Source: Escherichia phage vB_ESM-pEJ01 | DNA length: 64,000 nucleotides | Sequence record: OP114734.1 | Direction: 5' to 3' (one strand) | Part shown: in pieces, positions 1 to 64,000 of the stretch | How the letters are laid out: each line of letters begins with the position of its first letter | How positions within the stretch are numbered: the first letter of the stretch is position 1 | Translations under genes and position numbers: made by a program | Notes under the pieces: generated by a model | What the model saw: the letters and a program-made list of their open reading frames with translations, nothing else | The model's database searches: none | What the model was told of the DNA's origin: nothing

Positions 1-200
1 GTATCATCTTTAGAGAATCCGAAGACCTTAGACGGAATATCTTCAATTGCTACTCCCGCGACTTCTGCATTACGCGCTTGGCAATAATGCAACTCTAAGT
101 TATCGAGATAGCGACCGCCTAATTTCTCCATATCATCCCAGCATTTCCAGTAACCTACTTTATTTGCAATCGCTAACACCTTGCTGTTTTCGTTGTTCAT
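1..200 (-). CDS. hypothetical protein, 5' part only (continues past window start)
   Basis: ATG at 200..198 with AAGGAG 9 nt upstream; frame open to position 1 (MNNENSKVLAIANKVGYWKC...). Confidence 0.45.
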   Translation of the reverse strand, partial: MNNENSKVLAIANKVGYWKCWDDMEKLGGRYLDNLELHYCQARNAEVAGVAIEDIPSKVFGFSKDD

Positions 201-266
201 CTTTGATTCTCCTTTTGTTTGGTATGGGAGTATGTTACTACTCCCTTGTTCTGGTGTCAATAGACT

Positions 267-473
267 TTATTCGATTATTTCAAATTTTGCTACCGGATCA
301 CCGTTTCGTTTGGTTGCAGTAAGTTGTTGTTTGTCAAAGTAAAACCAAATATAGTCACCATGAACTACATCAAATGTGTTTCCGCTATTGTCCGTGAATA
401 AATCAACATCATAATCACACCCAACACTAAAGCTATAATTGATGTGATCGGTTTCAATGCAACGTACTTTCAT
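267..473 (-). CDS. hypothetical protein (68 aa)
   Basis: Track ORF 267..533 trimmed to internal ATG (MKVRCIETDH...) preceded by AAGGAG. Confidence 0.45.
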   Translation of the reverse strand: MKVRCIETDHINYSFSVGCDYDVDLFTDNSGNTFDVVHGDYIWFYFDKQQLTATKRNGDPVAKFEIIE

Positions 474-545
474 TTTTGAATCTCCTTTTTGTTTCACTGT
501 GTGTATTATGCAATGCTGGATTATGGAAGTCAAACAACTTTTTAA

Positions 546-577
546 AATAAAAAAAAGCCGACCACAAGGATCGGCTT
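546..577 (-). terminator. rho-independent terminator
   Basis: Minus strand AGCCGA-loop-TCGGCT hairpin followed by a T8 run, 10 nt downstream of the stop of ORF 587..982. Confidence 0.6.
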
Positions 578-586
578 AATAATCAG

Positions 587-982
587 TTACTTACTAAATT
601 TCTTTTTGGCTTCGTCTACTGCATGAGATGCTAGTACCGCTGCCGCATGTGCACTTTTATCTGTGTTGCAGAGAACACCCAGATAAACATCACGCCAAAG
701 TTTAATCATCTCATAGATCATATCAATATCATTTTCTTGTTTGTTGGCGATGCTATTCGTTGTTATCTGGTAAGGTAACGGCTTTATCTGTACTGGTTCC
801 GCCATCGGGCTAATCGGTTTCGGATCAGTCATAATAGGTGCTGTTGTGGGTGGTGTTTTCCATACGTCATTATTCCACGGTTTAATCGTTGTATCGTAAA
901 GTTTATAAGGATTTTTGTCTGGATCAACCATCCATGCATGATGGATACCTAAACCATTTGAAGTGATGCGTCGTTCATTCAT
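587..982 (-). CDS. hypothetical protein (131 aa)
   Basis: Long minus-strand ORF in the gene 52-proximal block. Confidence 0.45.
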   Translation of the reverse strand: MNERRITSNGLGIHHAWMVDPDKNPYKLYDTTIKPWNNDVWKTPPTTAPIMTDPKPISPMAEPVQIKPLPYQITTNSIANKQENDIDMIYEMIKLWRDVYLGVLCNTDKSAHAAAVLASHAVDEAKKKFSK

Positions 983-1187
983 GTTTTACCCCCTCTGATA
1001 ATTCTTTCATCAAGCTGTCGATCTTTGCTCTGTGTTCTGGCGTGTTTGTCATCTCTGCTAATTTGCTCAGAGATTCACTGGTGATCCGGTTGGATTCTTC
1101 CAGTGTTTCAACGACAATTGGAACAATCTTTTTATTGTTGTACAGAAATGCAATATAACCGTCTTCTGGATATTCTTTCATAATCAA
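975..1187 (-). CDS. hypothetical protein (70 aa)
   Basis: ORF whose ends overlap neighbours by a few nt, typical phage packing. Confidence 0.4.
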   Translation of the reverse strand: MIMKEYPEDGYIAFLYNNKKIVPIVVETLEESNRITSESLSKLAEMTNTPEHRAKIDSLMKELSEGVKHE

Positions 1188-2545
1188 CCCTTCTTAAGTT
1201 CTTTAAGATCTTTCTTATATTCCTTCATTGCGGTCGTCTTTGTCCAATACTCATATTCACTATGATGTTTCTCGGCATCTTTGACCAGTCGATCATACTC
1301 TTCTTGAGTAACGCTATACAATGGCATAGAAACTAGCTTATCGGCGTATGGACGCAGTTTTTCATGTCCATTGATGGATTGCATTACCTCGTCCTTTTTC
1401 TTTCCCTGTAGCTCGATTTCGCCCTTAATTACGCGATCGATAAATTCGGCTTTAGCCATTGCATAATTGTATGCTTCCAGCGTTTCCGCTTGCATCAATT
1501 CAATGCGTTTATCGACATACCCTAATCGGATTTCGACGAATCGACGGATCAGATCGCTCGCTTTCTCGAATACTTCTACTAAACCACGTTCGTTAACTAC
1601 TACGATATTCTGGGCTACTAACTGCGTTAGTTTAAAATCCTTCATGATTTGCTCATGTCGAGCGGATTCATCTTCGCTTTTGAAATAATCGCGTTTCAGT
1701 GTTACTTCAAATCTGAATCCGTCCTTAGAGCAACGGTCATTATACGATACAATCAGATCTTTTTCTTCCAGTGCATCCAGTACCGCTACATATTCTTCAC
1801 GGTCGAACTTATAAGGAACTTCTGATATTGTCAGTTTAGTCTTGCCGTTTAGTTCATATGTACCCTCAAGAATCACACCATCGCGATCATCTCGCGGGAT
1901 AACTTTACCTGTGAATTTCGGGAATTGAACACTAGGTTCTTTATCCAGTTTTCCGGTAAGTGCTAGCTCTGTGCATTCAATAAGGCTTTCCAGTGAATGC
2001 GGTAAAATGTCAGTTTTATACCCTGTAGCAATACCACTAATACCATTAGCCAATACCATTGGCACAACTGGCAAGTAGAAAGCTGGCGGGATGTGTTCCA
2101 GATCTTCGTGCTTAGGTGCGCAATTCATATCTTTATAGATTTTAAAGAAGTTTTCATGCACACGAGCAAAGATATAACGTGCCGCACCTGCTTTCTGGAC
2201 TAAACGCGATCCGAAGTTACCTTGACCGTCAAGCAGTGGAGTATTATTGCTCCATGTATTCGCCATGAGTGATCCGGCTTCTACGGCATTAGTTTCGCCG
2301 TGGTGATAACCCAACTCGGCAACACCAGATCCAATATCTGCCATCTTACGGAATTTCTTACGGTCGCCTTTACTCTTTTGAAGTGCGCACTCCATAACAA
2401 AGCGTTGCACTGGTTTAAGCCCATCCACTAATTGAGGAATCCCGCGTTCCTCGGCAGAATAGATCGCATATTCCTTAGCTTCATTATGTACAATGCTTTC
2501 AAGGCTGCGGTAAGTAACTGATTTATTCATCTTCACCTCATACAC
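1184..2545 (-). CDS. 52: DNA topoisomerase II medium subunit (GyrA-like, T4 gp52 homologue)
   Basis: Motifs DGLKPVQRFV and LLDGQGNFGS characteristic of type IIA topoisomerase A subunit; size matches T4 gp52; true start may be MNKSV.. at ~2530. Confidence 0.9.
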   Translation of the reverse strand: MYEVKMNKSVTYRSLESIVHNEAKEYAIYSAEERGIPQLVDGLKPVQRFVMECALQKSKGDRKKFRKMADIGSGVAELGYHHGETNAVEAGSLMANTWSNNTPLLDGQGNFGSRLVQKAGAARYIFARVHENFFKIYKDMNCAPKHEDLEHIPPAFYLPVVPMVLANGISGIATGYKTDILPHSLESLIECTELALTGKLDKEPSVQFPKFTGKVIPRDDRDGVILEGTYELNGKTKLTISEVPYKFDREEYVAVLDALEEKDLIVSYNDRCSKDGFRFEVTLKRDYFKSEDESARHEQIMKDFKLTQLVAQNIVVVNERGLVEVFEKASDLIRRFVEIRLGYVDKRIELMQAETLEAYNYAMAKAEFIDRVIKGEIELQGKKKDEVMQSINGHEKLRPYADKLVSMPLYSVTQEEYDRLVKDAEKHHSEYEYWTKTTAMKEYKKDLKELKKG

Positions 2546-2900
2546 GCTTACAAATCACATTCTTTACTTTATCAGATTTATCAGCCCAATCCAATAGCCA
2601 TTTTAACGGAAGGATTGAAACAATAAACGGGGCAGCAATCAAAGCAAACATGATACACCGGATAATCAGGAAAGTGCAAGTAACAAAGCTAGCGATACTG
2701 ATCCCGACAAAACAAAATACCATAGAAAACAGAGTAATGATATAGAAAGGCCAGAATACCCACTCCCGCATCTTAACGCCTTTGTATTCCCTGAATTGCT
2801 TAAAATCTACAAACAACTCTCGGATAGACGCGTACAGGACCGAAAAATCATCTTTCATTGCTCTGAATGAGCAATCTTCTATTTTAGAATGACCTAGCAT
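2538..2900 (-). CDS. hypothetical membrane protein
   Basis: Two long hydrophobic segments (IITLFSMVFCFVGISIASFV, IMFALIAAPFIVSIL). Confidence 0.4.
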   Translation of the reverse strand: MLGHSKIEDCSFRAMKDDFSVLYASIRELFVDFKQFREYKGVKMREWVFWPFYIITLFSMVFCFVGISIASFVTCTFLIIRCIMFALIAAPFIVSILPLKWLLDWADKSDKVKNVICKRV

Positions 2901-2902
2901 TA

Positions 2903-3196
2903 TTAACCGCCTTTCATCATTGATACTGGAATTGTTTTCTGATTTGTGTATAATTGGCCTACTTCAATTTTTTCTTGAATCACCACGACGTTACAATATC
3001 CACTGTCTTTAAGTTTTCTGATAATGACTCGCTTTTGTTCGTCGGTGATAGGATTGACTGTTCTCACCAATTCACCGCAAATAATAGCACCATCTTTACA
3101 ATTACCAGTAACTTTCATGCTACGACCGTGAACAACAACCACGTCACCGTAAATCACATTTTCGTCGTCGTATTTGGTAATAACCGTGACCGTCAT
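2903..3196 (-). CDS. hypothetical protein (97 aa)
   Basis: ORF with GAGGGAA RBS before ATG at 3196. Confidence 0.45.
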   Translation of the reverse strand: MTVTVITKYDDENVIYGDVVVVHGRSMKVTGNCKDGAIICGELVRTVNPITDEQKRVIIRKLKDSGYCNVVVIQEKIEVGQLYTNQKTIPVSMMKGG

Positions 3197-3210
3197 AATG
3201 TATTCCCTCT

Positions 3211-3235
3211 AAGAAAGGCCGCGCAAAGCGGCCTA
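3211..3235 (-). terminator. rho-independent terminator
   Basis: GGCCGC-gcaaa-GCGGCC hairpin followed by TTTCTT on minus strand, between ORFs 3242..3574 and 2903..3196. Confidence 0.5.
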
Positions 3236-3241
3236 TGTTGA

Positions 3242-3574
3242 TTATTGTTCTACAGTATAACCGTTGTTTTCAAGCCATGCAATAACAATCTTTTCGCCAA
3301 TTTCATCGAGCATTTCATCAGCGCCATATTCTTTAATGAAAGTCGATGGATCATTATTGCTTACTACGTGCTGGATCACAACATGTTCAGGAATTGCGTC
3401 TAGTAGTTCGCTATGATCATACTCATTAACGATATCTTCAACACTAACATTATTAACCAAATCAACATCATCCATAGTCACAGTAACGCGACCGGACGGA
3501 CGCAATGAATATTGGCTACTTTCAACTTCAACATGTGCACTTTCGCAAGTAACTTTCATATCAACCATAATCAA
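3242..3574 (-). CDS. hypothetical acidic protein (110 aa)
   Basis: ORF immediately downstream of rIIB. Confidence 0.45.
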   Translation of the reverse strand: MIMVDMKVTCESAHVEVESSQYSLRPSGRVTVTMDDVDLVNNVSVEDIVNEYDHSELLDAIPEHVVIQHVVSNNDPSTFIKEYGADEMLDEIGEKIVIAWLENNGYTVEQ

Positions 3575-3582
3575 TTCCTCTG

Positions 3583-4584
3583 TTAGTAATGGCTAAAACC
3601 TTCGGTCACATCTTCAACCACATAGTAACGATGACAGCGCATTTTGGCATTTGCATAATCTTTCGGGATACTTACAACGTGACGCGGATCAACTTTGCAT
3701 TTAATGATTCGGCCTCGTCCACCGCCATAGTGCGGAATATAGTGTTTCGCTGCAACGTGGAGGCCATTAGAGCAAGTGCGATCATCATCTGGGTCCACGT
3801 CTTTACGCTTCATTTTAACCGTGCGACCTGGGCTATTATCAAACGTATGCGTAAAGAAATCTTTATAATCAACATCAACACGTTTCCATGCATAGAAACA
3901 ACCATCTTCCACGATCTCAATGTCGTTGTGCTCTAAGAAGTCAAATAGACGATCTACGGCCTTACGGCTAGGGTTTTTCTTGCACTTCTCAAAGAAGTTA
4001 AGATAGTGCGTATATGGCTTATTCTCTTTAATCGACTCCACAACTCGACGAGTCAGATTATTATCAAGAACAATATTATGATAATACACAATACCATTTT
4101 CGATACGGAAAGCGCCGTGATAATATACTTCAACCGCTTTCTTAATGTCAATCAGCGTAATAGCTTTGATGAAATCATTATGTTTAATCGCTTCCAGTGC
4201 TTCCTTAAAGTTAACATGTGATGGATCAGCAGTATAAACAATGTCACCACATGTAATAGTAATAAACTTAGTTGAGGCTATGGCTACGATTTTTGAGGAA
4301 GTAGTCACGGGCTTTTTTGCGCGTTCACCGCCTTTTCCTTTACTGGTTTTACGGCGTGCTTTACGTTTTTCTAGTGCCTTGCGGCCTTCCGCTACTGCGT
4401 CTTTCTGAATCAGTAATACACGGGAAGCAGTGCGACGAGATACACCAAATGCTGCCGCAAGTGCTTCGCGGGTAGTAAACTTACCTTCGCCCCACTGTTT
4501 AGCCAGTTTGATTTGTTTCGCAGAATCCAGACATTGAACGTTACGGTCAGAGACGGTGATTTTTGCTTTAGTCATAGTATTCAT
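3583..4584 (-). CDS. rIIB: rIIB protein
   Basis: Position directly downstream of rIIA; conserved C-terminal blocks FDNSPG..VKM and DVVSIP..DYANAKMR recalled from T4 rIIB; N-terminal HTH-like segment. Confidence 0.8.
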   Translation of the reverse strand: MNTMTKAKITVSDRNVQCLDSAKQIKLAKQWGEGKFTTREALAAAFGVSRRTASRVLLIQKDAVAEGRKALEKRKARRKTSKGKGGERAKKPVTTSSKIVAIASTKFITITCGDIVYTADPSHVNFKEALEAIKHNDFIKAITLIDIKKAVEVYYHGAFRIENGIVYYHNIVLDNNLTRRVVESIKENKPYTHYLNFFEKCKKNPSRKAVDRLFDFLEHNDIEIVEDGCFYAWKRVDVDYKDFFTHTFDNSPGRTVKMKRKDVDPDDDRTCSNGLHVAAKHYIPHYGGGRGRIIKCKVDPRHVVSIPKDYANAKMRCHRYYVVEDVTEGFSHY

Positions 4585-4637
4585 TCCTCTATTAGTTGGG
4601 CGACTATCGCCGCCCGATTCACATCATTATACCAGAA

Positions 4638-4769
4638 TTATTTTGCTTCGACAACCTTGCGGATTGTGCGGTCTGATACATTATAGATTCGTGCCAGTTC
4701 GCCTTTAGTCAAACCGCGAGCGTATTGTTTACGGATGGTTTCTTTCTGGATGGCGGTCAGTTTAGTCAT
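4638..4769 (-). CDS. small helix-turn-helix protein (43 aa), not in ORF track
   Basis: ATG 5 nt after a GAGGTG RBS that directly follows the rIIA stop; translation MTKLTAIQKETIRKQYARGLTKGELARIYNVSDRTIRKVVEAK has a classic HTH. Confidence 0.5.
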   Translation of the reverse strand: MTKLTAIQKETIRKQYARGLTKGELARIYNVSDRTIRKVVEAK

Positions 4770-4780
4770 AATATCACCTC

Positions 4781-6889
4781 TTAAAATTTAACATTCTTAA
4801 CCAGTTTCATAAAGTCTTGTGCGCGTTTGTCATTATGCAGAATACGATACCAGTTATCGACAATATCATACAGTAACGGGCTATTCTCTTTAAACTTCGC
4901 ACAAACTGCTTTAATTCGTTCGTTTGCTACCGTGAATTTTTCATCACAAATCTTTTTAGTTTCTTCGTCCATAACCCAACGAGTACGAAGGAGTAACTTG
5001 GAAACCTCTTTATTATAATGACGACCGTACAGTCTGTCAATAAATTCTGGAACACAGCGTTCTAGTTCATCGTCATGAAACAACATAGTGATCACACCCA
5101 GATATTCGCCATACCCCAGATGATTGGTCTTAACCTTCTTAGCCAGACCAGCCAGCTTACCGCGAACAAATTCTAGCGCACATTCCAATTGTTCGTCAAC
5201 GAGATATTTTTGTGTCTCGTTTCGAGTAATAATATACTTTGTTACCCCGAAGTAGTCAAGCGCCGTGTGTAATGTATTTTCACTATGGATCGATTTACGA
5301 CTACGGCTTTCGAATGCATCACCTACGCGGAACATGTGCAAGCCTGATAACTCGCGAATCTCTGCCGCTTTCATGTGATGGCTGGTTTTATGCCAACTGT
5401 CACCAATCTTTTCCATGATATACACGTTAGGCAGCTTGGGAGTAGCTTCACGTTGTGTACGCTCGGTCTTCTCCGGTTTAACTGCTTTAGCACGCAGATC
5501 ATCGGCCTCAGACACTTTAATCACGGTCATTTCAGAATCATCATAATACTGTTTGATGTACTCGAAAGTCTCCATATGTTTTTCGTTGCGCTGACGGAAC
5601 ACAAGTACCTTTTTATTGATGCCGTATTCCTGGACCATACCGTTAAGAGTCAGTGCACGCAGTTTCGGTTTATCGGTATCATCAATAAGACACGTAATAT
5701 CTTCTTTATGCATCCATACAAAATGCGTAATGTTGTATTGACTGCTAACGAAAGCAGGGCGCAATTTACTGATTGTGTGACGAGTACGATACAGAGTATA
5801 CACCTGACCTTCTACGTCATTAGGCGAATCTTTACCCGCATTCACAAACTTATTATAGATTGCTACCGGATCATCCCACTGCCCGATCTTACCCATCTTG
5901 CTAATAATATTGCGTTGAGTCGATGAATACTCGCTCATAAATTGCGCAAGTTTACGCTCTGTTTTAATGTTGGCGATCTTCTCTTTAACCTTTTCCAACA
6001 TCATTTCATTGATTTCTGCAATGCGTTTTTCGATGTTCGCTTTAGTCTCAATTGACAAGTGAACTTCTTCACGCGATGGCATCAGGTCCAGATCACCCAA
6101 CTCAAAATTAATGTAAATGGTCTGGTGCTGGCGGTTTACAGCTTCTAACCATGTTCCGCGAACATATTCATACGGGATCGGGTACTGGATCTTACCCATG
6201 ATTGCATATACCACATAGGAATCGTTATCACGCCCATTACAAACATAATAATTATCAAAGCTAGGGAAATAATTAATTTCGATTGCATTGATATTAGGTT
6301 TGTGTTCCCCAAAATGACGCAGTACAAACTGTGCTTCTCGATGCCATGTCTGAATATCTTTCTCTTTCACCGGAATAGTGATTTTCAGACCATTGTCTTC
6401 ATAGGTCGGTTCGTCGAAAATCTGCACCATTTTAGGCATAGAGTTTTGCACAAATGCCGTAAAGCCATAAGCGCGACCATTGTAATAGTTTACGATTGTA
6501 AAGGTGTCAGTGTAGCTATAAGCAGATTTCGCACCTAAACCAAAAGATCCGATATAATCATTAGTCTGGTCTTTGGTTGATTCAAAGTAAACCGTAAACA
6601 GTTGTTCTAATTCTTTCTTAGACGGAATACCAGTACCATAATCACGCACAGAAAAATACGGTTCGATTGCAGTCGGTAAATGAATATCAAACGGACGATC
6701 TAAGGTTCCTGCTTCTTTGTGAGTGTCGGTAGCATTACATGAATACTCACGGACGCAAGCACGCTCACAATATTGATAAGTGTTCTTAGAAAGCACCATA
6801 AAAGCCTTGCTACTTGCTTTCAGAGAAAAATCAACCGCACCGCTCAAGTCACTGCCAAATACTTCCTCATTATCGATATGCATTTTCAT
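4781..6889 (-). CDS. rIIA: rIIA protein (GHKL/Bergerat-fold ATPase N-terminus)
   Basis: 702 aa; GHKL-type motifs (DYGTGIP, GSFGLGAKSAYSYTDTFT); synteny with rIIB and topoisomerase 39. Confidence 0.85.
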   Translation of the reverse strand: MKMHIDNEEVFGSDLSGAVDFSLKASSKAFMVLSKNTYQYCERACVREYSCNATDTHKEAGTLDRPFDIHLPTAIEPYFSVRDYGTGIPSKKELEQLFTVYFESTKDQTNDYIGSFGLGAKSAYSYTDTFTIVNYYNGRAYGFTAFVQNSMPKMVQIFDEPTYEDNGLKITIPVKEKDIQTWHREAQFVLRHFGEHKPNINAIEINYFPSFDNYYVCNGRDNDSYVVYAIMGKIQYPIPYEYVRGTWLEAVNRQHQTIYINFELGDLDLMPSREEVHLSIETKANIEKRIAEINEMMLEKVKEKIANIKTERKLAQFMSEYSSTQRNIISKMGKIGQWDDPVAIYNKFVNAGKDSPNDVEGQVYTLYRTRHTISKLRPAFVSSQYNITHFVWMHKEDITCLIDDTDKPKLRALTLNGMVQEYGINKKVLVFRQRNEKHMETFEYIKQYYDDSEMTVIKVSEADDLRAKAVKPEKTERTQREATPKLPNVYIMEKIGDSWHKTSHHMKAAEIRELSGLHMFRVGDAFESRSRKSIHSENTLHTALDYFGVTKYIITRNETQKYLVDEQLECALEFVRGKLAGLAKKVKTNHLGYGEYLGVITMLFHDDELERCVPEFIDRLYGRHYNKEVSKLLLRTRWVMDEETKKICDEKFTVANERIKAVCAKFKENSPLLYDIVDNWYRILHNDKRAQDFMKLVKNVKF

Positions 6890-6903
6890 AATATAATCCT
6901 CAC

Positions 6904-7161
6904 TTAATTAAAATCTTCTTCGTCCATCTCTGCGTAGATTACATCCCACGCCCATAAATCAATAAACGCATTATATGTCACGGTGCAATCGTTGTCAATC
7001 ACTTCTTTCGCATATTTCTTGATGTTTTCGTAGGAAACTTGCGGATCAATTTTGTGTTTACGAAGGTGTGCATATTCATACCTCAAACATTTCATAAACA
7101 GGTTCATCGATTTCTTTTCTCGATGACACTTGGCGATCAGAAAATCAAAACTTCGACTCAT
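6904..7161 (-). CDS. hypothetical protein (rIIA.1 position)
   Basis: ORF between rIIA and the topoisomerase gene. Confidence 0.4.
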   Translation of the reverse strand: MSRSFDFLIAKCHREKKSMNLFMKCLRYEYAHLRKHKIDPQVSYENIKKYAKEVIDNDCTVTYNAFIDLWAWDVIYAEMDEEDFN

Positions 7162-7171
7162 TTTCTACTCC

Positions 7172-7366
7172 TTATACATTTTCAATCACCCATTGCAGAT
7201 GGGCTTCTGCGTCAACCAGTTCAGCGCGGCTTTTCTCTAAGCACTTGCTGTATTCTTTACGTTCCCAATCAGCAATTTCGTTTTTCAGGACTTCTTCATA
7301 GTAAGCAATTACGCCTTTCAGGTCTGAAACTTTACGGCTTGCCAGTTCGATGTAATGGTTACGCAT
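7172..7366 (-). CDS. hypothetical protein (64 aa)
   Basis: ORF downstream of a PeSL-like promoter. Confidence 0.4.
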   Translation of the reverse strand: MRNHYIELASRKVSDLKGVIAYYEEVLKNEIADWERKEYSKCLEKSRAELVDAEAHLQWVIENV

Positions 7367-7535
7367 TTTGATTCTCCTTTGTTACTAGATAACGAATTTG
7401 GTCTTGCATTGCGATCAGTTCCCAGCGTGCTACTTTCATCATGGAAACCGACTCTTTGAACATAATATTAGCCTTTTCCTTATTCCCTGTCAAGTAGATT
7501 TCTGCAATTTTCACAAAATTTTTGAGTTTCTTCAT
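7359..7535 (-). CDS. possible small ORF (58 aa), weak RBS
   Basis: Untracked ORF MKKLKNFVKIAEIYL...; no clear SD, so tentative. Confidence 0.2.
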   Translation of the reverse strand: MKKLKNFVKIAEIYLTGNKEKANIMFKESVSMMKVARWELIAMQDQIRYLVTKENQNA

Positions 7536-7581
7536 TCTTAAACGGTTTCATATAAGTCAACCTTTTGTTTTCGATGGGGAC

Positions 7582-7610
7582 ATTATGATATATCCCCGAT
7601 CCAATGTCAA
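7582..7610 (-). promoter_or_regulatory. early-type promoter cassette (-35 TTGACA, 17-nt spacer, -10 CATAAT) with GGGGA/TCCCC hairpin
   Basis: Minus strand TTGACA at 7610..7605 and CATAAT at 7587..7582; followed by conserved leader CATCGAAAACAAAAGG. Confidence 0.55.
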
Positions 7611-7617
7611 CAGATTT

Positions 7618-7917
7618 TTAATCTTTTTTCAGTGCATCCATTACTCGCTCTGCGATCAGTTCTCGTAAGCACTGATAACCATGATATTTGATGGCAATGT
7701 CACGCAGATCATTAACCAGTTCCCGTACTTCATGGTCTTTCAGATCGTCTCTGTATTTCGATTTAACCGTGTCTTTAGGTGGATTGTGGATAACCTGAAA
7801 ACCTTGTTCTGCAATCACTGCGGCTTCGCGCTGGCGTTCATGTTGTACTGTATTTTTGATCAGGTCTGCTTCCATGAACTTTGCCATACTCATCATCATG
7901 TTATTCTTTTTGCTCAT
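7618..7917 (-). CDS. hypothetical protein (99 aa)
   Basis: Track ORF 7618..7953 trimmed: its first ATG lies inside the promoter -10; internal ATG (MSKKNN..) has GAGGA RBS. Confidence 0.45.
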   Translation of the reverse strand: MSKKNNMMMSMAKFMEADLIKNTVQHERQREAAVIAEQGFQVIHNPPKDTVKSKYRDDLKDHEVRELVNDLRDIAIKYHGYQCLRELIAERVMDALKKD

Positions 7918-7952
7918 TATTAAATCCTCATAAAAGAAAAGGGAGACTCCCA

Positions 7953-7979
7953 TTATAGAGAATCTCCCTTGTATGTCAA
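7953..7979 (-). promoter_or_regulatory. early-type promoter cassette with GGGAGA/TCTCCC hairpin over -10
   Basis: TTGACA at 7979..7974, TATAAT at 7958..7953, 16-nt spacer. Confidence 0.55.
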
Positions 7980-8539
7980 CTAAAATTTAAAGATGCAAAC
8001 TCCCCGTGATGAATTTTTGCATATTCATCATATGCTCTAGCGGCTTCCTCCTGAGTAGCAAACGATCCTATGTATTTTCTGTATCCGTTTATCCTTATTT
8101 GTGCTTGCCACGGTCTTTTGCTAGATCCTTTGCGATGAGTAACACCATTATATATGCTCGTGCACCCGTCCATTTTCTTTTTATTGTACATGTTTTGTTG
8201 TTGTGTTGCCTCCCGTAAATTTGGTGGATTGTTGTTTTCTGGATTCCCGTCTATGTGGTCTATTACCTTAACCTGTGTTCCATATTCAAGAAACCAGACA
8301 ATTCTATGTACAAGATATGTAGATGTTCTCTTTTTAACCTTATTGTAAACATCTATTGCCAAATGACCGTAATTTAACTTTTTTGTTTTTACTTTATCAC
8401 CGACTCGGTAGAAATATCCCTCTGGTAGACCATTAAAAGACGGACTATTTGTTTTGTGATATAGAACACCTTCCGTGTGTTCAAATCTGCGTTTTAATTC
8501 CTCTTGAATTTCAGTATTCCAAAATTTCGCACTTTTCAT
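7976..8539 (-). CDS. HNH homing endonuclease with C-terminal AP2 DNA-binding domain
   Basis: HNH_3 motif VDHIDGNPENNNPPNLREAT; AP2-like YNGVTHRKGSSKRPWQAQIRINGYRKYIGSFATQEEAARAYD; free-standing between rIIA.1 block and topoisomerase gene. Confidence 0.8.
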   Translation of the reverse strand: MKSAKFWNTEIQEELKRRFEHTEGVLYHKTNSPSFNGLPEGYFYRVGDKVKTKKLNYGHLAIDVYNKVKKRTSTYLVHRIVWFLEYGTQVKVIDHIDGNPENNNPPNLREATQQQNMYNKKKMDGCTSIYNGVTHRKGSSKRPWQAQIRINGYRKYIGSFATQEEAARAYDEYAKIHHGEFASLNFS

Positions 8540-8540
8540 A

Positions 8541-17502: not shown

Positions 17503-18138
17503 TCAAGCGAACGTAGAAAGCAAATGTTTTGTTTCTTTCAGTTGTCTTTCAAGATCTTTGCGTTTCTCTTTAAGTTGCATTTTAGCATTATTTCGCTCTC
17601 TTGAAACCTCTCTATCAATGCTCTTAGTCCAATTATCAATATCAGAATAAGTTGGCATACCCAATTCTAAGCCTAATGCGGTTGGATACAGGGTAACAGT
17701 CCATAAACCGCTAATCTTCTTAAATAGGTCGGGGTGTAGTGTACTATCTACATCTTCCGGTGTCAACTCTTTTTCTTCTTTCAGTGGTGGGATCTCGTCA
17801 TATGGTTCCAGTGCATTTACTTTAATATCAGATACCTCATCAAAGAATCCGCGTACATCCGCAGGAAATACACAAGCAATTTCCCAACCGTGGTCACGCA
17901 GAGAAGTAATATTTTTCACTCCCCCACCATGTGTGATGATTGATGTGACATTGCCATCAAGGTCCACCGAATTTACGAGAAATGGCTTATCGTCTGTCAG
18001 ATCATTATAAAACTGTGCTTCGGCTGTAGTCATCTCCAGAAACAGATCTCGGATCGGACGACCATCAGGTGCGTTACCTTCCTTGAGAGTATAAAAACGA
18101 CTTACGATCCATTTTGGCGGTAAAGCATTAGCGATCAT
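17503..18138 (-). CDS. hypothetical protein (211 aa) with C-terminal coiled coil
   Basis: ORF; RBS AGGAGA. Confidence 0.45.
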   Translation of the reverse strand: MIANALPPKWIVSRFYTLKEGNAPDGRPIRDLFLEMTTAEAQFYNDLTDDKPFLVNSVDLDGNVTSIITHGGGVKNITSLRDHGWEIACVFPADVRGFFDEVSDIKVNALEPYDEIPPLKEEKELTPEDVDSTLHPDLFKKISGLWTVTLYPTALGLELGMPTYSDIDNWTKSIDREVSRERNNAKMQLKEKRKDLERQLKETKHLLSTFA

Positions 18139-18162
18139 GTTATATCTCCTATCAAATCATTC

Positions 18163-18184
18163 ACCAGCGCCCCGCAGGGCGCAT
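18163..18184. other. GC-rich stem-loop GCGCCC-cgca-GGGCGC between genes 41 and downstream ORF
   Basis: Perfect 6-bp stem; no T-run on the transcribed strand, so probably a processing or regulatory structure rather than a terminator. Confidence 0.3.
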
Positions 18185-18188
18185 TTTA

Positions 18189-19601
18189 TTAGAAAGTCAT
18201 GTTATTTGCTAGCTCGTCGAGTTTTTCTCGTTTCTCGGCTTGCTGTGCGCTTTGTGGTTTAACTTGTGCATTCTCCTGATCTGCGATCTGGTTTGGTACT
18301 TCATACCAACGCTGATTGCCTTTTTTCACACCAACGTTAAACCGTGAATAATAGTTCTTATCACCGTAACGAGACTTGATCTGCTTCATGAGTTGGACGC
18401 CCATTTTAGCCAGGTCTTCGGTTTCGATAACACCCAACATAAAGTCGGCAGTAGCCGGAAGACCTGCCGATTCAGCGGTATCACTCATGTTAAGGTCGGA
18501 AGCATCCCAACCCGCGCGGGTAGTCTGTGCCGCAGTCCAACCAACAACATCCCACTTAACAAAAAATCCTCGCAGTTCTTCCGCAATCGCCTTAACTAGT
18601 GTGTAACTATTTTCAGAGTATACACGCAAGCGAGACGATGCGCAAATCCCAAGATAGTCAACAATCACAACATCAGGTTTAAACTGTTTCTTGAGTCGCA
18701 ATTCATTCATTAACGCCTCAAAGTGATTGGAGTTCGCGCCACCAGTCGGATACTGCTTGATCATCAATTTTCCAACCGGACGATCTCCGATCTTCTTATT
18801 CTTAACACGCTTCATACGTGCGGAATATTCCGCAAAAGAAACATTACCATTATCCAATTCATCTAATGTAATGTCAAGCAAGTTTGCGTCAATACGTTTG
18901 GCTACGACATGCTCTGCCATCTCCATTGAGATATACAATACATCATAACCACATTCCATATAATCCGCAGCAAGAGAACACAGTCCAAGCGATTTGCCAA
19001 CGTTTACACCAGCAAGCAACACGTTTAGCGTTTTTCTTTCCGCCCCTCCTTTCGTGATTTTATTCAACATCGGCAGCTTAAATGGGATCTTATTCGCCTT
19101 AGTCTGATATAACAGGAATCGTTTTTCAAAGTCATTAAACCAGTCATGACCTACATCAGAATCAAACGTAATGGATAGTGCTTCCTGCATAATTTCAGGA
19201 ATAGCGCCCTCACTAGGCAATTTCTTATTCTGTTTCTCTTTTGGTAGTTGTGCGTTCGCCTGAATCTCTAGCGCCCGTGACATTGCATTGTACATAGCAC
19301 GGTCACGAATAAATTTTTCGGTTTCCTTCATTAACCAATCAAGGTCTTCCGGTGTATTCTCCAGCGAATCGAGAAGAGTTTTAGCCCCTTCATATGTTGT
19401 CTGATTGCCTCTCTCCTTGTCTAAAGCAATCTGTAATGCAGTTGGCGTAGGAATATTGGAATATTCGTCTACGTGCTTTTTAATCAGCTTATAAATCAGT
19501 TTTTCTTCGTCTTCGGTGAAGTAGTCCGCTTTAAGGTGAGGCCATACATTCGTAAAGAATGCGCCATTGTAAATCAACTGTGAAAAGATAGTTTTAATCA
19601 T
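18189..19601 (-). CDS. 41: replicative DNA helicase (DnaB-like, T4 gp41 homologue)
   Basis: 470 aa; Walker A LLAGVNVGKS, Walker B VVIVDYLG, typical DnaB C-terminal RecA fold. Confidence 0.9.
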   Translation of the reverse strand: MIKTIFSQLIYNGAFFTNVWPHLKADYFTEDEEKLIYKLIKKHVDEYSNIPTPTALQIALDKERGNQTTYEGAKTLLDSLENTPEDLDWLMKETEKFIRDRAMYNAMSRALEIQANAQLPKEKQNKKLPSEGAIPEIMQEALSITFDSDVGHDWFNDFEKRFLLYQTKANKIPFKLPMLNKITKGGAERKTLNVLLAGVNVGKSLGLCSLAADYMECGYDVLYISMEMAEHVVAKRIDANLLDITLDELDNGNVSFAEYSARMKRVKNKKIGDRPVGKLMIKQYPTGGANSNHFEALMNELRLKKQFKPDVVIVDYLGICASSRLRVYSENSYTLVKAIAEELRGFFVKWDVVGWTAAQTTRAGWDASDLNMSDTAESAGLPATADFMLGVIETEDLAKMGVQLMKQIKSRYGDKNYYSRFNVGVKKGNQRWYEVPNQIADQENAQVKPQSAQQAEKREKLDELANNMTF

Positions 19602-19915
19602 ACGTAGCCCCCAACTACACGCATAACAAAGGTCTTGAGTTTATACCAGAAAGTTTCTTTTTTCAACTTTTCTTCTGCTTCTTTGATCTGCGCGGTTAAC
19701 GCCTTAATGACGTGTGGATATACCACATCACGATCTGACGGCGTGGAGTAGTCGACCACAATACCTTTAGTGTCTGGATCGTATTCAACATTATGAATAT
19801 AGACAATATGATGTTCTCCCTCTTCATCAACAATTATCAGTTCCTGAATAACTGTCTTCATTGCTTCTTGAATCAAGCTGTGTGCTTCTTCTAAACTTGT
19901 TGGTTTCTTATCCAT
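19598..19915 (-). CDS. hypothetical protein (T4 gene 40 position)
   Basis: ORF between 41 and uvsX; GAGAGGA RBS. Confidence 0.4.
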   Translation of the reverse strand: MDKKPTSLEEAHSLIQEAMKTVIQELIIVDEEGEHHIVYIHNVEYDPDTKGIVVDYSTPSDRDVVYPHVIKALTAQIKEAEEKLKKETFWYKLKTFVMRVVGGYV

Positions 19916-19941
19916 AATATAATCCTCTCAGTCAAAATATC

Positions 19942-19970
19942 ATTTTACTACTTTAATTATTCTATGTCAA
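19942..19970 (-). promoter_or_regulatory. early-type promoter (-35 TTGACA, 17 nt, -10 TAAAAT)
   Basis: Overlaps stop of HNH gene; feeds ORF 19598..19915. Confidence 0.5.
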
Positions 19971-20706
19971 CAAATTTCCAATTTGGAAAGTCTGGACTCA
20001 TACAACGACGCCGAACGGTTCCGCGCTCGTTTCCTAGTACCTTAGATACTTCCGATACAGATTTATAAATCACACCATCAACAAATACAGCCTTTCGGTC
20101 TTTCCTGTTTTGGTTTTTGCTCTTTTCTCTTCTGGCTTCTACGTTATCCGAATCATTCCATTGTCTCTTTGCTGTCTCTCTGGAAGATATTGCCTTTTGT
20201 TCTTTAACAATATCTTTAACGAGTTGTTCTTGTCCTGTTATCTTCGCCCACACATTAACAGACTGGATAGCATTAGCCTCACTCATTCCCCAGCGTTTGC
20301 CGGATATATTCTTACGACGCACGCGTAGAAATTCGTTAAAGACTTCTTCGCATTGGTGCATATAATCACGAAATCCATATTTCTTAGCCCATGCCTCTTT
20401 AATTGCATCAGACATATTTTCGGCAATACGTCTACGCATCCATGCATACTCCTTATTATTGCGACCGTGACTGGTCATGCACATCATACGCGAAGCCATA
20501 ATAAGACCCACATGTTTAGGATACATTTTAGCTAAAAGTAGATGTGCTGTAAAGTGTTCCTCTGGAGTCAATGGAACGAGATTTTCGTGGTCATCGGTTC
20601 CACCCATACAACGTGGTTTAACGTGATGGATCTCTACATATCCGGTCGGCTTCTCGCGGGTTCTTGCTCGTTCAATCAATTTTTTGTAATGTGCTTTGTA
20701 GTTCAT
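19957..20706 (-). CDS. HNH homing endonuclease with C-terminal DNA-binding module
   Basis: HNH motif YVEIHHVKPRCMGGTDDHENLVPLTPEEHFTAH; start set at MNYKAH with GGAGGA RBS; inserted between uvsX and gene 40/41 block. Confidence 0.75.
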   Translation of the reverse strand: MNYKAHYKKLIERARTREKPTGYVEIHHVKPRCMGGTDDHENLVPLTPEEHFTAHLLLAKMYPKHVGLIMASRMMCMTSHGRNNKEYAWMRRRIAENMSDAIKEAWAKKYGFRDYMHQCEEVFNEFLRVRRKNISGKRWGMSEANAIQSVNVWAKITGQEQLVKDIVKEQKAISSRETAKRQWNDSDNVEARREKSKNQNRKDRKAVFVDGVIYKSVSEVSKVLGNERGTVRRRCMSPDFPNWKFVDIE

Positions 20707-20719
20707 GTGATCCTCCATA

Positions 20720-20744
20720 TGAAAAAGGGGCATAACGCCCCTTA
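20720..20744 (-). terminator. rho-independent terminator after uvsX
   Basis: AAGGGGC-ataac-GCCCCTT hairpin followed by TTTTTC on minus strand. Confidence 0.6.
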
Positions 20745-20757
20745 ACTGTCACTGATA

Positions 20758-21828
20758 TTATGCTAACATATCTTCGATTTCTTTGTCAACTGCTTCGTCG
20801 CTGATAATCTGGCCTAACTGATAATGATCGTTGATTGCTTTCTGGAAGTGCTCATTGGTCAGTAGAGGTTTCCAGAACTCCACACTGTCAGTGTCTTTTG
20901 CACGCACCTTGCGGTCTTCAACTTCCATTTCTCCGGTCTCCTCGTTAAGAATAGCGCGAGAATACCAGCCATTTGATGGTTTAACTACCCAACCCAACTC
21001 CACCGCAAGATCCAGCAATCCAGAATAAGGATCGATGCCACCACTAAACGTTACGCTAATCGGGAACTTTGATCCCTCTCTAACCGTTCGTGATTTCTCG
21101 GCTTTCAGAATAAAGTCATAACCCGTAACCTCGGTTCCTTCTTTCTGCTGGCGACGCCCAATGATGAAAATTTCATTGGAAGAGTAAACGCCACCAGTAC
21201 CGCCACCCATGATATCTTTCGGGTAAAGATCCATTGAGCTATAAACGTGGTTAATCGCAATGCACGGAATATCATTCATGGTCAGATACGGCGTAATCAT
21301 ACGGAACAAGCCTTTAAGTGCTTTAGCTCTCGTCATATCCTGTGCCGATTTCTCATTAATCGCGTCTTCAACTTCTTTTTTACTTGCCAAGTTACCGATT
21401 GAGTCAATAAAGATGATCACTTTATCTTCACGGGTAATTTGCTCAAGCTGGTTCATGATCTCAAATTTAAGTTCTTCGATGTTCTTGATTGGAACGTGCA
21501 CCACTCGATCAGGATCTACACCCATAGATGACAGATACGCGGAAGTAATGCCAAATTCTGAATCAAAGAACAAACAAGCCGCATCTGGATTCTGTTTCAT
21601 GTATGCACTAACACAAGTTAATCCCATGTTTGATTTAAAGTGCTTAGACGGACCAGCAAAGAAAATCAGACCAGATTGAAAGCCTTTTTTAAGATCACCA
21701 GAAAACGCAATATTCAGCATCGGGATCTTAGTGCGAGTATTTGTTTTTTCGTTAAAGAAGCTGGATTTAGACAGTACCGCAGTAGTTTTCAGGGTAGAGT
21801 TCTTTTTCAGTTTTTCCAGTACAGACAT
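20758..21828 (-). CDS. uvsX: UvsX recombinase (RecA-like)
   Basis: 356 aa; Walker A FAGPSKHFKS and RecA-fold core (IFIDSIGNLASKKE). Confidence 0.85.
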   Translation of the reverse strand: MSVLEKLKKNSTLKTTAVLSKSSFFNEKTNTRTKIPMLNIAFSGDLKKGFQSGLIFFAGPSKHFKSNMGLTCVSAYMKQNPDAACLFFDSEFGITSAYLSSMGVDPDRVVHVPIKNIEELKFEIMNQLEQITREDKVIIFIDSIGNLASKKEVEDAINEKSAQDMTRAKALKGLFRMITPYLTMNDIPCIAINHVYSSMDLYPKDIMGGGTGGVYSSNEIFIIGRRQQKEGTEVTGYDFILKAEKSRTVREGSKFPISVTFSGGIDPYSGLLDLAVELGWVVKPSNGWYSRAILNEETGEMEVEDRKVRAKDTDSVEFWKPLLTNEHFQKAINDHYQLGQIISDEAVDKEIEDMLA

Positions 21829-21839
21829 TATTAATACCT

Positions 21840-22067
21840 CTATTCAGTTAATCCGTAATACTTTAATTGCTTCATTGTTATTCGATCTTTGTAGTGCTCT
21901 TGAATTAACTTTTTCATCACATCAACATCGATCGTCACAAATACTTCGTTGCTGTGATTTCCGTGAACTTTCTTGAAATGCTCTATGCCTTCCTCACGTT
22001 CACGTTTAATCTTTTCAATGTCTCTCATAATATATTTCTCACATTGGCGGGTATCGTAACCCAACAC
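21840..22067 (-). CDS. hypothetical protein (75 aa)
   Basis: Only ORF between uvsX and gene 43. Confidence 0.4.
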   Translation of the reverse strand: MLGYDTRQCEKYIMRDIEKIKREREEGIEHFKKVHGNHSNEVFVTIDVDVMKKLIQEHYKDRITMKQLKYYGLTE

Positions 22068-22089
22068 CCGCCATTATACACACTTTATC

Positions 22090-24768
22090 TTAAATGTCAA
22101 ACAGGTCCGTAAGCGATGCCACCTTTTCATATTGCAGCTTTGCAGCCGTGGTAATGTTCTCCAGTGGTTTGACGAAAGTCTTATTAAACAACAAAGGCCA
22201 GTCCAACCACTTCAACACCTCTGATTCAATTTCTGGAGGAATACGAGTACCAGACAACCAACCAAAACAGATTTCTCCAAACGGATTTCGATCTTTAAGC
22301 GGTACAATCATAACCTTCTCGCCTTCACGAATCGGATCTAGTCCGAATTTTCGAGCATTACGATTATAACACAATACACTCTTAACCGCATACGGACAAC
22401 CCTTAATCGGATACCCGTTTGAATCGCTGTATTTCTGTAGGTTGTTTGCAGATGATACCGCAGCAACATCAAGATAGTCAAGTTTTCTAAATTCTTGCTC
22501 AAAAATACCGTAGTATTCCTGCAATGACTCTTCACCTTCCTGCAACATACGGCGAATACATTCTTTCAGTGATTTCTGACATGCTTTAGGGGTGGAGCTA
22601 CGTTGCGTTTCCAAGCCCATGATTTTTAGCTTAGGTTCAGCAAAGCGCGTTCCTTCCATATCCCAAACATTAAGAGCATAACGCTTTTTGCCAGTCCAGA
22701 ATCCACCGATACCCGCAGATTTCAACGGAGGACCAGCAATTGCCTCACGGTCCATAAACATCAAGTGCTCATAGTTGTTCATGTACTCGCATAACTCGCG
22801 ATATCCCTTGTCGATAATAGGTTCCATTCGATGTTTACCGAAATTATCAAGGAAGTCAACAAGTTTTTCGGTATCGTCGAAACGATCTTCCCCGCCAACC
22901 TTATCAACAACATTGTTAACCAGCACATAAACGGAGTCAGTATCACAATAACGAACATATGCAAAATCGGTTGTTCCGCAAAGCTCGTTTAAGTATTCGT
23001 TAATCTTACGCTCAATCCACTGAATTGCAAGCTGACCGAACAGTGTGATCGCACTAGCGTTACGGAGATCATAAAAACGGAATTTAGGATTCCCCAACGC
23101 ACCATAAAGTGAGTTGATCAAAACTTTTCGAGAAAGCTGGTTTGTATTGCACAAGATCGACTCGTCTTTACATTCTTCCAGCAATTTCTCTAAGGTATCT
23201 TTGCTTAATTCAGAAAGCATCGATTTAAACGCTTCATCGAAGTCGTGACGCACTTCAACGCTATAGCTAATGGTTCCCCCATAAACATGATTTTCATCGT
23301 GTAGAATCGCTTTACATAGTTCAGCATTGCGATCACATGCCAACATCATGTTTTTGTACTGCTTACGCTGATCGAATACCTTTTTAATCTCAATCGGTAC
23401 GATACCATGAATATCTTTTCTATACATCCATCCGTTAGGCGAGCAAGAATACTCATCACTCGGACGTGGTGCAGTTTTATTGATATACTCGTGCATCGGT
23501 GCAGCATCAAAAGATCCAGCGATTGTTTCAGGAGAAATATTAACCTGTCGAATAATAGATGGGTACAGACTTGTTAAGTCAAAGCTCATCATCCAACGGT
23601 AAGCATTTGGCACAGGTTCTTTTACAAATGCGCCTGGATACGTCTGCTTAGGCTGTATCTTATTTTCCGGTACTACTTTACCCTCAGCTTTCAGAGATCC
23701 GAAGATAATAGCATCCCATACTTTCATCGGGTTATAAACATGGTTAAATTTAATCTTTGCATAGAAACATAGACTATACACAAGATCGATAAATCCACGC
23801 TTTTTATCAATCGCCAGCACACGATCAACGTCGCCGATGTTATAATCGATGTAAAGTTGATGGTTGTCATCACGCAATTTCTTTAACGGACCATCATAAT
23901 CAACCTTACCGATTCCTGTCTCATATTCAGCAACATAATCTAACGCATATGTTGGTTGAGTCGTAAAGCTAAATTTCTTGTACAGGTCAATATAATCAAG
24001 GCTTTCGATCCCCATGATCGTAAATGCTTCACGCTCGTTGCCAAAATCATCCTGTGAGATTCTGGATTTAATCTTACCGCACGGGCTTAGACGGTTAGCG
24101 GTTCTACTTCCGAACTTATTACTGATACGTTTAATGATATATGGAATATCGAATGTTTCTGTGTTCCAGCCAGTGAAACCAACGGGTCGGTTTTCCTCAA
24201 AGAATCGGATGTATTCTAACAGCAATTCATCTTCTGTGTCATAGACGTTATAAACAACGCGCTCTACAATATCAGGTCGAAGAATAGACTTGCTTGCTTC
24301 CCAGATTTCACCGTTTTTTCCTTTCAAATCAAATACAAAGAAACGATCATGTACGGAATCATAATGCGTAATTGCATCGATAGGATATTTCGCTTCTTCT
24401 GGTTTAGGAAATTCTGGGGCAGTGACCTCAATATCAACCCATGCTACACGGATTTTATTTCGGTCATATCGAATCTCGCCTTTATACGTATCAGACAGAT
24501 AGGAGATGATAAAATCATCCATCCCTAGTGCCTCCTGCCCCATTTCTCCCATCTTTTTACGCCATTTGTTGGCCTCGTTCATAGATGGGAATTTTTTAGC
24601 AATGCAAGGCTTGCCATAGATATCTTTATAATTCGTAACCATACCAGGCGCGGCATGATGAAATAATGTTGGCGTATATTCAACGTAACGCTCTTGTTCT
24701 TGTCCAGCATCATCAATATAACGCTCGTAGATCTTATCACCTACTCGCTCACATGACAGAAAATACAT
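22090..24768 (-). CDS. 43: DNA polymerase (family B, T4 gp43 homologue)
   Basis: Exo and pol motifs (DIEVT, YGDTDS, KKRYA, SLYPSII); start set to ATG MYFLSC.. with GAAGGAG RBS (track start 24798 is GTG inside leader). Confidence 0.9.
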   Translation of the reverse strand: MYFLSCERVGDKIYERYIDDAGQEQERYVEYTPTLFHHAAPGMVTNYKDIYGKPCIAKKFPSMNEANKWRKKMGEMGQEALGMDDFIISYLSDTYKGEIRYDRNKIRVAWVDIEVTAPEFPKPEEAKYPIDAITHYDSVHDRFFVFDLKGKNGEIWEASKSILRPDIVERVVYNVYDTEDELLLEYIRFFEENRPVGFTGWNTETFDIPYIIKRISNKFGSRTANRLSPCGKIKSRISQDDFGNEREAFTIMGIESLDYIDLYKKFSFTTQPTYALDYVAEYETGIGKVDYDGPLKKLRDDNHQLYIDYNIGDVDRVLAIDKKRGFIDLVYSLCFYAKIKFNHVYNPMKVWDAIIFGSLKAEGKVVPENKIQPKQTYPGAFVKEPVPNAYRWMMSFDLTSLYPSIIRQVNISPETIAGSFDAAPMHEYINKTAPRPSDEYSCSPNGWMYRKDIHGIVPIEIKKVFDQRKQYKNMMLACDRNAELCKAILHDENHVYGGTISYSVEVRHDFDEAFKSMLSELSKDTLEKLLEECKDESILCNTNQLSRKVLINSLYGALGNPKFRFYDLRNASAITLFGQLAIQWIERKINEYLNELCGTTDFAYVRYCDTDSVYVLVNNVVDKVGGEDRFDDTEKLVDFLDNFGKHRMEPIIDKGYRELCEYMNNYEHLMFMDREAIAGPPLKSAGIGGFWTGKKRYALNVWDMEGTRFAEPKLKIMGLETQRSSTPKACQKSLKECIRRMLQEGEESLQEYYGIFEQEFRKLDYLDVAAVSSANNLQKYSDSNGYPIKGCPYAVKSVLCYNRNARKFGLDPIREGEKVMIVPLKDRNPFGEICFGWLSGTRIPPEIESEVLKWLDWPLLFNKTFVKPLENITTAAKLQYEKVASLTDLFDI

Positions 24769-24800
24769 AATATAAACTCCTTCATTTACGAAAGACACTC

Positions 24801-24829
24801 ATTATAGGGGAATCGACCTAGTTTGTCAA
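24801..24829 (-). promoter_or_regulatory. promoter upstream of gene 43 (-35 TTGACA, 17 nt, -10 TATAAT) flanked by GGGG/CCCC
   Basis: Minus strand TTGACAaactaggtcgattccccTATAAT. Confidence 0.55.
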
Positions 24830-24850
24830 TACCCCTATCCCATCAGTATC

Positions 24851-25213
24851 TTAGCGTCCGATCTGATATTTCTCGATCAGCGTCCACTCTTCTTTCTGTT
24901 TGAAAGACAGTACACGGAAATTATTAACTTCGGTAGTTTCAAAATCACTATCAATCAGGGTACACAGATTCCACTGCGCCAGAAGTTTTGCAATGTTATT
25001 ACGGCGTAATTCATCTTCCCACGTCATTTTAACACTACGACCATCTAATTTCAACAACTCCTTGAAATGAACGATGTAATAGCGCCCCTTCTTCTGGAGA
25101 ATATGACAAGACTGATACAGTGTCTTGTCTCGATTGTTGGCAATGCCGCAGCGGGTTAAAGTCTCCTTAATTTTAAGGAAGTTTTCAGGACTAATCAAAT
25201 TAATTTCAATCAT
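24851..25213 (-). CDS. regA: translational repressor RegA
   Basis: Near-identical blocks to T4 RegA (TLTRCGIANN, LYQSCHILQKKG, YIVHFKE, NNFRV.SFKQK). Confidence 0.9.
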   Translation of the reverse strand: MIEINLISPENFLKIKETLTRCGIANNRDKTLYQSCHILQKKGRYYIVHFKELLKLDGRSVKMTWEDELRRNNIAKLLAQWNLCTLIDSDFETTEVNNFRVLSFKQKEEWTLIEKYQIGR

Positions 25214-25214
25214 T

Positions 25215-25793
25215 TTACCACCTTTCTATAATCTTTTTAAGTCGTTTCCTTTCTGTCTGATTCTTAGTAACACCCGCCAAAAGTTCATCGGTCGCATACG
25301 GTTTAATGTGCTTCAATAACTTGTCCATATATCCCTTTTCATTAGCCAAATCGAGATAAAACCGGGCGTCATCCATATTTACACAATATGCTTTCGCCAC
25401 TGCCATTAAAACCAATTTTTGGTCCAATTCTTCTGTTAGTTTAGCCCATTTACCGTATCGTTTCCCCTTAGAAATACTCTGTAAGAGATAATCAAAATGC
25501 ATTTGATCTGGGAGGCCATGACCGATTAAATTCATCACATACGCGCTATATAGGCAATCTGCGTGCTGGGAAAGAGCGGTGTTAATCCATCTCTGGTTAT
25601 ATGCAGAATTGTTTCCCACATTAACGCGCTGTTTATCTAAGGTGATATGATCCATCAGAGCAAATAATGCATTGTCGGTTTTCTCGGTGAATGTATCCGC
25701 TAATTCAGACACCTTTTCCCAATCACGAGAACGCCATGCAATTTCATGCTCGTTTAATTGTGTATCATCTTCACCGAAAAATTGACCTAACAT
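25215..25793 (-). CDS. 62: clamp loader small subunit (T4 gp62 homologue)
   Basis: 192 aa, position between 44 and regA. Confidence 0.8.
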   Translation of the reverse strand: MLGQFFGEDDTQLNEHEIAWRSRDWEKVSELADTFTEKTDNALFALMDHITLDKQRVNVGNNSAYNQRWINTALSQHADCLYSAYVMNLIGHGLPDQMHFDYLLQSISKGKRYGKWAKLTEELDQKLVLMAVAKAYCVNMDDARFYLDLANEKGYMDKLLKHIKPYATDELLAGVTKNQTERKRLKKIIERW

Positions 25794-26782
25794 TATACGA
25801 ACTCCAATTCAACCATTAATTGCATTAACAAAAAGACAATGTGAATCTCTTTATCAGCCGCGTGCGCAAACATCTGATTATTTTCACCGATAATCTCGGT
25901 CAGACGAATAATAGAAGCTGGCTTAACTTGAGTATACAACTCATTATAAAGTTTCTTGACAAATTGAGCGTATGTATTGGTATAGCGTGGTGCGAGTTTA
26001 CGCACATTAGCAAACTGTTTAGTTTTAAGTGCTTCCACCACATCGGTTACTTCGGTATTGCTACTTTCGATAACCATGCTCAATACGCCAGCATCAATTT
26101 TACCATGTTTAGCGTAGCGGTCCAAAAGTTTCATTACGCGTCGGAAGTCTGGGAAGTTCTGCTTAACCAATTCCGCTAATACGCGCATTTCTTCTACTGG
26201 CACACCTTCTTTATCAAGAATTGCTTTACACCGGACGATCATTTCTTTCATCATGCGAAGCTGATCATCTTTAGTCGGAGATCCAAACGTGATGGGGTCA
26301 AATCGAGATCGTAACGCTGGGATAATACCTTCTAGATCGTTTGCTGTGATAATGAATGTCACGTTGTTTGAGTATGCCTCAGAGAAACTACGCAAGTGTC
26401 TTTGAGCATCAGCTAGCCCCGCTCGGTCATACTCATCGATAATAACAACTTTGCCTTTTTCTCGTTTTTCTTCATCGAGTGATACACTCTGCGCAAAGCG
26501 TGTAATCTCATCGCGGATAAAATCAATCTTACAATCTGCGCCGTTAACAAACAGATAATCAACACCCACATCTTCGCAAAGCGCCTTAGCAACGGTTGTT
26601 TTACCAGTACCCGGCGATGGGCTATGCAGTATCATAGAAGGGATTCGGCCTTGCTTAACAATCTGCGCGAAGATCTTTTTATCTGCTTCCGGCAGAATAC
26701 ATTCAGAAATTGATTTCGGACGGTATTTCTGTTCCCACTGAAACTCATTTTCATTAACACTCAGCATATAATCACCTCTCAC
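25793..26782 (-). CDS. 44: clamp loader large subunit (AAA+, T4 gp44 homologue)
   Basis: Walker A SPSPGTGKTT, Walker B VVIIDEYD, SRC-like SRF motif. Confidence 0.9.
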   Translation of the reverse strand: MRGDYMLSVNENEFQWEQKYRPKSISECILPEADKKIFAQIVKQGRIPSMILHSPSPGTGKTTVAKALCEDVGVDYLFVNGADCKIDFIRDEITRFAQSVSLDEEKREKGKVVIIDEYDRAGLADAQRHLRSFSEAYSNNVTFIITANDLEGIIPALRSRFDPITFGSPTKDDQLRMMKEMIVRCKAILDKEGVPVEEMRVLAELVKQNFPDFRRVMKLLDRYAKHGKIDAGVLSMVIESSNTEVTDVVEALKTKQFANVRKLAPRYTNTYAQFVKKLYNELYTQVKPASIIRLTEIIGENNQMFAHAADKEIHIVFLLMQLMVELEFV

Positions 26783-26832
26783 AAATTACATCATTAAAAC
26801 GGGGAGTATTTACACTCCCCACAAACATTATA

Positions 26833-27522
26833 TTAGTCGGTGTAGCTGGAGTCAAGGTCACACGCGATCATATAAGATACGGTTTCACTTGCCAGCCATA
26901 CAGCCTTACGGCGAGTGAAGCTCAGTTTGTAATCGCCGAAGTCAGTAGCAACCAGTTTCATGTTATCTTTACGAATAAAGAAATGGAAGTCTGCGGTTCC
27001 GGTATATTCGCCCATATCAAGACAAAACATCTCATTCGGATTATTTTTGTCAATCTCTTCCCAGCCTTTGATCATCAGACGACCATCAATCGGAAGAAAT
27101 TCAAGGCGATCCACTTTAAGCTGATTGCTCATTTTCATAAGCTGTTTCAGATCGTCGTTGCTCAGTTCGTAATCTACATCGCTTGCAGGTGGAGTAACTC
27201 GGCCTTTCGGTGATACGATAGCAGCAGCACTAGCACCAGGATAATTAATTTTCAGACGATCATTAGACACACGAATGTTTCCGGTGCGGTCATCAACCGT
27301 AATATCTGCTTCATCGCCTACCAGATTCAGAATACCCAGGAAAGAGTTAAGATCATAGATCCCAATTTCGTGTTCCAGTTCTTGATTCAGAGTCGCTTCA
27401 CCATATACAACGTTTGTCATGTTTTTGGTGATCAGGACGTTTCCTTTTTTCAGGATGATACCTGGGTTAATAGCGGAAAAGTTTTTCAGGGTAGCAATGG
27501 TTTCTTTAGTCAGTTTCATCAA
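26833..27522 (-). CDS. 45: sliding clamp (T4 gp45 homologue)
   Basis: 229 aa; N-terminus KLTKETIATLKNFSAINPGIIL parallels T4 gp45. Confidence 0.85.
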   Translation of the reverse strand: MMKLTKETIATLKNFSAINPGIILKKGNVLITKNMTNVVYGEATLNQELEHEIGIYDLNSFLGILNLVGDEADITVDDRTGNIRVSNDRLKINYPGASAAAIVSPKGRVTPPASDVDYELSNDDLKQLMKMSNQLKVDRLEFLPIDGRLMIKGWEEIDKNNPNEMFCLDMGEYTGTADFHFFIRKDNMKLVATDFGDYKLSFTRRKAVWLASETVSYMIACDLDSSYTD

Positions 27523-27549
27523 ATCACCTTTATCATGTTAATCAATTAA

Positions 27550-27948
27550 TTACGGGTTTACTGCGTGTTCGTTACGAATCTTGAGCATTTTGTTTTGAAA
27601 GTTTTCCGCAGCTTGCTCATCAATAGCATGAGTATACTTAAATCCAATGTATGCTGTCAAGTATTGTTGCAGAGCATAGACAGTAACAGGATTCTTTGCG
27701 GTCTTCTTGCCTTCGAGATATATCAGATCACCACGAACATCAAACGCAAGTTTACGACGAATCACATTATCAACAAACTCATCAACAACAAAATGCCAAA
27801 TGTTGCTATCGGTTCCAATATCAAAATTAATCACAAATCCTTGTTTGACATAATCAAACGGTATCGGGAATAGTTTATAGTCAAGTTCGATAAACATTAA
27901 TTGTTCTTTTAGGCTCATACGTTTCATTCTATCACTTCCCATCAGCAA
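27550..27948 (-). CDS. hypothetical protein (rpbA position, RNA polymerase-binding protein-like)
   Basis: Positional equivalence only. Confidence 0.35.
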   Translation of the reverse strand: MLMGSDRMKRMSLKEQLMFIELDYKLFPIPFDYVKQGFVINFDIGTDSNIWHFVVDEFVDNVIRRKLAFDVRGDLIYLEGKKTAKNPVTVYALQQYLTAYIGFKYTHAIDEQAAENFQNKMLKIRNEHAVNP

Positions 27949-28324
27949 TTGCGATCAGACGAGTTACTACTACGCTAGCGGCTTCAATCAGCAGTTCATC
28001 AGTGTCAATCTGATAACCTTTTTCGAGAATATCTTTACCTCGAATAGTTTTAGCGCCTTTAGCAATTGAATCATCGTAATACTTGCGCATTGCAGCGATC
28101 CATTCTTTTTGCACCATATCATCAATATGCGCGTACAGTTCAAAGCGTGCTTGCTGCGGGATAACCTTCATTTTAGCTTTCTCGCTTTCTGGCATTTGTA
28201 GTACCCACGCTTTACGGATCTTGTTCATTGCTCGGTCAAATTCGAGGCTGGTTTTCTTGTTCTGAATGTCTGCTACAGTAATTTTAGCCAGGTTTGCGGA
28301 AGTAGTCATAATATTAATCTCCAA
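27932..28324 (-). CDS. hypothetical protein (130 aa)
   Basis: ORF. Confidence 0.4.
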   Translation of the reverse strand: MEINIMTTSANLAKITVADIQNKKTSLEFDRAMNKIRKAWVLQMPESEKAKMKVIPQQARFELYAHIDDMVQKEWIAAMRKYYDDSIAKGAKTIRGKDILEKGYQIDTDELLIEAASVVVTRLIAIADGK

Positions 28325-28339
28325 AATAAAATCAGTATA

Positions 28340-28570
28340 TCACGTTCTAAAGTTTGTTGCAACCCCAGCATCAGGGTAATCAAGTTTATCAAAGTTGGGG
28401 ACCAGCATAAACTCATGATGACGACAAGACAACATTTTTGTTATGTCTGCATCGCTGTATATGCTGTTTTTCATATCCCCCATACTAACTACATATTCTT
28501 CACCGGAATATAGATTGATTAAGGTATACAATTCTAACTCCGGCTGCGTTACTCTGTCAAATGTTAACAT
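28340..28570 (-). CDS. hypothetical protein (76 aa)
   Basis: ORF. Confidence 0.35.
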   Translation of the reverse strand: MLTFDRVTQPELELYTLINLYSGEEYVVSMGDMKNSIYSDADITKMLSCRHHEFMLVPNFDKLDYPDAGVATNFRT

Positions 28571-30254
28571 TCATTTCAGTGAATCGCCCACGTTTAACCA
28601 TCTTGAGATGACGGCTAAAATCATCAGGGTTATGGTCACGATGGCTGATAATATACACGTTATCATCTAACTTGTCAATGATGGAATCAAGTGCTTTTAC
28701 GCCTTGAACGTCCGTAGCCCCATCATAAATTTCGTCGAGTACCAACAAAGAAATATTAGTACCAGATACTTTACCAGCAACATCACGCCATGTAAAGAGC
28801 ATCGCAAGGTCAATACGTGCCTTTTCGCCTTGACTGAACGATGTATACGAAAACGATTCACGCCCCCGTGATTTGATTGTTTCGTTAAACTCTTCATCTA
28901 GCGTAAAGATATAATCCGCTTCCATGATATCAAGATAATACGCAATCCGATCATTGAAATATGGAATATATTTCTTGACGATAGACGCCTTAACACCGGA
29001 ATCCTTCAACATTTCTGTTACAAATCCACGGTGATATTTTTCAAGAACTAGCTTTGATTTTTCATTAGTAATCTCTACCAGTTCGTGTTCCAGTTTAGCA
29101 AGTTCTTCGGAATTGTCAACCCTTTCTTTTTGTAATTCCTGAATTGCTTTCTGGATCTGTTTAGCCCGACCTACAGATGCCGTTAAATTCGCTCTCTGTG
29201 ACTCTATAGCGCGTTTAATTTCCAAGACCTTAGTTTGTGCTGTCTGGAAAGAATTGGCTTTCTCTGCGTATTCTACGCGTTTCTCGTCAATCAGAGACAG
29301 TTTATGTTCCGCTTGTGCTTTTTGTTCGCGTACAGCCTGATCATTACCCTGAATGATCGGTTGTGTGCACGTAGGACAGATCCCGCCTTTCTCATGCATA
29401 TGAATAACACGGTCAAAGTTCTGGATCTGCGCACCAATCTGTGCGATAGCCGTATTAATTTTAGCCAATGCCGCGCTAGGATCTTCCGGCATAACAACAG
29501 CCAATAGCTCATCGGTCAAGCGCGTTTCTTCGGCTTTAAACGCTTTAGCTGATTCTACTTCTTTCTCGTACATATTCTGCAAACGCTGTAGATTCTCGGC
29601 ACTCGCCTTGCTAGCGTCTTCTATGTACTTTTTATGAGTGTTGATTTGTTGCTGAACGTGATTAGCTTTCATTTCCTGCATTTGGATATTCTGGGTAATC
29701 TCGCGCACATACGCTTTATTCAGTTTATCCATTTCGCCTAGCGTAGCAATATCAAGCAAATCCTCAACCAGTTTACGGCGACCCGCTGCCGGAAGACTCA
29801 TAAACGGAACATAACCAGCAGTACCTAAAACAACGATCTGTTTAAAGCTGGCTAGGTTCATGCCTATGATACCTTCAAAATATTCCTGAAAGTCTTTGGT
29901 GCTTGCGCTCTCGTCGATCTTTTGACCGTCGCGATGCACTTCGAATACTTCCGGTTTTTGACCACGTTTGATATAAAACTCTTTCCCGTCCAGTTCAAAC
30001 CAGACTTCGACTAACAGTTTCTTTTTGTTGACGCTGTTAATCAATTGGCCTTTCTTGATACTACGAAACGGTTTACCGAACAACACAAAGCAAAGCGCCT
30101 CGATCATTGTTGATTTACCAGCACCGTTAACACCAGTGATTAGTGTCTTTTTGAATCCGTCTAGCTGAATCTCAACAGGTTCAGCACCCACGCTCATTAT
30201 ATTTTGATAGCGCAAGGTTTTAAAATTTAACTTTGCCATTAATCCACTCCGCAA
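28557..30254 (-). CDS. 46: recombination endonuclease subunit (Rad50/SbcC-like, T4 gp46 homologue)
   Basis: Walker A GVNGAGKST, long coiled coil with CPTC zinc hook, signature SGGE-like FSQGEK and D-loop LVLDE. Confidence 0.9.
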   Translation of the reverse strand: MRSGLMAKLNFKTLRYQNIMSVGAEPVEIQLDGFKKTLITGVNGAGKSTMIEALCFVLFGKPFRSIKKGQLINSVNKKKLLVEVWFELDGKEFYIKRGQKPEVFEVHRDGQKIDESASTKDFQEYFEGIIGMNLASFKQIVVLGTAGYVPFMSLPAAGRRKLVEDLLDIATLGEMDKLNKAYVREITQNIQMQEMKANHVQQQINTHKKYIEDASKASAENLQRLQNMYEKEVESAKAFKAEETRLTDELLAVVMPEDPSAALAKINTAIAQIGAQIQNFDRVIHMHEKGGICPTCTQPIIQGNDQAVREQKAQAEHKLSLIDEKRVEYAEKANSFQTAQTKVLEIKRAIESQRANLTASVGRAKQIQKAIQELQKERVDNSEELAKLEHELVEITNEKSKLVLEKYHRGFVTEMLKDSGVKASIVKKYIPYFNDRIAYYLDIMEADYIFTLDEEFNETIKSRGRESFSYTSFSQGEKARIDLAMLFTWRDVAGKVSGTNISLLVLDEIYDGATDVQGVKALDSIIDKLDDNVYIISHRDHNPDDFSRHLKMVKRGRFTEMNVNI

Positions 30255-30483
30255 TCACACATTCCATAATATTAAATGCTAACACATCTTCATCAATATT
30301 GTAAACACTTGCCGCCTTCACTTTAACTAATGTGTCTCTGCGATCTGGCAACATGATCACATAATCCAGTGTCGCAGGATCATATGTCATAAAGGGATCA
30401 ACATAAATCCCTTTATTCAATGCCAGATATTCGCGAAGACCTTCTATAACCCTGTGTCTAAGGTAGGTCATCGATAGAATCAT
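30220..30483 (-). CDS. hypothetical protein (87 aa)
   Basis: ORF. Confidence 0.4.
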   Translation of the reverse strand: MILSMTYLRHRVIEGLREYLALNKGIYVDPFMTYDPATLDYVIMLPDRRDTLVKVKAASVYNIDEDVLAFNIMECVIAEWINGKVKF

Positions 30484-31076
30484 TTTAGTTTATGTTCCTC
30501 TAAAAATTCTTCAATTTCACCTTGCAGGTCTTCCGCTTGTTGTTCCAGAATATCGCGAAATTCACCTACAGTCAAGCGATAATCACACTTCACCAGTCGA
30601 TGTGGGAGAATATACCCTTTATACATCGTCTCTGACGCTTCCAGGAATACCCCACTATGCATGACAGAGATCCAACCTGTTAGCGTCAATGGAGTATTCG
30701 GAAAATAATACTTGCTGGATTGTTTCCACTGGACGAAAGCACCATATACAATCGGATTATATTCACCAACCACACTCTTAATAATGGATTCTACTTTGTC
30801 TTTTACAAAGTCGCCAATGCCCATAGTCACCATCAACTCTTGTGGGTGAATCACTTTAAGGTAACGACGGTAGCCGTCATCATACCACAGCTTAACCACT
30901 GGATGGCCCCACATTTTAGCAATACGCGCTTTCAGATAACCATAGATCGGATTCTTGTAATATGATTGTTTTATTGTGTATGCGTGCACCAATTCAATAA
31001 AATATTCCATTGCTATCGAATCAGGATCAGCCGCGACCATAGTCGTATTCATAATATGTTCCTCGTTCAATTTCAT
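30480..31076 (-). CDS. hypothetical protein (198 aa)
   Basis: ORF. Confidence 0.45.
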   Translation of the reverse strand: MKLNEEHIMNTTMVAADPDSIAMEYFIELVHAYTIKQSYYKNPIYGYLKARIAKMWGHPVVKLWYDDGYRRYLKVIHPQELMVTMGIGDFVKDKVESIIKSVVGEYNPIVYGAFVQWKQSSKYYFPNTPLTLTGWISVMHSGVFLEASETMYKGYILPHRLVKCDYRLTVGEFRDILEQQAEDLQGEIEEFLEEHKLK

Positions 31077-31347
31077 ATTGTTTCAGGTCTTCTAAAAGTT
31101 CATCCACTGCTTGTTTCAGCACATGACGCAGCGTAAAGTAATAGCTTTCATCAAATTCTATTTCCGCGCGAGGAATAGAGCGAAACTTACACTTAACAGT
31201 AGTATCGGTGAGTCGCTTTTCGACCATCATCCGAACTTCTTCATGCTCTTTGGAATACCATACATCAACGGAGATTCCCTTACGGCGAGCGAACATAGGC
31301 AACGCTGCATTAAATTCCATTACTTTTTGTGTAAGTGTTTTCATCAT
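31027..31347 (-). CDS. hypothetical protein (106 aa)
   Basis: ORF. Confidence 0.4.
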   Translation of the reverse strand: MMKTLTQKVMEFNAALPMFARRKGISVDVWYSKEHEEVRMMVEKRLTDTTVKCKFRSIPRAEIEFDESYYFTLRHVLKQAVDELLEDLKQYEIERGTYYEYDYGRG

Positions 31348-31604
31348 ACAGACCCCATAGATCCACGCGCAATAACATTCTGGGTAATATCAGCAACCTT
31401 ACGGGATACGATGTTTGTTAGCCCCTCTTTGGTGATATTTTCACGATCAAATGGGATTTCGTCATGAGTCCACAAACCATAGTTAGACCGAAATGATAGC
31501 ATATACTGACCATCTCGCACAACCTCAAATACATGGATCTTAGTGAATTTCGATAAACCTTCGTTGATTTCTTTCAGTGCATTAGTAATCATAACAACCT
31601 CCAA
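31344..31604 (-). CDS. hypothetical protein (86 aa)
   Basis: ORF downstream of promoter 31617..31645. Confidence 0.4.
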   Translation of the reverse strand: MEVVMITNALKEINEGLSKFTKIHVFEVVRDGQYMLSFRSNYGLWTHDEIPFDRENITKEGLTNIVSRKVADITQNVIARGSMGSV

Positions 31605-31616
31605 TCAATTTTTAGA

Positions 31617-31645
31617 GAGTATAACGGGGATTTCTCCCCGCGTCA
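31617..31645 (-). promoter_or_regulatory. promoter cassette (-35 TTGACG, 17 nt spacer = GGGGA/TCCCC hairpin, -10 TATACT)
   Basis: Directly after gene 47 stop. Confidence 0.5.
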
Positions 31646-31646
31646 A

Positions 31647-32672
31647 CTAACTTTTTGCGTTATTTACTTCGGCTAAAAGTTCATCAGAAATACGCTTGAC
31701 CGCCGCAAGTTCTTCCGGTTCTAGGTTTTGTTCTTCCAGATATTCATAGACCATCTGAATAGTGCTTTTAACTTCAATAACACCTGTTTCCTGTGATGCG
31801 CTACTCTCCAGTTTATGGACCACCTTTAGCTTGTGTACAACGGCCTCTAACGCGCTTTCTAACTTAGTTAACCCATTATCAGCGACCGTTGCGATAAGAC
31901 GCACACTAAGCCCTTTAAAGCGTTCGACATCGATTTTATCGTCTGACGGGTAAGTGATACGCACATGATAAGTTTTGTCATTCTGAATAAACTCTTTTTT
32001 GTGTGTATCGGTATCGAATACCCAAAAACCACGCGGATCGTTTTCGTCACCCGCCGTTAGTGTGTATGGTGTACCAATATACGTTACGTTACCGCCATCA
32101 CTGATAGTATGAAAGTGACCCGAAAACACTTCACGGTATTTCTTGAGGAAGTCCGCGCTATAACCTTCGGATTTTAGCCCTTTATAGAAATAGTAACCGG
32201 ACAATTCCCAATGGCCTACACAATATTCGCTGAATGAGTTTTGAATAAACTCTAAAATCTCTGATTTATTGTCATCACAAAACCACGGGAACAGATCAAA
32301 TGATACACCATCAAAGGTAACTGTTTCCGGTTTATCGATAACCTTAATGCAATCATACTGGCTTAACACTTCACGCGGTGCGTTAGGCTGGATCTTGTTT
32401 CGTTTAAACATATCATGATTCCCGACCGTGGTATAACAAGTAATATCAGCCTCTTCCAGTAACGGGATGACCTTAGTACGGTTAAATTTCATGGTTTCAT
32501 GGGTAATTGCTTTTCGGCAATCAAACCAATCCCCTGTTTGAATCCATGTCTTAATATTATGCTCTTTGGAGTATTCAACCGCTTTCTTGATGGTATCAAG
32601 AATATACTCATGCACCCACGGATCATCGCCACCGATACCAGTATGCAGATCACCTAAAAGCAAAATTTTCAT
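31647..32672 (-). CDS. 47: recombination endonuclease subunit (Mre11/SbcD-like, T4 gp47 homologue)
   Basis: Calcineurin-like phosphoesterase motifs (GDLH, GDWFD, GNHD, GHFH). Confidence 0.9.
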   Translation of the reverse strand: MKILLLGDLHTGIGGDDPWVHEYILDTIKKAVEYSKEHNIKTWIQTGDWFDCRKAITHETMKFNRTKVIPLLEEADITCYTTVGNHDMFKRNKIQPNAPREVLSQYDCIKVIDKPETVTFDGVSFDLFPWFCDDNKSEILEFIQNSFSEYCVGHWELSGYYFYKGLKSEGYSADFLKKYREVFSGHFHTISDGGNVTYIGTPYTLTAGDENDPRGFWVFDTDTHKKEFIQNDKTYHVRITYPSDDKIDVERFKGLSVRLIATVADNGLTKLESALEAVVHKLKVVHKLESSASQETGVIEVKSTIQMVYEYLEEQNLEPEELAAVKRISDELLAEVNNAKS

Positions 32673-32713
32673 AGTCTCTTCCTCTCTTCGTTTTCGATGC
32701 TCTCACTATATCA

Positions 32714-32741
32714 CAGAAAAATAAAAAGGGAAACCCCTTTC
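32714..32741 (-). terminator. rho-independent terminator
   Basis: AAAGGG-gttt-CCCTTT hairpin followed by TTTTTATTTTT. Confidence 0.55.
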
Positions 32742-32762
32742 AGAGTCTCCCTTATAAAGCCA

Positions 32763-33050
32763 TTACAGCATACTTAATACCGTTTGCCGTGTACTAATCC
32801 ACATAGCAGAAAGCAGTTCTGGCGTGTGTGGCTGTTTGTAGATATCACGTAATTTTCCGATAGCGTAGATATACGCATCACGATTATCATCGATGATAGC
32901 TTGTTCAGCCCACCGCTTAAGGCGTGCAATCTCTCGCGAGTTCTTACGCAAGATCTTTTCCGCTTTCTTAGCGGCTTTAGCCTCTAGTTCTGCTTGTACT
33001 TTGTCTACTTCATTCACTGCAATCTGGTCATGCTGTTCATCGTAAGTCAT
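32763..33050 (-). CDS. hypothetical protein (95 aa)
   Basis: ORF. Confidence 0.4.
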   Translation of the reverse strand: MTYDEQHDQIAVNEVDKVQAELEAKAAKKAEKILRKNSREIARLKRWAEQAIIDDNRDAYIYAIGKLRDIYKQPHTPELLSAMWISTRQTVLSML

Positions 33051-33051
33051 G

Positions 33052-33285
33052 TTATTTTCCTTCTGGGATATAGTCGATGATTAAAGAAAATTCATCTTCT
33101 GATACATTATAGCTATGTGAGATTGTACCCGTAAAGACCTCAAGATCCGGTGATTTGATATTGCACGGATCGATAATCACCGGAACGCCGCAATCTCTCA
33201 AAAATAATTTGGCGAAATACGGCACGAGGTCAGTTTCAAACTCTGCTTCTTCCAGCAAACGGGAAATGTTAATTTTCAATCTCAT
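33052..33285 (-). CDS. hypothetical protein (77 aa)
   Basis: ORF. Confidence 0.4.
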
Positions 33286-33802
33286 AAAATTGGTCCAGGC
33301 TAGGCAATTCCTCGGTCAATACATCTTCAACCTTTGGCGCTTTCGGTTTATTGACCGATTCCTCGTAGTTGTTGATTTTATCGTAAATGTCCTGTATGAA
33401 TGCCTCATCAGCAATCTGGCACATATCAGCGTCGCGTTCGTCATATACATGATGCACAAAATATTTGTATTTTGCGGCTGTCGCTGTTCTCTCTTTTTTA
33501 ATGCGCTGTACAAAAGCATTAAAGCACGCTTGCGTGATGTAAGCATGAGGATTTTTATACTTTGTCTCGTCAAAATTAATCAAACCCTTGACCGCCGCTT
33601 CGATTCCGTCGTCGATCATTTCTTCGCGCCATGTTTGACTATAACCAGAAAAGTTAAAACGACGTGATAGATTTTTAGAGATTTGCATAATTGCTAGGCC
33701 GATTTGATCGCTCATTGGAACTTGCCGACCTTCTGCTGCAATTTGTTGTTTCCAACGGCAAATTTCTTCGTAAAGCTCTTTATTGTTTACATAATCAGAC
33801 AC
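33269..33802 (-). CDS. 55: late-transcription sigma factor (T4 gp55 homologue)
   Basis: Long identical blocks to T4 gp55 ([43 protein letters not shown]). Confidence 0.9.
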
Positions 33803-33842
33803 TTCGCACCCTCGCTATTATTTAGGAAATAACCCTTTCGGG

Positions 33843-35312
33843 CTATTCCCCATTGCCATTATACTTTCTTTGCTTAGTTATCCACACTCTAACCATCTCT
33901 ACTGATTCACCGTCAGACGGATCAAGAGTTTTTCCTTTTTTCTTCATGCGGTACTTAAATCCGTTAAATCTTGCATTCTCTTGCTCGTTAAAGTCGAACA
34001 TCTTTTTAAATGATTTTCGCCCTTTACGCTCACCACATTCTAGCGGAATCATTCGGTCTGTTATTACATTGGCATTAGGTAGAAACGTTTTTAGATAATC
34101 CACCAACGCCCAATCAGGAACATATAGATTAACATTCTCCTTGCTCTCGTTGTCTCTCAGGTTACAACGCAAACATAATTGAAATGCTGGTTCCAGATAA
34201 TCAGACACATGACGCGCTTTCAAAAACTCATTTGTCGGGAGATCACAACTATTAGCAAGACCTTTTAAAATATCAATCTCCCATCGTTGAGGGTTAAAGC
34301 TGAACATCACAGCAACATTTTTATGATGAATGTAAGAGTTAAGACCATAAGATCCGTAAGGTATCCGCTCACCAATACCATTTGTACACGCTTCACGGTC
34401 CCGATTCACGGTATAAATGAAGTCATCACCACATTCATTTTTAACCATATCAACAAGACGTTCAAAGGTATTGTTTGTTTCTGACTGGTGACGCGACCAT
34501 CGTTCGGAGTCCGTCATGAGGATGATATTAACTCTATCTGTATTTTTATACTCTTTGAAATATAGTCGGGATTCTAGCGCACTCGGAACAAAATCGCAAT
34601 TTTCATAGTATCGTAGATACTTCCCGCTATATGTATCAAAGAGATTTGCACATGCTATCGTAACCTTTTTAAAGTCTCCCCACGTACCGTGTTTGTTATC
34701 GTTCAAGAAAACAATTTTCGACCCGTTCTTCCGGTGTCCTTCGTTATGTTTTACCATAACGTTGATTTTCTTCTCTAATAACGCCTCATAAAGCCCTCTA
34801 AGAGAAGAATCGATCATATCAGTACCATCCTTTGCACTTTCTATCTTTTCTTTGATAGCGGCCTTCTCAGAGTCTTTTAGAACTAAGTTCTGTAGGCATT
34901 CCGATTCGTCGGCGATTGGTTCGCAATGCTTCGTGATAAGTTCAAGATTAGACTTAAACGGATACTCATTAAATTCAACCAGTTGAGGAACTTCATCAAT
35001 GTAAAGAGCATATTCACCAAACATTTTTGAACGTTCCATATTAGATAACGCTGTATGTGTAATGAATATCACATCAGCACCATCTTTAACTGATTGCATT
35101 ATCGACGCTTGCACTGTCTTAAGGCTTCTTAGTCTTGTGCTATCAATCAAGACAGCACGACCGCCCATTCTTTTAAACTTATTGTAAGATTGTTCACTTA
35201 AAACACGAGATGGCGAAGCAATAACCGCTTTTTCTTTTGTCTCTAGGACGTGGGAAAGTATAGCATCAGTTTTCCCCGCCGCTGGCAATGCGATTAATGT
35301 TTCAATCTTCAT
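33843..35312 (-). CDS. P-loop NTPase, helicase-like (function unknown)
   Basis: 489 aa; Walker A ALPAAGKTDA at N-terminus, DEVPQ (DExx) ~100 aa later; no further helicase motifs recognised. Confidence 0.45.
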   Translation of the reverse strand: MKIETLIALPAAGKTDAILSHVLETKEKAVIASPSRVLSEQSYNKFKRMGGRAVLIDSTRLRSLKTVQASIMQSVKDGADVIFITHTALSNMERSKMFGEYALYIDEVPQLVEFNEYPFKSNLELITKHCEPIADESECLQNLVLKDSEKAAIKEKIESAKDGTDMIDSSLRGLYEALLEKKINVMVKHNEGHRKNGSKIVFLNDNKHGTWGDFKKVTIACANLFDTYSGKYLRYYENCDFVPSALESRLYFKEYKNTDRVNIILMTDSERWSRHQSETNNTFERLVDMVKNECGDDFIYTVNRDREACTNGIGERIPYGSYGLNSYIHHKNVAVMFSFNPQRWEIDILKGLANSCDLPTNEFLKARHVSDYLEPAFQLCLRCNLRDNESKENVNLYVPDWALVDYLKTFLPNANVITDRMIPLECGERKGRKSFKKMFDFNEQENARFNGFKYRMKKKGKTLDPSDGESVEMVRVWITKQRKYNGNGE

Positions 35313-35617
35313 TAGAAACCCTTACGTCGTGCTTTCTGGCATTTCTTGATCATTTTATCAGAAATTTCGCGCTTAGGTGCAATCTCTTTCACACCGAAAG
35401 CACTAATGCCAAATTCAGAGAGAATATATTCAACTAACAATTCACGCACACGCGCTTTACCGATATTCACGCCGTTATTTTTCAGATATGTCTGACCTTC
35501 GACTTGCATCAGATCTAAATCTGCGTCGGTAATATTGATTTCTTCCATGCGCCCAAATCGAGAATAAACCATGTGTGCGATTGCATTGTGTACTAACATA
35601 ATATATTCCTCACTCAA
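35312..35617 (-). CDS. hypothetical protein (101 aa)
   Basis: ORF. Confidence 0.4.
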   Translation of the reverse strand: MSEEYIMLVHNAIAHMVYSRFGRMEEINITDADLDLMQVEGQTYLKNNGVNIGKARVRELLVEYILSEFGISAFGVKEIAPKREISDKMIKKCQKARRKGF

Positions 35618-35620
35618 GAA

Positions 35621-35779
35621 TTACTTAATGATACTTACTTTACCAGATCCGTGACAATGAGCGCAACACCCATCACCACGCAATCCTGTTCCGTTACAGT
35701 GTTTACACTTCTTCAACGGTAAAGCCATTATAGCAAATAAAGCAATAATGAATACCGAAACTAAATTCTCAATAATCAT
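35621..35779 (-). CDS. small membrane-anchored DnaJ-type zinc-finger protein (52 aa), not in ORF track
   Basis: MIIENLVSVFIIALFAIMAL TM helix then CKHCNGTG...CAHCHGSG (two CxxCxGxG repeats); GAGGG RBS. Confidence 0.4.
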   Translation of the reverse strand: MIIENLVSVFIIALFAIMALPLKKCKHCNGTGLRGDGCCAHCHGSGKVSIIK

Positions 35780-36038
35780 AAATCGCCCTCAGTTCTTTAT
35801 AGCCTCCAATGTGCTCGTTGTCAATGAATATCTGGGGGTATACAAACCGGAGGCTCTTTGAGTTTAGCCTCCCCGCCAGTTCTTCAATCATATCACGGTC
35901 GGGAATAATGTCAACCCCGACCTGCTTGAATACTGGTTTAAGTGTATACGGAATACCCAGATCATCCAGTAGCTTCATTGCACTAATACAACCATAACAA
36001 TGATAAGCCTCTTTCGGTATACCGTATATCTCGATCAT
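35769..36038 (-). CDS. glutaredoxin-like protein (NrdH-type)
   Basis: CYGC redox motif near N-terminus, thioredoxin-fold length (89 aa), in nrd cluster. Confidence 0.65.
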   Translation of the reverse strand: MIEIYGIPKEAYHCYGCISAMKLLDDLGIPYTLKPVFKQVGVDIIPDRDMIEELAGRLNSKSLRFVYPQIFIDNEHIGGYKELRAIYDY

Positions 36039-36535
36039 TTCTCAGCCTTTAATCTTTCTAGTTCTTCTTCCAGTTCCTTGATCCGTTGGTCGCGTTCAAA
36101 GTCACGCTGTAACTTAGTGGCGAATACTCGTTTAAACTGATTGTAATCATCGATTTTAAACACTTCTTCTTCGCCATAGCGACGCACAGAAACTTCGTAG
36201 TTATTGAAGAATTGTTGCATCATTGCTTCGGATGATAGTTCTGCTGATACTACTTTAAAATATTGATCTTCTGTAGGCGAAAACCAATTACAAGCATAAA
36301 GATAAACCTTTTCATTGTCTGGACACTGGTAAGCCTTACCATCGATTTCAATCACAGAAACATATTCAGGTATACTAGATGAATCAATAGCTAAGACTTT
36401 AAACGCACGGTCCCCGATAAACTCGGAGATCACACGATTCGCATCACTGGTTGCAAATGCTTTACGCGCTTGTTCGTTTTTCCACTGATAGGTCATACCA
36501 ACAACAAACATATTACCATCCTCGCTCTTTACCAA
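36035..36535 (-). CDS. paralogous-family protein, array 1 member D
   Basis: Shares FKV..ID..G.V..IEIDG.Y module and coiled-coil tail with neighbours. Confidence 0.5.
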   Translation of the reverse strand: MVKSEDGNMFVVGMTYQWKNEQARKAFATSDANRVISEFIGDRAFKVLAIDSSSIPEYVSVIEIDGKAYQCPDNEKVYLYACNWFSPTEDQYFKVVSAELSSEAMMQQFFNNYEVSVRRYGEEEVFKIDDYNQFKRVFATKLQRDFERDQRIKELEEELERLKAEK

Positions 36536-37337
36536 TCAAAAATTCAACTTCACGACGTTTAATGTCTTCTTGAAGGTCTTTAATCTTCTGGCGATCTTGC
36601 ATGATTTCATCCATCTTGTCAAGTGCCGCAATGAAATCATCGAAACGTTCAAAGGTTTTACCTTCATTTGCTTCGCCAAATTTAACCATTGTCAGGCCGT
36701 AACGACTACTAAACAGACGTTTCAACTGTCCAACGATTTTAGAATCAGTGGTTATAACTTCCAATTCTTCTACTTCACGAAAGAATTTTCTATCAGAATC
36801 AATAAACCAGCTAGTTCCTTTATGGTCTCTATCTTCGGTTGCGCTCATTAGAGTATGGTCTTTACCATCAATTTCAATTACATCAATTTGCCCACATGGA
36901 CTAACATTTTTAACAGTAAAAGGTCTATAATTTATTGCTCGTGCAATAACATAATTAAGGTTAGATACGTTTTCAGCATAATGGCAGAAGTCGGTCATAG
37001 CATTCGCATCTTTCCAAGTATAAGTTTTACCAACTTCCCATTTCTGGGGAACTTCTTCAACTTCACGAAAGAATTTTCTATCGAATGGACTAAAGAAATA
37101 TGTTGCCGTCCAAATGTCTTTTCCTGTAGCAGTTTTCGCCGTATGATAAACACCGTCTAGCTCTATTGCATAAATCCAACCGTTACCATCGATCTCGATG
37201 ATGGTAAATGGCTTGTCACCAATAGCTGCACTAATATCGCTGTTAAGTGGAGAAAGAACACCTTCTCCGTTAGTAATAAACTCAGTTTTAGCGTTTTCGT
37301 CTTTCCAGGTGTAAGTTTTACCAATTTCCCATTTCAT
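36513..37337 (-). CDS. paralogous-family protein, array 1 member C (internal domain duplication)
   Basis: Contains KWE(I/V)GKTYTWKD...DRKFFREVEE twice. Confidence 0.5.
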   Translation of the reverse strand: MKWEIGKTYTWKDENAKTEFITNGEGVLSPLNSDISAAIGDKPFTIIEIDGNGWIYAIELDGVYHTAKTATGKDIWTATYFFSPFDRKFFREVEEVPQKWEVGKTYTWKDANAMTDFCHYAENVSNLNYVIARAINYRPFTVKNVSPCGQIDVIEIDGKDHTLMSATEDRDHKGTSWFIDSDRKFFREVEELEVITTDSKIVGQLKRLFSSRYGLTMVKFGEANEGKTFERFDDFIAALDKMDEIMQDRQKIKDLQEDIKRREVEFLIGKERGW

Positions 37338-37349
37338 AATATATTCCCC

Positions 37350-37832
37350 TTAACCGATTTTATCAAGTTCGTTTAATGCTTTCTCTGCTTCCTGTATAGC
37401 TTGCACCCTTTCCGGCATTTTGTCAAGAAAATCTTTCAACTCTTCAAAACTGGAGATATGACGCAAGGCGTTAGCACCGATAGCCGCATGTGATTTGCAT
37501 TCAAAGCGGATTTTATAATTATCCATCGCCAACTTGAGAAGATCAATTAATTTAGATTCTTCTGGAATAATAATAATTTCTTCAAATCTGCTACGGTCAT
37601 GATCCAGAAACCAACAAGATAGACCTACATCGGTTGAACTCATATAAGTTCCATCATGAAGATAAACAGATCGCACGTATCCTTTTTTCGCATCAACCGA
37701 CGCAACTTTAAACGGTAATCGCAGATATTTCAAATAATCAACATCATACCATTTAAAAAATTGGTTTGCATCTTTTACATCTTTCCACGCATAGGTCTTA
37801 CCAACTTCCCATTTCATAATATCATCTCTCAT
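37350..37832 (-). CDS. paralogous-family protein, array 1 member B
   Basis: MKWEVGKTYAWKD N-terminus; start probably at 37817. Confidence 0.5.
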   Translation of the reverse strand: MRDDIMKWEVGKTYAWKDVKDANQFFKWYDVDYLKYLRLPFKVASVDAKKGYVRSVYLHDGTYMSSTDVGLSCWFLDHDRSRFEEIIIIPEESKLIDLLKLAMDNYKIRFECKSHAAIGANALRHISSFEELKDFLDKMPERVQAIQEAEKALNELDKIG

Positions 37833-38358
37833 TTTTGATACGTGATTCTAATTGGATCATACGGTCGCGCGTTTGTTTGTATTCTCGGATAGCACCGATC
37901 CGGCTAGGCATACCATCCAGTACGCTCTTAATACCTTCTAGGGTAGTAATTTTGGCAATGCTATTATGTAACCCCATCTTATCGATCAACTGAATGTCGT
38001 AGGCTTCCATAAGCAGACCCAGACGTTCTAAAGTTAGGTCTTCTTCTTTTTCTTTCGATTCTGGAATCTTAGGTTCAATAGTAACTTCGGTAAAGAAACG
38101 ACGCTCACCAGCCCAAAACCACACACCATAACAATTGATAGAAGATTCTTTTAACGTCATCGGCTCGGTATCTTCACCGATAATGGTAATTTCACTAACA
38201 TCACCATCAGCATCAAGTGCTTCTACCTTAAACGAACGACCGTTCAACAGGTCAATAATCATACTGTTAATGGATGACGAAAATTTAGTCAGTTCAGCTT
38301 TTGATATTTCACACTTAATGTTGTAGATCTTACCTACTTCCCATTCCATAATAATCAC
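37822..38358 (-). CDS. paralogous-family protein, array 1 member A
   Basis: MEWEVGKIY..., ERRFFTEV motif, coiled-coil tail. Confidence 0.5.
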   Translation of the reverse strand: MIIMEWEVGKIYNIKCEISKAELTKFSSSINSMIIDLLNGRSFKVEALDADGDVSEITIIGEDTEPMTLKESSINCYGVWFWAGERRFFTEVTIEPKIPESKEKEEDLTLERLGLLMEAYDIQLIDKMGLHNSIAKITTLEGIKSVLDGMPSRIGAIREYKQTRDRMIQLESRIKNER

Positions 38359-38359
38359 C

Positions 38360-38869
38360 TCAAATAATTTTCACTGGAATACTATTAACAATCTTGTATT
38401 GTACTTGATTGTCAGACCCCCGCCACGGCTTCTTCGTTGGCATATCTTTAATATAACGCCCATCGATGAACATGTCAACTGATTCTACAATTTTTCTTTG
38501 CTCATCATTCAATTGGTCAAGGGTATAACCAGACCATAGCCAAATATCTTTATTTGGCATCCATGATTTTACTTCATCGATGATCCGCTGTACACCCTTT
38601 AAATTGCGTTTATACAGTGGATCGCCACCTAAGAATGTTAGCCCCTGAATAAAATCAGGTCTAAGCAGGTCCAGAATCAATCCCATTGTATCATCGGTGA
38701 ATGGTTCCCCGTTCTTAGGATTGAGTAGGCTAGCATTAAAGCAACCATCACATGCGTGTGAACATCCGGTAACGTAAAGGGAGACTCTCACTCCCTCACC
38801 GTTAACCATATCACAATCTTTAATATCGGCATAGCGTAGTTTGCCGTATGTATCAGAACTCATATTCAA
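38360..38869 (-). CDS. nrdG: anaerobic ribonucleotide reductase activating protein (radical SAM)
   Basis: CSHACDGC cluster (CxxxCxxC), size ~T4 NrdG. Confidence 0.85.
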   Translation of the reverse strand: MNMSSDTYGKLRYADIKDCDMVNGEGVRVSLYVTGCSHACDGCFNASLLNPKNGEPFTDDTMGLILDLLRPDFIQGLTFLGGDPLYKRNLKGVQRIIDEVKSWMPNKDIWLWSGYTLDQLNDEQRKIVESVDMFIDGRYIKDMPTKKPWRGSDNQVQYKIVNSIPVKII

Positions 38870-39080
38870 TTACCCCGAACTCGTTTACAATCTGCGCTTT
38901 ATAGTAACCACCGCGAGATGCTAATAGATAAGCTGGGCTTAGGTATTCGTATTCACGGATTTCTACTTGTGCGTTTTCAGTTTCCCAAATCAGTAAAGTC
39001 CACATATTTGATTCTCCTGTAAAGTTGTATCTCGTCTTGATGAATATAGTATAGGGGATCTCGCGATCCCCGTCAAGCAT
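38853..39080 (-). CDS. hypothetical protein (75 aa)
   Basis: ORF. Confidence 0.4.
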   Translation of the reverse strand: MLDGDREIPYTIFIKTRYNFTGESNMWTLLIWETENAQVEIREYEYLSPAYLLASRGGYYKAQIVNEFGVIEYEF

Positions 39081-39629
39081 TTATTTTAAATTTTTTCGAA
39101 TGTATTCAGACCATTCCTTCCCTGTCATTTCGGACCCGTTCTGGAAACTGAAATATTCATACGGCATCGAGTCAAGATAAAACAGGATCATACATCGCGC
39201 CATATAATACCAATCACGATTAAAGTAAACTACGTTATCACCAGTACCATCAACCCCTTTATCATAACCATCGCGGGTACGGGCGACCCATTGAATAGTA
39301 TCATTTTTCTCGCGGATCGTAACAGGTTCCCAATATCCAGCACATCCAGCATGACCACACGAACAAGTCAGGAAATATTGACCTTTTGCTTTGTTGTCAT
39401 CCCATTCACGATGGATTGGTTCGATCTCGTGAAACAGTGCTAAGCAATCATGATTATGCAACACTGGCTTACCATCAATCAATGCATGGAATGTATACAA
39501 ACGACCAGTAGACAAATAGCTATCCTCACGCTCAACCAGTTCAATAGCAATCTTTTTAGCTCGTTCTTTGTGTCGTTGTGCTTTACGCTTACGGTTTAAT
39601 GATTTCATATTCACCTCACACATTATCAA
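39081..39629 (-). CDS. hypothetical protein with Cys/His cluster (182 aa)
   Basis: CSCGHAGCAGY motif. Confidence 0.4.
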   Translation of the reverse strand: MIMCEVNMKSLNRKRKAQRHKERAKKIAIELVEREDSYLSTGRLYTFHALIDGKPVLHNHDCLALFHEIEPIHREWDDNKAKGQYFLTCSCGHAGCAGYWEPVTIREKNDTIQWVARTRDGYDKGVDGTGDNVVYFNRDWYYMARCMILFYLDSMPYEYFSFQNGSEMTGKEWSEYIRKNLK

Positions 39630-40036
39630 AGGTCGCGATATAGTACATTATGAAAATGAGAACTTGCATTACCAATATTGTAGATAATAAATTCTTCATC
39701 CGGCGCTTGCGCTACAAATTGAGTATGAGCAACCGCCACAACCTTAAAAATACGATCCGTGATCTTGTGTTTAATTTCGGCTCCTACTTCCATAGGAACA
39801 TATTCATGTGTTTCTGTTTCAGTCGCAAAACAGCCATCTTCTTCATAAGCACGAACAAATCGATCGCAATCAGTACGCTTAACAAATTCAAGAGTATACA
39901 ATTCTCGTGAATTGTCGGTATAGACTAATACAGAATTATTCTGATAGCGAATCACATACAGGTTATTATCATCGTCAATTACGCAAAAGCTACGGATTTG
40001 TGTTCCTTCGCCTTTACTCCAGCAGATATTAACCAC
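39626..40036 (-). CDS. hypothetical protein (136 aa, GTG start)
   Basis: AGAGGA RBS before GTG; overlaps ORF 39979..40173. Confidence 0.4.
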   Translation of the reverse strand: MVNICWSKGEGTQIRSFCVIDDDNNLYVIRYQNNSVLVYTDNSRELYTLEFVKRTDCDRFVRAYEEDGCFATETETHEYVPMEVGAEIKHKITDRIFKVVAVAHTQFVAQAPDEEFIIYNIGNASSHFHNVLYRDL

Positions 40037-40173
40037 AGTTCCTCTAATAAAAAACTTTCCTTTAAATTAAAACTAGCCAATGTGCTAGCGTGCATTTTAA
40101 CAACAACACCATCGCCAATTTCCAGTTTACGAAGTTTAACTTCTTTGCTCAGTACACAAAACATCATCATCAT
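39979..40173 (-). CDS. hypothetical protein (64 aa)
   Basis: Has its own PeSL-like promoter and conserved leader CACATCGAAAACAACGAGAGGA before ATG. Confidence 0.4.
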   Translation of the reverse strand: MMMMFCVLSKEVKLRKLEIGDGVVVKMHASTLASFNLKESFLLEELWLISAGVKAKEHKSVAFA

Positions 40174-40202
40174 GTTGTCCTCTCGTTGTTTTCGATGTGA
40201 GC

Positions 40203-40230
40203 ATTATACATTAGCTAATCATGTTGTCAA
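40203..40230 (-). promoter_or_regulatory. early-type promoter (-35 TTGACA, 16 nt, -10 TATAAT)
   Basis: Immediately after nrdD terminator. Confidence 0.5.
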
Positions 40231-40240
40231 CACCCCAAAA

Positions 40241-40268
40241 CGAAAAAGCCGACCCTTTCGGATCGGCT
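40241..40268 (-). terminator. rho-independent terminator after nrdD
   Basis: AGCCGATCC-gaaagg-GTCGGCT hairpin followed by TTTTTCG. Confidence 0.6.
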
Positions 40269-40273
40269 GAAAT

Positions 40274-42136
40274 TTACATGTGCTTAACGCGGTTTACCAT
40301 CTCGGAGTGTTTCCCGTGGTTAAATGGACGCAGATCAACAGATCCAAGATATCCACTAACGCGACGGATAACATTCATCTTTTCCAGATTGTCATTGCCG
40401 CAATCAGGACAAACAAAACCAGACTCGGTTGCTCTCATTTCCTTAGTAGATCCGCATACATGACATACATCAGAAGGAGTATTAACACCGAAGTAGTGCA
40501 ATTTATCCATTGCATAGTCTACTACAGTTTCAAGACCTTTCAGGTTGTTTTTCATGTCTGGGAACTCAACATAAGAGATCATGCCACCGGACGCCAGCCA
40601 GTGATAATCTTTCTCAAAGTCGATTTTCTCAAATGGAGTGACTTTCCGGTCTACGTCAAGGTGGAATGAGTTGGTGTACCAGTCTTTATCGGTAGCACCC
40701 TTAACAATACCAAATTTCTCTCTGTCCAGTCGATTAAATCGATAGCAAAGACTCTCGGCTGGCGTACCGTAAAGACTAAACCCAAGTCCGGTTTCGTCCT
40801 TCCATTTTTCAGTATAATGACGCAAGATCTTAAGAATATGTTTACCGTATCGCTGCGCATCTTCCGAATCAAACGGATGAACACCAAACAGGACGCTCAA
40901 TACCTCATGTAAACCAATATATCCAAGAGAGATACTAGCGCGACCATCTTTCAACACTTCCAAAATTTCATCGTTTTGATGAATACGGAAAAATGCACCT
41001 TCGGTATACAGTACAGGAGCAACATTGGCTTTAGCCCCTTTTAAAGCGTCTACGCGACTCATAAGCGCATCAAAACAAATAGGCAGACGATTCGCTAGCT
41101 CTTGTTCGAATAGCTCAATTCTGCGCATTACAGACTCTTTACCAGCACGACGCGCGGCAATAAGGGCAATACGCGGAAGATTCAGAGTCACAACACCTAA
41201 GTTATTACGTCCGTCTAATACTTCTTCGCCTTTCTCATTATGCCACACACCCAGGAAGCTACGACAACCCATCGGGCTAACCGGAACACTAGATCCAGTG
41301 ATGCTACGGTTATTCTTCGCAGAGATATAATCAGGGTAAAGACGCTTACTCGAACATTCCAATGCAAGTTGCTTAATGTCGTAGTTCGGATCTTCCGGTT
41401 TAAGGTTTAATCCTTCTTCTAAGAACATCACCAGCTTAGGAAACACCGGAGTTATACCGTCTTTACCTAAACCTTTAGTTCGAACTTTCAGGATCGCTTT
41501 CTGAATCAGTTTTTCTTCCCAGCTAGTACCCATACCAAAGGTTAAAGTCACAAAAGGCGTTTGACCGTTGGTGGAGAACAAAGTGTTGATTTCATATTCC
41601 AACGCTTGATACCCGTCTAAAGTTTCTTTTTCTGTCTTCTCTTGTGCATAGAGAGTATCAGCTTTGATTCCGTAGGTTTCGGCATCAGCAAGGTGTTTAT
41701 GATATGTTTTCTCAACGTATGGCGCTAAAACCTGATCGATGTTTGCGATTGTGGTCCCGCCATATTGATGACTTGCCACCTGTGCGATAATTTGAGCGGT
41801 TACAGCACAAGCAACGCCGATTGATTTCGGACTTTCGATTTGTGCGCTACCCAATTTAAAACCATTCTCTAACATGTCTTTGAGATTAACAAGACAGCAG
41901 TTAGTAAACGGCATAGCGGGTGCATAATCCATATCATGATAATGAATGTCACCGTCTACATGCGCTTTATAGATGTGCTCAGGTAACACGGTTTTAGCAA
42001 TCTGTTTAGACACAGCACCAGCAATCAGATCTCGACGTGTCGGGAATGTTCGCGCGTCTTTGTTCGCGTTCTCTTTGCTTACTTCGTTTTCTTTACCCGT
42101 TGCGATCTCTGTAATGTCTTTGATTAGTTTTTCCAT
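40274..42136 (-). CDS. nrdD: anaerobic ribonucleoside-triphosphate reductase
   Basis: 620 aa; C-terminal glycyl radical motif RRVSGYLG and zinc ribbon CHVCG..CPDCG. Confidence 0.9.
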   Translation of the reverse strand: MEKLIKDITEIATGKENEVSKENANKDARTFPTRRDLIAGAVSKQIAKTVLPEHIYKAHVDGDIHYHDMDYAPAMPFTNCCLVNLKDMLENGFKLGSAQIESPKSIGVACAVTAQIIAQVASHQYGGTTIANIDQVLAPYVEKTYHKHLADAETYGIKADTLYAQEKTEKETLDGYQALEYEINTLFSTNGQTPFVTLTFGMGTSWEEKLIQKAILKVRTKGLGKDGITPVFPKLVMFLEEGLNLKPEDPNYDIKQLALECSSKRLYPDYISAKNNRSITGSSVPVSPMGCRSFLGVWHNEKGEEVLDGRNNLGVVTLNLPRIALIAARRAGKESVMRRIELFEQELANRLPICFDALMSRVDALKGAKANVAPVLYTEGAFFRIHQNDEILEVLKDGRASISLGYIGLHEVLSVLFGVHPFDSEDAQRYGKHILKILRHYTEKWKDETGLGFSLYGTPAESLCYRFNRLDREKFGIVKGATDKDWYTNSFHLDVDRKVTPFEKIDFEKDYHWLASGGMISYVEFPDMKNNLKGLETVVDYAMDKLHYFGVNTPSDVCHVCGSTKEMRATESGFVCPDCGNDNLEKMNVIRRVSGYLGSVDLRPFNHGKHSEMVNRVKHM

Positions 42137-42180
42137 TGTATCACCTATGAAAAAGCGGGATTTCTCCCGCTCGTTGATAG

Positions 42181-42675
42181 TTATTTTACCAGTTCTGCTA
42201 ATTCTTTTTCTTTAGCTTCTAGTTCAGCTTTAAGCTGTTTAATCTCTTGTCGCTTCTTATTAGCGGCTTCTTGCTTACTATTTCGGATAACCTGATCTAG
42301 ATACAACTCCCAATCCTGAATATTTTTGATAATGTAACCGTCAACATTAATTGGTCGGAGATTCAGTACAGCTTCCAGTTTAGTTGCAAAAACTTTAATT
42401 GCTGGTGTGAAGTATTCATACTCGTTATCTTCAAACCAATAACCTAGACTTGCATTCTCAATACGAAGATGAAGTTTAAGATCAAGGTCTTTATCTTCGG
42501 TGTAAAGATCTTTCACCTGACCCAGCGAACTAACAACAACTTTAAAACGAATTTTATCTACACCACCAAACACATCAGTAAGTATACCAGCAATTGAGCT
42601 ATTAGCGCAAGATTGGTCGCTGAATGCGTCAAGGTTTTCTTTAGTTACAGTATACCAAACATCTTGTACCCACAT
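42181..42675 (-). CDS. paralogous-family protein, array 2 member H
   Basis: IRFKVVVSSLGQV module and K/E coiled-coil tail. Confidence 0.45.
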   Translation of the reverse strand: MWVQDVWYTVTKENLDAFSDQSCANSSIAGILTDVFGGVDKIRFKVVVSSLGQVKDLYTEDKDLDLKLHLRIENASLGYWFEDNEYEYFTPAIKVFATKLEAVLNLRPINVDGYIIKNIQDWELYLDQVIRNSKQEAANKKRQEIKQLKAELEAKEKELAELVK

Positions 42676-42705
42676 AATATAATCCTCTCATTGTTAAGTG
42701 GGAGT

Positions 42706-42733
42706 ATTATAGCATACTCCCTTCGCATGTCAA
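42706..42733 (-). promoter_or_regulatory. promoter cassette with GGGAGTA/TACTCCC hairpin over -10
   Basis: TTGACA 42733..42728, TATAAT 42711..42706. Confidence 0.55.
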
Positions 42734-43908
42734 GCACTAACTTTTTTCTTTACTGCTTTCACCTTCTGGCGAATTGCTCGAATCTCTTCGATCTCTTTTT
42801 CAGTCTCTTTAACAATTTCTTTGCGATTCTGAATATCTGTATCTAGATTATCATCAAGTTTAGGCAGCATGTCAATCAAGAACTTTTTAAAGTCTTTCAG
42901 GTTTCGGATAACAGCACCTTCACCCATTACCGCCACGCCTACACCATCCGGCAGATCACCAAACAGCTTAACCAGTTCAGACAGATGATCATGATCTTCT
43001 AGTGCTTCTTCCGGTTCAGATGGCAGTTCAACAAAGTTATAACGTTCATCATTGCTGATCAAGTGATACCAGCAAAGCCCGAAAGATTTCGGTGTATATT
43101 CTACACCATCAATTTCAACCGCGTCAACACTTCCATAATCATCTACTTTAGTTACCTTAAATCCTTGTCCCAGCTTTTGAACAATTTCAACAACATGACT
43201 TGATACAGTTTCAGCGGTAAACCAATATGGCAAATTATGCTGATTTGGTTTGTAGCGTTCACCTACTTTAAATCTCTGACCATCCGCTTGCATAGAATGA
43301 AATTGTTGTTTCGTGATTTCCGCGAAGTATTCAAATTCGCTACCGTCAAACAAGCAATTCCATTGATCACAAAAACGATCTGCCTTAACAGTTTCACCTT
43401 TCGCGGTGATCATGGTAGCTGATCCGTGCAATTCTTCTTCAACTAAAAAGCCATATTCGACAAAATCAACAAGTTTCATAGCTTCTTTGTGATCTGGATC
43501 ATGCTCTCCCCAGAATCGCTTAAATTCTTGCAAACCTTCTGGGGTAAACGAATAACATTTACCTTTTTCAAAGTAAGTCGGCATTGCATCCTCTTTCTTG
43601 TTCATCGCTTCGTATGCCTCTTTTGAGATACGTTTAAAGAATTTACGCTCATCGTGCATAATCATAGTAGCCCAATAATAAACGATATCCTCAGCGGAAT
43701 AAACTACATCTCCAGCTTCAATAGTAATAACATGACCGTGGTCATCTTTTTCTAATACTTTAAAGCCCTTTTCTACGATTTCAGCAACCCGAATATGACC
43801 ACGGCGCGAAGCATCGGTCAGAATAATTGAATAGCGAGAAAAGTCTAGAAACTCATCTTTACCGCCTTCACGGAATGCATAGTAATGACCTTCAAAGAAT
43901 TTAGCCAT
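42730..43908 (-). CDS. paralogous-family protein, array 2 member G (three module copies)
   Basis: GFKVLEKDDHGHVITIEAGD.., GFKVTKVDDYGSVDAVEIDG.., ERKFFKRIS. Confidence 0.5.
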   Translation of the reverse strand: MAKFFEGHYYAFREGGKDEFLDFSRYSIILTDASRRGHIRVAEIVEKGFKVLEKDDHGHVITIEAGDVVYSAEDIVYYWATMIMHDERKFFKRISKEAYEAMNKKEDAMPTYFEKGKCYSFTPEGLQEFKRFWGEHDPDHKEAMKLVDFVEYGFLVEEELHGSATMITAKGETVKADRFCDQWNCLFDGSEFEYFAEITKQQFHSMQADGQRFKVGERYKPNQHNLPYWFTAETVSSHVVEIVQKLGQGFKVTKVDDYGSVDAVEIDGVEYTPKSFGLCWYHLISNDERYNFVELPSEPEEALEDHDHLSELVKLFGDLPDGVGVAVMGEGAVIRNLKDFKKFLIDMLPKLDDNLDTDIQNRKEIVKETEKEIEEIRAIRQKVKAVKKKVSA

Positions 43909-43939
43909 AATATAATCCTCTCGTTGTTTAGACGGGAGT

Positions 43940-43968
43940 ATCTTACTACTCCCGTTTCATCATGTCAA
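43940..43968 (-). promoter_or_regulatory. promoter cassette with GGGAGTA/TACTCCC hairpin over -10
   Basis: TTGACA 43968..43963, 17 nt, TAAGAT 43945..43940. Confidence 0.55.
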
Positions 43969-44549
43969 GCGTTAAATGACTTTTGGATCTCTTTCAGTTC
44001 AGCTACTTTATCGGCGCTGAATTTAGCGTAGGTATCATGTCGAATAATTTCACTTTCAAGAAAGGTTTCCAGCCGAGATCTATTTTCAATAAGGAACTCT
44101 TTCAGGTCTTCTGCGTTCTTGATAAAGATTTTATTGTCGGTAATGTCATCTTCAATCGCAAAGGAGATAGAGCGAACTTTACCAAACAAGTTAATCAAAT
44201 CTTCCAGTGATTCTTCTTTCTTAACTGGTTTCATTTCTTCAAACTGCTTTTTAGTGATGCGTTTAAAGTATTTGCGCTCGCTTGCGTCAATCATGATTGA
44301 CGCGCCCTCATAATCATGAGTTTCTACCAAATATACTTTACCCATAACATTAACCGTAAGAACTTTAAAGCCCTTGTGAAGCACACCATACAGGAACGTG
44401 TTATGTTGTGGATAGCGTTTAACAAATTCCTCTGCGGACTCAGCATTACGGAAAGTGTAATAACGACCTCGTTCAAAAACAGCATCATTTGAAGACTTAG
44501 CCGGATACAATTTATACGTTTTCTGTACCATAATATAATCCTCTATCAT
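43965..44549 (-). CDS. paralogous-family protein, array 2 member F
   Basis: GFKVLTVNVMGKVYLVE..ERKYFKRIT. Confidence 0.5.
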   Translation of the reverse strand: MIEDYIMVQKTYKLYPAKSSNDAVFERGRYYTFRNAESAEEFVKRYPQHNTFLYGVLHKGFKVLTVNVMGKVYLVETHDYEGASIMIDASERKYFKRITKKQFEEMKPVKKEESLEDLINLFGKVRSISFAIEDDITDNKIFIKNAEDLKEFLIENRSRLETFLESEIIRHDTYAKFSADKVAELKEIQKSFNA

Positions 44550-44818
44550 TTCACTAATTGAACAGCACGGAACAGAATGCGCTCACACGGAAGCAGCATA
44601 AATTCCCAACGCGGATCAAAGTCTTTAGCGGTGTATGTTTTCCCATCAACCGAGATTTCACTTACATAACCAACAGGTGACACTTTAAGAACAGTAAACC
44701 CATTCTTGATGACTTCGTAGGTATCTTTCACCCCTTCGTATTCATCATCTAAGAAGTCTTTATGTGCTTGCTCAGATTTAAAAACATAGGCAACACCGGA
44801 TTTAAACATCTTACGCAT
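44546..44818 (-). CDS. paralogous-family protein, array 2 member E (single module)
   Basis: GFTVLKVSPVGYVSEISVDGKTY; track start 44878 lies in promoter, ATG MRKMF has AAGGAG. Confidence 0.5.
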   Translation of the reverse strand: MRKMFKSGVAYVFKSEQAHKDFLDDEYEGVKDTYEVIKNGFTVLKVSPVGYVSEISVDGKTYTAKDFDPRWEFMLLPCERILFRAVQLVK

Positions 44819-44849
44819 TGTTGATTCTCCTTCTTGATTAGATGGGAGT

Positions 44850-44878
44850 ATTTTACTACTCCCATTTCTTATTGTCAA
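44850..44878 (-). promoter_or_regulatory. promoter cassette with GGGAGTA/TACTCCC hairpin
   Basis: TTGACA 44878..44873, 17 nt, TAAAAT 44855..44850. Confidence 0.55.
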
Positions 44879-44881
44879 CTA

Positions 44882-45355
44882 CTATCTTAATCTTTGTATA
44901 AATTGTTTCTTATACTTCTTCGTGATCTCTTCTCTTGTATCAGCGTCACAATAATCGAAACCTTCTGCGTCCATAATAGCAACCATCTCCGCGCGTGTCA
45001 AGCGTGAAAATCGTTTTACTTTATCAACAGCATATTGAGGATGTAAATGATTGTTGGTGTAGTCTCCTTTGATGTAATTAACATAGTTTGTAGCCCAAAC
45101 AACGAAATCAGCACCTAAAGCACCAACACCAAACCGTTTAAAGTCTCCGGTCAACGATCCTTCTAGGCGGTTGCAACACGAATGAAGCAATCCCCTTACG
45201 CGGCCTTGCCCTTTCCCATCTAGATCGTGGTCGTGGTCAAGATGGTTTTTGCTCATATCCTCAAAAAGTGGCAATTGACAAAGGGGGCAAATGCCCCCCT
45301 GTTTTTCGAATAGTTCTTGTTTGTACTCTTTAGCACTCTTAGCAGTCAGTAACAT
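44882..45355 (-). CDS. 49: endonuclease VII (Holliday junction resolvase, T4 gp49 homologue)
   Basis: Blocks HLDHDH, G.VRGLL, FSRL parallel T4 endo VII; start at MLLTAKS. Confidence 0.8.
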   Translation of the reverse strand: MLLTAKSAKEYKQELFEKQGGICPLCQLPLFEDMSKNHLDHDHDLDGKGQGRVRGLLHSCCNRLEGSLTGDFKRFGVGALGADFVVWATNYVNYIKGDYTNNHLHPQYAVDKVKRFSRLTRAEMVAIMDAEGFDYCDADTREEITKKYKKQFIQRLR

Positions 45356-45379
45356 AAATTCACCCTCCAAAGAAGGTAT

Positions 45380-45673
45380 TTAACCATTAATCTTGTTTTT
45401 GACTACAAAGGATCTGAACTCATCAAAACCACCTATATAATCACCATTATAGAAAATCTGCGGCATGGTGGCAATAACTTCTACCCCTGCGCGATCCTGA
45501 ATGTCGGCAATGATAGAATCAATCTTTACCGGACGACCGTTTTCGTCTACACCATCATTAACCGGAATGTAGATGTAAGGGATCTTACGCGATTCACAAA
45601 GGCGCTTTGCATTCTGGCAATACTTACAGTTGTAACCTTCAAAACCAAAAATTTCTACCATGTTATACCTCAT
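45380..45673 (-). CDS. nrdC: glutaredoxin (NrdC-like)
   Basis: CKYC active site, TMPQIF..G..IGGFD block as in T4 NrdC. Confidence 0.75.
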   Translation of the reverse strand: MRYNMVEIFGFEGYNCKYCQNAKRLCESRKIPYIYIPVNDGVDENGRPVKIDSIIADIQDRAGVEVIATMPQIFYNGDYIGGFDEFRSFVVKNKING

Positions 45674-46418
45674 TCAGTTCTATATCAAGTTCATTTTCAA
45701 TAATATAGGCATTAACTGCCCGTGCCGCATCATCTTCTGTGTCAAATCTTCCTATATACACACCGCGAACTTTAGCACCGTAATTACCTTGTTTTGGTAC
45801 TTTGTAAACGTATCTATGACGGGAACTTGCTGCTTTTTGGAGCTTCTTGCCATATTCAGACTTTGCATATTCTATATCATCAATCTCGTTTATACAAGAC
45901 CTATCACCAAAATGTTTCAACGCTGCAAGATTATATGCATAAGCCGCACCGATCTCGGAGGGAAAATATCCTAAATGTATAGACTTCCCATCCAACATTA
46001 TTGCACCAGTCCAATAACCTTTATTCTTATTAAACGACACACCTTTATACTTCGAATATGTTTTGCATTTGGTCTTGCTCATATTCATATTATTTTGTTT
46101 GCTTGTCGTCTCTCTAAGGTTTTCAATGCGGCTATTATAACGATCTCGGTCTTTATGATCTATATACTTAGGACAATGACCATGAAACATATGATAGATA
46201 ACACGGTGCATACGTTCGTATCGCTCGCCAGTCCATACAATACGATACCCATCGGGGGTATCACTTCCAGCTAATCCGTTTATAACACCTTTTCGGTGCG
46301 GGTGAATCTTCCACCTAAGAAAACCATCATCATAATAAAACCGTGAATGATATAAATCATACAAACGTTTATCTTCTGGAGTCTTGTGTATAACCTCATA
46401 TTTTAACATTGGTGACAT
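45663..46418 (-). CDS. HNH homing endonuclease with two AP2 domains
   Basis: IDHKDRDRYNSRIENLRETT (HNH_3); YKGVSFNKNKGYWTGAI and YGAKVRGVYIGRFDTEDDAARA (AP2). Confidence 0.8.
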   Translation of the reverse strand: MSPMLKYEVIHKTPEDKRLYDLYHSRFYYDDGFLRWKIHPHRKGVINGLAGSDTPDGYRIVWTGERYERMHRVIYHMFHGHCPKYIDHKDRDRYNSRIENLRETTSKQNNMNMSKTKCKTYSKYKGVSFNKNKGYWTGAIMLDGKSIHLGYFPSEIGAAYAYNLAALKHFGDRSCINEIDDIEYAKSEYGKKLQKAASSRHRYVYKVPKQGNYGAKVRGVYIGRFDTEDDAARAVNAYIIENELDIELNEV

Positions 46419-47211
46419 AAACTTCCTTAGTATCGGATTTTTTACCCCCGCTACGGTCTAAACAATATGTTTTATCCAGTTCAACAACAGAAATATCATT
46501 ACGTTCGATAAAATCAAGCAAATGGTTGTTAACTTTCCCTTTGTGGTGAGTAACATTGCTTAATCCAAACTTAGTACCGCTAGACATTAATGATTCTATC
46601 CACATGTAGAATTTAATCTCTTCTTCTTCACTCCAGAACTTATTATATTCTGCCGACGTGATCCAATATGGCGGATCAAGGAAAACGAAATCACCTGGCA
46701 AGATCTCGATCTCATCATAACGACCAGACGTAAAACTGATTCGACCGTCTTTGTTTTCTTCCTTAAAATTCAGGACACGCTCTACCGCGTTTTCGTTAAA
46801 AGTCCGTCGGCCAAAATTAGCATTAAATTCGCCCTTCCGGTTGTGGCGGTTAATGTTGCTAAAACTATGCTGAATCAACACAAACAGCGATAACGGATCT
46901 GGATTCTCGTTATACTTCTTACGGAATGTCATGTAAGCGTCTTTATCTTCGCGAGACAAACCATTTTCGGCAATAATACGCTTGATCGTAGAAACCGGAT
47001 CAGGACACTCGTCAATCGCTTTGTACGCGTCAATTAAGCGGTGATCATAGTCATTAGCCAGCACATCCCCTTCGACGTACAGAGACACGCTCAAGCCGCC
47101 ACAGAAGGCATCAACAAAGCGGTTATAGTGCTTAGGGAAATACTTACTAACACTTGGCAATAACTTTTCCTTATTCCCAGTATAGGGAATTAAACCTAAT
47201 GCTTTCTTCAT
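46396..47211 (-). CDS. dam: DNA adenine methyltransferase (Dam)
   Basis: FVDAFCGGLSV SAM-binding motif and DPPY catalytic motif; blocks match T4 Dam. Confidence 0.85.
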   Translation of the reverse strand: MKKALGLIPYTGNKEKLLPSVSKYFPKHYNRFVDAFCGGLSVSLYVEGDVLANDYDHRLIDAYKAIDECPDPVSTIKRIIAENGLSREDKDAYMTFRKKYNENPDPLSLFVLIQHSFSNINRHNRKGEFNANFGRRTFNENAVERVLNFKEENKDGRISFTSGRYDEIEILPGDFVFLDPPYWITSAEYNKFWSEEEEIKFYMWIESLMSSGTKFGLSNVTHHKGKVNNHLLDFIERNDISVVELDKTYCLDRSGGKKSDTKEVYVTNVKI

Positions 47212-47642
47212 TATCCCTTCCTCAAATAAGTTCGCTCAATCTCTACCAGTTCGAAAAATTCTTGCCAATCACACGGAAAATTGCAGTTTCCGAAATGATC
47301 CTCTTTGTAAAGTTCTTTACCGGATGGCAGCTTAATATCTGTTACGCTGTAGTATCCACAACAATCGCAATCACCCTCTGTATATTCTGTTTTAGTCGGA
47401 ATATCCATCATTGCCAGATACAAAGGTACATCGTCTTGCTCAAAGTTCATGTAACCTTCATGGTCGAATGAAACAAAGTTATCATCACCACCGAAAGGGA
47501 TATAATGGTCATAATCTGTTACAGGTTGACCGTGTAATTCCCATTCTACAATTTTAACATTACCGCTAAACTTGATACCCATAATGTCAACAAGAAAATG
47601 AGTATCGTCAATGTAAATCTTACTAGGAGTTGGATAAACCAT
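47211..47642 (-). CDS. hypothetical Cys-rich protein (143 aa)
   Basis: GDCDCCGYY...GNCNFPCD. Confidence 0.4.
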   Translation of the reverse strand: MVYPTPSKIYIDDTHFLVDIMGIKFSGNVKIVEWELHGQPVTDYDHYIPFGGDDNFVSFDHEGYMNFEQDDVPLYLAMMDIPTKTEYTEGDCDCCGYYSVTDIKLPSGKELYKEDHFGNCNFPCDWQEFFELVEIERTYLRKG

Positions 47643-47652
47643 TATATAATCC

Positions 47653-47949
47653 TCATATCTCAGAGAATAGAATCTCTGTTAATCGCACTGACTGCTCTCT
47701 GAATGTTAGCGTATACTCGAAAGGAAAGTCAACACCTAATTTCAAAAGAGAATAGCCTACCGCCTCTTTATGCTTATCAGTTAGGGCGATCCTAACCAAT
47801 TCCCGTTGAATCTCTTTAGGCGGTGAATGGATAGTAACACGGGTATCATGTAATGTCCAGTCACCATTTCGAATTAAGATTAACGGTTTATCGTCATTGA
47901 AGATCACCGACCCCTTTCCGGTCGGTGAGTGTTTTATACTAATCATCAA
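47653..47949 (-). CDS. hypothetical protein (98 aa)
   Basis: ORF. Confidence 0.4.
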   Translation of the reverse strand: MMISIKHSPTGKGSVIFNDDKPLILIRNGDWTLHDTRVTIHSPPKEIQRELVRIALTDKHKEAVGYSLLKLGVDFPFEYTLTFREQSVRLTEILFSEI

Positions 47950-48160
47950 ATTCTAAGAAATATTCTGGAACGATATACCCGTTAAAGTCATTGCACTTAT
48001 AAAAATGTGGTGCATTTAATGCTGGATGAGCATTAGTAAAGAGTTTACCCTCTAGAAACAGAATGTAATTAATAGGTCTAATACCTACAGAATCAGGGTC
48101 TAAACCTTTTTCTTTCAGTTCAGCCAGCGTTAAAACTCGTCCAGATCGTAACTTAGCCAT
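47939..48160 (-). CDS. hypothetical protein (73 aa)
   Basis: ORF. Confidence 0.35.
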   Translation of the reverse strand: MAKLRSGRVLTLAELKEKGLDPDSVGIRPINYILFLEGKLFTNAHPALNAPHFYKCNDFNGYIVPEYFLEFDD

Positions 48161-48446
48161 GATTTACCCCTAATTCATCAAGATTATGTCGCAGCATTTC
48201 AGAGTATTTTTCTACTTCCTTGATCTTAGTGTGGATCTCCACGATCTCATCTTCACTATCAGATAGTTTAATGGCAATCGCGAGCGTGCTTTTACCAGCT
48301 TTCATAGTCTCTTTCCGTTCAACCAATAGATCCGCGTGTTTCAATAGCAATTCCTCACGTCGAACATAAGCGACGGTCAAAGCCTCATCAGCGATTTCTA
48401 AAGCATTTTCAGCGACACCAACAACCATTTTACGAGTAGACAGCAT
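48153..48446 (-). CDS. hypothetical protein (97 aa)
   Basis: ORF. Confidence 0.4.
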   Translation of the reverse strand: MLSTRKMVVGVAENALEIADEALTVAYVRREELLLKHADLLVERKETMKAGKSTLAIAIKLSDSEDEIVEIHTKIKEVEKYSEMLRHNLDELGVNHG

Positions 48447-48460
48447 AAATTCACCTCACA

Positions 48461-48769
48461 TTATTTCACGTTAACGCCGTTATCAATCCAGCCGACGCTA
48501 TTTGGTTTAACAGTTTTACCATAGGATGCATACTTAATCAAGCATGGTTTAACATTGTTATCAAATCTTCCTAAGCGTACTCCCAAATCAGGAATATCCA
48601 TGTATGCGGCTTTATATCCCCATGTACCGTATTCAGAATCAATCTCAACCGGACGGCCTTTAAAAGCATACACTACACCGTGACGGTCAACGATAACATA
48701 GCGATAGCCAGCCGGAAGATACACAGTTTCGCCGTAAACTTTAACTGGAGTAGCAGAAGAGATAAACAT
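48461..48769 (-). CDS. hypothetical protein (102 aa)
   Basis: Track start 48805 lies in promoter -10; ATG MFISSATP preceded by conserved leader and GAGGA. Confidence 0.45.
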   Translation of the reverse strand: MFISSATPVKVYGETVYLPAGYRYVIVDRHGVVYAFKGRPVEIDSEYGTWGYKAAYMDIPDLGVRLGRFDNNVKPCLIKYASYGKTVKPNSVGWIDNGVNVK

Positions 48770-48803
48770 AATATAATCCTCACATCGTTCATTTGATGCG
48801 GTC

Positions 48804-48832
48804 ATTATATGATAACCGCATTTTCATGTCAA
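48804..48832 (-). promoter_or_regulatory. early-type promoter (-35 TTGACA, 17 nt, -10 TATAAT)
   Basis: Minus strand TTGACA 48832..48827, TATAAT 48809..48804. Confidence 0.5.
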
Positions 48833-48839
48833 CAGTTTT

Positions 48840-49148
48840 TTAAAAATCTTCTTCCGGTTTATATCGACCGTCATCGACTGGTTTTGGACTGAATCCTTTA
48901 TGCGTGCGCGGCTTCGCTTCCGGTTTACCAGCAATCATCAAACCAAAACATTTCATTCCCTTATAACACATAACAATATCAACCACGGTCCACGTTATAG
49001 GCCATACGATTGCAGCAATACAAAATGCTCCTGTATCGACCTCTTTGGTGTCCTTGTCGAATCTGGCGTACAAGCAGAATACTAGATACGAGATCATTGC
49101 ACCAGTAGTCCAGATATAAAGCACATTAACAATATCTTGTGTTGTCAC
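48840..49148 (-). CDS. hypothetical membrane protein (GTG start)
   Basis: GGAGGA 5 nt before GTG at 49148; two TM helices; track ORF 48840..49262 overlaps upstream gene. Confidence 0.4.
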   Translation of the reverse strand: MTTQDIVNVLYIWTTGAMISYLVFCLYARFDKDTKEVDTGAFCIAAIVWPITWTVVDIVMCYKGMKCFGLMIAGKPEAKPRTHKGFSPKPVDDGRYKPEEDF

Positions 49149-49158
49149 ATTATCCTCC

Positions 49159-49437
49159 TTACATGTCTTGCAGTGCATAAAAGCATTTTTCTTCATAGTC
49201 ATAGAAAATGTCAAAGTATGCTTTTTCCACATACTCGCCATTAATCCAAGCGGCAGTAACAATCAGAGTGGTCCAGGTAGATCCGCTCTCAACGGTAAAG
49301 GTTTTAATACCCAGCTTCGCTGCCAAGTCGAACGCAAACCGGACGCAACCACGACAGGAAGTGATGTTGGAAGTTTTGATTTTAAAGCCACCGCGAGTTT
49401 TAGAAATTTCTACTTTAGCGAAAGACAGGTTGCTCAT
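49159..49437 (-). CDS. hypothetical protein (92 aa)
   Basis: AAGGAG RBS; downstream of promoter 49480..49508. Confidence 0.45.
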   Translation of the reverse strand: MSNLSFAKVEISKTRGGFKIKTSNITSCRGCVRFAFDLAAKLGIKTFTVESGSTWTTLIVTAAWINGEYVEKAYFDIFYDYEEKCFYALQDM

Positions 49438-49479
49438 TTTGATTCTCCTTAAGAAAGTGTGTTTCGTTTTGATGTGTGT

Positions 49480-49508
49480 AGTATAGGGGATACGTGATCC
49501 CCTGTCAA
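49480..49508 (-). promoter_or_regulatory. promoter cassette; spacer is a perfect GGGGATCACGTATCCCC hairpin
   Basis: TTGACA 49508..49503, 17 nt, TATACT 49485..49480. Confidence 0.55.
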
Positions 49509-49516
49509 CAATTTTT

Positions 49517-49846
49517 TTATGATTTTAGTGAATTAACCACTACATCAAAATGATGTACAGAGCACACCTTACGAAACACATATTCATCATGTTTCGGAAT
49601 CGCCCCCAACCGCTTTATTTCGCTCGCTGACACGATAAACCGTTTATCAGGTGCATTTACCTTATATGCTTCAACAACGCACGGAAAACGCGTTTTAGAG
49701 AGTTCGGGATAGTTTTCTGACTCCATCAGGACAATGAATACCCTATTACATTGATTGTAGAATCCGGTTTTTGATTTCATCAAGTTTTCTTCTCTGTGAA
49801 ATTCGTGCAATCTTCCTTTCATGATTTCGTTGGTTCCTGTCTTCAT
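49517..49846 (-). CDS. hypothetical protein (start uncertain)
   Basis: ORF overlapping 49746..50087 at its 5' end. Confidence 0.35.
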   Translation of the reverse strand: MKTGTNEIMKGRLHEFHREENLMKSKTGFYNQCNRVFIVLMESENYPELSKTRFPCVVEAYKVNAPDKRFIVSASEIKRLGAIPKHDEYVFRKVCSVHHFDVVVNSLKS

Positions 49847-50087
49847 AGTCTACCCACTCAACAAGATCTTTACCTAACTCGAAAGCCCATTCTCGGTCCT
49901 GCTTTACGTTTTGTAGGTATGGACTTTCCGACACTCGACGAAGTGATCCTGTCGTAACAAGAATGATCCCAGGAATGTTCGGATGTTCCTTTCCATATAC
50001 AATGGGACGCGAGTCACTATCAATACCCTGTAAGAAGGTGTATCCTGAATCACTTAGGATCATATACATTTTCATTTCATCCATCAC
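49746..50087 (-). CDS. hypothetical protein (113 aa)
   Basis: ORF. Confidence 0.4.
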   Translation of the reverse strand: MMDEMKMYMILSDSGYTFLQGIDSDSRPIVYGKEHPNIPGIILVTTGSLRRVSESPYLQNVKQDREWAFELGKDLVEWVDYEDRNQRNHERKIARISQRRKLDEIKNRILQSM

Positions 50088-50344
50088 AGTTTCCTCAACC
50101 AGTTATTAAAGCGAGTAAACCATGATGCTTTTCGTGCTTCTTTTACTTTATATGCACGCAAACCACTGAAACACCATTCATAATCATCACTGAAACATGA
50201 TTCAACAGGAACACCCGCATTTCGTAGTTCTCTGGTCTTTATCATAAAAAATCCTTGACATAAGGGGCGACCTTCAACAATGATAGGAAGTTTAACTTTT
50301 TCCATGAAAGTATACCCAGCACGGTCAATAATTTCAATCTTCAT
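50084..50344 (-). CDS. hypothetical protein (86 aa)
   Basis: ORF. Confidence 0.4.
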   Translation of the reverse strand: MKIEIIDRAGYTFMEKVKLPIIVEGRPLCQGFFMIKTRELRNAGVPVESCFSDDYEWCFSGLRAYKVKEARKASWFTRFNNWLRKL

Positions 50345-50588
50345 TTACATTATCTCCATAGATCTTTCCAGCAATATCAATTTCACCAGCGCGAACATCT
50401 AGGATAAGATGCGGTAGGTGTATGCAGTTTTCCCACCCCACTCGCTTCATTTCTGAAACAGTGACGTAAGCCCATCCGTTCGCTGTAATAAAGTCTACTT
50501 CAACCTTGAGAGGAAAGCAAGACTTTTCTATGTCTTCAAATCCGATAATGTGTTTTGTCGTTGAATATGGAATATATCCGGTGATCAT
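50334..50588 (-). CDS. hypothetical protein (84 aa)
   Basis: ORF. Confidence 0.4.
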   Translation of the reverse strand: MITGYIPYSTTKHIIGFEDIEKSCFPLKVEVDFITANGWAYVTVSEMKRVGWENCIHLPHLILDVRAGEIDIAGKIYGDNVNED

Positions 50589-51046
50589 TTTGTGATCTCC
50601 TTATACTCAACACACCATAAGCAGGTAGCCCATGATAAACGCTCATAACGCTGGCAGAAATCGGACCATAGATATTGTGCACCGTTCGGCATAGTTGAAA
50701 TATGCGTTTTCTCTCCAACTTTCACGAAAGAAGTATTCGATTTTGTGATCTCGACCGGAGTATATCCGAAAGCGGGTTCCAACTCAACATCTGAACTAAA
50801 TGCCAATTTAACAGAATTTGTTTTTCTGACCGCTGTCCGGTTTCCTTCTGGGTACAGCACAGCAGGTTTAGCGCCTAAGCGGATAAACTCAGTATTTTTA
50901 ATGAACAGAATATCATGATAACCGTCATATTCCGACACTTCCATAGTAACAGGAAAATCGATATGTGCTAAACCTGGTAGATCTCGCATATCATGAAATG
51001 TAGCCATAATCTTTTTCATTCTATATTCCTCACTCTTCTGTTTCAT
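50585..51046 (-). CDS. hypothetical protein (153 aa)
   Basis: ORF. Confidence 0.4.
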   Translation of the reverse strand: MKQKSEEYRMKKIMATFHDMRDLPGLAHIDFPVTMEVSEYDGYHDILFIKNTEFIRLGAKPAVLYPEGNRTAVRKTNSVKLAFSSDVELEPAFGYTPVEITKSNTSFVKVGEKTHISTMPNGAQYLWSDFCQRYERLSWATCLWCVEYKEITK

Positions 51047-51266
51047 TTCTTTTATATGGTACTATAACAGGATTAATACAGCAAGCACCAATTACGTTAT
51101 GAGCACCACAATTTAAACATTTATAGTCATGGAACTTATTAAGGAATCGACCAAACTCATAGCCGACTAACGCCGCATGTACTTGAGTCTCGATCTCATC
51201 CATATCAGCCAATGTTTTAACCTTCATAATATAATCCTCAAATTGTAGTTTTGCGAAGATGGTCAT
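51030..51266 (-). CDS. hypothetical Cys-containing protein (78 aa)
   Basis: ORF with CLNCGAHNVIGACC. Confidence 0.4.
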   Translation of the reverse strand: MTIFAKLQFEDYIMKVKTLADMDEIETQVHAALVGYEFGRFLNKFHDYKCLNCGAHNVIGACCINPVIVPYKRNETEE

Positions 51267-51528
51267 TACATGCTTTTAATGCATCGGTCGCGGTGTCATA
51301 GCGAGTATTATCATAGCACCAATAACCATCTGTCAACTGATAAATTAATCCATCCTTTTTAGCTTCGATGAAAGACAATTCTTTGAAAGTTTCTACTTTC
51401 TTTGCTGATACTCCACGGTCACGGCGCTTATAGAGTTTAGCCAAAATGCGTTCAGCTTGTTCCTCTTTATCGCCAGACAGATCCCAGATGATGTTTCTGA
51501 TATGCTTGATTAATTGTTCAGTGGTCAT
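51238..51528 (-). CDS. hypothetical protein (96 aa)
   Basis: ORF downstream of promoter 51558..51585. Confidence 0.4.
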   Translation of the reverse strand: MTTEQLIKHIRNIIWDLSGDKEEQAERILAKLYKRRDRGVSAKKVETFKELSFIEAKKDGLIYQLTDGYWCYDNTRYDTATDALKACNDHLRKTTI

Positions 51529-51557
51529 ATTTGATTATCCTTAGTTGGTATGCGTGC

Positions 51558-51585
51558 ATTATAGCATTGTGATTATCTTTGTCAA
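51558..51585 (-). promoter_or_regulatory. early-type promoter (-35 TTGACA, 16 nt, -10 TATAAT)
   Basis: Follows terminator 51590..51624. Confidence 0.5.
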
Positions 51586-51589
51586 CACC

Positions 51590-51624
51590 CAAAAACAAAA
51601 AAGGCTACCCCGAAGGATAGCCCA
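51590..51624 (-). terminator. rho-independent terminator after glycine-rich gene
   Basis: GGGCTATCC-ttcg-GGGTAGCC hairpin followed by TTTTTTGTTTTT. Confidence 0.6.
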
Positions 51625-51629
51625 TAAAA

Positions 51630-52406
51630 TTACACGCGAGCACCGTAGATCGTGCCTACTTTATCCCAGCGTGGAGCATTACCAGTAACAGCCTTACCAG
51701 CAGCACCGCCGTTATATTCTGTACCGTTACCTTGAGTATTACATCTTCCTCCAGCAGCACCGACATTACCACCCGAACCGCCTGTATATGCACTAAGAGA
51801 CCCCTCACCAACAGATCCTTTACCAGGAGCGGAAATAGTACCAGCAGTTGCACCGGAACTCATATGAGAGGAAGACCCACCAGCACCGAATGGGCGACCA
51901 CCGCCGCCGCCAAATACTAGTCGACCCCTGTTACCGCCGCCACCGCCGCCACCGCCGCCAGCGATAGCACCGTTATTTGTAATTCGTAGACGTGTACCGA
52001 TAGCGTTATTGATTGCGTTTCCACCAGCAGCGCCAGCAGCGTTACTACCACCATTACCCCCACGTCCGTAGACAGTCACATCGGAGTTGATGATCAGTGT
52101 TACATACTCGTTTGTTAACGAGCTAGGGAAGTCAAGACAAGGAACGCCAGTAGATTGGGAAACAATATTACCTGTGATAGTAATTACTACAGGAGTAGAT
52201 CCTTGTGCTTTCATCCAGTTAATAAGAGTGTCTTTATTGTAAGAGTTACTAGCACCAATGCTATAATGAATCTCTTTAGAGCGTCCGACCATTGCCGACA
52301 TATACGCCGGACGACCTAAGCGTACAGCTTGCATTGCGGCGCTCATCCACCGTTGACCAGTCTCGGACACAGCAGATGATCCTACCCATCCAGAAGATAT
52401 TGCCAT
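51630..52406 (-). CDS. glycine-rich protein (258 aa), function unknown
   Basis: C-terminal 150 aa ~45% Gly with G9 and G5 runs; N-terminal ~110 aa ordinary. Confidence 0.5.
   Translation of the reverse strand: MAISSGWVGSSAVSETGQRWMSAAMQAVRLGRPAYMSAMVGRSKEIHYSIGASNSYNKDTLINWMKAQGSTPVVITITGNIVSQSTGVPCLDFPSSLTNEYVTLIINSDVTVYGRGGNGGSNAAGAAGGNAINNAIGTRLRITNNGAIAGGGGGGGGGNRGRLVFGGGGGRPFGAGGSSSHMSSGATAGTISAPGKGSVGEGSLSAYTGGSGGNVGAAGGRCNTQGNGTEYNGGAAGKAVTGNAPRWDKVGTIYGARV
51890..51962 (-). repeat. (GGC/GGT)n trinucleotide tract encoding poly-Gly
   Basis: Plus strand ccgccgccaccgccgccaccgccgcca and neighbouring ccgccgccgcc. Confidence 0.7.
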
Positions 52407-52460
52407 AAAATTTCCTCACAAGAAAAGCCCCATTTAAGGGGCATTGATTGATAATATTAC

Positions 52461-52682
52461 TTAGATGATCTCTGCTTCACCATTCAGGAAGAAAGACCAT
52501 GTTTTGTTAGGATAGCGAAGCGCCCATGATTCAGCGGTTTTAACACCAGCTTCGAACAATTGACGGCTGGTTACTTTCGCCATACCATCTTCAATGTCAA
52601 CGTTTTCAATAATCATCGGGTACTTAGCGCCACGCATGAAACCGAAGCCAGCGGAAGATTTGATAATTTTAACAGTTGCCAT
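52461..52682 (-). CDS. hypothetical protein (73 aa)
   Basis: Start set at MATVKII (ATG 52682) downstream of promoter 52723..52751. Confidence 0.4.
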   Translation of the reverse strand: MATVKIIKSSAGFGFMRGAKYPMIIENVDIEDGMAKVTSRQLFEAGVKTAESWALRYPNKTWSFFLNGEAEII

Positions 52683-52722
52683 TTTGATTCTCCTAGAAAG
52701 TGTATCTCGTTTCGATGGGTAT

Positions 52723-52751
52723 ATTATGCAATAACACCGGATCGCTGTCAA
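52723..52751 (-). promoter_or_regulatory. early-type promoter (-35 TTGACA, 17 nt, -10 CATAAT)
   Basis: Minus strand TTGACA 52751..52746. Confidence 0.5.
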
Positions 52752-52771
52752 CACTTTCTAAGAAAAAATTT

Positions 52772-53056
52772 TTAAACTAATCGAATATAGCCCAGAATTT
52801 CAGCACCTTTAGCCAAACCTAAAACTTCCCATTCAAGGTCGCCGTATTCGTAATTTGCAACCATCAACTGACCATTTTTCATGCAGCATTCATGAGAGAA
52901 AATTTGCCCCGCATAAACCACGATAGTAATAAACTTTCCTGATTCTGGAGGTATGGAAGACAAAGCGACCATATGACCATTCAGCTTAGTCACCAGTGAT
53001 GGAACAATAAAATTCGGGCTTACCTGAATACCTTTAAATTCGTTTGTGTCTTTCAT
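52772..53056 (-). CDS. hypothetical protein (94 aa)
   Basis: ORF. Confidence 0.4.
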   Translation of the reverse strand: MKDTNEFKGIQVSPNFIVPSLVTKLNGHMVALSSIPPESGKFITIVVYAGQIFSHECCMKNGQLMVANYEYGDLEWEVLGLAKGAEILGYIRLV

Positions 53057-53403
53057 GCCAGACCTCGCAAAACACTAATAGCATAATCATGCTGGTTATT
53101 CATAATATCAATTGCATTGTGATAACGAGCTAAACCATCAAGGATAAATTCTTGTTTATCCTGTTTCAGTTTGGTATCACGCGCAGCCATAAGAGCATCA
53201 AGAACAGGTCCAAAGTGATTATCTAATTCATCTTCGGTTGCAATGTTTCCTATTGCCTCGTCGATCCGTGATTCTAATGCTTGCTTTTCGTTGATCACTT
53301 GCTGGGTATATTCCAACACATCAAGAATATCGCGGGTAACGTCGCCATGATAAGGTATTCCCGCATGAAGATGATCAATTAATCGCTGAATATCAATGTT
53401 CAT
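53053..53403 (-). CDS. hypothetical protein (116 aa)
   Basis: ORF. Confidence 0.4.
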   Translation of the reverse strand: MNIDIQRLIDHLHAGIPYHGDVTRDILDVLEYTQQVINEKQALESRIDEAIGNIATEDELDNHFGPVLDALMAARDTKLKQDKQEFILDGLARYHNAIDIMNNQHDYAISVLRGLA

Positions 53404-53738
53404 TTGTAACCCTCCTCTGAAAGCACATCCCAGATCGTTGAGTCAAGGTGCATTAAATTCCACATAATAGAGTCATAACTACCGAAGCCAGAAGTAAAAA
53501 TTACATCACACTGGCGATAGGTCTTATGAAAATCGGTGGCTGTCTCTGCATCAATCGGCATATCGTCACCTGAAAGCACCAGACATTTAAGAATCATAAC
53601 TCTGTTAGCCGTTGGCGCTTGCTTAGTCTTTTCAGCATATTTTTCGATGATCTGTTTTGCCTTTTCTTCTTTGATACGTCCAGACCAAATCCGGTTTCGG
53701 TATTGATTCATAATAATTTCAATCACATCATTTTGCAT
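53400..53738 (-). CDS. hypothetical protein (112 aa)
   Basis: ORF. Confidence 0.4.
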   Translation of the reverse strand: MQNDVIEIIMNQYRNRIWSGRIKEEKAKQIIEKYAEKTKQAPTANRVMILKCLVLSGDDMPIDAETATDFHKTYRQCDVIFTSGFGSYDSIMWNLMHLDSTIWDVLSEEGYK

Positions 53739-53937
53739 TCTTCACGGTCTCCATAATTGTTTTGTAAGCCAGCTTAAGATGATCACCGAAAAACTTTGCA
53801 GTGTTACCCTTCGGATCGCGGAGCATGGTTTCTACGATCTCATCGGCAGTAACAATTTCTCCTTTCTTTGCTGCATGTTCTACCATATACTTCAAAGTTT
53901 CTTCGGAGGCAAGTGCTGCGGCCACTGGATTAATCAT
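53728..53937 (-). CDS. hypothetical protein (69 aa)
   Basis: AAGGAG RBS; first gene after promoter 53967..53995. Confidence 0.4.
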   Translation of the reverse strand: MINPVAAALASEETLKYMVEHAAKKGEIVTADEIVETMLRDPKGNTAKFFGDHLKLAYKTIMETVKNAK

Positions 53938-53966
53938 TTTGATTCTCCTTTGTTGTCGATGTGTGC

Positions 53967-53995
53967 ATTATGCTATACCCTATTCCGGTTGTCAA
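53967..53995 (-). promoter_or_regulatory. early-type promoter (-35 TTGACA, 17 nt, -10 CATAAT)
   Basis: Conserved leader CACACATCGACAACAAAGGAG follows. Confidence 0.5.
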
Positions 53996-54000
53996 CACCT

Positions 54001-54031
54001 AAAAACGAAAAAGCCACCCTTTCGGATGGCT
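54001..54031 (-). terminator. rho-independent terminator
   Basis: GCCATCC-gaaa-GGGTGGC hairpin followed by TTTTTCGTTTTT. Confidence 0.6.
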
Positions 54032-54264
54032 TTTGATTATATTTTATTCACGTCCATTTGTATAGTAGTGTTTGAATCGACCTTTGCTAAACTAGTTAAA
54101 CATAGTAACCAATTCACCATCCCTTTCCAATGATAACCCTTCCTCGTCTTAGACGGGTCTTCCGATTCGGCAGTAATTGAACACGCGAAAGTATGAGGAA
54201 GCCAAATAGTTGTGTTAATGCTAGTATTCTTTTACTTCTGGTATGCATCCCACGGTGACTAACA

Positions 54265-54663
54265 TTAAGACAGTCGAGTGAGTTTATAAATTGTTTTAAA
54301 ACATAGAGCTTTGATATCGTCTAAAACGCTCTGTAACGAGCTATCAACATCATTATAAATCTCACTAGCCATTTGCGTTAACTCTTGCAAATAGGCAATT
54401 TCGCTAATCTCCTTGCGGACGACCAACGTTGGCTGATAACGACCAGTGATCCCAATATTGGTTTCAGTGAAATCATCAACCAATTCTTGCATTTCAAGAT
54501 AGAACTCTTCTAGAGCCTTATGTTTTGCATAAGATCCAGGACCAGTTACCCCAAAATGCGCAGAATGCATATAAGTAACACTCATCAGACATTCACCGAT
54601 AAAGCGGTCAACTTTATTATCTTTTCCCTCTTCGGACGTCTTTCGAAAATCACTGAATTTCAT
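54265..54663 (-). CDS. hypothetical protein, possibly ferritin/Dps-like four-helix bundle
   Basis: Start at MKFSDF (GGAG RBS); segment HSAHFGVTGPGSYAKHKALEEFYLEMQELVDDF loosely resembles Dps HW..G..F...H..LEE motif. Confidence 0.3.
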   Translation of the reverse strand: MKFSDFRKTSEEGKDNKVDRFIGECLMSVTYMHSAHFGVTGPGSYAKHKALEEFYLEMQELVDDFTETNIGITGRYQPTLVVRKEISEIAYLQELTQMASEIYNDVDSSLQSVLDDIKALCFKTIYKLTRLS

Positions 54664-54952
54664 GTTCTCGATTCTCCATATTATGCAACATAACAAACTG
54701 TTGTGCGGCATATTCCCCCATAATAAAACACTGCTTAGAATCCATACATTTACTACGAGCATACATCTTCATAATATGGGCATGAAATTTCTGGCTGGTT
54801 TCAATGGAAGGAGATATTTTGTTTACATATACTATCATTGCACCGTCGAAATAATCAGTAAAGTCACCAGTTGGATCATATTGATCAGCACTGACACTTC
54901 CGACCGCAGTCAAGCATATTGCCGCTGTTAGAGTTTTACGAATAAATGACAT
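54650..54952 (-). CDS. secreted/periplasmic hypothetical protein
   Basis: N-terminal signal peptide MSFIRKTLTAAICLTAVGSVSA. Confidence 0.45.
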   Translation of the reverse strand: MSFIRKTLTAAICLTAVGSVSADQYDPTGDFTDYFDGAMIVYVNKISPSIETSQKFHAHIMKMYARSKCMDSKQCFIMGEYAAQQFVMLHNMENREHEIQ

Positions 54953-55020
54953 AAGTCATTCCCCCAGATTAAAAATATTCAGTTATATTTATAATCTGGG
55001 GCTTTATTTATGATTAACTC

Positions 55021-55617
55021 TTATTTGGTAGTACCGTCAATAAAATGTTTACGGCACACAGAGACATATTTATCCTCTGCACCAACTTCTATTTGAGCAC
55101 CATCGCGAATAACATTACCCTCTTTATCTACACGAAGGACCATTGTTGCTTTCTTGCCACAATGACAAATACCCTTCATTTCGACCAGTTTATCAGCAAA
55201 TGCCATTAATGCCGCAGATCCTTCAAATAGATTGCCCTGAAAGTCGGTGCGAAGGCCATAGCACAGTACAGGGATATTTGCATCATCGACAAGCGCACAC
55301 AAGCCTAAAACATGCTCTTTAGTCATAAATTGGGCTTCATCTACAAATACAGCATCAGGACGCCATCGATCCGGTCTACGCTTACCTAACGATTCACGAT
55401 AAACCAAATCGAAAAGATCATCCGATTCAGTGAAGGTGATCGCTGGAGCACTTAGGCCAATTCGGGAAACAACTTCACTTTCTGAATCTCGATTATCAAT
55501 CGCTGGCTTAAGAATTAATACTCGCATATCACGTTCGGTATAGTTATAAGCACTTTGTAACAGAGAAGTTGATTTGCCAGCGTTCATAGATGCATAGTAG
55601 AAATATAGTTGCGCCAT
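55021..55617 (-). CDS. tk: thymidine kinase
   Basis: Walker A ASMNAGKST, DEAQF, C-terminal zinc ribbon CHCG...CRKH. Confidence 0.85.
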   Translation of the reverse strand: MAQLYFYYASMNAGKSTSLLQSAYNYTERDMRVLILKPAIDNRDSESEVVSRIGLSAPAITFTESDDLFDLVYRESLGKRRPDRWRPDAVFVDEAQFMTKEHVLGLCALVDDANIPVLCYGLRTDFQGNLFEGSAALMAFADKLVEMKGICHCGKKATMVLRVDKEGNVIRDGAQIEVGAEDKYVSVCRKHFIDGTTK

Positions 55618-55910
55618 TAATTAATCTCCAAAAATCCAGCAAGACCTAAACCGATATAAGTCCAGATACAAAGGAAAAAGAAGCAAACACCCATAGCAAA
55701 GATAAATCCGCGTAGTGTCTTTGGATAACCTACCCAATATTCCCGACCATCTTCTAACCGGATCAGCTTATTTCCTTGAGAGTCCATATCAATTACAACA
55801 TGTTTATTTCTGGATTGTAACAGATATTGCTTGACAATCTCAATACCCGCCACAATAACAATAACGAAATTGAAAGTCCACATAACAAGATTAATGATAG
55901 TCTCAAGCAT
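55617..55910 (-). CDS. hypothetical membrane protein
   Basis: Two TM helices. Confidence 0.4.
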   Translation of the reverse strand: MLETIINLVMWTFNFVIVIVAGIEIVKQYLLQSRNKHVVIDMDSQGNKLIRLEDGREYWVGYPKTLRGFIFAMGVCFFFLCIWTYIGLGLAGFLEIN

Positions 55911-56145
55911 TTTCTATCACCTCCACCCAATCAGGTGTTTCCTGAAAGACTCCTTCGCCTTCATGATGGTCGCAACCTTTATTGCTACAATACATCCACC
56001 AATCCCACATTCCCCACGGTAAACGCTGCATATCGTCGTTACAGCAAGTGAAGATGATAGGCCAACCACATCTAACACATCGGCAGTTTTCTTTCATGTG
56101 AGCGGTATTAGGCTTCTTCATAGATGACTCCAATATAATCGACAT
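55903..56145 (-). CDS. hypothetical Cys-rich (zinc-binding) protein
   Basis: CRCVRCG...CC...C..GC. Confidence 0.4.
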   Translation of the reverse strand: MSIILESSMKKPNTAHMKENCRCVRCGWPIIFTCCNDDMQRLPWGMWDWWMYCSNKGCDHHEGEGVFQETPDWVEVIENA

Positions 56146-56348
56146 TTACATTTAGGGCAATGCGGTTCTTTAATATAATACCCGTCTGTCTTTGGAACAC
56201 TAACAGGAGCGGTTTTTATATTGTATTCGGTGAAACAACGAAAACAAGTTACGTTTTCTACAGACTGACGTTTCACCCAATAACCGGAATAGAGGTCATT
56301 TTTATTTGTCATATTCCACCACCACAATGTTAATGTCTGGAGTAGCAA
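56118..56348 (-). CDS. hypothetical zinc-ribbon protein
   Basis: CFRC ... CPKCKC; start probably MTNKND. Confidence 0.4.
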   Translation of the reverse strand: MLLQTLTLWWWNMTNKNDLYSGYWVKRQSVENVTCFRCFTEYNIKTAPVSVPKTDGYYIKEPHCPKCKCRLYWSHL

Positions 56349-56757
56349 TATTAATGATTTCTTCTACACATTCCAACTCAAGGCCACCGATACCGCAACC
56401 GATTTTAGGGATATAGAAAGGCTGTATAGCACCTTCAAAAACATCATTGAGAGTCTCAAATCCTTTCAGGATAGCACCATATTCAGCATTTGGACCCGGT
56501 CGGAATTGGGTATAGAGATTCACCCCGCACCAGTTATAACCATTAACTTGATGCGTCCAGACACTAAACCCACCCAACTTTTCTACCTTACCGCGAGAAG
56601 TTTGCTTGTCAATCTCTAACGCTTGCGGGAACTCTTTCGCGATATCCGCAGCAATACCAGCGCCCATAGTATGAAAACAATTACAACCATGAATTAAATG
56701 ACCGTTTCCTTGTTTAAACAGGGCGATGAGATCGCCCTTTACAGTATCAATAATCAT
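56302..56757 (-). CDS. macro-domain protein (ADP-ribose binding/hydrolase fold)
   Basis: HGCNCFHTMGAGIAADIA and IPKIGCGIGGL match the two glycine-rich ADP-ribose-binding loops of macro domains; 151 aa. Confidence 0.65.
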   Translation of the reverse strand: MIIDTVKGDLIALFKQGNGHLIHGCNCFHTMGAGIAADIAKEFPQALEIDKQTSRGKVEKLGGFSVWTHQVNGYNWCGVNLYTQFRPGPNAEYGAILKGFETLNDVFEGAIQPFYIPKIGCGIGGLELECVEEIINIATPDINIVVVEYDK

Positions 56758-56772
56758 AATATAAACCTCTCA

Positions 56773-57132
56773 TTAGTCACGGGAAGACAACCCAGCCATA
56801 AAACGGCTTAACAGTGTGTCGCGATAAGCAAAGCATAATTGCTTATCAGGGGCAGTATCACACAGGTTACGTTTTGTTTTAGCAAAGCTGGCAATACTCA
56901 GATCCCACGCTCGATTTTTTCGTTTTTCGTCTCGACCTTGTTTGTATGCTTCATCAAGTTCGAGCGCGATAAAATCACTACACATGTTATCATCATCACA
57001 GAAAGTTTTAATGATCTTTTTGTTGATCTCAAATCCTTTGTATTCGAACTTTGGATAAGGGCGCTCATTACTAGCAAGCGAACCAGCAGAGAACATCATA
57101 ACAATCATAGCAATTATTGTCAACTTTTTCAT
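56773..57132 (-). CDS. secreted/periplasmic hypothetical protein
   Basis: Signal peptide MKKLTIIAMIVMMFSAGSLA; 4 Cys. Confidence 0.45.
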   Translation of the reverse strand: MKKLTIIAMIVMMFSAGSLASNERPYPKFEYKGFEINKKIIKTFCDDDNMCSDFIALELDEAYKQGRDEKRKNRAWDLSIASFAKTKRNLCDTAPDKQLCFAYRDTLLSRFMAGLSSRD

Positions 57133-57139
57133 ATATTCC

Positions 57140-57730
57140 TCAATAGCGTTTAGTCTTAAGAATGCCTTTACTCTTTAGATGGTTAGCCTTTTTTAGTACG
57201 TCATCAGCATAACCTAATCCGGCTTTATAGTTCCATCCAGCATTGTAAGAAGCTAGCGCGAGTCGGATATTACCGTTTCGAACATCCAGCCAGTATGCTA
57301 ACTCATCCATCGCGTAGAATGCAGAAACCTCGCGATTCATGATAAAGTTGATAGTCTGGCGATCACTCATTTTAACACCGAGCTTTGCATTTTTCGCTTT
57401 CACCGTTTTAAGGTAATTTTGAAACAATCCATAAGCATGATGATTTTTCTTTGGTGCTAAGTTTGCACCCGCGCTTGATTCTTGCCATGCGATACCCGCC
57501 AGGATGTGGCCTAAACCCTTTCCGTTATAGCGAATATTCGGATGGTCCTTTTTCAACTTACCGCTTTTCTCGAATTGCTCGCCGTATTGATAGGCGAAAT
57601 GTAAATTATCTAGTTGGTGTGCTGTAAAGTTGTCTATCGGCGCTTTTTTGATCGGTGCGCTAGTCGATGCGTGTGTAGCACCAACGGCTAGTGACAGACT
57701 CAATACTATCGCTTTTAGAACTTTTAACAT
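57140..57730 (-). CDS. lytic transglycosylase (SLT domain) with N-terminal signal/SAR-like segment
   Basis: SLT motifs AWQESS, YGLFQ, SYNAGWNY; N-terminus MLKVLKAIVLSLSLAVGATHA rich in small residues. Confidence 0.6.
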   Translation of the reverse strand: MLKVLKAIVLSLSLAVGATHASTSAPIKKAPIDNFTAHQLDNLHFAYQYGEQFEKSGKLKKDHPNIRYNGKGLGHILAGIAWQESSAGANLAPKKNHHAYGLFQNYLKTVKAKNAKLGVKMSDRQTINFIMNREVSAFYAMDELAYWLDVRNGNIRLALASYNAGWNYKAGLGYADDVLKKANHLKSKGILKTKRY

Positions 57731-57815
57731 TAATTTCTCCTGTTTGGCTTAACTTTCTGATTCCATAATATAGCCCTATCACCAGAAAGTCAAGCATTAA
57801 TTTAACCAATTTCCA

Positions 57816-58238
57816 TTATTGGTCTACCTTCAAAACAACCGCCGACATTTTACCCGCCAGTCGTTTTGGATTCTCTATAATCATTCGGCAGCATAGACCG
57901 TGATATGGCTTACCCTCTTCGATTAGATCTACTGTCATCCCGATCCACATGTTACCATCAGTAATTTCTAATCGATTAGGTCGGTCTTCCATTTTCAGGA
58001 AGTCGAAGATCTCCGGCAAACGAGTTTCTATCTTATTGAATAGTTCCATTGTCTTATGTTCATCGATATGACGATCGGTTAGACGGTCGATCATATGCGG
58101 ACTAAAGCGAATGAAAATATACTCACCGTAACCATCATTCAAGCACTTTTCTTTGATCTGCGCATTGGTTTTGCGCATTTCGGTTTCGAAGAATCTACGC
58201 AGCTTACTACGGCGAACATGTACGTTAATTGTTTCCAT
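57816..58238 (-). CDS. regB: RegB-like sequence-specific endoribonuclease
   Basis: RLEITDGNMWIGMTV and LCCRMII..RLAGK parallel T4 RegB; start at METINV. Confidence 0.7.
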   Translation of the reverse strand: METINVHVRRSKLRRFFETEMRKTNAQIKEKCLNDGYGEYIFIRFSPHMIDRLTDRHIDEHKTMELFNKIETRLPEIFDFLKMEDRPNRLEITDGNMWIGMTVDLIEEGKPYHGLCCRMIIENPKRLAGKMSAVVLKVDQ

Positions 58239-58242
58239 TTTA

Positions 58243-58578
58243 TTATCCTTTCTTAAACAAATTGCGAAGCCAGTATACAAACGGGATTTCTTTAAACTTG
58301 AATTTCTCTATAGTTAATTCTTTAGTAGCAAGATGAATACCATAAGCATCATGTGTCACGATATGCCATTTTCTATAGTCCAAATGTGAACAACCGTCTG
58401 GATCTAGGTTAATAAGAGTTTCTCGCTCACTAGGATTATTTTTCCACAATTTTGTAATAGGATCGCACATAATTCGACCTAGCGTACCATGAATAATCTC
58501 ACAACGGTAAAGTTTTCCAGCAGTGAGATAGGCGCACCCGTCATAGTCGGTATAAACAAACACTTCTTTAACACTCAT
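58243..58578 (-). CDS. paralogous small protein (DGC.HL family, two repeats)
   Basis: YDGCAYL and DGCSHLDYRKW; start at MSVKEV after promoter 58607..58635. Confidence 0.45.
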   Translation of the reverse strand: MSVKEVFVYTDYDGCAYLTAGKLYRCEIIHGTLGRIMCDPITKLWKNNPSERETLINLDPDGCSHLDYRKWHIVTHDAYGIHLATKELTIEKFKFKEIPFVYWLRNLFKKG

Positions 58579-58606
58579 TTTAATACTCCTTTGTTTCGAT
58601 GGGGGT

Positions 58607-58635
58607 ATATTACTACCCCCGTTTTGTTGTGTCAA
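58607..58635 (-). promoter_or_regulatory. promoter cassette with GGGGGTA/TACCCCC hairpin over -10
   Basis: TTGACA 58635..58630, 17 nt, TAATAT 58612..58607. Confidence 0.55.
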
Positions 58636-58896
58636 CTACTTTTTCAAGATTTTTTTAATTGCGTTCCAAAGACCTTTATTCTCAGGTTGTTTTGGTTCTT
58701 CGATTAGTGTCCATGTTCGACCGTCTAAGTGTGCACAATTTTTAAGACAAATAAAAATCTGGTGTCCCTTATCATCACGGATATAACCACTATTCGCAAA
58801 TCTTTCATGTGGTGTATATTCATACAGTGTATTTGGTGTAATATACTTGCGGTTACTATAAGGTGTCATCACATACATCATGGTACTAACTCCCAT
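58636..58896 (-). CDS. paralogous small protein (DGC.HL family)
   Basis: YEYTP..GYIRDDKGHQIFICLKNCAHLDGRTW. Confidence 0.45.
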   Translation of the reverse strand: MGVSTMMYVMTPYSNRKYITPNTLYEYTPHERFANSGYIRDDKGHQIFICLKNCAHLDGRTWTLIEEPKQPENKGLWNAIKKILKK

Positions 58897-59072
58897 TTAT
58901 CACCGCGAAGATGAGAACATCCACCATCAAGAAGTATCGTAATACGATAACCTATATCATCTTTGATGTAACCGATTGTCGGTGGATTTTCGTCGTCTCG
59001 TGTCGGGGTAAAATCATACATCTTTCCGGGCGTAATATCTTGTCCTTTATTGCTATTGGTATAAACTTTCAT
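58878..59072 (-). CDS. paralogous small protein (DGC.HL family)
   Basis: YDFTP..GYIKDDIGYRITILLDGGCSHLRGDKW. Confidence 0.45.
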   Translation of the reverse strand: MKVYTNSNKGQDITPGKMYDFTPTRDDENPPTIGYIKDDIGYRITILLDGGCSHLRGDKWELVP

Positions 59073-59093
59073 TTTCTTAATCTCCTATATTAA

Positions 59094-59792
59094 CTAACCA
59101 CGGGTATAGTGTTCCAGAACAACTGTCAGATGAATATATTCTAATAGATCTTTCCAAAAGTCAACATCTGGTTCTTCCGGCATACCGTTTTTCTTTGCCT
59201 CTTCACGCGCGAGTTTAACACGTTCGTAGAGATCTTTCAATTCTTCCCGCACATTATCAAAGGTTCTTTCTCCTAACTTACACGCTAAAATAGAAGAACG
59301 TCGCGCGAGCGGGAATTGTAGATCACCTGTCTGATAGATTTCAAGTAGCTGATAACCAACACGCAGAGCATGAGAAAGATCTTTCCAGTTACTGAAATAC
59401 TTTTCAGATTTGGCTACCTGTTTCTTGAGATAACCAGACAAACCCCACATCCCAACATGATAGAATTTATCGCGATGTGTTCGGATGTATTCCCATTCTC
59501 TGGAGGATTCAATCAACATGTTACTAGGCGCGTGCACCATGTCAATAGCGCCGATATCACCTTTACATGCCAGATTGATAAACCGTTTTAGACTAAACAT
59601 ATTAACGTCAATATCGTCTTTGGTGTTCTTGATACCTTGACCGCTAGTGCTTTGGTCATAGTGTTCTTTCATCGATCCTAAGATAATTTCTTTCGCAGTC
59701 GGAACAAAGATACCACGATAATCTTTATCTGAATTTTCAGTATCAAGGCCGTATAAGTGAGATCCGAAGACCATTTTAACCATTGTATGCAT
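59094..59792 (-). CDS. Pol-beta superfamily nucleotidyltransferase (function unknown)
   Basis: N-terminal FGSHLYGLDTENSDKDYRGIF fits hG[GS]...DhD NTase motif; helical C-terminal domain. Confidence 0.5.
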   Translation of the reverse strand: MHTMVKMVFGSHLYGLDTENSDKDYRGIFVPTAKEIILGSMKEHYDQSTSGQGIKNTKDDIDVNMFSLKRFINLACKGDIGAIDMVHAPSNMLIESSREWEYIRTHRDKFYHVGMWGLSGYLKKQVAKSEKYFSNWKDLSHALRVGYQLLEIYQTGDLQFPLARRSSILACKLGERTFDNVREELKDLYERVKLAREEAKKNGMPEEPDVDFWKDLLEYIHLTVVLEHYTRG

Positions 59793-59810
59793 AATTAAAC
59801 CCTCAGTTGA

Positions 59811-60404
59811 TTAAACGTATTCAGCAACAACATTATGTTTAAAATTACCGCTCCTTTTTGGATTTGGATTTTTCAATCGACTATGTATTAAATTTTTGTT
59901 GTATCCGGTTGCTTTAGACGCTTCGCCAATACTTTGATAAACAACACCATTAACACGAATCGGACGAGACTTATTAAACAGTTTATTCAATCCGGCATCA
60001 TATGCATGGTTTTGGTTTTCTTGCCTCGTTGCGATCTCAAGATTCCAAACACAATTACAAGATTTTACCCCACTTTTATGATTAATTTCAAGACCTTCAC
60101 AATCACCTATAAAGTGTTCAGCAACTAGTCTATGAATATAGCGATATTTCTTACTTTCCCCATCATGCAAGCATACATTATAATAACCATCACCAGCGCG
60201 TTTAGGTCGGAGTAGTTTACCTTTAACACGTTTTATAGTAGGGAACTCACCAAATTGATTTCTCTGGATAAACGGAATCTCGCGGTCTAATGAACGGATT
60301 CGACCATAGTTAGACACTTGATAAAAACTTTCATATCCTTTAATTGGCTTCCATATCTCAGGGATTTCTACACCATCAATAACAACAAGTTTAAATTCTT
60401 CCAT
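59811..60404 (-). CDS. HNH homing endonuclease (NUMOD4-like N-terminus + HNH_3)
   Basis: YQVSNYGRIRSL; HRLVAEHFIGDCEGLEINHKSGVKSCNCVWNLEIATRQENQNH. Confidence 0.8.
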   Translation of the reverse strand: MEEFKLVVIDGVEIPEIWKPIKGYESFYQVSNYGRIRSLDREIPFIQRNQFGEFPTIKRVKGKLLRPKRAGDGYYNVCLHDGESKKYRYIHRLVAEHFIGDCEGLEINHKSGVKSCNCVWNLEIATRQENQNHAYDAGLNKLFNKSRPIRVNGVVYQSIGEASKATGYNKNLIHSRLKNPNPKRSGNFKHNVVAEYV

Positions 60405-60413
60405 ATTTCACCT

Positions 60414-60446
60414 CATAAAAATAAAGCCAACCCTTTCGGATTGGCT
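60414..60446 (-). terminator. rho-independent terminator after GrcA-like gene
   Basis: AGCCAATCC-gaaa-GGGTTGGCT hairpin followed by TTTATTTTTAT. Confidence 0.6.
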
Positions 60447-60452
60447 TGTTGA

Positions 60453-60866
60453 TTACATAGATTCCGTAAAGGTACGGGTGATAATATCAAGTTGTTGTTC
60501 GCGTGTCAAGGCGTTGAAGCGGGTAGCATAACCACTGATTCGAATTGTAAGCTGCGGGTACTTCTCAGGATGTTCAACCGCATCAAGAAGAGTCTCCCGA
60601 CGCAGTACATTCGCGTTGAGATGATGACCCGCGTTACTATTTACCCCGTTATCAATTGCTAAAGGACGGAAGCTAGTTGTGTGCAGTTCCAGCGAATCGA
60701 CGTCTTCTGCGGTGATCACATGATCTTCTGCGAAAGTTTTACTAACAATTACTTTAGCGCCGATCAGTGCTTTCGGTTCGGATACCAGAATCATAGGCGC
60801 GAAATGTCCACCGATAATAGTACCTTTATGCTCACCTTTCATGATTTGAATTGCTTTAAATTCCAT
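60453..60866 (-). CDS. autonomous glycyl radical cofactor (GrcA/YfiD-like, PFL C-terminal domain)
   Basis: C-terminus [44 protein letters not shown] is nearly the GrcA/PflB glycyl-radical signature (RVSGYAVRFNSLT..). Confidence 0.75.
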
Positions 60867-60876
60867 AATTCACCTC

Positions 60877-61002
60877 TTATAGATCAGGACGTTCGTCATT
60901 AATTTTACCAACCAAAACCCCATAGAGTTTATCAGGTTGGACTTTACGATTCTTATTGATTGTAGCACGGAATCGACGAGCCACGCTATCTTTATTTTTC
61001 AT
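60877..61002 (-). CDS. possible basic 41-aa protein, translationally coupled (TAATG)
   Basis: MKNKDSVARRFRATINKNRKVQ...; start overlaps upstream stop; stop sits next to GrcA RBS. Confidence 0.3.
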   Translation of the reverse strand: MKNKDSVARRFRATINKNRKVQPDKLYGVLVGKINDERPDL

Positions 61003-61493
61003 TAGTTGATACCTAAGCCAATGAAAATAGGTTGGTCTTCTACATTACCCATCCCAACACTAAGTCGATTCAATTCTAAAAACTGCAATACGCTGTCAGT
61101 AAATCCGCGCATGGTAGTATCTAGGATAAAAATTGTTTTGTCAAGACTACGACCTCGCCATGTGATCGGATTCAGGAAAGTTCGGATAGACGTACAATCT
61201 ACATTTGAAATATTTACATTTTCACCGCGACCGCGATCTCGGATCGTTTTGGCATGTTCTCGCGTCGTTGAAACGATAAAGACACTATAGCCCTTTCGCG
61301 TATAATGGTCATATAACTTGATTGTAGCGTCTGTATGCCCTGTCTGACGGCCTAAATTGATTGAGACAATGGAATCTAGGTCATCAGCAAAATTGCGTCG
61401 CTTACGGCGTTCTATGATGCCATTTACGGCAGAAATACACGCAGCATAAATCAAATCTTTACTTTCTAATTCTAAATCAATGTCAATATTCAT
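61002..61493 (-). CDS. hypothetical protein (163 aa)
   Basis: ORF. Confidence 0.4.
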   Translation of the reverse strand: MNIDIDLELESKDLIYAACISAVNGIIERRKRRNFADDLDSIVSINLGRQTGHTDATIKLYDHYTRKGYSVFIVSTTREHAKTIRDRGRGENVNISNVDCTSIRTFLNPITWRGRSLDKTIFILDTTMRGFTDSVLQFLELNRLSVGMGNVEDQPIFIGLGIN

Positions 61494-61555
61494 GGTAAAG
61501 TCTCCAGTGAACGGGGAGAGATCCTTAGATTGTCTCCCCGTTGATGGTTAATATT

Positions 61556-62130
61556 TTATTTTGGATCTGGGAAATTCAATAGAGCATATTCTCCATAAAA
61601 TTTCCTAGCTGCATTATCATAAGCGATTGCAGCTTCGATTTCTGTGTCATATTGTCCAAGAACATGTCTTTGTAGGTTGACCATTATACTAGCTCTCCAT
61701 TTCTTACGCAAATCCTTCCTGTTACACTTACTAACACCCTTATACACACTAGAAAACTTTTAGACTTCTTCTTTCTATTATGTTGATTTTGCGCGTCGGT
61801 TGCCTCCATAAGATTTGGAGGATTGTTATTAGCAGGATTACCGTCAATATGATCAATTAATCTAACTTGCGTCCCATGTTCTAGAAACCAAACAACCCTA
61901 TGCACGAATAGATGAACTCTAGGAAGACCGTCATCTCTACTATGCCAAAATCTAAGATGACCATCTTTATTTGTTCTGACTTTAACTAAATCGCCGTGTT
62001 TATATCTACTCCCTAATGGTCGTCCTTTGATAGCTTTACTATCGACTCTATAATATAAGATACCCTCTATATGAGCATATCTAAGTTTTATCTCGTTTTG
62101 TAGGGATTCATCCCAATATTTAAAAGCCAT
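61556..62130 (-). pseudogene. HNH-AP2 homing endonuclease gene disrupted by frameshift
   Basis: HNH part (61684..62130, VHRVVWFLEHGTQVRLIDHIDGNPANNNPPNL) and AP2 part (61556..61747, YKGVSK..AAIAYDNAARKFYGEYA) lie in different frames and overlap by 64 nt; intact paralogue at 7976..8539. Confidence 0.6.
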
Positions 62131-62175
62131 TTTATAATCCTCACAAAGCCAGCGATTAAGCTGGCTTTATTTTAG

Positions 62176-62565
62176 TTATACCGGGTCTGGATATACCTTT
62201 TTATCGAGTTCCATATGCGGTCCGTCTTTAAAAGTAACCCAATCAACACCGCAGATAACAGGAACACCCAATTCTCGACCAGCTTGTTTAAATGCATCAG
62301 CGATCATGCGGTAATATTTCATGTTCCATGTATCCTTATCTTTCGGATACGCTACAACGTCAACCGCGAAACCGTGAAGATGACGAGATTTCATAGTCTT
62401 AGATTTACCTTCCGCAACATATTTCTTTTGCGTTTCTAGACTACGCACACCTTCCGTAATACCAAAATCGACCGGAGTCAGTTCTAATGCACGATGAACG
62501 ACTTTTACCAGGTCTGGATGTACACCAACAAGCCGATCTTTGCTTCTTTGAGATAATTTAAACAT
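62176..62565 (-). CDS. endolysin, L-alanyl-D-glutamate peptidase (peptidase M15-like)
   Basis: Zn-binding H/D/H arrangement SRHLHGFAVDV ... DGPHMEL typical of M15/VanY-type phage endolysins. Confidence 0.7.
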   Translation of the reverse strand: MFKLSQRSKDRLVGVHPDLVKVVHRALELTPVDFGITEGVRSLETQKKYVAEGKSKTMKSRHLHGFAVDVVAYPKDKDTWNMKYYRMIADAFKQAGRELGVPVICGVDWVTFKDGPHMELDKKVYPDPV

Positions 62566-62593
62566 TATTCACCCCCTTTGTGAGTGATAATAT

Positions 62594-62785
62594 TTAGATT
62601 CCTGTGATCCTGCATAGAGTTCTTGTATTAGCACCAATCAGGATCGCATTAACAGCAACCATTCCCCAATCAACCCACGGATCATTATAAATGCTAAATC
62701 CGTTTGCAAGACCAAATACAAGCATTCCGGTACACATACTCAGAGCAATAATCAACATCACGGTAAAACCAAATGCAAATCTCAT
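62594..62785 (-). CDS. small membrane protein (63 aa)
   Basis: Two hydrophobic helices. Confidence 0.4.
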   Translation of the reverse strand: MRFAFGFTVMLIIALSMCTGMLVFGLANGFSIYNDPWVDWGMVAVNAILIGANTRTLCRITGI

Positions 62786-62786
62786 A

Positions 62787-63053
62787 TTATTTTCCTTTTC
62801 TCTGTTTACGTTTATAAAAGTAATACATTACCTCATCTCGTCCGGTGACCCAACATGCTAGGGCGGTAAACAGGTTTACAATTCCCAACACACCTACGGA
62901 TGCGGCGCTATCAACAGACATAGGAACAGTAAAGGCCATAGCTAACATAGCAACGCCACAAATGACATTAAGCACCATTATAATAAGACCGAAGAAAACC
63001 ATTGTCAATCCTCCCAAATAAGAAAACCAACAATCACGCCAGTGATAAGACAT
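62787..63053 (-). CDS. small membrane protein
   Basis: Hydrophobic helices; C-terminal KRKQRKGK. Confidence 0.4.
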   Translation of the reverse strand: MSYHWRDCWFSYLGGLTMVFFGLIIMVLNVICGVAMLAMAFTVPMSVDSAASVGVLGIVNLFTALACWVTGRDEVMYYFYKRKQRKGK

Positions 63054-63196
63054 GATGCGCCGCTAATAAGACAACCCGCGCCAAGTGATTCCCACCAGAT
63101 CAGAGAAGCGACAATAACACAGAATCCCCATACTACCGCAATCACAACATAGGCAAGGGTCGCCCAAAACATATATTTGTTCATAATAAATCCCAT
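63005..63196 (-). CDS. small membrane protein (63 aa)
   Basis: Two TM helices; resembles neighbour 63181..63369. Confidence 0.4.
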   Translation of the reverse strand: MGFIMNKYMFWATLAYVVIAVVWGFCVIVASLIWWESLGAGCLISGASCLITGVIVGFLIWED

Positions 63197-63369
63197 TCAC
63201 CAAACAAATAAGAAAAAAGCCATATCAACAGAAACGAGGCAATTGATCCGGCAAGCAAAATGATATTAGAGAATCCGCCGTCTATCCAGGCGACAAAACA
63301 GAATACGCCAGTATAGAAGCATAAACCCAGTACAAAGCATACTATAAGCAACCATAGACAAAACGCCAT
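63181..63369 (-). CDS. small membrane protein (62 aa)
   Basis: Two TM helices. Confidence 0.4.
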   Translation of the reverse strand: MAFCLWLLIVCFVLGLCFYTGVFCFVAWIDGGFSNIILLAGSIASFLLIWLFSYLFGEWDLL

Positions 63370-63593
63370 AGAAAGCCCTCCAGTGAGCTAATTTAGTGCG
63401 GGTAGTACATTACCCTACCCGTATTGTTAATCATCGCAGAGCTTCTTCTAGCGCGATCCAAAACCATCCACAAACAACGCCCATACAGACAGCTACAAGA
63501 AGATTCATTCTCTCTTTAGGGATCATTGCAATCATAACAACAACCATACAGAAAGCCACATTACCATTGAAGTTAACATTTGTTCAACCATTA

Positions 63594-64000: not shown

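What the first reader, a model, noticed from the sequence alone, without database searches (positions are those of the whole stretch)
53938..54264. ORF-poor 330-nt stretch upstream of a terminator
Between the stop of ORF 54265..54663 and terminator 54001..54031 there is no convincing protein-coding frame (best is a 47-codon ORF with no RBS). The segment could be a long 3' UTR, a small RNA or a remnant of a deleted gene. I found no tRNA-like T-arm or D-arm.
Basis: seen in the sequence. Interest (0 to 1): 0.3.

Follow-up and report, generated by a model that had tools for sequence, protein, structure and literature searches.

The report
Fossil of a deleted Hoc-like gene
The gene-free stretch is the decayed leftover of a 2.1-kb gene for a probable capsid-decoration protein that a few sister phages still carry intact, followed by an ordinary terminator-plus-promoter cassette; it is a pseudogene scar, not a new RNA gene.

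Summary
The window is a Krischvirus (RB49-like, T4-type) coliphage. All local genes are on the minus strand.

The gap 53938-54264 is real and unusually long for this genome. It has two parts.

(1) 54044-54264 is a collinear mosaic of three pieces of a 714-aa gene. That gene is intact at exactly this position, directly after rI.-1, in 6 of 58 Krischvirus records and in a more distant metagenomic relative.
- Codons 1 to about 48 survive, with the start ATG changed to ATA, a damaged ribosome-binding site and a +1 frameshift.
- A 35-nt internal piece survives.
- The last 12 codons plus the stop survive.
- Both deletion junctions lie in 8-9-nt direct repeats.

(2) 53938-54043 holds the gene's old terminator plus a sigma70 early promoter and Shine-Dalgarno for the next gene. 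This matches a published "PeSL" cassette.

No tRNA or Rfam family was found, and folding is no better than in shuffled sequence. The 44-aa ORF loses its ATG in 5 of 14 relatives. The scar evolves about three times faster than codon positions 1+2.

The lost gene encodes about six predicted Ig-like domains and a C-terminus resembling the Hoc capsid-binding domain. It is a second gene, separate from canonical hoc. Verdict: ordinary unannotated pseudogene, low interest.

The parts
54265..54663 (-). rI.-1 (DUF5856), the upstream gene. Its stop TAA is at 54265-54267. It gives the context and marks the 5' boundary of the scar.
   Evidence: Pfam DUF5856 E=6.9e-21; phrog_858 E=1.3e-43; annotated rI.-1 in RB49.
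54245..54264 (-). Former rI.-1/Hoc-like spacer with a decayed ribosome-binding site. Intact alleles read GGGGGA or GGAGGA; the window reads GTGGG, with a 2-nt deletion. This is the most variable segment of the region (pi = 0.10).
   Evidence: Alignment with 5 intact alleles; diversity.
54101..54244 (-). 5' remnant of the Hoc-like gene, codons 1 to about 48. The start ATG is mutated to ATA (54242-54244). An extra A at about 54227 shifts the frame, and TAG follows in the old frame at 54221-54223. With that A removed the translation is IPEVKDTSINTTIWLPHTFACSITAESEDPSKTRKGYHW, against MPEVKDTSINTTIWLPHTFACSIAAESDDPTKPKKGYVW in G2248.
   Evidence: blastn 84% over 179 nt, E=6.5e-52; tblastn residues 5-40, 80.6% identity, E=1.5e-13; coordinates and translations checked.
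54114..54248 (-). It starts at an ATG created by an A-to-G change 2 nt upstream of the dead start codon and reads the remnant out of frame.
   Evidence: The ATG is ATA in GEC-3S, ECD7, Sf20, PTE-Eco09 and G2494. Phi1 also reads ATA at this position.
54101..54109 (-). Deletion junction 1, at the microhomology GTTACTATG. It joins about codon 48 to about codon 620, removing about 1.7 kb.
   Evidence: Intact alleles carry (G/A)TTAC(C/T)ATG-like sequence near codon 46-48 and GTTACTGTG at G2248 gene-oriented positions 1916-1924.
54075..54109 (-). Internal fragment of the gene, codons about 620-631 (VTMFN*FSKGR here, VTVFNEFSKGR in G2248). In the window it carries a nonsense change.
   Evidence: 30/35 identity to G2248 1916-1950, collinear with the other pieces. 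Four relatives keep G instead of the T that makes TAG.
54075..54082 (-). Deletion junction 2, at the 8-nt direct repeat GGTCGATT. It removes 214 nt (G2248 positions 1951-2164).
   Evidence: GGTCGATT occurs at G2248 1943-1950 and again at 2165-2172. The two blastn segments overlap by exactly these 8 nt.
54044..54082 (-). 3' remnant: the last 12 codons (GRFKHYYTNGRE) plus the stop TAA (54044-54046) of the Hoc-like gene.
   Evidence: Identical to the G2248 gene end within a 99% match of 146 nt.
54009..54034 (-). Intrinsic terminator (11-bp stem, GAAA loop, T-run). It was originally the terminator of the Hoc-like gene and now ends the rI/rI.-1 transcripts. It is the stem-loop part of a PeSL cassette.
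   Evidence: It is the most conserved segment (pi = 0.003). It sits in the same place after the intact gene in G2248. It is annotated as a terminator in several records.
53967..53995 (-). Sigma70-type early promoter of the next gene (TTGACA-17-CATAAT). It is the promoter part of the PeSL.
   Evidence: 11/12 match. Annotated as a promoter in GEC-3S. The cassette recurs at 40215-40257 and 51570-51612. PeSL architecture as described in PMC2839356.
53935..53951 (-). Shine-Dalgarno (AAGGAG) and start codon of the 69-aa downstream gene (53728-53937, phrog_16283).
54986..54993 (-). TATAAATA late-promoter consensus upstream of rI, the only copy in the 64-kb window. It is the inferred driver of late transcription through rI, rI.-1 and, ancestrally, the Hoc-like gene.
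   Evidence: 1 match found, 5.9 expected by chance, so the match itself is not statistically notable. Function is inferred from the T4 late-promoter consensus (established knowledge).

Best explanation
The interval is a pseudogene scar plus a normal regulatory cassette.

An ancestor of this phage carried a gene of about 2.15 kb immediately downstream of rI.-1. It encoded a 712-715-aa protein with about six predicted Ig-like domains and a C-terminal region resembling the Hoc capsid-binding domain. This gene is additional to the canonical hoc gene near gene 24.

The gene was first inactivated by point lesions: the start ATG became ATA, the ribosome-binding site lost 2 nt, and a +1 frameshift arose in codon 6. 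The dead gene was then eroded by deletions between short direct repeats: about 1.7 kb at GTTACTATG and 214 nt at GGTCGATT. That left 201 nt of the original coding sequence (54044-54244).

The gene's own terminator survived because it still ends the rI/rI.-1 transcripts. It also forms, with the adjacent sigma70 promoter and Shine-Dalgarno, the PeSL cassette that expresses the next gene.

Shown here: homology, collinearity, the lesions, the junction repeats, synteny and relaxed constraint. Inferred: the order of events, late co-transcription with rI, and capsid decoration as the function of the lost protein.
For: - Intact gene at this locus: G2248, JK32, Brandy, UPWr_E1, SSG23 and SFHK24 carry it between rI.-1 and the same terminator. 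A 58%-identical homologue in metagenomic contigs also follows rI.-1 directly.
- Three collinear matches between the window and G2248: 5' end 84% over 179 nt (E=6.5e-52), internal fragment 30/35, and 3' end plus terminator plus promoter 99% over 146 nt. tblastn of residues 5-40 gives 80.6% identity, E=1.5e-13.
- Disabling lesions absent from all 5 intact alleles but shared by the window, GEC-3S and Phi1: ATG to ATA, the RBS deletion and the +1 A.
- Junction microhomologies of 8-9 nt.
- Phi1 has a different deletion architecture. Its 'ORFan 84.1' is 41/42 identical to residues 673-714 of the intact protein.
- Distribution: 50 of 58 records share the window-type scar.
- Constraint: nucleotide diversity of the scar is pi = 0.032, against 0.011 at codon positions 1+2, 0.048 at position 3 and 0.003 in the terminator. 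Makalu_001 carries extra 1-nt indels.
- No RNA signal.
- Nature of the lost gene: phrog_1149 'Hoc-like head decoration' at E=4.3e-11, 4.4e-6 and 6.5e-6 for three alleles, always on the C-terminal end of the profile. T4 Hoc chain 5vf3_Z matches at E=7e-4 over the C-terminal domain. The AlphaFold model is a string of beta-sandwich domains that match multi-Ig proteins.
- Canonical hoc is elsewhere in the genome.
Against: - The 5' remnant is only 84% identical to the closest intact allele, so the exact parental allele has not been sampled.
- The internal 35-nt match is short; its weight comes from collinearity.
- No intermediate with only one of the deletions was found, so the order of deletions is not resolved.
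- The Hoc-like assignment of the ancestral protein is moderate, not strong. hhalign against the Krischvirus Hoc gives E=0.038 and probability 1.4%. The C-terminal domain of the model has low pLDDT, about 45-60.
- Near-neutral divergence cannot exclude a weakly selected role for the transcript.
Confidence: 0.93

Rival explanations
1. The stretch encodes a functional small RNA or a structured regulatory 3' UTR, possibly exapted from the dead gene. It would be made by transcription from rI/rI.-1 ending at the terminator.
For: The stretch lies between a stop codon and a strong terminator, so it is certainly transcribed as a 3' tail. The MFE fold contains a 7-bp CUUCCUC/GAGGAAG helix that the intact G2248 coding sequence lacks. 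The same deletion architecture is kept in 50 records.
Against: - No Rfam family at gathering score, only chance-level hits otherwise, and no tRNA.
- Fold z-score is -1.25 on the minus strand and -0.36 on the plus strand.
- Diversity is about 3 times that of constrained codon positions, and the scar carries indels.
- Phi1 lacks the 3' half of the putative helix.
- Six phages have a full-length gene here instead.
- Shared architecture in 50 records is expected from common descent among genomes that are about 98% identical.
Confidence: 0.04
2. The 44-aa ORF (54114-54248, minus strand) is a real small protein gene. Some genome records annotate it that way.
For: It is an open frame with an ATG in the window and in 8 of 13 compared relatives. 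It is annotated as a hypothetical protein in FL15 and a few other records.
Against: - There is no Shine-Dalgarno.
- The ATG was created by a single change next to the dead start codon and is ATA in 5 of 14 genomes.
- The frame is the frameshifted reading of the Hoc-like N-terminus.
- Makalu_001 fuses frames differently.
Confidence: 0.01
3. The window shows the ancestral empty site, and the 2.1-kb gene was inserted in a minority of phages, for example by PeSL-mediated cassette shuffling.
For: The locus lies in a hyperplastic region rich in PeSLs, where insertion and excision of cassettes has been proposed (PMC2839356). Intact-gene phages are the minority, 6 of 58 records.
Against: - The 'empty' site holds about 48 codons of the gene's N-terminus, an internal fragment and the last 12 codons, all collinear. 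It also holds a mutated start codon and a frameshift. An insertion cannot create these.
- The junctions lie inside the coding sequence at short repeats, not at PeSLs.
- A 58%-identical homologue occupies the same position in a more distant relative.
Confidence: 0.02

Closest known systems
Phage pseudogenes and deletion scars in T4-type hyperplastic regions (for example the deletions between short repeats catalogued in T4 by Mosig et al. 1998, as cited in PMC2839356)
   Same: A non-essential gene in a hyperplastic region was lost by deletions between short direct repeats, leaving flanking regulatory signals intact.
   Different: Here inactivating point lesions appear to precede the deletions. 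The junctions lie inside the coding sequence (GTTACTATG, GGTCGATT) and do not involve the GGGC/GCCC or PeSL motifs.
PeSL (promoter-early stem-loop) cassettes of RB49/phi1 (Arbiol et al. 2010, PMC2839356; Comeau et al. 2014, PMC4122927)
   Same: 53938-54043 has the published layout: an upstream stop codon in AT-rich sequence, a stem-loop, a sigma70 consensus promoter, a Shine-Dalgarno and a start codon. Similar copies occur elsewhere in the window.
   Different: The gene loss did not occur by PeSL-PeSL recombination. Phi1 'ORFan 84.1', listed in that paper as a phi1-unique gene, is in fact the C-terminal fragment of the same dead gene.
Hoc (highly immunogenic outer capsid protein) of T4-type phages (T4 Hoc, PDB 5vf3; RB49 Hoc, PDB 3shs)
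   Same: The ancestral gene encodes tandem Ig-like domains followed by a C-terminal segment. That segment matches the Hoc capsid-binding domain and the Hoc PHROG, including a W-V-x-D-E-hydrophobic core motif.
   Different: - It is about twice as long: 714 aa with about six beta-sandwich domains, against 376-404 aa with three Ig domains.
- It is encoded after rI.-1 rather than next to gene 24.
- It co-exists with a canonical hoc.
- Similarity to Hoc is weak (E = 7e-4 to 0.04 in pairwise tests), and capsid binding is untested.
- In this window only 201 nt of it remain.

Membership tests
Pseudogene remnant of the Krischvirus 714-aa Hoc-like gene | Sequence homology to the intact gene, collinear and in the same orientation | tested here: met
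   Three collinear blastn segments and a tblastn hit at E=1.5e-13.
Pseudogene remnant of the Krischvirus 714-aa Hoc-like gene | Same genomic position as the intact gene (synteny) | tested here: met
   The intact gene lies between rI.-1 and the same terminator/PeSL in 6 phages and in a 58%-identical metagenomic relative.
Pseudogene remnant of the Krischvirus 714-aa Hoc-like gene | Disabling lesions: lost start codon, frameshift, premature stops, large deletions | tested here: met
   ATG to ATA, a 2-nt RBS deletion, a +1 A, TAG codons, and deletions of about 1.7 kb and 214 nt.
Pseudogene remnant of the Krischvirus 714-aa Hoc-like gene | Relaxed selective constraint compared with the flanking genes | tested here: met
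   pi = 0.032 against 0.011 at codon positions 1+2 and 0.048 at position 3, in 14 genomes, with extra indels in Makalu_001. The sample is small and the sequences are closely related.
Known RNA families (Rfam 15) and tRNA/tmRNA | Covariance-model score at or above the gathering threshold, or an ARAGORN call | tested here: not met
   No matches at gathering score. The best permissive hits have E >= 0.08 and involve only the terminator or the neighbouring CDS. ARAGORN reports 0 genes.
Structured non-coding RNA (generic) | Folding energy better than shuffled controls, and compensatory changes | tested here: not met
   z = -1.25 on the minus strand and -0.36 on the plus strand. The relatives are too similar for a covariation test, and no compensatory pair appears among the variable sites.
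PeSL regulatory cassette (for 53938-54043) | Sigma70 consensus promoter with an adjacent stem-loop, an upstream stop codon in AT-rich sequence, and a downstream Shine-Dalgarno and start codon | tested here: met
   Definition taken from PMC2839356.
PeSL regulatory cassette (for 53938-54043) | Repeated at other intergenic sites of the same genome | tested here: met
   Repeat family D4: 40215-40257, 51570-51612 and 53980-54022, at 70-81% identity.
PeSL regulatory cassette (for 53938-54043) | Demonstrated promoter and terminator activity | not testable with these tools
   Only consensus matches are available here. Activity was shown for other PeSLs in PMC2839356.
Hoc family (for the ancestral, intact gene in relatives) | Tandem Ig-like domains | tested here: met
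   The AlphaFold model has beta-sandwich domains over residues 1-605, with pLDDT mostly 70-95 in the N-terminal half. Foldseek top hits are multi-Ig ectodomains at E about 1e-18. Pfam Ig_3 is sub-threshold in JK32.
Hoc family (for the ancestral, intact gene in relatives) | C-terminal Hoc capsid-binding domain | tested here: inconclusive
   For: phrog_1149 matches on the C-terminal end of the profile at E=4.3e-11, 4.4e-6 and 6.5e-6, and T4 Hoc 5vf3_Z at E=7e-4. Against: the five-allele profile gives only E=0.015, BLASTP against the Krischvirus Hoc gives E=0.025, hhalign gives probability 1.4%, and the model has low confidence in this domain.
Hoc family (for the ancestral, intact gene in relatives) | Binds the centre of gp23 hexamers on the mature capsid | not testable with these tools
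   Needs virion mass spectrometry or cryo-EM of G2248, JK32 or Brandy.

The most novel reading that the evidence does not exclude
The scar may be more than junk. Because it is fixed with identical junctions in about 50 sequenced Krischviruses and sits between a stop codon and a strong terminator, the roughly 220-nt tail of the rI/rI.-1 mRNA could have been exapted. It might act as a 3'-UTR-derived regulatory RNA or as an mRNA-stability element, for example tuning expression of the lysis-inhibition gene. The CUUCCUC/GAGGAAG helix is present in the scar but absent from the intact coding allele.
Probability: 0.04. Interest if true: 0.45.

Novelty: new member of a known kind. Interest (0 to 1): 0.15.

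Why it matters
For the window itself this matters little. It explains an annotation gap and shows that the short ORFs some records call there are spurious.

Three modest by-products follow:
- It corrects the literature status of phi1 'ORFan 84.1', which is a gene fragment and not a unique gene.
- It gives a clear example of phage pseudogene decay in stages: inactivating point lesions first, then erosion by microhomology-mediated deletions, with the flanking regulatory cassette preserved.
- It draws attention to an undescribed accessory gene in a minority of Krischviruses. This gene encodes a long protein with multiple Ig-like domains and a Hoc-like C-terminus, co-exists with canonical Hoc, and is polymorphic for presence. 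That could be relevant to work on capsid display or mucus adherence, if the protein is confirmed on virions.

Tried and rejected
- Rfam at gathering score on the whole window, and at E <= 10 on 53700-54500: nothing credible.
- ARAGORN: no tRNA or tmRNA.
- Single-sequence folding of both strands: z = -1.25 and -0.36.
- Covariation analysis: not attempted, because all scar-bearing relatives are 96-100% identical. Inspection of the variable sites shows no compensatory pairs.
- The 44-aa ORF and a 27-aa ORF as real genes: rejected, because the start is not conserved and there is no RBS.
- More distant T4-type phages found through rI.-1 (57% identity, genomes of 174-180 kb; L010-L017): no homologue of the 714-aa gene within 4 kb of rI.-1, so they say nothing about the scar.
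- Pfam on the intact protein: no family above threshold.
- Profile search of the PDB with five alleles, and hhalign against the Krischvirus Hoc: only weak C-terminal similarity.
- Foldseek of the full model: dominated by generic multi-Ig hits, and Hoc is not among the top 50.
- Crude ORF tiling to rank intergenic gaps: it flagged a 483-nt 'gap' at 49263-49745 that is an artefact, since real ORFs lie at 49159-49437 and 49517-49846.
- Literature: no paper in the library links Krischvirus and a second hoc-like gene.

Full report
**Identity of the window and layout of the locus**

The 1-kb region around the finding matches 58 records of the genus Krischvirus (RB49-like Straboviridae) at 90-99% identity. 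All local genes lie on the minus strand. In transcription order they are:
- tk, 55021-55617
- rI, 54650-54952
- rI.-1, 54265-54663 (Pfam DUF5856, E=6.9e-21)
- the gap, 53938-54264
- a 69-aa gene, 53728-53937 (phrog_16283)

RB49, TB34, G37-3, GEC-3S and most of the other records I opened or saw listed annotate nothing in the gap except a terminator and, in GEC-3S, a promoter.

**Checking the observation**

The gap is real.
- The best minus-strand ORF is 44 aa (54114-54248) and has no Shine-Dalgarno.
- The plus-strand ORFs of 85 and 110 aa are antisense to the neighbouring gene.
- ARAGORN finds no tRNA in the whole window.
- Rfam gives no hit at gathering score. In a permissive scan of 53700-54500 the hits are at chance level (best E=0.084) and fall on the terminator hairpin or the rI.-1 coding sequence.
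- The terminator is at 54009-54034 (11-bp stem, GAAA loop, T-run). It is followed on the minus strand by TTGACA-17-CATAAT at 53995-53967 (11 of 12 consensus positions), then AAGGAG, then the start codon of the next gene.

So only about 230 nt lie upstream of the terminator. The remaining 70 nt are promoter and 5' UTR.

In a crude ORF tiling the median intergenic gap in this window is 7.5 nt, so a 327-nt gap is unusual for this genome. One larger 'gap' from that tiling, 49263-49745, proved to be an artefact.

**What the gap is**

A sensitive blastn of the gap showed that a minority of Krischviruses match only part of it and annotate a 'hypothetical protein' there. In G2248, JK32 and Brandy a gene of 2139-2148 nt (712-715 aa) sits between rI.-1 and the same terminator. 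UPWr_E1, SSG23 and SFHK24 have it too.

I aligned the window in gene orientation against G2248. This gave three collinear segments:

| Window segment | Matches in G2248 | Identity | Content |
|---|---|---|---|
| 54300-54124 | 1-178 | 84%, E=6.5e-52 | end of rI.-1, the 22-nt spacer, the first 40 codons of the large gene |
| 54109-54075 | 1916-1950 | 30/35 | codons about 620-631 |
| 54082-53938 | 2165-2310 | 99% | last 12 codons, stop, terminator, promoter, Shine-Dalgarno |

At the protein level, residues 5-40 of the G2248 protein match window 54231-54124 at 80.6% identity, E=1.5e-13.

Removing a single extra A at about 54227 restores the reading IPEVKDTSINTTIWLPHTFACSITAESEDPSKTRKGYHW. The G2248 protein reads MPEVKDTSINTTIWLPHTFACSIAAESDDPTKPKKGYVW.

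**Lesions and junctions**

All five intact alleles compared have a strong RBS (GGGGGA or GGAGGA) and an ATG. The window, GEC-3S and Phi1 instead have:
- a 2-nt deletion in the RBS
- ATA in place of the start codon (54242-54244)
- the same +1 insertion in codon 6, which produces TAG at 54221-54223 in the old frame

That ATG is absent in 5 of the 14 genomes compared.

Deletion junction 1 lies in GTTACTATG (54101-54109). Intact alleles have a similar 9-mer near codons 46-48 and GTTACTGTG at codon 620. Junction 2 lies in GGTCGATT (54075-54082), an 8-nt direct repeat present twice in G2248, at 1943-1950 and 2165-2172. The two alignment segments overlap by exactly these 8 nt.

Phi1 has a different architecture. 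It retains G2248 1-147 and 1997-2310, joined at GAAGACCC. Neither the window state nor the Phi1 state can be derived from the other by deletion alone. Both could descend from an intermediate carrying only junction 1; no such intermediate is in the database.

Because all scar types share the three point lesions, inactivation most likely came before the deletions. This ordering is an inference.

**Distribution and direction of change**

tblastn of the intact protein against 50,697 phage records hits only the 58 Krischvirus records, one place in each:
- 6 records have the full-length gene
- 2 records, both Phi1, have the Phi1-type scar
- 50 records have the N-terminal remnant only, as in the window

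The protein family is narrow. Among 5.8 billion proteins it forms 15 clusters, all 706-718 aa and 58-100% identical. The most divergent member (58% identity) lies directly after rI.-1 in the order vs-tk-rI-rI.-1-gene on metagenomic contigs. The position therefore appears ancestral.

An insertion scenario cannot explain the N-terminal, internal and C-terminal coding remnants in the 'empty' site, nor the mutated start codon and the frameshift.

**Selective constraint**

I aligned 14 scar-bearing genomes over 52772-55617.

| Segment | Nucleotide diversity (pi) | Segregating sites |
|---|---|---|
| Scar, 54044-54264 | 0.032 | 12.7% |
| Codon positions 1+2 of the seven flanking genes | 0.011 | 4.7% |
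| Codon position 3 of those genes | 0.048 | 17.5% |
| Terminator region | 0.003 | not tabulated here |

Makalu_001 carries two further 1-nt insertions within the scar. The scar therefore evolves close to neutrally, while the terminator is strongly conserved.

RNA folding of the minus strand gives z = -1.25, with 25 of 200 shuffles folding as well or better. The plus strand gives z = -0.36. The 7-bp CUUCCUC/GAGGAAG helix in the MFE structure is missing from Phi1 and from the intact coding allele. The relatives are too similar for a covariation test.

**What was lost**

- The intact protein matches PHROG 1149 ('Hoc-like head decoration') on the C-terminal end of the profile, in three alleles: E=4.3e-11, 4.4e-6 and 6.5e-6.
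- It matches T4 Hoc (PDB 5vf3_Z) over Hoc's C-terminal domain at E=7e-4, with a shared W-V-x-D-E-hydrophobic core.
- Weaker tests: the five-allele profile against the PDB gives E=0.015, BLASTP against the Krischvirus Hoc gives E=0.025, and hhalign gives probability 1.4%.
- An AlphaFold model built from 15 sequences (mean pLDDT 75.6) shows beta-sandwich domains over residues 1-605, a disordered Pro/Glu-rich linker, and a small low-confidence alpha/beta C-terminal domain.
- Foldseek's top PDB matches are multi-Ig ectodomains, at E about 1e-18.

Canonical hoc (404 aa) is encoded elsewhere, beside the capsid vertex gene. It matches PDB 3shs at E=4.5e-192 and T4 Hoc at E=1e-15. The lost gene is therefore a second, longer gene with a Hoc-like C-terminus.

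The only TATAAATA in the window lies just upstream of rI, at 54986-54993 on the minus strand. This fits late co-transcription of rI, rI.-1 and the ancestral gene, but that is an inference. One match is not statistically notable, since 5.9 are expected by chance.

I rate 'capsid decoration protein' as likely but unproven, at about 0.7.

**The regulatory third of the interval**

The segment 53938-54043 has, in order, a stop codon in AT-rich sequence, a stem-loop, a sigma70 consensus promoter, a Shine-Dalgarno and a start codon. This is the architecture of the PeSL cassettes described for RB49 and phi1 (PMC2839356). Similar copies occur at 40215-40257 and 51570-51612.

That paper lists phi1 'ORFan 84.1' among the phi1-unique genes of the hyperplastic regions. 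Here it proves to be 41/42 identical to residues 673-714 of the intact protein. It is a fragment of the same dead gene.

**Verdict**

The feature is an unannotated pseudogene scar plus a known type of regulatory cassette. It is a new member of a known kind and of low general interest. Its by-products are a correction to an ORFan annotation and a pointer to an undescribed accessory Hoc-like gene in a few Krischviruses.

Noticed in passing
L004:1285-1413 (phage Phi1, ORF084.1): The 42-aa 'ORFan 84.1', listed in PMC2839356 as one of seven phi1-unique genes, is 41/42 identical to the C-terminus (residues 673-714) of the intact 714-aa Hoc-like protein of G2248. It is a pseudogene fragment, not a unique gene.
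   Followed up: yes
L006:3086-5230, L007:4083-6221, L026:346-2493 (G2248, JK32, Brandy): An uncharacterised accessory gene of 712-715 aa, with about six predicted Ig-like domains and a Hoc-like C-terminus, is present in only 6 of 58 Krischvirus records alongside canonical hoc. Its alleles are only 73-80% identical, while the genome backbones are about 98% identical, which suggests rapid diversification or exchange.
   Followed up: partly
window 54986-54993 (minus strand): This is the only exact T4-type late-promoter consensus (TATAAATA) in the whole 64-kb window, where 5.9 matches are expected by chance. It lies between tk and rI.
   Followed up: no
window 198-260, 43906-43968, 44816-44878, 58573-58635: A second family of PeSL-like cassettes, with a GGGAGTA...TACTCCC stem-loop placed between the -35 (TTGACA on the minus strand) and the -10, directly upstream of gene starts.
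   Followed up: no
window 36983-38354: Four copies of a 69-nt motif (65-75% identical) spaced 291-532 nt apart and ending in ...CCCATTTCAT. They look like the conserved 5' ends of a tandem array of small paralogous minus-strand genes.
   Followed up: no
L025:1656-1790 (FL15); L022:1500-1607 (PTE-Eco09); L022:1807-2253: Some deposited genomes annotate CDSs inside the scar: the 44-aa frameshifted ORF and a 35-aa plus-strand ORF over the promoter/terminator. PTE-Eco09 also annotates an N-terminally extended rI.-1 that overlaps rI. These are probably gene-caller artefacts.
   Followed up: partly
L019 (Ec_Makalu_001), equivalent of window 54224 and 54250: Two extra 1-nt insertions in the scar fuse frames into a 76-aa ORF. 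This shows how decaying remnants can throw up new ORFs by chance.
   Followed up: partly
L030:5246-7040 (metagenomic relative, ERZ27235521): In the 58%-identical relative, the genes downstream of the intact Hoc-like gene differ from Krischvirus. They include a cytosine DNA methylase (PF00145) and a Dmd-family antitoxin homologue (PF17587), so the region downstream of the PeSL is itself a swap zone.
   Followed up: no

What the first reader, a model, noticed from the sequence alone, without database searches (positions are those of the whole stretch)
54265..54663. Possible ferritin/Dps-like protein
The segment HSAHFGVTGPGSYAKHKALEEFYLEMQELVDDF resembles the first helix pair of Dps/ferritin-like proteins (HW..G..F...H..LEE.Y). 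This is tentative; if correct it would be an iron- or DNA-protection auxiliary gene.
Basis: inference. Interest (0 to 1): 0.3.

Follow-up and report, generated by a model that had tools for sequence, protein, structure and literature searches.

The report
Phage mini-Dps gene beside antiholin rI
The flagged gene is the RB49/JSE-type phage version of T4 gene rI.-1, and it does look like a shortened Dps (mini-ferritin) iron-binding protein that keeps the iron-oxidising residues, although the gene family is already catalogued and its activity has never been tested.

Summary
Window 54265-54663 (minus strand) is a real 132-aa gene containing the quoted peptide. The window is a Krischvirus (RB49/JSE-like T4-type coliphage, 99% identical to known isolates). 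The gene is the ortholog of T4 rI.-1 (MobD.6), in Pfam DUF5856 and PHROG 858.

The Dps/ferritin reading is supported:
- phmmer finds solved Dps proteins (best E 3e-5).
- The AlphaFold model (pLDDT 91) is a four-helix bundle, and its first 23 PDB Foldseek matches, and nearly all of the top 50, are Dps chains.
- H36, H48, D63 and E67 match the Listeria Dps ferroxidase ligands H31, H43, D58 and E62 with identical spacing in this clade. They are at least 99% conserved in 270 diverse relatives.

It is a shortened, divergent variant. It has no BC helix and a short helix C, and it fails the curated Dps/Ferritin HMM thresholds.

It is translationally coupled to antiholin gene rI, behind the window's only T4 late-promoter motif. 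Elsewhere the family sits next to portal or capsid genes, or in replication modules.

The likely function is iron binding and oxidation at a dimer interface during late or lysis-inhibited infection. That function is inferred, not shown. The database name "starvation-inducible transcriptional regulator" has no support here. Interest is moderate.

The parts
54265..54663 (-). rI.-1 (MobD.6) ortholog. It is a 132-aa DUF5856 / PHROG 858 protein and a truncated Dps-like four-helix bundle. Predicted helices are 16-37, 44-73, 88-103 and 108-131, with a flexible N-terminal tail at residues 1-15.
54463..54567 (-). Codons for residues 33-67, the Dps ferroxidase-centre signature. H33 is at 54565-54567, H36 at 54556-54558, H48 at 54520-54522, E52 at 54508-54510, Y55 at 54499-54501, D63 at 54475-54477 and E67 at 54463-54465.
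   Evidence: Alignments to Dlp-2, Dlp-1, HP-NAP and L. innocua Dps. Family conservation: H36 99%, H48 99%, D63 99%, E67 99.6%, Y55 97%, H33 90%. Codon positions were read.
54286..54321 (-). Codons for the helix-D residues that are conserved in this family but are not part of the canonical Dps signature: D115 (54319-54321), E116, T124 and Y126 (54286-54288).
   Evidence: D115 96%, position 116 acidic in 88%, Y126 100%.
54650..54952 (-). rI, the antiholin and lysis-inhibition regulator. Its last 14 nt (ATGAAATTCAGTGA) overlap the start of rI.-1, which suggests translational coupling.
   Evidence: PHROG 1246 'lysis inhibition' at E 3.7e-26. JSE and Delraymugoa annotation. Overlap read.
54986..54993 (-). 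T4-type late promoter motif TATAAATA, 34-41 nt upstream of the rI start. It is the only copy in the 64-kb window.
   Evidence: 1 match against 5.9 expected by chance. T4 has its late promoter between tk and the rI operon (PMC2962797).
54009..54034 (-). Intrinsic-terminator-like hairpin with an 11-bp stem (5 G-C pairs) followed by a T-run. It probably marks the end of the rI / rI.-1 transcription unit.
54114..54248 (-). A 44-aa basic, hydrophobic ORF between rI.-1 and the terminator. It may be a third cistron of the unit, but its status is uncertain.
   Evidence: ORF. Annotated as hypothetical in phage Delraymugoa. No PHROG match and no similarity to T4 rI.1.

Best explanation
The gene encodes the Krischvirus ortholog of T4 RI.-1, a truncated viral 'mini-Dps'.

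What the results show:
- It is a four-helix-bundle homolog of the Dps mini-ferritins.
- It keeps the histidine pair (H36 on helix A, H48 at the start of helix B) and the carboxylate pair (D63 and E67, 15-19 residues further along helix B) that form the ferroxidase centre in Dps.
- It is co-transcribed with the antiholin gene rI behind a late promoter, and its start overlaps the end of rI.

What is inferred:
- Within one subunit the two ligand pairs lie more than 20 Å apart. As in Dps, they can meet only across a two-fold dimer interface.
- The protein therefore most likely acts as a dimer, or as a larger assembly of dimers. It would bind Fe(II) and oxidise it with H2O2 or O2.
- That would remove Fenton-reactive iron from the infected cell while host stress responses are shut off. 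It would protect replicating and packaged phage DNA and keep the cell productive during late and prolonged (lysis-inhibited) infection.
For: Homology and fold:
- phmmer finds Dps chains at E 3e-5 to 9e-4.
- The model has pLDDT 91. Its first 23 PDB Foldseek matches, and nearly all of the top 50, are Dps.
- Several BFVD structural matches (mostly ranks 16-41, TMq about 0.6-0.76) carry Dps or DNA-binding-protein names; the closest BFVD matches are unnamed phage proteins.

Metal site:
- H36, H48, D63 and E67 have the spacing of L. innocua H31, H43, D58 and E62 (+12, +27, +31).
- These four residues are 99-100% conserved across 270 members that otherwise share about 30-40% identity.
- PMC8389677 describes the ferroxidase centre (its 'FOC'), built from Asp58 and Glu62 of one monomer and His31 of the neighbour, as probably the only position conserved in all Dps proteins.
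- E60 corresponds to the Listeria Glu55 relay site and is acidic in 80% of members.
- The helix boundaries place the His cluster and the carboxylate pair at opposite ends of helix B.

Expression: a late promoter, a 14-nt overlap with rI and a downstream terminator.

Physiology:
- Overproducing T4 RI.-1 delays collapse of lysis inhibition and relieves RIII toxicity (PMC2962797).
- The family also occurs in phages and giant viruses with no rI annotated nearby. Phage RaK2 has a homolog but lacks RI, RIII and T. This points to a general biochemical role rather than one specific to lysis inhibition.
Against: - No metal binding, oligomer or enzyme activity has been measured for any family member.
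- The protein is about 25 residues shorter than the smallest solved Dps. The model has no BC helix, and helix C is only 16 residues, so a Dps-type dodecameric cage is not assured.
- In most of the family the A-B loop is 3 residues shorter than in Dps, so the His-His spacing is +9 rather than +12.
- The Asp47-equivalent position and the Trp next to the first His are not conserved.
- The Pfam Ferritin and NCBIfam Dps models are not passed.
- The evidence linking RI.-1 to lysis inhibition comes from plasmid overexpression, and the effects are small.
Confidence: 0.6

Rival explanations
1. RI.-1 is a dedicated accessory factor for lysis inhibition. It would act through protein-protein contacts, for example with the cytoplasmic antiholin partner RIII. 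The Dps fold would be only a scaffold, and iron chemistry would be irrelevant.
For: The operon and translational coupling with rI are conserved from T4 to this phage. Co-overexpressing rI.-1 with rIII strongly prolongs lysis inhibition and removes RIII toxicity, and there is no effect in an rIII mutant (PMC2962797).
Against: The near-absolute conservation of the four metal ligands has no explanation under this reading. Homologs occur in phages with no rI annotated nearby (Ackermannviridae, crAss-like, P22-like podophages, giant viruses), and RaK2 lacks RI, RIII and T.
Confidence: 0.15
2. RI.-1 is a head-associated or packaged protein. Under this reading the viral mini-Dps is loaded into or onto the capsid, as ferritin-like cargo is loaded into encapsulins, and it protects packaged or entering DNA. 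The late promoter would serve virion assembly.
For: In P22-like podophage contigs the DUF5856 gene overlaps the portal gene's stop by 4 nt and lies upstream of the scaffold and coat genes. This was seen for three separate protein clusters. Another member lies just after a major capsid gene. BFVD contains proteins named prohead protease that match this Dps-like model over part of their length. DUF5856 also occurs inside 700-1900-aa low-complexity proteins. A late promoter is present here.
Against: In this phage and in T4 the gene lies in the early/nonessential tk-rI region, not in the head module. The papers searched give no evidence that RI.-1 is a T4 virion component. Five other sampled contexts are replication, nucleotide-metabolism or early gene modules. 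T4 also transcribes the operon from an early promoter.
Confidence: 0.12
3. RI.-1 is an iron store or chaperone that supplies phage iron proteins, such as the class I ribonucleotide reductase small subunit or iron-binding tail-fibre tips, rather than a detoxifier.
For: The ligand evidence is the same as for the main explanation. Some family members lie within a few kb of ribonucleotide reductase genes or among nucleotide-metabolism genes (and tk here).
Against: No specific linkage is conserved. Dps proteins are not known as iron donors to partner enzymes (general knowledge).
Confidence: 0.08
4. The protein is a DNA-binding 'starvation-inducible transcriptional regulator', as RefSeq and PHROG name it.
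For: Only the database label. E. coli Dps binds DNA through a lysine-rich N-terminal tail (general knowledge).
Against: No DNA-binding domain is found. The protein is acidic (pI 5.0). Its N-terminal tail has a net charge of about +1 and is absent from most family members. The label appears to be a garbled form of the Dps name. Dps itself is not a transcription factor.
Confidence: 0.04

Closest known systems
Dps mini-ferritins (L. innocua Dps/Fri, B. anthracis Dlp-1 and Dlp-2, H. pylori NAP, E. coli Dps)
   Same: It shares the four-helix ferritin-like bundle. The ligands His (helix A), His (start of helix B) and Asp-x3-Glu (helix B) have the same spacing in this clade. The Tyr that aligns with L. 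innocua Tyr50 is conserved (Y55). The protein is acidic overall.
   Different: It is about 25 residues shorter than the smallest solved Dps. The model has no BC helix in the crossover loop, and helix C is short. The Trp after the first His is replaced by Phe or Leu. The Asp47 position varies across the family. Extra invariant residues (D115, E116, Y126) lie on helix D. It fails the curated Dps/Ferritin HMM thresholds. Oligomeric state and activity are unknown.
Bacteriophage T4 RI.-1 (MobD.6; NP_049716)
   Same: It is the ortholog, with 33% identity (E 2e-25), the same length class and the same MKFSDF start. It holds the same position directly downstream of and overlapping rI, next to tk. All conserved ligands are present.
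   Different: This phage has no rI.1 between tk and rI. The Krischvirus clade carries a 3-residue insertion (GPG) in the A-B loop, which restores the canonical Dps His-His spacing. A 44-aa ORF follows the gene here.
Encapsulin-associated ferritin-like cargo proteins (EncFtn/Flp) in HK97-fold shells
   Same: Both are small ferritin-superfamily proteins whose metal site is built across a subunit interface, and both are genetically linked to an HK97-type capsid or shell gene. In this family that linkage is seen only in the portal- or capsid-adjacent members.
   Different: There is no sequence relationship beyond the superfamily. No cargo-loading peptide was identified. The gene in this window is not in a head module.
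Canonical phage Dps genes (Lactobacillus myophages; 'Gratiaviridae' and other gut phages; PHROG 3636)
   Same: These are also phage-borne Dps homologs, proposed to counter oxidative stress during infection (PMC8008677).
   Different: Those are full-length Dps proteins that standard models recognise. The window protein matches PHROG 3636 only weakly (E 7e-7, against 1e-43 for PHROG 858).

Membership tests
Dps (mini-ferritin, ferritin-like superfamily) | Four-helix-bundle ferritin-like fold | tested here: met
   The AF2 model has pLDDT 91.1 and pTM 0.84, with helices 16-37, 44-73, 88-103 and 108-131. Its first 23 PDB Foldseek matches, and nearly all of the top 50, are Dps chains (query-normalised TM mostly 0.5-0.73; best about 0.72 to P. 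aeruginosa Dps 8ff9). This is a predicted structure, not an experimental one.
Dps (mini-ferritin, ferritin-like superfamily) | Inter-subunit ferroxidase-centre ligands: His and His from one subunit, Asp and Glu from the two-fold partner (L. innocua H31, H43, D58, E62) | tested here: met
   H36, H48, D63 and E67 align to these residues with identical spacing. They are 99-100% conserved in 270 members. Only the sequence was tested. The assembled geometry was not.
Dps (mini-ferritin, ferritin-like superfamily) | Third ligand position (Asp47) and the adjacent Trp32 | tested here: inconclusive
   The window protein has E52, but the family shows N, E, G, Q or D at that position. Trp32 corresponds to F37, and the family has L 72%, F 23% and W 3%.
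Dps (mini-ferritin, ferritin-like superfamily) | Short BC helix in the long crossover loop, at the two-fold interface | tested here: not met
   The model shows residues 74-87 as coil, and helix C has only 16 residues.
Dps (mini-ferritin, ferritin-like superfamily) | Passes the curated family HMMs (Pfam PF00210 Ferritin; NCBIfam NF006975 Dps) | tested here: not met
   The window protein has no PF00210 hit at E <= 10. Only 2 of 80 family members hit it, at best E 0.042. NF006975 scores 15.6 bits against a cut-off of 114.
Dps (mini-ferritin, ferritin-like superfamily) | Dodecameric hollow shell with 23 symmetry | not testable with these tools
   Only single chains can be modelled.
Dps (mini-ferritin, ferritin-like superfamily) | Ferroxidase activity and iron-core formation | not testable with these tools
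   This needs biochemistry.
Pfam DUF5856 / PHROG 858 (T4 RI.-1 family) | Score above the Pfam gathering threshold, and a full-length PHROG match | tested here: met
   PF19174 scores 75.5 bits against 34.6. PHROG 858 matches at E 1.3e-43 over residues 1-131.
Pfam DUF5856 / PHROG 858 (T4 RI.-1 family) | Orthology with T4 rI.-1: reciprocal similarity and tk - rI - rI.-1 synteny with an overlapping start | tested here: met
   BLASTP against T4 NP_049716 gives 33% identity and E 2e-25. Gene order is shown. The overlap is 14 nt here and 4 nt in T4.
Lysis-inhibition accessory proteins (Golec et al. 2010) | Modulates the duration of lysis inhibition together with RIII | not testable with these tools
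   This is known only from plasmid overexpression in T4 (PMC2962797).

The most novel reading that the evidence does not exclude
DUF5856 would be a virus-wide family of minimal Dps ferroxidases whose ancestral home is the head-morphogenesis module. Some members are portal-adjacent, and the domain also occurs inside long low-complexity proteins; Dps-like folds also turn up within proteins named prohead protease. Such a protein would be loaded into or onto capsids, as ferritin-like cargo is loaded into encapsulins, to shield packaged or entering DNA from iron-driven damage. In T4-type phages the gene would have moved next to rI. There its iron and peroxide chemistry would help set how long a lysis-inhibited cell stays alive. 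That would give a biochemical handle on the unexplained 'LIN collapse'.
Probability: 0.15. Interest if true: 0.75.

Novelty: new variant of a known kind. Interest (0 to 1): 0.4.

Why it matters
T4 rI.-1 is conserved across T4-type phages and sits in one of the most studied operons in phage genetics, yet it has no biochemical function. Public records name it a 'transcriptional regulator', which has no support here.

A minimal Dps with an intact ferroxidase signature gives a concrete hypothesis that is cheap to test. Metal binding, ligand mutants, and the length of lysis inhibition and burst size under iron or peroxide stress would all address it.

The family is large: about 1,900 clusters at 50% identity, and 1,415 phage genomes with a tblastn match. 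It reaches podophages, crAss-like phages and giant viruses. Iron and oxidant management may therefore be a more general viral need than the literature reflects. One 2021 paper (PMC8008677) states that phage Dps-like enzymes were known from only seven Lactobacillus phages.

At about 115 core residues, this would also be the smallest Dps-type unit known.

Tried and rejected
- Dimer test. I built 23 tandem sequences (member, a 30-residue Gly/Ser linker, then the same member again) and aligned them as A3. The aim was to see whether H36/H48 meet D63'/E67' across a two-fold axis.
- Profile-profile comparison. It gave only 2.6% for L. innocua Dps. A single-sequence template is too thin, so I used these runs only for residue mapping.
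- Fusion partners. Ten DUF5856 fusion proteins of 269-1934 aa had no informative partner domain; one (P0172) also matched DUF3008 and several unknown-function PHROGs. No shared repeat or C-terminal motif emerged.
- Bacterial genomes. The family alignment has no stretch conserved enough for the genome scan tool. Whether the family occurs in cells or prophages is not answered.
- dN/dS against phage JSE. There are only 7 substitutions (ratio 0.65), which is uninformative.
- Rfam scan of 53900-55100. Nothing reached a meaningful score.
- The 44-aa ORF downstream. It is not a displaced rI.1 and matches no PHROG.
- 'Transcriptional regulator' and DNA-binding readings. I rejected these for lack of any DNA-binding domain or basic tail.
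- Literature. No paper found treats RI.-1 or DUF5856 as Dps-like.

Full report

Window 54265-54663 on the minus strand is an intact reading frame of 132 codons plus a stop. The quoted peptide HSAHFGVTGPGSYAKHKALEEFYLEMQELVDDF is residues 33-65.

The mechanical ORF call extends to an upstream ATG at 54762, but that stretch overlaps the neighbouring gene. The T4 ortholog and the closest homologs begin at the same MKFSDF or near-identical N-terminus, and phage JSE annotates the same 399-nt CDS. A GGAG lies 10 nt upstream of ATG 54663.

**2. Where are we?**

The 3.5 kb around the gene is 98-99% identical to 55 Escherichia phages of the genus Krischvirus, the RB49/JSE-like T4-type Straboviridae. 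JSE names the gene rI.-1.

Gene order on the minus strand is vs, tk.4 (macro domain), three small ORFs, tk, rI, rI.-1. This matches T4, where rI.-1 (also called MobD.6) follows rI. The upstream ORF at 54650-54952 is RI, the antiholin (PHROG 1246, E 3.7e-26). The window protein is 33% identical to T4 RI.-1 (E 2e-25).

**3. What is the protein?**

The family matches are as follows:
- Pfam places it in DUF5856 at 75.5 bits, against a cut-off of 34.6.
- PHROGs places it in phrog_858 at E 1.3e-43. That family is labelled "starvation-inducible transcriptional regulator".
- phmmer against all PDB sequences returns almost only Dps-family proteins. The best are Dlp-2 1jig (3.2e-5), Dlp-1 (4.6e-5), 2d5k (4.8e-5), B. 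brevis Dps, MrgA and HP-NAP.
- A profile of 80 diverse family members still retrieves Dps and HP-NAP at about 2e-3.

An AlphaFold2 model built on that alignment is confident (pLDDT 91.1, pTM 0.84). It shows a disordered or weakly helical N-terminal tail at residues 1-15. The helices are A 16-37, B 44-73, C 88-103 and D 108-131, with a 14-residue crossover loop at 74-87.

Foldseek against the PDB gives Dps chains as the first 23 matches and nearly all of the top 50. Probability is 1.00 for most, and query-normalised TM is mostly 0.5-0.73. The E-values are modest, about 1e-2. Against predicted viral structures, the best matches are unnamed phage proteins of the same family. Several lower-ranked matches carry Dps or DNA-binding-protein names.

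**4. Ferroxidase ligands**

The phmmer and hhalign alignments map the residues as follows:

| Window protein | L. innocua Dps |
|---|---|
| H36 | His31 |
| H48 | His43 |
| E52 | Asp47 |
| Y55 | Tyr50 |
| D63 | Asp58 |
| E67 | Glu62 |

The spacing is identical. PMC8389677 describes the Listeria ferroxidase centre (FOC) as Asp58 and Glu62 from one monomer plus His31 from the neighbour. [quoted passage not shown]

I aligned 270 family members to the family HMM. They came from two searches of 5.8 billion and 1.8 billion proteins. Conservation was as follows:

| Residue | Conservation |
|---|---|
| H36 | 99% |
| H48 | 99% |
| D63 | 99% |
| E67 | 99.6% |
| Y55 | 97% |
| H33 | 90% |
| D115 | 96% |
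| Position 116 | acidic in 88% |
| Y126 | 100% |
| E60 (Listeria Glu55 relay site) | acidic in 80% |

The rest of the sequence varies freely. Identity to the query is 25-40% for most members.

The Asp47 position varies across the family. The Trp that follows the first His in Dps is Leu or Phe here.

From the helix boundaries and a rise of 1.5 Å per residue, H33, H36 and H48 sit at the A-B hairpin end of the bundle. D63 and E67 lie 22-28 Å further down helix B, so they cannot share a metal with the histidines within one chain. Both groups being invariant is what a Dps-type site across an antiparallel two-fold dimer would predict. This is an inference. I could not model a dimer.

**5. How it differs from Dps**

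- The conserved core is about 115 residues. The smallest solved Dps proteins have 142-146.
- The crossover loop has no BC helix, and helix C is short.
- In 96% of the family the A-B loop is three residues shorter than in Dps. The Krischvirus clade carries a GPG insertion at residues 41-43 that restores the Dps spacing. This is probably why this particular sequence resembles Dps so clearly.
- The curated models are not passed. Pfam Ferritin gives no hit for this protein and reaches only 2 of 80 members, at E 0.04 or worse. NCBIfam Dps scores 15.6 bits against a cut-off of 114.

I therefore treat it as a remote, truncated variant of Dps and not as a member in good standing.

The protein is acidic (pI 5.0; family median 5.6). 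Its N-terminal tail has a net charge of about +1, and most relatives lack the tail. Nothing supports DNA binding or transcriptional regulation. [quoted passage not shown] JGI's label for one cluster, "DNA-binding ferritin-like protein", shows that automated annotation already carries the Dps link.

**6. Expression unit**

The only TATAAATA (the T4 late-promoter consensus) in the 64-kb window lies at 54986-54993 on the minus strand. Chance would give 5.9 copies. It sits between tk and rI, 34 nt upstream of the rI start. T4 has its late promoter in the corresponding place (PMC2962797).

The last 14 nt of rI overlap the start of rI.-1. T4 has a 4-nt overlap.

A strong hairpin with a T-run at 54034-54009 follows. 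A 44-aa ORF of uncertain status lies between rI.-1 and that terminator.

**7. What is known experimentally**

Golec et al. 2010 (PMC2962797) expressed T4 rI.-1 from a plasmid.
- On its own it slightly prolonged lysis inhibition.
- Together with rIII it prolonged it strongly and relieved RIII toxicity.
- It had no effect in an rIII mutant.

They proposed that RI.-1 modulates RIII. Abedon's 2019 review calls the role "as yet undefined". Neither paper mentions a ferritin or Dps relationship, and no paper I could find does. Benler et al. 2021 state that Dps-like enzymes had been seen in only seven Lactobacillus phages before their work.

**8. The family elsewhere**

tblastn finds the protein in 1,415 of 50,697 phage records. 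These include Straboviridae on many hosts, Ackermannviridae and crAss-like phages. The exhaustive search finds 1,909 clusters at 50% identity.

Sampled contexts fall into two groups.

Replication, nucleotide-metabolism or early gene neighbourhoods:
- Kuttervirus, next to a primase gene.
- A crAss-like phage, between ligase and thymidylate synthase genes.
- A large phage, near PhoH and RNR genes.
- A probable algal giant virus, near RNR small subunit and DnaJ genes.
- A lambdoid nin-type region.

Head modules:
- Three distinct clusters where the gene overlaps the stop of a P22-type portal gene by 4 nt and precedes the scaffold and coat genes.
- One member two genes after a major capsid gene.

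About 15% of the listed relatives are fusions of 190-1934 aa whose other parts match little or nothing. BFVD also holds proteins named prohead protease that match this Dps-like model over part of their length.

The jumbo phage RaK2 has a homolog but lacks RI, RIII and T holin. The family's core function therefore cannot be specific to lysis inhibition.

**9. Most likely mechanism**

What the results show:
- Dps homology and predicted fold.
- The invariant ligand set.
- Coupling to rI and a late promoter.

What is inferred:
- The subunits pair like Dps dimers, so that the His pair of one chain and the Asp/Glu pair of the other bind iron.
- Fe(II) is oxidised by H2O2 or O2 and held. Whether a cage forms is open.
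- This lowers Fenton chemistry in a cell whose own OxyR/Dps response can no longer be induced.
- That protection matters most late in infection and during hours-long lysis inhibition, which would fit the delayed LIN collapse seen on overproduction.

Confidence differs by claim:

| Claim | Confidence |
|---|---|
| Dps homology and fold | about 0.9 |
| A functional interfacial metal site | about 0.6-0.65 |
| The physiological role | about 0.3 |

The rivals are scored in their own sections. They are a purely protein-protein role in lysis inhibition, a capsid-associated cargo, an iron donor for phage enzymes, and a DNA-binding regulator.

**10. Verdict**

The gene and its family are already catalogued (T4 rI.-1, DUF5856, PHROG 858), and automated labels hint at Dps, so this is not a discovery of a new gene.

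What is not in the literature:
- The explicit reading as a minimal Dps with a fully conserved ferroxidase signature.
- The extra conserved residues D115, E116 and Y126 on helix D.
- The placement of many relatives in head modules.

Interest is moderate (0.4). In terms of distance from known systems, it is a new variant of a known kind.

Noticed in passing
window 54986-54993 (-): This is the only TATAAATA (T4 late-promoter consensus) in the whole 64-kb window, against 5.9 expected by chance. It lies between tk and rI. The window therefore looks like an early-gene region depleted of the motif, with one late promoter driving rI and rI.-1.
   Followed up: partly
window 54114-54248 (-): A 44-aa ORF (MHTRSKRILALTQLFGFLILSRVQLLPNRKTRLRRGRVIIGKGW), basic with a hydrophobic stretch, lies between rI.-1 and the terminator at 54034-54009. 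Phage Delraymugoa annotates it as hypothetical, but JSE does not annotate it. It has no PHROG match and no similarity to T4 rI.1. This phage has no rI.1 gene between tk and rI.
   Followed up: partly
L006, L007, L008, L009 at 3839-6363; L020 at 3850-6353; L021 at 3806-6366: In environmental P22-like podophage contigs, the DUF5856 mini-Dps gene overlaps the stop of the portal gene by 4 nt and precedes the scaffold and coat genes. This was seen for three separate protein clusters. In L015 it lies two genes after a major capsid gene. This suggests a head-associated role for part of the family.
   Followed up: partly
proteins P0167 (1934 aa), P0213 (1439 aa), P0235, P0221, P0262, P0189, P0160 and others: About 15% of the listed relatives carry the DUF5856 domain inside much longer proteins. 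The rest of those proteins is low-complexity or matches little or nothing in Pfam and PHROGs. P0262 has a motif repeated five times, four copies as ASWN[FY] and one as ASWGF. BFVD also holds proteins named prohead protease that match this Dps-like model over part of their length (ranks 19, 28, 37).
   Followed up: partly
window 54535-54543 (-), residues 41-43: A three-residue insertion (GPG) in the A-B loop is specific to the Krischvirus clade, seen in about 10 of 270 family members. It restores the canonical +12 spacing between the two Dps histidines. The rest of the family has +9.
   Followed up: yes
window 51630-52406 (-): A 258-aa ORF with long glycine-rich runs. JSE annotates it as 'distal long tail fiber assembly catalyst' (gp38-like) and Delraymugoa as a tail fibre / host specificity protein. 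It lies only about 1.9 kb downstream of rI.-1, unlike in T4.
   Followed up: no
window 56302-56757 (-): The Tk.4 ortholog, a 151-aa protein annotated as macro domain or phosphatase in related phages, lies upstream in the same gene string.
   Followed up: no
L017 and L018 (metagenome contigs): A DUF5856 member sits in what looks like an algal giant-virus contig, with neighbours matching a chlorophyll a/b-binding protein, DnaJ, RNR small subunit and DUF5754. BFVD also gives structural matches in Pithovirus and Fadolivirus. The family is therefore not confined to phages.
   Followed up: no

What the first reader, a model, noticed from the sequence alone, without database searches (positions are those of the whole stretch)
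55903..56757. Macro-domain protein next to zinc-ribbon and periplasmic proteins
ORF 56302..56757 carries both glycine-rich ADP-ribose-binding loops of a macro domain (GCNCFHTMGAGIA; IGCGIGG). Macro domains remove or bind ADP-ribose. The same phage appears to encode an Alt/Mod-type ADP-ribosyltransferase (14430..14933), and hosts use ADP-ribosylating toxins such as DarT for defence, so this protein is a candidate for reversing ADP-ribosylation or degrading ADP-ribose-derived signals. It overlaps two small zinc-ribbon proteins (55903..56145, 56118..56348) upstream and is followed by two signal-peptide proteins, so it may act within a small module.
Basis: partly seen in the sequence, partly recalled or inferred. 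Interest (0 to 1): 0.7.

Follow-up and report, generated by a model that had tools for sequence, protein, structure and literature searches.

The report
Phage macrodomain that counters DarT2 defence
This gene is the RB49-type copy of phage T4 tk.4 (AdfM), a small macrodomain enzyme that most likely strips ADP-ribose off phage DNA to defeat the bacterial DarTG2 defence; the T4 gene's role is already published, so the find is correct but ordinary.

Summary
ORF 56302..56757 (minus strand, 151 aa) is a real macrodomain. It passes Pfam's Macro cut-off, gives an AlphaFold2 model with pLDDT 96, and its best structural matches are BT1257, DarG, Poa1p and TARG1.

The window is a Krischvirus (RB49-like T4-type phage). 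The gene is the syntenic ortholog of T4 tk.4 (44% identity, order regB-vs.1-vs-tk.4-...-tk). Some related GenBank records already call it "macro domain protein".

A 2025 preprint shows that deleting T4 tk.4 makes T4 sensitive to DarTG2, and names the gene adfM.

One refinement: the active site has Gln84 where DarG, TARG1 and PhiKZ AdfM have the catalytic lysine. That matches SCO6735, a stand-alone bacterial macrodomain shown to cleave ADP-ribose from thymidine in DNA.

The other proposals have little support:
- **Alt/Mod link:** a Mod-like transferase does sit at 14430..14933, but T4 Mod enzymes modify arginine, which macrodomains are not known to cleave.
- **Small module:** T4 lacks both zinc-binding ORFs. 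The two "signal-peptide proteins" are the conserved Vs and Vs.1.

No activity was tested here; the function rests on orthology with T4.

The parts
56302..56757 (-). Macrodomain protein, 151 aa; ortholog of T4 Tk.4/AdfM. Key residues: N26, Q84, loop 1 at residues 31-36, loop 2 at residues 119-125.
56118..56312 (-). Small zinc-ribbon ORF (64 aa from ATG 56312; CxxC...CxxC), Pfam PF23903. It overlaps the macro stop codon by 11 nt. Context gene, not shown to act with the macro protein.
55903..56121 (-). Small Cys/His-rich ORF (72 aa from ATG 56121), Pfam PF23895, with an ATGA overlap to the previous ORF. Homologs lie in the tk.4-tk interval of other T-even phages (for example RB14) but not in T4.
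55617..55910 (-). 97-aa hydrophobic ORF (phrog_16027), annotated as a putative membrane protein in W115. Context only.
55021..55617 (-). Thymidine kinase (tk); synteny anchor.
56773..57132 (-). Vs (valyl-tRNA synthetase modifier family) with a signal-peptide-like N-terminus. It lies immediately upstream of the macro gene in transcription; synteny anchor.
57140..57730 (-). Vs.1, an SLT lytic-transglycosylase-domain protein with a signal-peptide-like N-terminus; synteny anchor.
57816..58280 (-). RegB endoribonuclease; synteny anchor. The related phage W115 annotates a shorter ORF that starts at the internal ATG (about 58238).
14430..14933 (-). Mod-type ADP-ribosyltransferase homolog next to srd.

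Best explanation
The ORF encodes a stand-alone ('orphan antitoxin-like') macrodomain ADP-ribosylglycohydrolase, the Krischvirus ortholog of T4 Tk.4/AdfM. Proposed mechanism: the host toxin DarT2 ADP-ribosylates thymidines in single-stranded phage DNA and blocks replication. This protein binds the ADP-ribose in the cleft formed by its two glycine-rich loops and hydrolyses the thymine-ribose bond, which restores replicable DNA. The catalytic centre is of the SCO6735 type: Gln84, held in position by Asn26, orients the distal ribose and an activated water does the chemistry. It is not the lysine type found in DarG. Shown here: fold, orthology, synteny and active-site residues. Shown by others: the T4 knock-out phenotype; the in-vitro activity of SCO6735 and of PhiKZ AdfM. 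Inferred: the enzymatic activity and substrate of this particular protein.
Against: No biochemistry exists for any T-even Tk.4; the preprint infers the enzymatic mechanism. The function is transferred across 44% identity and a genus boundary. The protein lacks SCO6735's longer mobile loop and its Lys34 and Lys89, which matter for DNA binding there. TARG1 and PhiKZ AdfM also lack the Lys34 equivalent and are reported active on thymidine-linked ADP-ribose DNA. In other phage lineages, homologs sit next to NAD-salvage or RNA-repair genes, which fits small-molecule ADP-ribose substrates. The long-standing annotation is 'phosphatase' (A1pp motif).
Confidence: 0.75

Rival explanations
1. It processes soluble ADP-ribose derivatives rather than modified DNA: ADP-ribose-1''-phosphate phosphatase (Poa1p-like) or O-acetyl-ADP-ribose deacetylase activity. 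That would serve NAD+ salvage or clear by-products of RNA repair.
Against: The T4 ortholog has a specific DarTG2 phenotype. The Gln/Asn pair matches the DNA-active SCO6735. The 'phosphatase' label is a motif-based annotation (T4 record note 'contains A1pp phosphatase motif'); I found no assay behind it. The two activities need not exclude each other.
Confidence: 0.1
2. It neutralises DarT2 mainly by binding, either sequestering the toxin or masking the modified DNA, with hydrolysis dispensable.
For: Catalytically dead SCO6735 (Q85A) still inhibits DarT in vitro, more strongly than dead DarG or TARG1 (PMC9411070).
Against: The protein lacks DarG's C-terminal DarT-binding domain: it is 151 aa, and the NCBIfam DarG match covers only profile positions 2-141 of 338 (42.5 bits against a cut-off of 250). 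The catalytic residues N26 and Q84 are almost invariant across homologs, which suggests selection for catalysis.
Confidence: 0.07
3. It reverses or tunes the phage's own ADP-ribosylation or RNAylation by the Mod-like transferase at 14430..14933.
For: A Mod-type transferase homolog is present in the same genome.
Against: By established knowledge, T4 Alt/ModA/ModB target arginine, and arginine-linked ADP-ribose is removed by ARH/DraG-type enzymes, not macrodomains. The two genes are about 42 kb apart (coordinates). No such phenotype was reported for T4 tk.4.
Confidence: 0.04
4. It degrades ADP-ribose-derived immune signals such as Thoeris gcADPR.
Against: No data support it. The closest structural and sequence relatives are the DNA- and protein-deconjugating ALC1-like class.
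Confidence: 0.03

Closest known systems
T4 Tk.4 = AdfM (anti-DarT factor Macrodomain), bioRxiv 10.1101/2025.11.20.689424
   Same: Full-length homolog (44% identity, E=3e-43), similar length, same position between vs and tk, same HGCNCFHTMG, LYTQ and IG(C/A)GIG motifs.
   Different: Different genus (Krischvirus against Tequatrovirus). The small ORFs between tk.4 and tk are unrelated to T4 tk.1-tk.3. The anti-DarTG2 phenotype was tested only in T4.
DarG antitoxin macrodomain of DarTG2 (T. aquaticus 5M31/5M3E, M. tuberculosis 5M3I)
   Different: Gln84 replaces the catalytic lysine. There is no C-terminal DarT-binding domain and no adjacent darT gene. It is phage-encoded and stand-alone.
SCO6735 (S. 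coelicolor, 5E3B) and BT1257 (2FG1/2AFC): stand-alone Gln-type ALC1-like macrodomains
   Different: Only 22% identity. The window protein has Gly24 where SCO6735 has Val25. It lacks the extended mobile loop and Lys34/Lys89.
PhiKZ gp104 AdfM (Cell Rep 2026, PMC13309987)
   Same: A phage-encoded orphan macrodomain that counters DarTG2; same overall fold class.
   Different: PhiKZ AdfM is lysine-type like DarG (N23/K78). It is only 23-26% identical to the window protein and is imported into the phage nucleus. The shared name covers two different branches of the class.
Human TARG1/OARD1 and yeast Poa1p
   Same: Top Foldseek hits (E=2e-10 and 1e-8). TARG1 shares the MGAGIA and IGCG motifs.
   Different: The TARG1 Lys84/Asp125 dyad is replaced by Gln84/Gly124. 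Poa1p is a phosphatase acting on a soluble metabolite.

Membership tests
Macro domain superfamily (PF01661) | Profile match above Pfam's gathering score | tested here: met
   25.6 bits against a cut-off of 22, E=1.3e-5, covering profile positions 1-118 of 118
Macro domain superfamily (PF01661) | Three-layer alpha/beta/alpha macro fold | tested here: met
Macro domain superfamily (PF01661) | Two glycine-rich ADP-ribose/diphosphate-binding loops and the conserved Asn | tested here: met
   MGAGIA at 31-36, IGCGIGG at 119-125, and N26; conserved in 68-73 of 73 homologs
ALC1-like (TARG1/DarG/SCO6735/Poa1p) macrodomain class | Closest sequence and structure relatives are members of this class | tested here: met
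T4 Tk.4/AdfM orthologous group | Full-length homology and conserved position between vs and tk | tested here: met
   44% identity, E=3e-43. Synteny seen in T4, RB14, CfP1 and Aeromonas phage 31. Only macro gene in the window.
T4 Tk.4/AdfM orthologous group | Loss of the gene sensitises the phage to DarTG2 | not testable with these tools
   Shown only for T4
DarG antitoxin (DarTG2) | Catalytic lysine (T. aquaticus K80) | tested here: not met
   Gln84 aligns with the DarG, TARG1 and PhiKZ lysines
DarG antitoxin (DarTG2) | C-terminal DarT-binding domain; full-length match to the DarG model | tested here: not met
   The protein is 151 aa. The NCBIfam antitoxin_DarG match scores 42.5 bits against a cut-off of 250 and covers only profile positions 2-141 of 338.
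DarG antitoxin (DarTG2) | Encoded next to a darT toxin gene | tested here: not met
   The neighbours are vs and a zinc-ribbon ORF. A bacterial homolog is also stand-alone.
SCO6735-type (Gln) thymidine-ADP-ribose DNA hydrolases | Gln at the catalytic-lysine position plus the Asn that positions it | tested here: met
   Q84/N26 align with Q85/N27. The numbering was checked against the paper. Q84 is conserved 72/73 and N26 73/73.
SCO6735-type (Gln) thymidine-ADP-ribose DNA hydrolases | Val25 and the extended basic mobile loop (Lys89) proposed for catalysis and processivity | tested here: not met
   Gly24 replaces the valine (only its backbone is implicated). The loop is 6-7 residues shorter.
SCO6735-type (Gln) thymidine-ADP-ribose DNA hydrolases | Hydrolysis of ADP-ribose from thymidine in ssDNA | not testable with these tools
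   Needs an enzyme assay
Poa1p-like ADP-ribose-1''-phosphate phosphatase | Phosphatase activity on Appr-1''-p | not testable with these tools

The most novel reading that the evidence does not exclude
The T-even/Krischvirus Tk.4 (AdfM) family is mechanistically distinct from both DarG and PhiKZ AdfM. On this reading it is a Gln-type, SCO6735-like hydrolase, so phages would have recruited two different branches of the ALC1-like class against the same toxin. Like SCO6735, it might also act on protein-linked ADP-ribose. A weaker extra possibility is that the adjacent PF23903 zinc-ribbon protein is itself a counter-defence factor. It travels with the macro gene into rV5-like phages, and in the jumbo phage GAP32 it sits among Acb1-like, Sir2, Nudix and NAMPT genes.
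Probability: 0.5. Interest if true: 0.35.

Novelty: already known. Interest (0 to 1): 0.2.

Why it matters
DarTG systems block phage replication by ADP-ribosylating phage DNA, so phage-encoded erasers help decide host range, which matters for choosing therapeutic phages. Homologs of this gene occur in 2737 of 50,697 phage records, so its role is of wide relevance. The gene, its fold and (for T4) its anti-DarTG2 role are already described, and this window only adds another ortholog. The one modest addition is that the T-even-type AdfM carries the SCO6735-like Gln active site rather than DarG's lysine. The T4 preprint does not mention this (no occurrence of 'SCO6735'), and it suggests a different catalytic mechanism and possibly a broader substrate range.

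Tried and rejected
- **Zinc-binding and membrane ORFs against T4 tk.1-tk.3:** BLASTP found no similarity, so they are not orthologs of those T4 genes.
- **Co-occurrence of the neighbours with macro homologs in ten other phage loci:** the PF23903 ORF is linked to the macro gene only in an rV5-like phage. The PF23895 ORF is found only in other T-even phages. Neither occurs near the macro gene in Lazarusvirus, Biquartavirus, Felixounavirus, KVP40, Pakpunavirus, Kuttervirus or CfP1. I therefore rejected an obligatory module.
- **Promoter and terminator scan:** the number of promoter-like sites equals the shuffled expectation (12 against 11±3), so it is uninformative.
- **Second macrodomain in the window:** none found.
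- **Bacterial homolog context (Pelagimonas):** no darT nearby, so it gives no clue to origin from a DarTG operon.
- **Ranking relatives by score:** profile scores to BT1257, SCO6735, TARG1 and DarG are too close to separate (60.5 to 54.3 bits). Only the active-site residue discriminates.
- **Literature:** the NAD-ADPr virus survey (PMC9503650) mentions neither Tk.4 nor a zinc ribbon. The JACS 2026 hydrolase paper tested no phage enzyme.
- **Failed queries:** three paper queries failed because a search term was shorter than three characters.
- **Not done:** the 1.84-billion-protein representative search, because it would not change the verdict.

Full report
**What is there**

All genes in this part of the window run on the minus strand. 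In the order of transcription they are as follows:

| Gene | Coordinates | Evidence |
|---|---|---|
| regB | 57816..58280 | PF10715, E=1.7e-48 |
| vs.1 | 57140..57730 | SLT domain |
| vs | 56773..57132 | phrog_1256 |
| macro ORF | 56302..56757 | see below |
| Zinc-ribbon ORF | 56118..56312 | PF23903, E=1.7e-23 |
| Cys/His-rich ORF | 55903..56121 | PF23895, E=5.6e-34 |
| Hydrophobic ORF | 55617..55910 | phrog_16027 |
| tk | 55021..55617 | PF00265 |

The macro ORF starts at an ATG preceded by GAGG. The genes downstream of it overlap by 11, 4, 8 and 1 nt, each with its own Shine-Dalgarno-like sequence, so the run from macro to tk is tightly packed. The ATG starts at 56312 and 56121 agree with the annotation of phage W115 and with where the profile matches begin.

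**Where the window comes from**

The 3.3-kb region is 99.6% identical to Escherichia phage Delraymugoa and 98.2% identical to RB49. Both are Krischvirus, which is T4-type (Straboviridae). In RB49 this gene is named tk.4. Other records call it "phosphatase", and W115 and Ec_Makalu_003 call it "macro domain protein".

**Is it a macrodomain?**

Yes.
- **Sequence families:** Pfam Macro is above its gathering score, and phrog_335 matches at 1e-60.
- **Structure:** an AlphaFold2 model built on 73 homologs has pLDDT 96.1 and pTM 0.90.
- **Foldseek against the PDB:** TARG1 (E=2e-10), Poa1p and the DarG macrodomains of T. aquaticus and M. tuberculosis all match with probability 1.00 and TM 0.7-0.8.

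The protein therefore belongs to the ALC1-like (TARG1/DarG/SCO6735/Poa1p) class.

**Orthology with T4 tk.4**

The protein is 44% identical to T4 Tk.4 over its full length (E=3e-43). It sits in the same slot between vs and tk. The flanking genes show similar divergence from T4: tk 53%, vs.1 53% and regB 42%. It is the only macrodomain match in the 64-kb window. Homologs occur in 2737 phage records, including T-even phages, rV5-like phages, Felixounavirus, Pakpunavirus, Kuttervirus and jumbo phages.

**What is known about the family**

- **T4 genetics.** A transposon screen of T4 (HIDEN-SEQ, bioRxiv 10.1101/2025.11.20.689424) found tk.4 as the single significant hit on a DarTG2-expressing host. 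A clean knock-out was sensitised. The authors named the gene adfM and inferred, without biochemistry, that it removes ADP-ribose from DNA.
- **PhiKZ.** Independently, PhiKZ gp104 was named AdfM. It removes DarT2-installed ADP-ribose from an oligonucleotide in vitro and rescues DarT2 toxicity (PMC13309987).
- **AdfN.** T4 30.3 (AdfN), a NADAR protein, counters the guanosine-specific DarTG1 (PMC11825919).

It had already been demonstrated genetically for the ortholog.

**Active-site refinement**

In sequence, profile and multiple alignments, Gln84 of the window protein occupies the position of TARG1 Lys84, the catalytic lysine of Mtb DarG and PhiKZ gp104 Lys78. T4 Tk.4, KVP40 Tk.4, a Pakpunavirus homolog, BT1257 and SCO6735 also have Gln there. 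Among 73 homologs, Gln84 is kept in 72 and Asn26 in all 73.

SCO6735 is a stand-alone Streptomyces macrodomain that cleaves thymidine-linked ADP-ribose from DNA and rescues DarT toxicity. Its Q85A mutant is inactive and N27S is nearly inactive. The proposed mechanism has Gln85, locked by Asn27, positioning the distal ribose while an activated water does the chemistry (PMC9411070). I checked my transcription of the SCO6735 sequence against the paper's residue numbers.

The window protein thus has the SCO6735-type Gln/Asn pair rather than DarG's lysine. It lacks SCO6735's longer mobile loop and its Lys34 and Lys89. The T4 preprint compares Tk.4 only with Mtb DarG and does not mention SCO6735. 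The name AdfM is now used for a Gln-type family (T4) and a Lys-type family (PhiKZ; 23-26% identity to the window protein).

**Not a DarG**

Only the first 141 positions of the 338-position DarG models match: PADLOC E=4.5e-12, and NCBIfam 42.5 bits against a cut-off of 250. There is no DarT-binding domain, no catalytic lysine and no neighbouring darT. A bacterial homolog in Pelagimonas is also stand-alone. The protein works like an orphan antitoxin but is not a member of the DarG family.

**The proposed module**

- **Not in T4.** T4 lacks both zinc-binding ORFs, and its tk.1-tk.3 genes are unrelated to the window ORFs. Yet tk.4 alone was the single significant hit on DarTG2.
- **PF23895 ORF.** It has homologs in 785 phage records. 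In RB14 the homolog lies between tk.3 and tk.2, so it is a variable resident of the tk.4-tk interval in T-even phages.
- **PF23903 ORF.** It occurs in 233 records. In an rV5-like phage it lies 258 nt downstream of a macro gene, and that pair is 78% and 68% identical to the window pair. This is much closer than T4's 44%, which suggests a two-gene cassette exchanged between lineages.
- **Other contexts for PF23903.** In the jumbo phage GAP32 it lies between an Acb1-like 2H phosphodiesterase and Sir2, Nudix-cREC, NAMPT and NMNAT genes. In a Klebsiella phage it follows an HD-domain protein.

These patterns fit small accessory or counter-defence genes that gather in the same variable regions. They do not show an obligatory partnership with the macrodomain. 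The two "signal-peptide proteins" are Vs and Vs.1, conserved T4-type genes.

**The Alt/Mod link**

ORF 14430..14933 is a Mod-type ADP-ribosyltransferase homolog next to srd, as in T4. It matches phrog_832 at 1e-20 and is 33% identical to ModB (E=8e-11) and 23% identical to ModA. By established knowledge, the T4 enzymes modify arginine, and arginine-linked ADP-ribose is removed by ARH/DraG-type hydrolases, not macrodomains. I found nothing connecting the two genes.

**Rivals**

The legacy "phosphatase" reading (Appr-1''-p, Poa1p-like) keeps some support from structure and from NAD-salvage or RNA-repair neighbourhoods in Pakpunavirus and KVP40. It does not explain the T4 phenotype. A purely stoichiometric mode is conceivable, because inactive SCO6735 still inhibits DarT. 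The near-invariance of Gln84 and Asn26 argues for catalysis.

**Verdict**

The main interpretation is correct but already published for the ortholog, and the secondary ideas are unsupported. Function for this specific protein is inferred from orthology, fold and active-site conservation, and no activity was tested. Novelty is "already known" and interest is low (0.2). The only modest addition is the Gln-type active site.

Noticed in passing
window 56773-57132 (vs); L002 5387-5734 (T4 vs): Both the window Vs (MKKLTIIAMIVMMFSAGSLA...) and T4 Vs (MTKILVLCIGLISFSASASA...) begin with a signal-peptide-like hydrophobic segment. That is unexpected for a protein described as a modifier of cytoplasmic valyl-tRNA synthetase.
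   Followed up: partly
window 56118-56312; L004 4711-4905; L015 3974-4210; L016 3938-4123: The PF23903 zinc-ribbon ORF lies next to counter-defence or NAD/ADP-ribose genes in several unrelated phages. It follows the macro gene in Krischvirus and an rV5-like phage. In the jumbo phage GAP32 it sits between an Acb1-like 2H phosphodiesterase (PF23474, E=5.7e-16) and Sir2, Nudix-cREC, NAMPT and NMNAT. In a Klebsiella phage it follows an HD-domain protein. It could itself be a counter-defence factor.
   Followed up: partly
window 56118-56757 versus L004 4001-4905: The macro gene and the following zinc-ribbon ORF are 68% and 78% identical to those of rV5-like (about 136-kb) E. coli phages, but the macro protein is only 44% identical to T4's. 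This suggests a two-gene cassette exchanged between unrelated phage groups.
   Followed up: partly
L009 2106-4480; L008 2529-4513: Macro homologs sit directly after NAMPT, ribose-phosphate pyrophosphokinase and RNA ligase in a Pakpunavirus, and after polynucleotide kinase (pseT) and RNA ligase in KVP40. These contexts point to NAD salvage or RNA repair rather than DNA de-modification.
   Followed up: no
window 14430-14933: A single Mod-type ADP-ribosyltransferase homolog (167 aa, closer to ModB than to ModA) lies between srd and the gp56-like NTP pyrophosphohydrolase. T4 has two paralogs, modA and modB, at this position.
   Followed up: partly
L017 2498-2874 (RB14) versus L002 (T4): RB14 carries two extra small ORFs between tk.3 and tk.2. 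One of them is the PF23895 zinc-binding homolog, annotated 'similar to RB49ORF089c'. T4 lacks both, so the tk.4-tk interval is a variable region among T-even phages.
   Followed up: partly
phage records MG065682, MG065647, MG065659, MG065644: Records labelled 'Campylobacter phage' (A112b, D#, C5, A147) carry macro and zinc-ribbon genes that match the window proteins at the same identities as the E. coli rV5-like phages do (about 66% and 78%). Their host labels may be wrong.
   Followed up: no
window 55617-56757: The genes from macro to tk form a chain of overlapping stop and start codons (11, 4, 8 and 1 nt), which is consistent with translational coupling.
   Followed up: no

What the first reader, a model, noticed from the sequence alone, without database searches (positions are those of the whole stretch)
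58243..59072. Three tandem small paralogues with a DGC(S/A)HL motif
ORFs 58243..58578, 58636..58896 and 58878..59072 share the pattern Y.(F/Y)TP...GYI.DD.G..I.I.L..(G)C.HL.G..W; the first carries the core twice. They lie between regB and the nucleotidyltransferase, and one is fronted by a PeSL-like promoter. This is another locally amplified family of unknown function.
Basis: seen in the sequence. Interest (0 to 1): 0.45.

Follow-up and report, generated by a model that had tools for sequence, protein, structure and literature searches.

The report
Three tandem small beta-barrel phage genes
Just upstream of the regB gene, this T4-like (RB49-type) phage carries three real, duplicated early genes that each encode a tiny SH3-like beta-barrel of unknown function; they evolve much faster than their neighbours, which is an ordinary pattern for variable accessory genes in these phages.

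Summary
The window is a Krischvirus (RB49/Phi1-like phage). On the minus strand, nrdC.11 is followed by C (59072..58878, 64 aa), B (58881..58636, 81 aa), a PeSL early promoter with hairpin, A (58578..58243, 111 aa) and regB. The three are significant paralogues: C-B E=8e-13; C-A z=6.9; B-A z=3.9. All three match PHROG 6261 and/or 15978, both of unknown function.

AlphaFold gives one small SH3-like barrel per protein (pLDDT 94.8 for C). A adds two C-terminal helices. "Core twice" in A is a repeated 6-residue motif inside one domain, not a second domain.

The genes are under purifying selection (dN/dS 0.16-0.25) but are far more variable than nrdC.11 and regB (0.04). They also show a replaced barrel allele, a C/B hybrid and a truncated C. 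Tandem copies recur in an unrelated metagenomic phage and in Bas11.

Most likely they are dispensable, early-expressed protein-binding accessory genes that interact with host or defence proteins; this function is inferred. The finding is a new member of a known kind, of modest interest.

The parts
58878..59072 (-). Gene C (RB49p097 orthologue), 64 aa, pI 5.1. A bare SH3-like beta-barrel; the GGCSHL motif is encoded at 58908..58925.
   Evidence: ORF. SD GGAG at 59085..59082. phrog_6261 at 1e-28. AlphaFold pLDDT 94.8. dN/dS 0.25.
58636..58881 (-). Gene B (RB49p096 orthologue), 81 aa, pI 9.3. A barrel plus a short basic C-terminal helix (GLWNAIKKILKK); NCAHL is encoded at 58726..58740. Its start overlaps C's stop as ATGA.
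   Evidence: phrog_15978 at 9e-61. 246-nt CDS in GenBank records. dN/dS 0.21 with dS 0.39 and two haplotypes.
58599..58635 (-). PeSL cassette in front of gene A. -35 TTGACA at 58635..58630, 17-nt spacer, -10 TAATAT at 58612..58607. Hairpin GGGGGTA (58620..58614) / TACCCCC (58607..58601). AT-rich DNA lies upstream.
   Evidence: (3 pattern matches vs 0.04 expected; two of the three are overlapping readings of this one site, the third is at 7576..7610). Annotated as a promoter in GEC-3S. PeSL definition from PMC2839356. Nearly identical in the divergent locus L024.
58243..58578 (-). Gene A (RB49p095 orthologue), 111 aa. One barrel (residues 5-74) plus two C-terminal helices. Conserved tail KFKFKEIPFVYWLRNLFKKG (residues 92-111). 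SD GGAG at 58589..58586. The stop lies 4 nt before the regB ATG.
   Evidence: phrog_6261 at 1e-37. Model pLDDT 77. dN/dS 0.16.
58305..58538 (-). Replaceable barrel cassette inside gene A (codons ~14-91). It contains the two copies of the motif: DGCAYL at 58525..58542 and DGCSHL at 58381..58398.
   Evidence: The 92% DNA identity to Hadza-gut Krischvirus contigs stops at 58538 and resumes at 58305. The allele there (P0004, 103 aa) is 40% identical. A third allele (P0014) is 28% identical, next to an 88%-identical RegB.
57816..58238 (-). regB (context only): the endoribonuclease gene immediately downstream of A.
   Evidence: PF10715 REGB_T4 hits on the orthologous genes. Annotations.
59094..59792 (-). 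nrdC.11 nucleotidyltransferase (context only): upstream neighbour, probably co-transcribed with C and B.
   Evidence: PF10127 RlaP hit. Annotations. No promoter-grade site lies between it and C.

Best explanation
C, B and A are three genuine tandem-duplicated early genes of a Krischvirus hyperplastic region. Each encodes one roughly 60-residue SH3-like beta-barrel. C is the bare, acidic barrel. B adds a short basic amphipathic helix. A adds two helices with a conserved basic tail.

C and B are translationally coupled through an ATGA overlap and appear to be read through from nrdC.11. A has its own sigma-70-type PeSL early promoter and runs directly into regB.

The family is an uncharacterised, mostly acidic set of phage proteins. 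Its members sit in early or accessory gene arrays of unrelated phages.

Shown: the genes are real, paralogous, barrel-shaped, dispensable in at least one case, and evolve by rapid divergence plus recombinational cassette exchange.

Inferred: they act as small protein-binding modules made early in infection. They would engage host or host-defence proteins (host take-over, counter-defence or sensor evasion). The barrel would be the variable recognition surface, and the helical tails of B and A a more constant anchoring or partner-binding element.
For: Real genes:
- All three are conserved in all 58 Krischvirus records.
- dN/dS is 0.16-0.25.
- Models are confident.

Paralogy.

Fold:
- Five strands plus a 3-10 helix at CSHL.

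Early expression: a PeSL with consensus -35/-10 hexamers. PMC2839356 showed that PeSLs are strong early promoters associated with ORFans.

Arms-race-like evolution:
- Nucleotide identity across 10 phages is 84-97% for C and 78-99.6% for B, against 97-99% for nrdC.11.
- dN/dS is about 5-fold above that of nrdC.11 and regB, and dS is elevated with discrete haplotypes.
- The A barrel is 40% and 28% identical in alleles that sit next to RegB at 90% nucleotide and 88% amino-acid identity respectively.
- A C/B hybrid gene exists, and C is truncated in FL04.

General accessory role:
- Relatives lie in arrays of small unannotated ORFs near replication genes in unrelated phages.
- None of those loci has regB, nrdC.11 or vs.1 nearby.
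- The family median pI is 4.7, which argues for protein ligands rather than nucleic acid.
- The nearest solved structure, Gp54-Bas11, is itself a small non-essential phage protein that binds a host immunity protein (PMC11578894).
Against: - No member of the family has any experimental or annotated function.
- The host/defence-binding step rests on analogy and on evolutionary pattern only.
- Sequence relation to Gp54 is not significant (hhalign P=0.09).
- Elevated dS and discrete haplotypes could reflect neutral recombination in a hyperplastic region rather than selection.
- dN/dS stays below 1, so positive selection is not demonstrated.
- Promoter activity and transcript timing were not measured here.
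Confidence: 0.5

Rival explanations
1. Gene A (at least) is a partner of RegB. It would be a regulator, inhibitor or cofactor encoded immediately upstream, in the way an antitoxin precedes its toxin. The conserved helical tail would contact RegB, and the barrel would be a variable regulatory or targeting domain.
For: - A stops 4 nt before the regB ATG and carries regB's ribosome-binding site.
- The order B - PeSL - A - regB is kept in a divergent lineage where the A barrel is only 28% identical, the tail motif KF.FKE.PF..WL survives and RegB is 88% identical. The A-regB adjacency is also kept with the 40% allele.
- The tail is predicted helical with low confidence, as for a region that folds on a partner.
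- From my own knowledge, not tested here: RegB has a RelE/YoeB-like toxin fold and is toxic when cloned.
Against: - Family members outside Krischvirus-like phages have no regB nearby.
- T4 RegB works without such a neighbour. The T4 slot holds unrelated vs.3, vs.4 and vs.5, and there is no family hit in T4 40-80 kb.
- Tail conservation between the A and A' alleles is explained by the recombination breakpoint at 58305.
- This idea does not explain B and C.
Confidence: 0.12
2. The barrels are Sm/Hfq-like or OB-like RNA- or DNA-binding proteins that act on early transcripts or on translation.
For: - Small bent-strand barrels include nucleic-acid binders, and weak hits include Spt5 KOW and ribosomal proteins.
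- B and A have basic tails (pI 9.3 and 8.3).
- The genes lie next to an RNA endonuclease gene.
Against: - The barrel itself is acidic: C has pI 5.1, the A core 6.25, and the family median is 4.7.
- There is no N-terminal Sm helix.
- No LSM, KOW or S1 Pfam model hits.
Confidence: 0.08
3. The conserved Cys/His (GC.Y ... C.HL) forms a metal or redox site, making these small metalloproteins or thiol enzymes.
For: - The second Cys is nearly invariant and the His is frequent.
- Gene A and most distant members carry both Cys.
Against: - B and C lack the first Cys.
- The His is replaced in the A' and A'' alleles (GCVFIH, GCPYID) and in P0039.
- One member has Ser instead of the second Cys (P0032).
- There is no CxxC pair.
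- The motif maps to the 3-10 helix that closes an SH3 barrel, which suggests a structural role.
Confidence: 0.05
4. The similarity is chance, or the ORFs are not genes.
For: The ORFs are short, and the B-A pairwise signal taken alone is modest (E=2e-3).
Against: The genes are conserved in 58 genomes, there are 27 representative clusters in 1.84 billion proteins, and the model has pLDDT 94.8.
Confidence: 0.01

Closest known systems
PeSL-flanked ORFan cassettes of the hyperplastic regions of RB49/phi1-type phages (Arbiol, Comeau et al. 2010, PMC2839356)
   Same: Same phage group and same kind of locus. Small non-essential genes without known homologues, fronted by a sigma-70 consensus promoter with a GGGG...CCCC hairpin. 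Variation arises by insertion, deletion and replacement through recombination.
   Different: The paper does not mention regB, nrdC.11 or paralogues. Only one PeSL lies inside this cluster, so the A-barrel replacement uses the PeSL/5' end on one side and the conserved tail on the other, rather than two PeSLs. The tandem paralogy itself adds unequal crossing-over, as in the C/B hybrid.
Gp54 of phage Bas11 (PDB 9AXB; Zhang et al. 2024, PMC11578894)
SH3 / SH3-like small beta-barrel fold
T4 vs.3 / vs.4 / vs.5
   Same: Three small early ORFs in the equivalent slot between vs.6 and regB.
   Different: No sequence relation (HMM E>3). From their sequences they look helical rather than barrel-like, though no structure was predicted for them. 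They are positional analogues only.

Membership tests
PHROG 6261 / 15978 (phage proteins, function unknown) | Significant full-length match to the family profile | tested here: met
   A 1e-37 and C 1e-28 to phrog_6261. B 9e-61 to phrog_15978 and 6e-6 to phrog_6261. 23 of 24 family members hit phrog_6261.
SH3-like small beta-barrel fold | Five antiparallel strands forming a closed barrel, with a 3-10 helix between strands 4 and 5 | tested here: met
Canonical SH3 domain (Pfam SH3 families) | Sequence match to SH3 profiles and peptide-binding signature residues | tested here: not met
   No Pfam hit for the three proteins or for 24 relatives.
Gp54-Bas11 family (CapRel SJ46 trigger) | Sequence homology to Gp54 | tested here: not met
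   hhalign of the family profile against Gp54 gives P=0.094, probability 0.6%. The HMM scan of Bas11 ORFs does not pick up gene 54.
Gp54-Bas11 family (CapRel SJ46 trigger) | Six-stranded barrel with a prominent beta1-beta2 loop | tested here: not met
   The model has five strands plus a 3-10 helix. The description of Gp54 comes from PMC11578894.
Gp54-Bas11 family (CapRel SJ46 trigger) | Binds and activates CapRel SJ46 | not testable with these tools
   Needs co-expression toxicity or binding assays.
PeSL regulatory cassette (PMC2839356) | Sigma-70 consensus -35/-10 with an AT-rich upstream region and a G-tract/C-tract hairpin, intergenic, next to an ORFan | tested here: met
   TTGACA-17-TAATAT and a GGGGGTA/TACCCCC hairpin of -15.3 kcal/mol, with AT-rich sequence upstream. 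Definition.
PeSL regulatory cassette (PMC2839356) | Promoter and terminator activity | not testable with these tools
   Needs reporter fusions or transcript mapping.
Type II antitoxin-like partner of RegB (rival explanation) | Gene immediately upstream of, and co-transcribed with, the nuclease gene | tested here: met
   4-nt gap in the window. The adjacency is kept in L003 and L023.
Type II antitoxin-like partner of RegB (rival explanation) | Linkage to the nuclease wherever the family occurs; physical neutralisation of the nuclease | tested here: not met
   No regB in 9 distant loci that carry family members. Physical binding is not testable here.
Sm/Hfq-like RNA-binding barrels | N-terminal helix plus Sm1/Sm2 motifs, and a basic RNA-binding face | tested here: not met
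   No N-terminal helix. No LSM or Hfq Pfam hit. The barrel is acidic.

The most novel reading that the evidence does not exclude
The paralogues may not be redundant copies but a cooperating set. The order 'bare acidic barrel followed by barrel with a basic helical tail' recurs independently in Krischvirus (C, B, A), in an unrelated 87-kb metagenomic phage contig (three overlapping genes, the last one tailed) and in Bas11 (gp78, gp79).

They could form a modular system of small beta-barrels, distantly related to Gp54-Bas11, that binds or decoys host immunity sensors. The hypervariable barrel would be swapped between phages as a cassette to track host variation. In Krischvirus, the A tail would couple this to RegB.
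Probability: 0.1. Interest if true: 0.65.

Novelty: new member of a known kind. Interest (0 to 1): 0.3.

Why it matters
Taken alone this is a routine case: variable ORFans in a T4-type hyperplastic region. Its practical value is threefold.
- It gives three 'hypothetical proteins' (RB49p095-097 orthologues) a fold and a family, with corrected gene starts.
- It flags a barrel cassette that differs by 60-72% in amino-acid sequence between phages whose neighbouring RegB is about 90% identical. Genes with that signature often turn out to be counter-defence factors or defence triggers.
- It links the Krischvirus genes to members in the BASEL phage Bas11, where genetics and defence-system panels already exist and the function could be tested cheaply.

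Tried and rejected
- Pfam, NCBIfam and PADLOC scans of the three proteins, and Pfam on 24 relatives and on 10 longer relatives, gave nothing usable. FosA and cyclophilin hits are far below cut-off, and P0016 is a low-complexity artefact.
- A PDB sequence search with the family profile returned only a chance DPP4 blade match at E 0.26.
- Foldseek against the PDB gave no E<0.4. BFVD returned only uncharacterised phage proteins. The AFDB library was unavailable.
- Word-indexed homologue searches with A and C returned only close relatives. The exhaustive profile search was needed to see the family.
- The search for related loci failed on the broad alignment. With a tighter alignment it found only 4 IMG/VR loci.
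- An Rfam scan of 57700..59300 found no RNA family.
- Domain duplication in A is rejected: the model has one barrel. At family level, the N-half and C-half profiles align only at P=0.04.
- A T4 homologue in the syntenic 40-80 kb region is rejected. The rest of T4 was not scanned with the HMM.
- A first guess at the Bas11 accession fetched Bas59 instead.
- Literature searches for the locus tags and for Krischvirus early genes found nothing.

Full report
**Where the window comes from and how the locus is laid out**

The 2 kb around the finding is 98-99.4% identical to RB49-like coliphages of the genus Krischvirus (Delraymugoa, Phi1, JSE, GEC-3S, RB49). All 58 matching records cover it in full.

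All genes here are on the minus strand. In the direction of transcription the order is:
- vs.6/GrcA-like gene (60866..60453)
- an HNH homing-endonuclease gene (60404..59811)
- nrdC.11 nucleotidyltransferase (59792..59094)
- C (59072..58878, 64 aa)
- B (58881..58636, 81 aa)
- a PeSL promoter/hairpin
- A (58578..58243, 111 aa)
- regB (58238..57816)
- vs.1, vs and a macro-domain gene

RB49 names the three genes RB49p097, RB49p096 and RB49p095, all 'hypothetical'.

**Checking the observation**

The ORFs are there and the similarity is not chance.
- C vs B: BLASTP E=8e-13, 40% identity over 63 residues.
- C vs A: E=1e-4.
- B vs A: E=2e-3.
- Against 2000 shuffles, the Smith-Waterman z-scores are 18.7, 6.9 and 3.9, with 0, 0 and 9 shuffles reaching the real score.
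- Independent PHROG profiles tie them together. A and C match phrog_6261 (1e-37, 1e-28). B matches phrog_15978 (9e-61) and also phrog_6261 (6e-6).
- A family HMM scored against all 1053 six-frame ORFs of the window finds these three and nothing else (next best E=1.1).

Three details need correcting.

First, B most likely begins at 58881. That ATG overlaps C's stop codon as ATGA, and GGGAG lies 8 nt upstream. The 81-position PHROG profile aligns to residues 6-86 of the longer ORF. Most records annotate 246 nt. The ATG at 58896 is a by-product of the invariant Trp codon of C.

Third, 'the first carries the core twice' is true only for a motif:
- DGCAYL (residues 13-18) and DGCSHL (residues 61-66) sit in a 17-residue internal similarity, SVKEVFVYTDYDGCAYL / SERETLINLDPDGCSHL (z=5.9, 0/2000).
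- The alignment with C and B places the first copy opposite their N-terminal loop.
- The predicted structure of A has a single barrel (residues 5-74) followed by two helices.
- At family level, the two halves of the domain resemble each other only at P=0.04.

The PeSL claim is correct.
- Directly after B's stop codon comes TTGACA (58635..58630), a 17-nt spacer and TAATAT (58612..58607).
- A GGGGGTA/TACCCCC hairpin overlaps the spacer and the -10 hexamer (-15.3 kcal/mol, z=-3.4). AT-rich DNA lies upstream.
- The pattern TTGACA...GGGG...CCCC gives 3 matches in the window against 0.04 expected. Two of the three are overlapping readings of this site, so there are two distinct sites, here and at 7576..7610.
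- This matches the published definition of PeSLs (PMC2839356). GEC-3S annotates it as a promoter.

**What the proteins are**

Word-indexed searches found only close relatives. An exhaustive profile search of 1.84 billion representative proteins found 27 clusters at E<1e-3. A second profile round found 37 proteins.

The family consensus is MKVKTDY.GC.YITAGKEYEV ... G.I.DD.G..I.I.L..CAHLDG..WEVVE.
- Thr5, Tyr19 and Trp60 (numbering of C) are invariant.
- Lys17, Ile36 and Cys52 are nearly invariant.
- Most members are 59-72 aa and acidic, with a median pI of 4.7.
- C has pI 5.1. B (9.3) and A (8.3) are basic only because of their tails; the A core has pI 6.25.

No Pfam, NCBIfam or PADLOC model matches, and no PDB sequence does. 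Every PHROG hit shared by more than one family member has unknown function; one relative alone gives a marginal hit (E=0.0097) to a PHROG labelled 'virion structural protein'.

AlphaFold2 with a 34-sequence alignment gives a confident model of C: pLDDT 94.8, pTM 0.80. It has five strands, with a 3-10 helix exactly at CSHL.
- Foldseek against the PDB is not significant.
- Foldseek against BFVD finds only uncharacterised phage proteins.

So the fold is a small SH3-like barrel without a close solved relative.

Gp54-Bas11 is a small, non-essential phage protein that binds and activates the CapRel immunity protein. Its own function is unknown (PMC11578894). I fetched it from the Bas11 genome. Against the family profile it scores only P=0.09, although a local motif is shared: KKGIEITIDLEEMVCYHSGLTWKV against D.G..I.I.L...C.HL.G.W..V. 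I treat this as a lead, not as membership.

Bas11 does carry true family members elsewhere. These are bas11_0078 (E=1e-9) and the adjacent bas11_0079 (E=5e-4), which has a long helical extension. Relatives of bas11_0078 occur in 67 Drexlerviridae records, all annotated as hypothetical.

**Evolutionary behaviour**

I compared the window with nine other Krischvirus loci.

| Gene | Nucleotide identity to window | dN/dS | dS |
|---|---|---|---|
| nrdC.11 | 97-99% | 0.036 | 0.09 |
| C | 84-97% | 0.25 | 0.21 |
| B | 78-99.6% | 0.21 | 0.39 |
| A (isolates) | 96-99.7% | 0.16 | 0.07 |
| regB | 90-99.5% | 0.039 | 0.17 |
| vs.1 | 94-99% | 0.13 | 0.07 |

The three genes are therefore under purifying selection and are real genes. 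They are several-fold less constrained than nrdC.11 and regB. B and C also have high dS and two discrete haplotypes each, which is the signature of allelic exchange.

Further signs of turnover:
- In Hadza-gut Krischvirus contigs the A slot holds a 103-aa allele only 40% identical. DNA identity of 92% stops at 58538 and resumes at 58305, so only codons ~14-91 (the barrel) are replaced.
- In a more distant lineage (RegB 88%, Vs.1 81% identical) the order B-like gene, near-identical PeSL, A-like gene, regB is kept. There the A barrel is 28% identical, and the tail KF.FKE.PF..WL is retained.
- All 58 cultured isolates carry the window's A type.
- One metagenomic Krischvirus has a single C/B hybrid gene, with the N-terminal half of C and the C-terminal half of B, in front of A. 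This is as expected from unequal crossing-over between tandem paralogues.
- Phage FL04 has a truncated C of 31 aa.

Tandem amplification is not unique to Krischvirus. An 87.5-kb metagenomic phage contig has four copies. Three are consecutive with overlapping stops and starts, and the last carries a basic helix, SLFDKLKCYLKKLFKVLG.

**Context elsewhere**

Distant members lie in runs of small unannotated ORFs next to replication or nucleotide-metabolism genes (SNF2 helicase, ThyX, DNA polymerase A, primase), which is typical of early/accessory regions. None of nine such loci encodes RegB, NrdC.11 or Vs.1.

T4 has three unrelated ORFs (vs.3, vs.4, vs.5) in the slot between vs.6 and regB. T4 shows no family hit in its 40-80 kb region.

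**How it most likely works**

Shown:
- three real paralogous genes
- one barrel each
- a PeSL-type promoter sequence in front of A
- ATGA coupling of C and B
- dispensability of C in one isolate
- fast divergence with cassette replacement
- occurrence in accessory regions of unrelated phages

Inferred: these are early-made, protein-binding accessory factors that engage host or host-defence proteins. The barrel would be the variable recognition element and the helical tails a more constant element. I put about 0.5 on this.

The main rival (about 0.12) is that A is a RegB partner. In favour are the conserved A-regB adjacency and the conserved tail. Against are the absence of regB near family members elsewhere and the fact that the A/A' tail conservation is explained by the recombination breakpoint.

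Nucleic-acid binding (0.08) is disfavoured by the acidic barrel. A metal site (0.05) is disfavoured because B and C lack the first Cys and the His is not conserved. Chance similarity is excluded.

**Comparison with what is known, and novelty**

This is a textbook example of the PeSL-associated ORFan cassettes of RB49/phi1 hyperplastic regions (PMC2839356). That paper does not discuss this locus, and I found no paper naming these genes.

The family is already clustered in PHROGs without function. What is new here:
- the demonstration that the three genes are paralogues
- the SH3-like fold
- the hypervariable-barrel/constant-tail structure of A
- the recurrence of tandem sets
- the link to Bas11 genes

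I rate it a new member of a known kind, with interest 0.3.

Noticed in passing
window 59811..60404 (-): An HNH homing-endonuclease gene (197 aa) is inserted between the vs.6/GrcA-like gene (60453..60866) and nrdC.11. It is present in JK32 and FL04 and absent in RB49 and GEC-3S. A different HNH/homing-endonuclease gene (175-176 aa) occupies the site in JSE and in the Hadza contigs.
   Followed up: partly
window 58305..58538 (-); L003 4035..4247: Only the barrel-coding part of gene A is swapped for a 40%-identical allele in metagenomic Krischvirus genomes. The flanks stay about 92% identical. A third allele (28% identical) occurs in L023/L024.
   Followed up: yes
L025 45..296: A single 83-aa C/B hybrid gene replaces the C and B pair in one metagenomic Krischvirus contig. 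This looks like unequal crossing-over between the paralogues.
   Followed up: partly
L016 (phage FL04) 2001..2181: Gene C is interrupted: the ORF stops after 31 aa and only a 41-aa remnant is annotated. Either C is dispensable or this is a sequencing error.
   Followed up: no
L002 (G2248), H72 (Skers), L015 (JK32): Some GenBank records label gene A, and in G2248 also vs.1, as 'RegB endoribonuclease'. Only the 140-aa gene matches the RegB Pfam family. This looks like annotation spill-over from the neighbour.
   Followed up: partly
window 7576..7610 (-): A second match to the PeSL pattern: TTGACATTGGATCGGGGATATATCATAATGTCCCC.
   Followed up: no
L027 (Bas11) 47025..47653: Bas11 genes 78 and 79 are adjacent members of the same family: a bare barrel, then a barrel with a long helical extension. 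Gene 80 next to them also looks like a small barrel. By tblastn, 67 Drexlerviridae records carry a gene-78 relative.
   Followed up: partly
L006 2853..3101 and 5001..5680: An unrelated 87.5-kb metagenomic phage contig has four family copies. Three are in tandem with overlapping stop/start codons, and the last carries a basic amphipathic tail. This mirrors the C, B, A order.
   Followed up: partly
window 59082..59085, 58890..58893, 58586..58589 (-): The ribosome-binding sites of C, B and A all contain GGAG, the motif cut by RegB. regB's own site here is AAGGA. GGAG is common in these phages, so this may mean nothing.
   Followed up: no
L018 (T4) 22800..23557: In T4 the slot between vs.6 and regB holds vs.3, vs.4 and vs.5. 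These are three small ORFs unrelated to this family, so the slot is variable between genera.
   Followed up: yes
L014 (JSE) 2192..2461: JSE's gene B is 89 aa. The C-terminal KILKK is replaced by KNLEKVVDTHDRG, so the tail of B is also plastic.
   Followed up: no
window 60424..60447 (-): A strong terminator-like hairpin, AAGCCAATCCGAAAGGGTTGGCTT followed by a T run, lies just after the vs.6/GrcA-like gene. Transcripts reaching nrdC.11, C and B therefore probably start downstream of it or read through it.
   Followed up: no
P0005: An ENA protein joins the first 28 residues of gene A to a MraZ-like sequence. This is most likely an assembly chimera.
   Followed up: no
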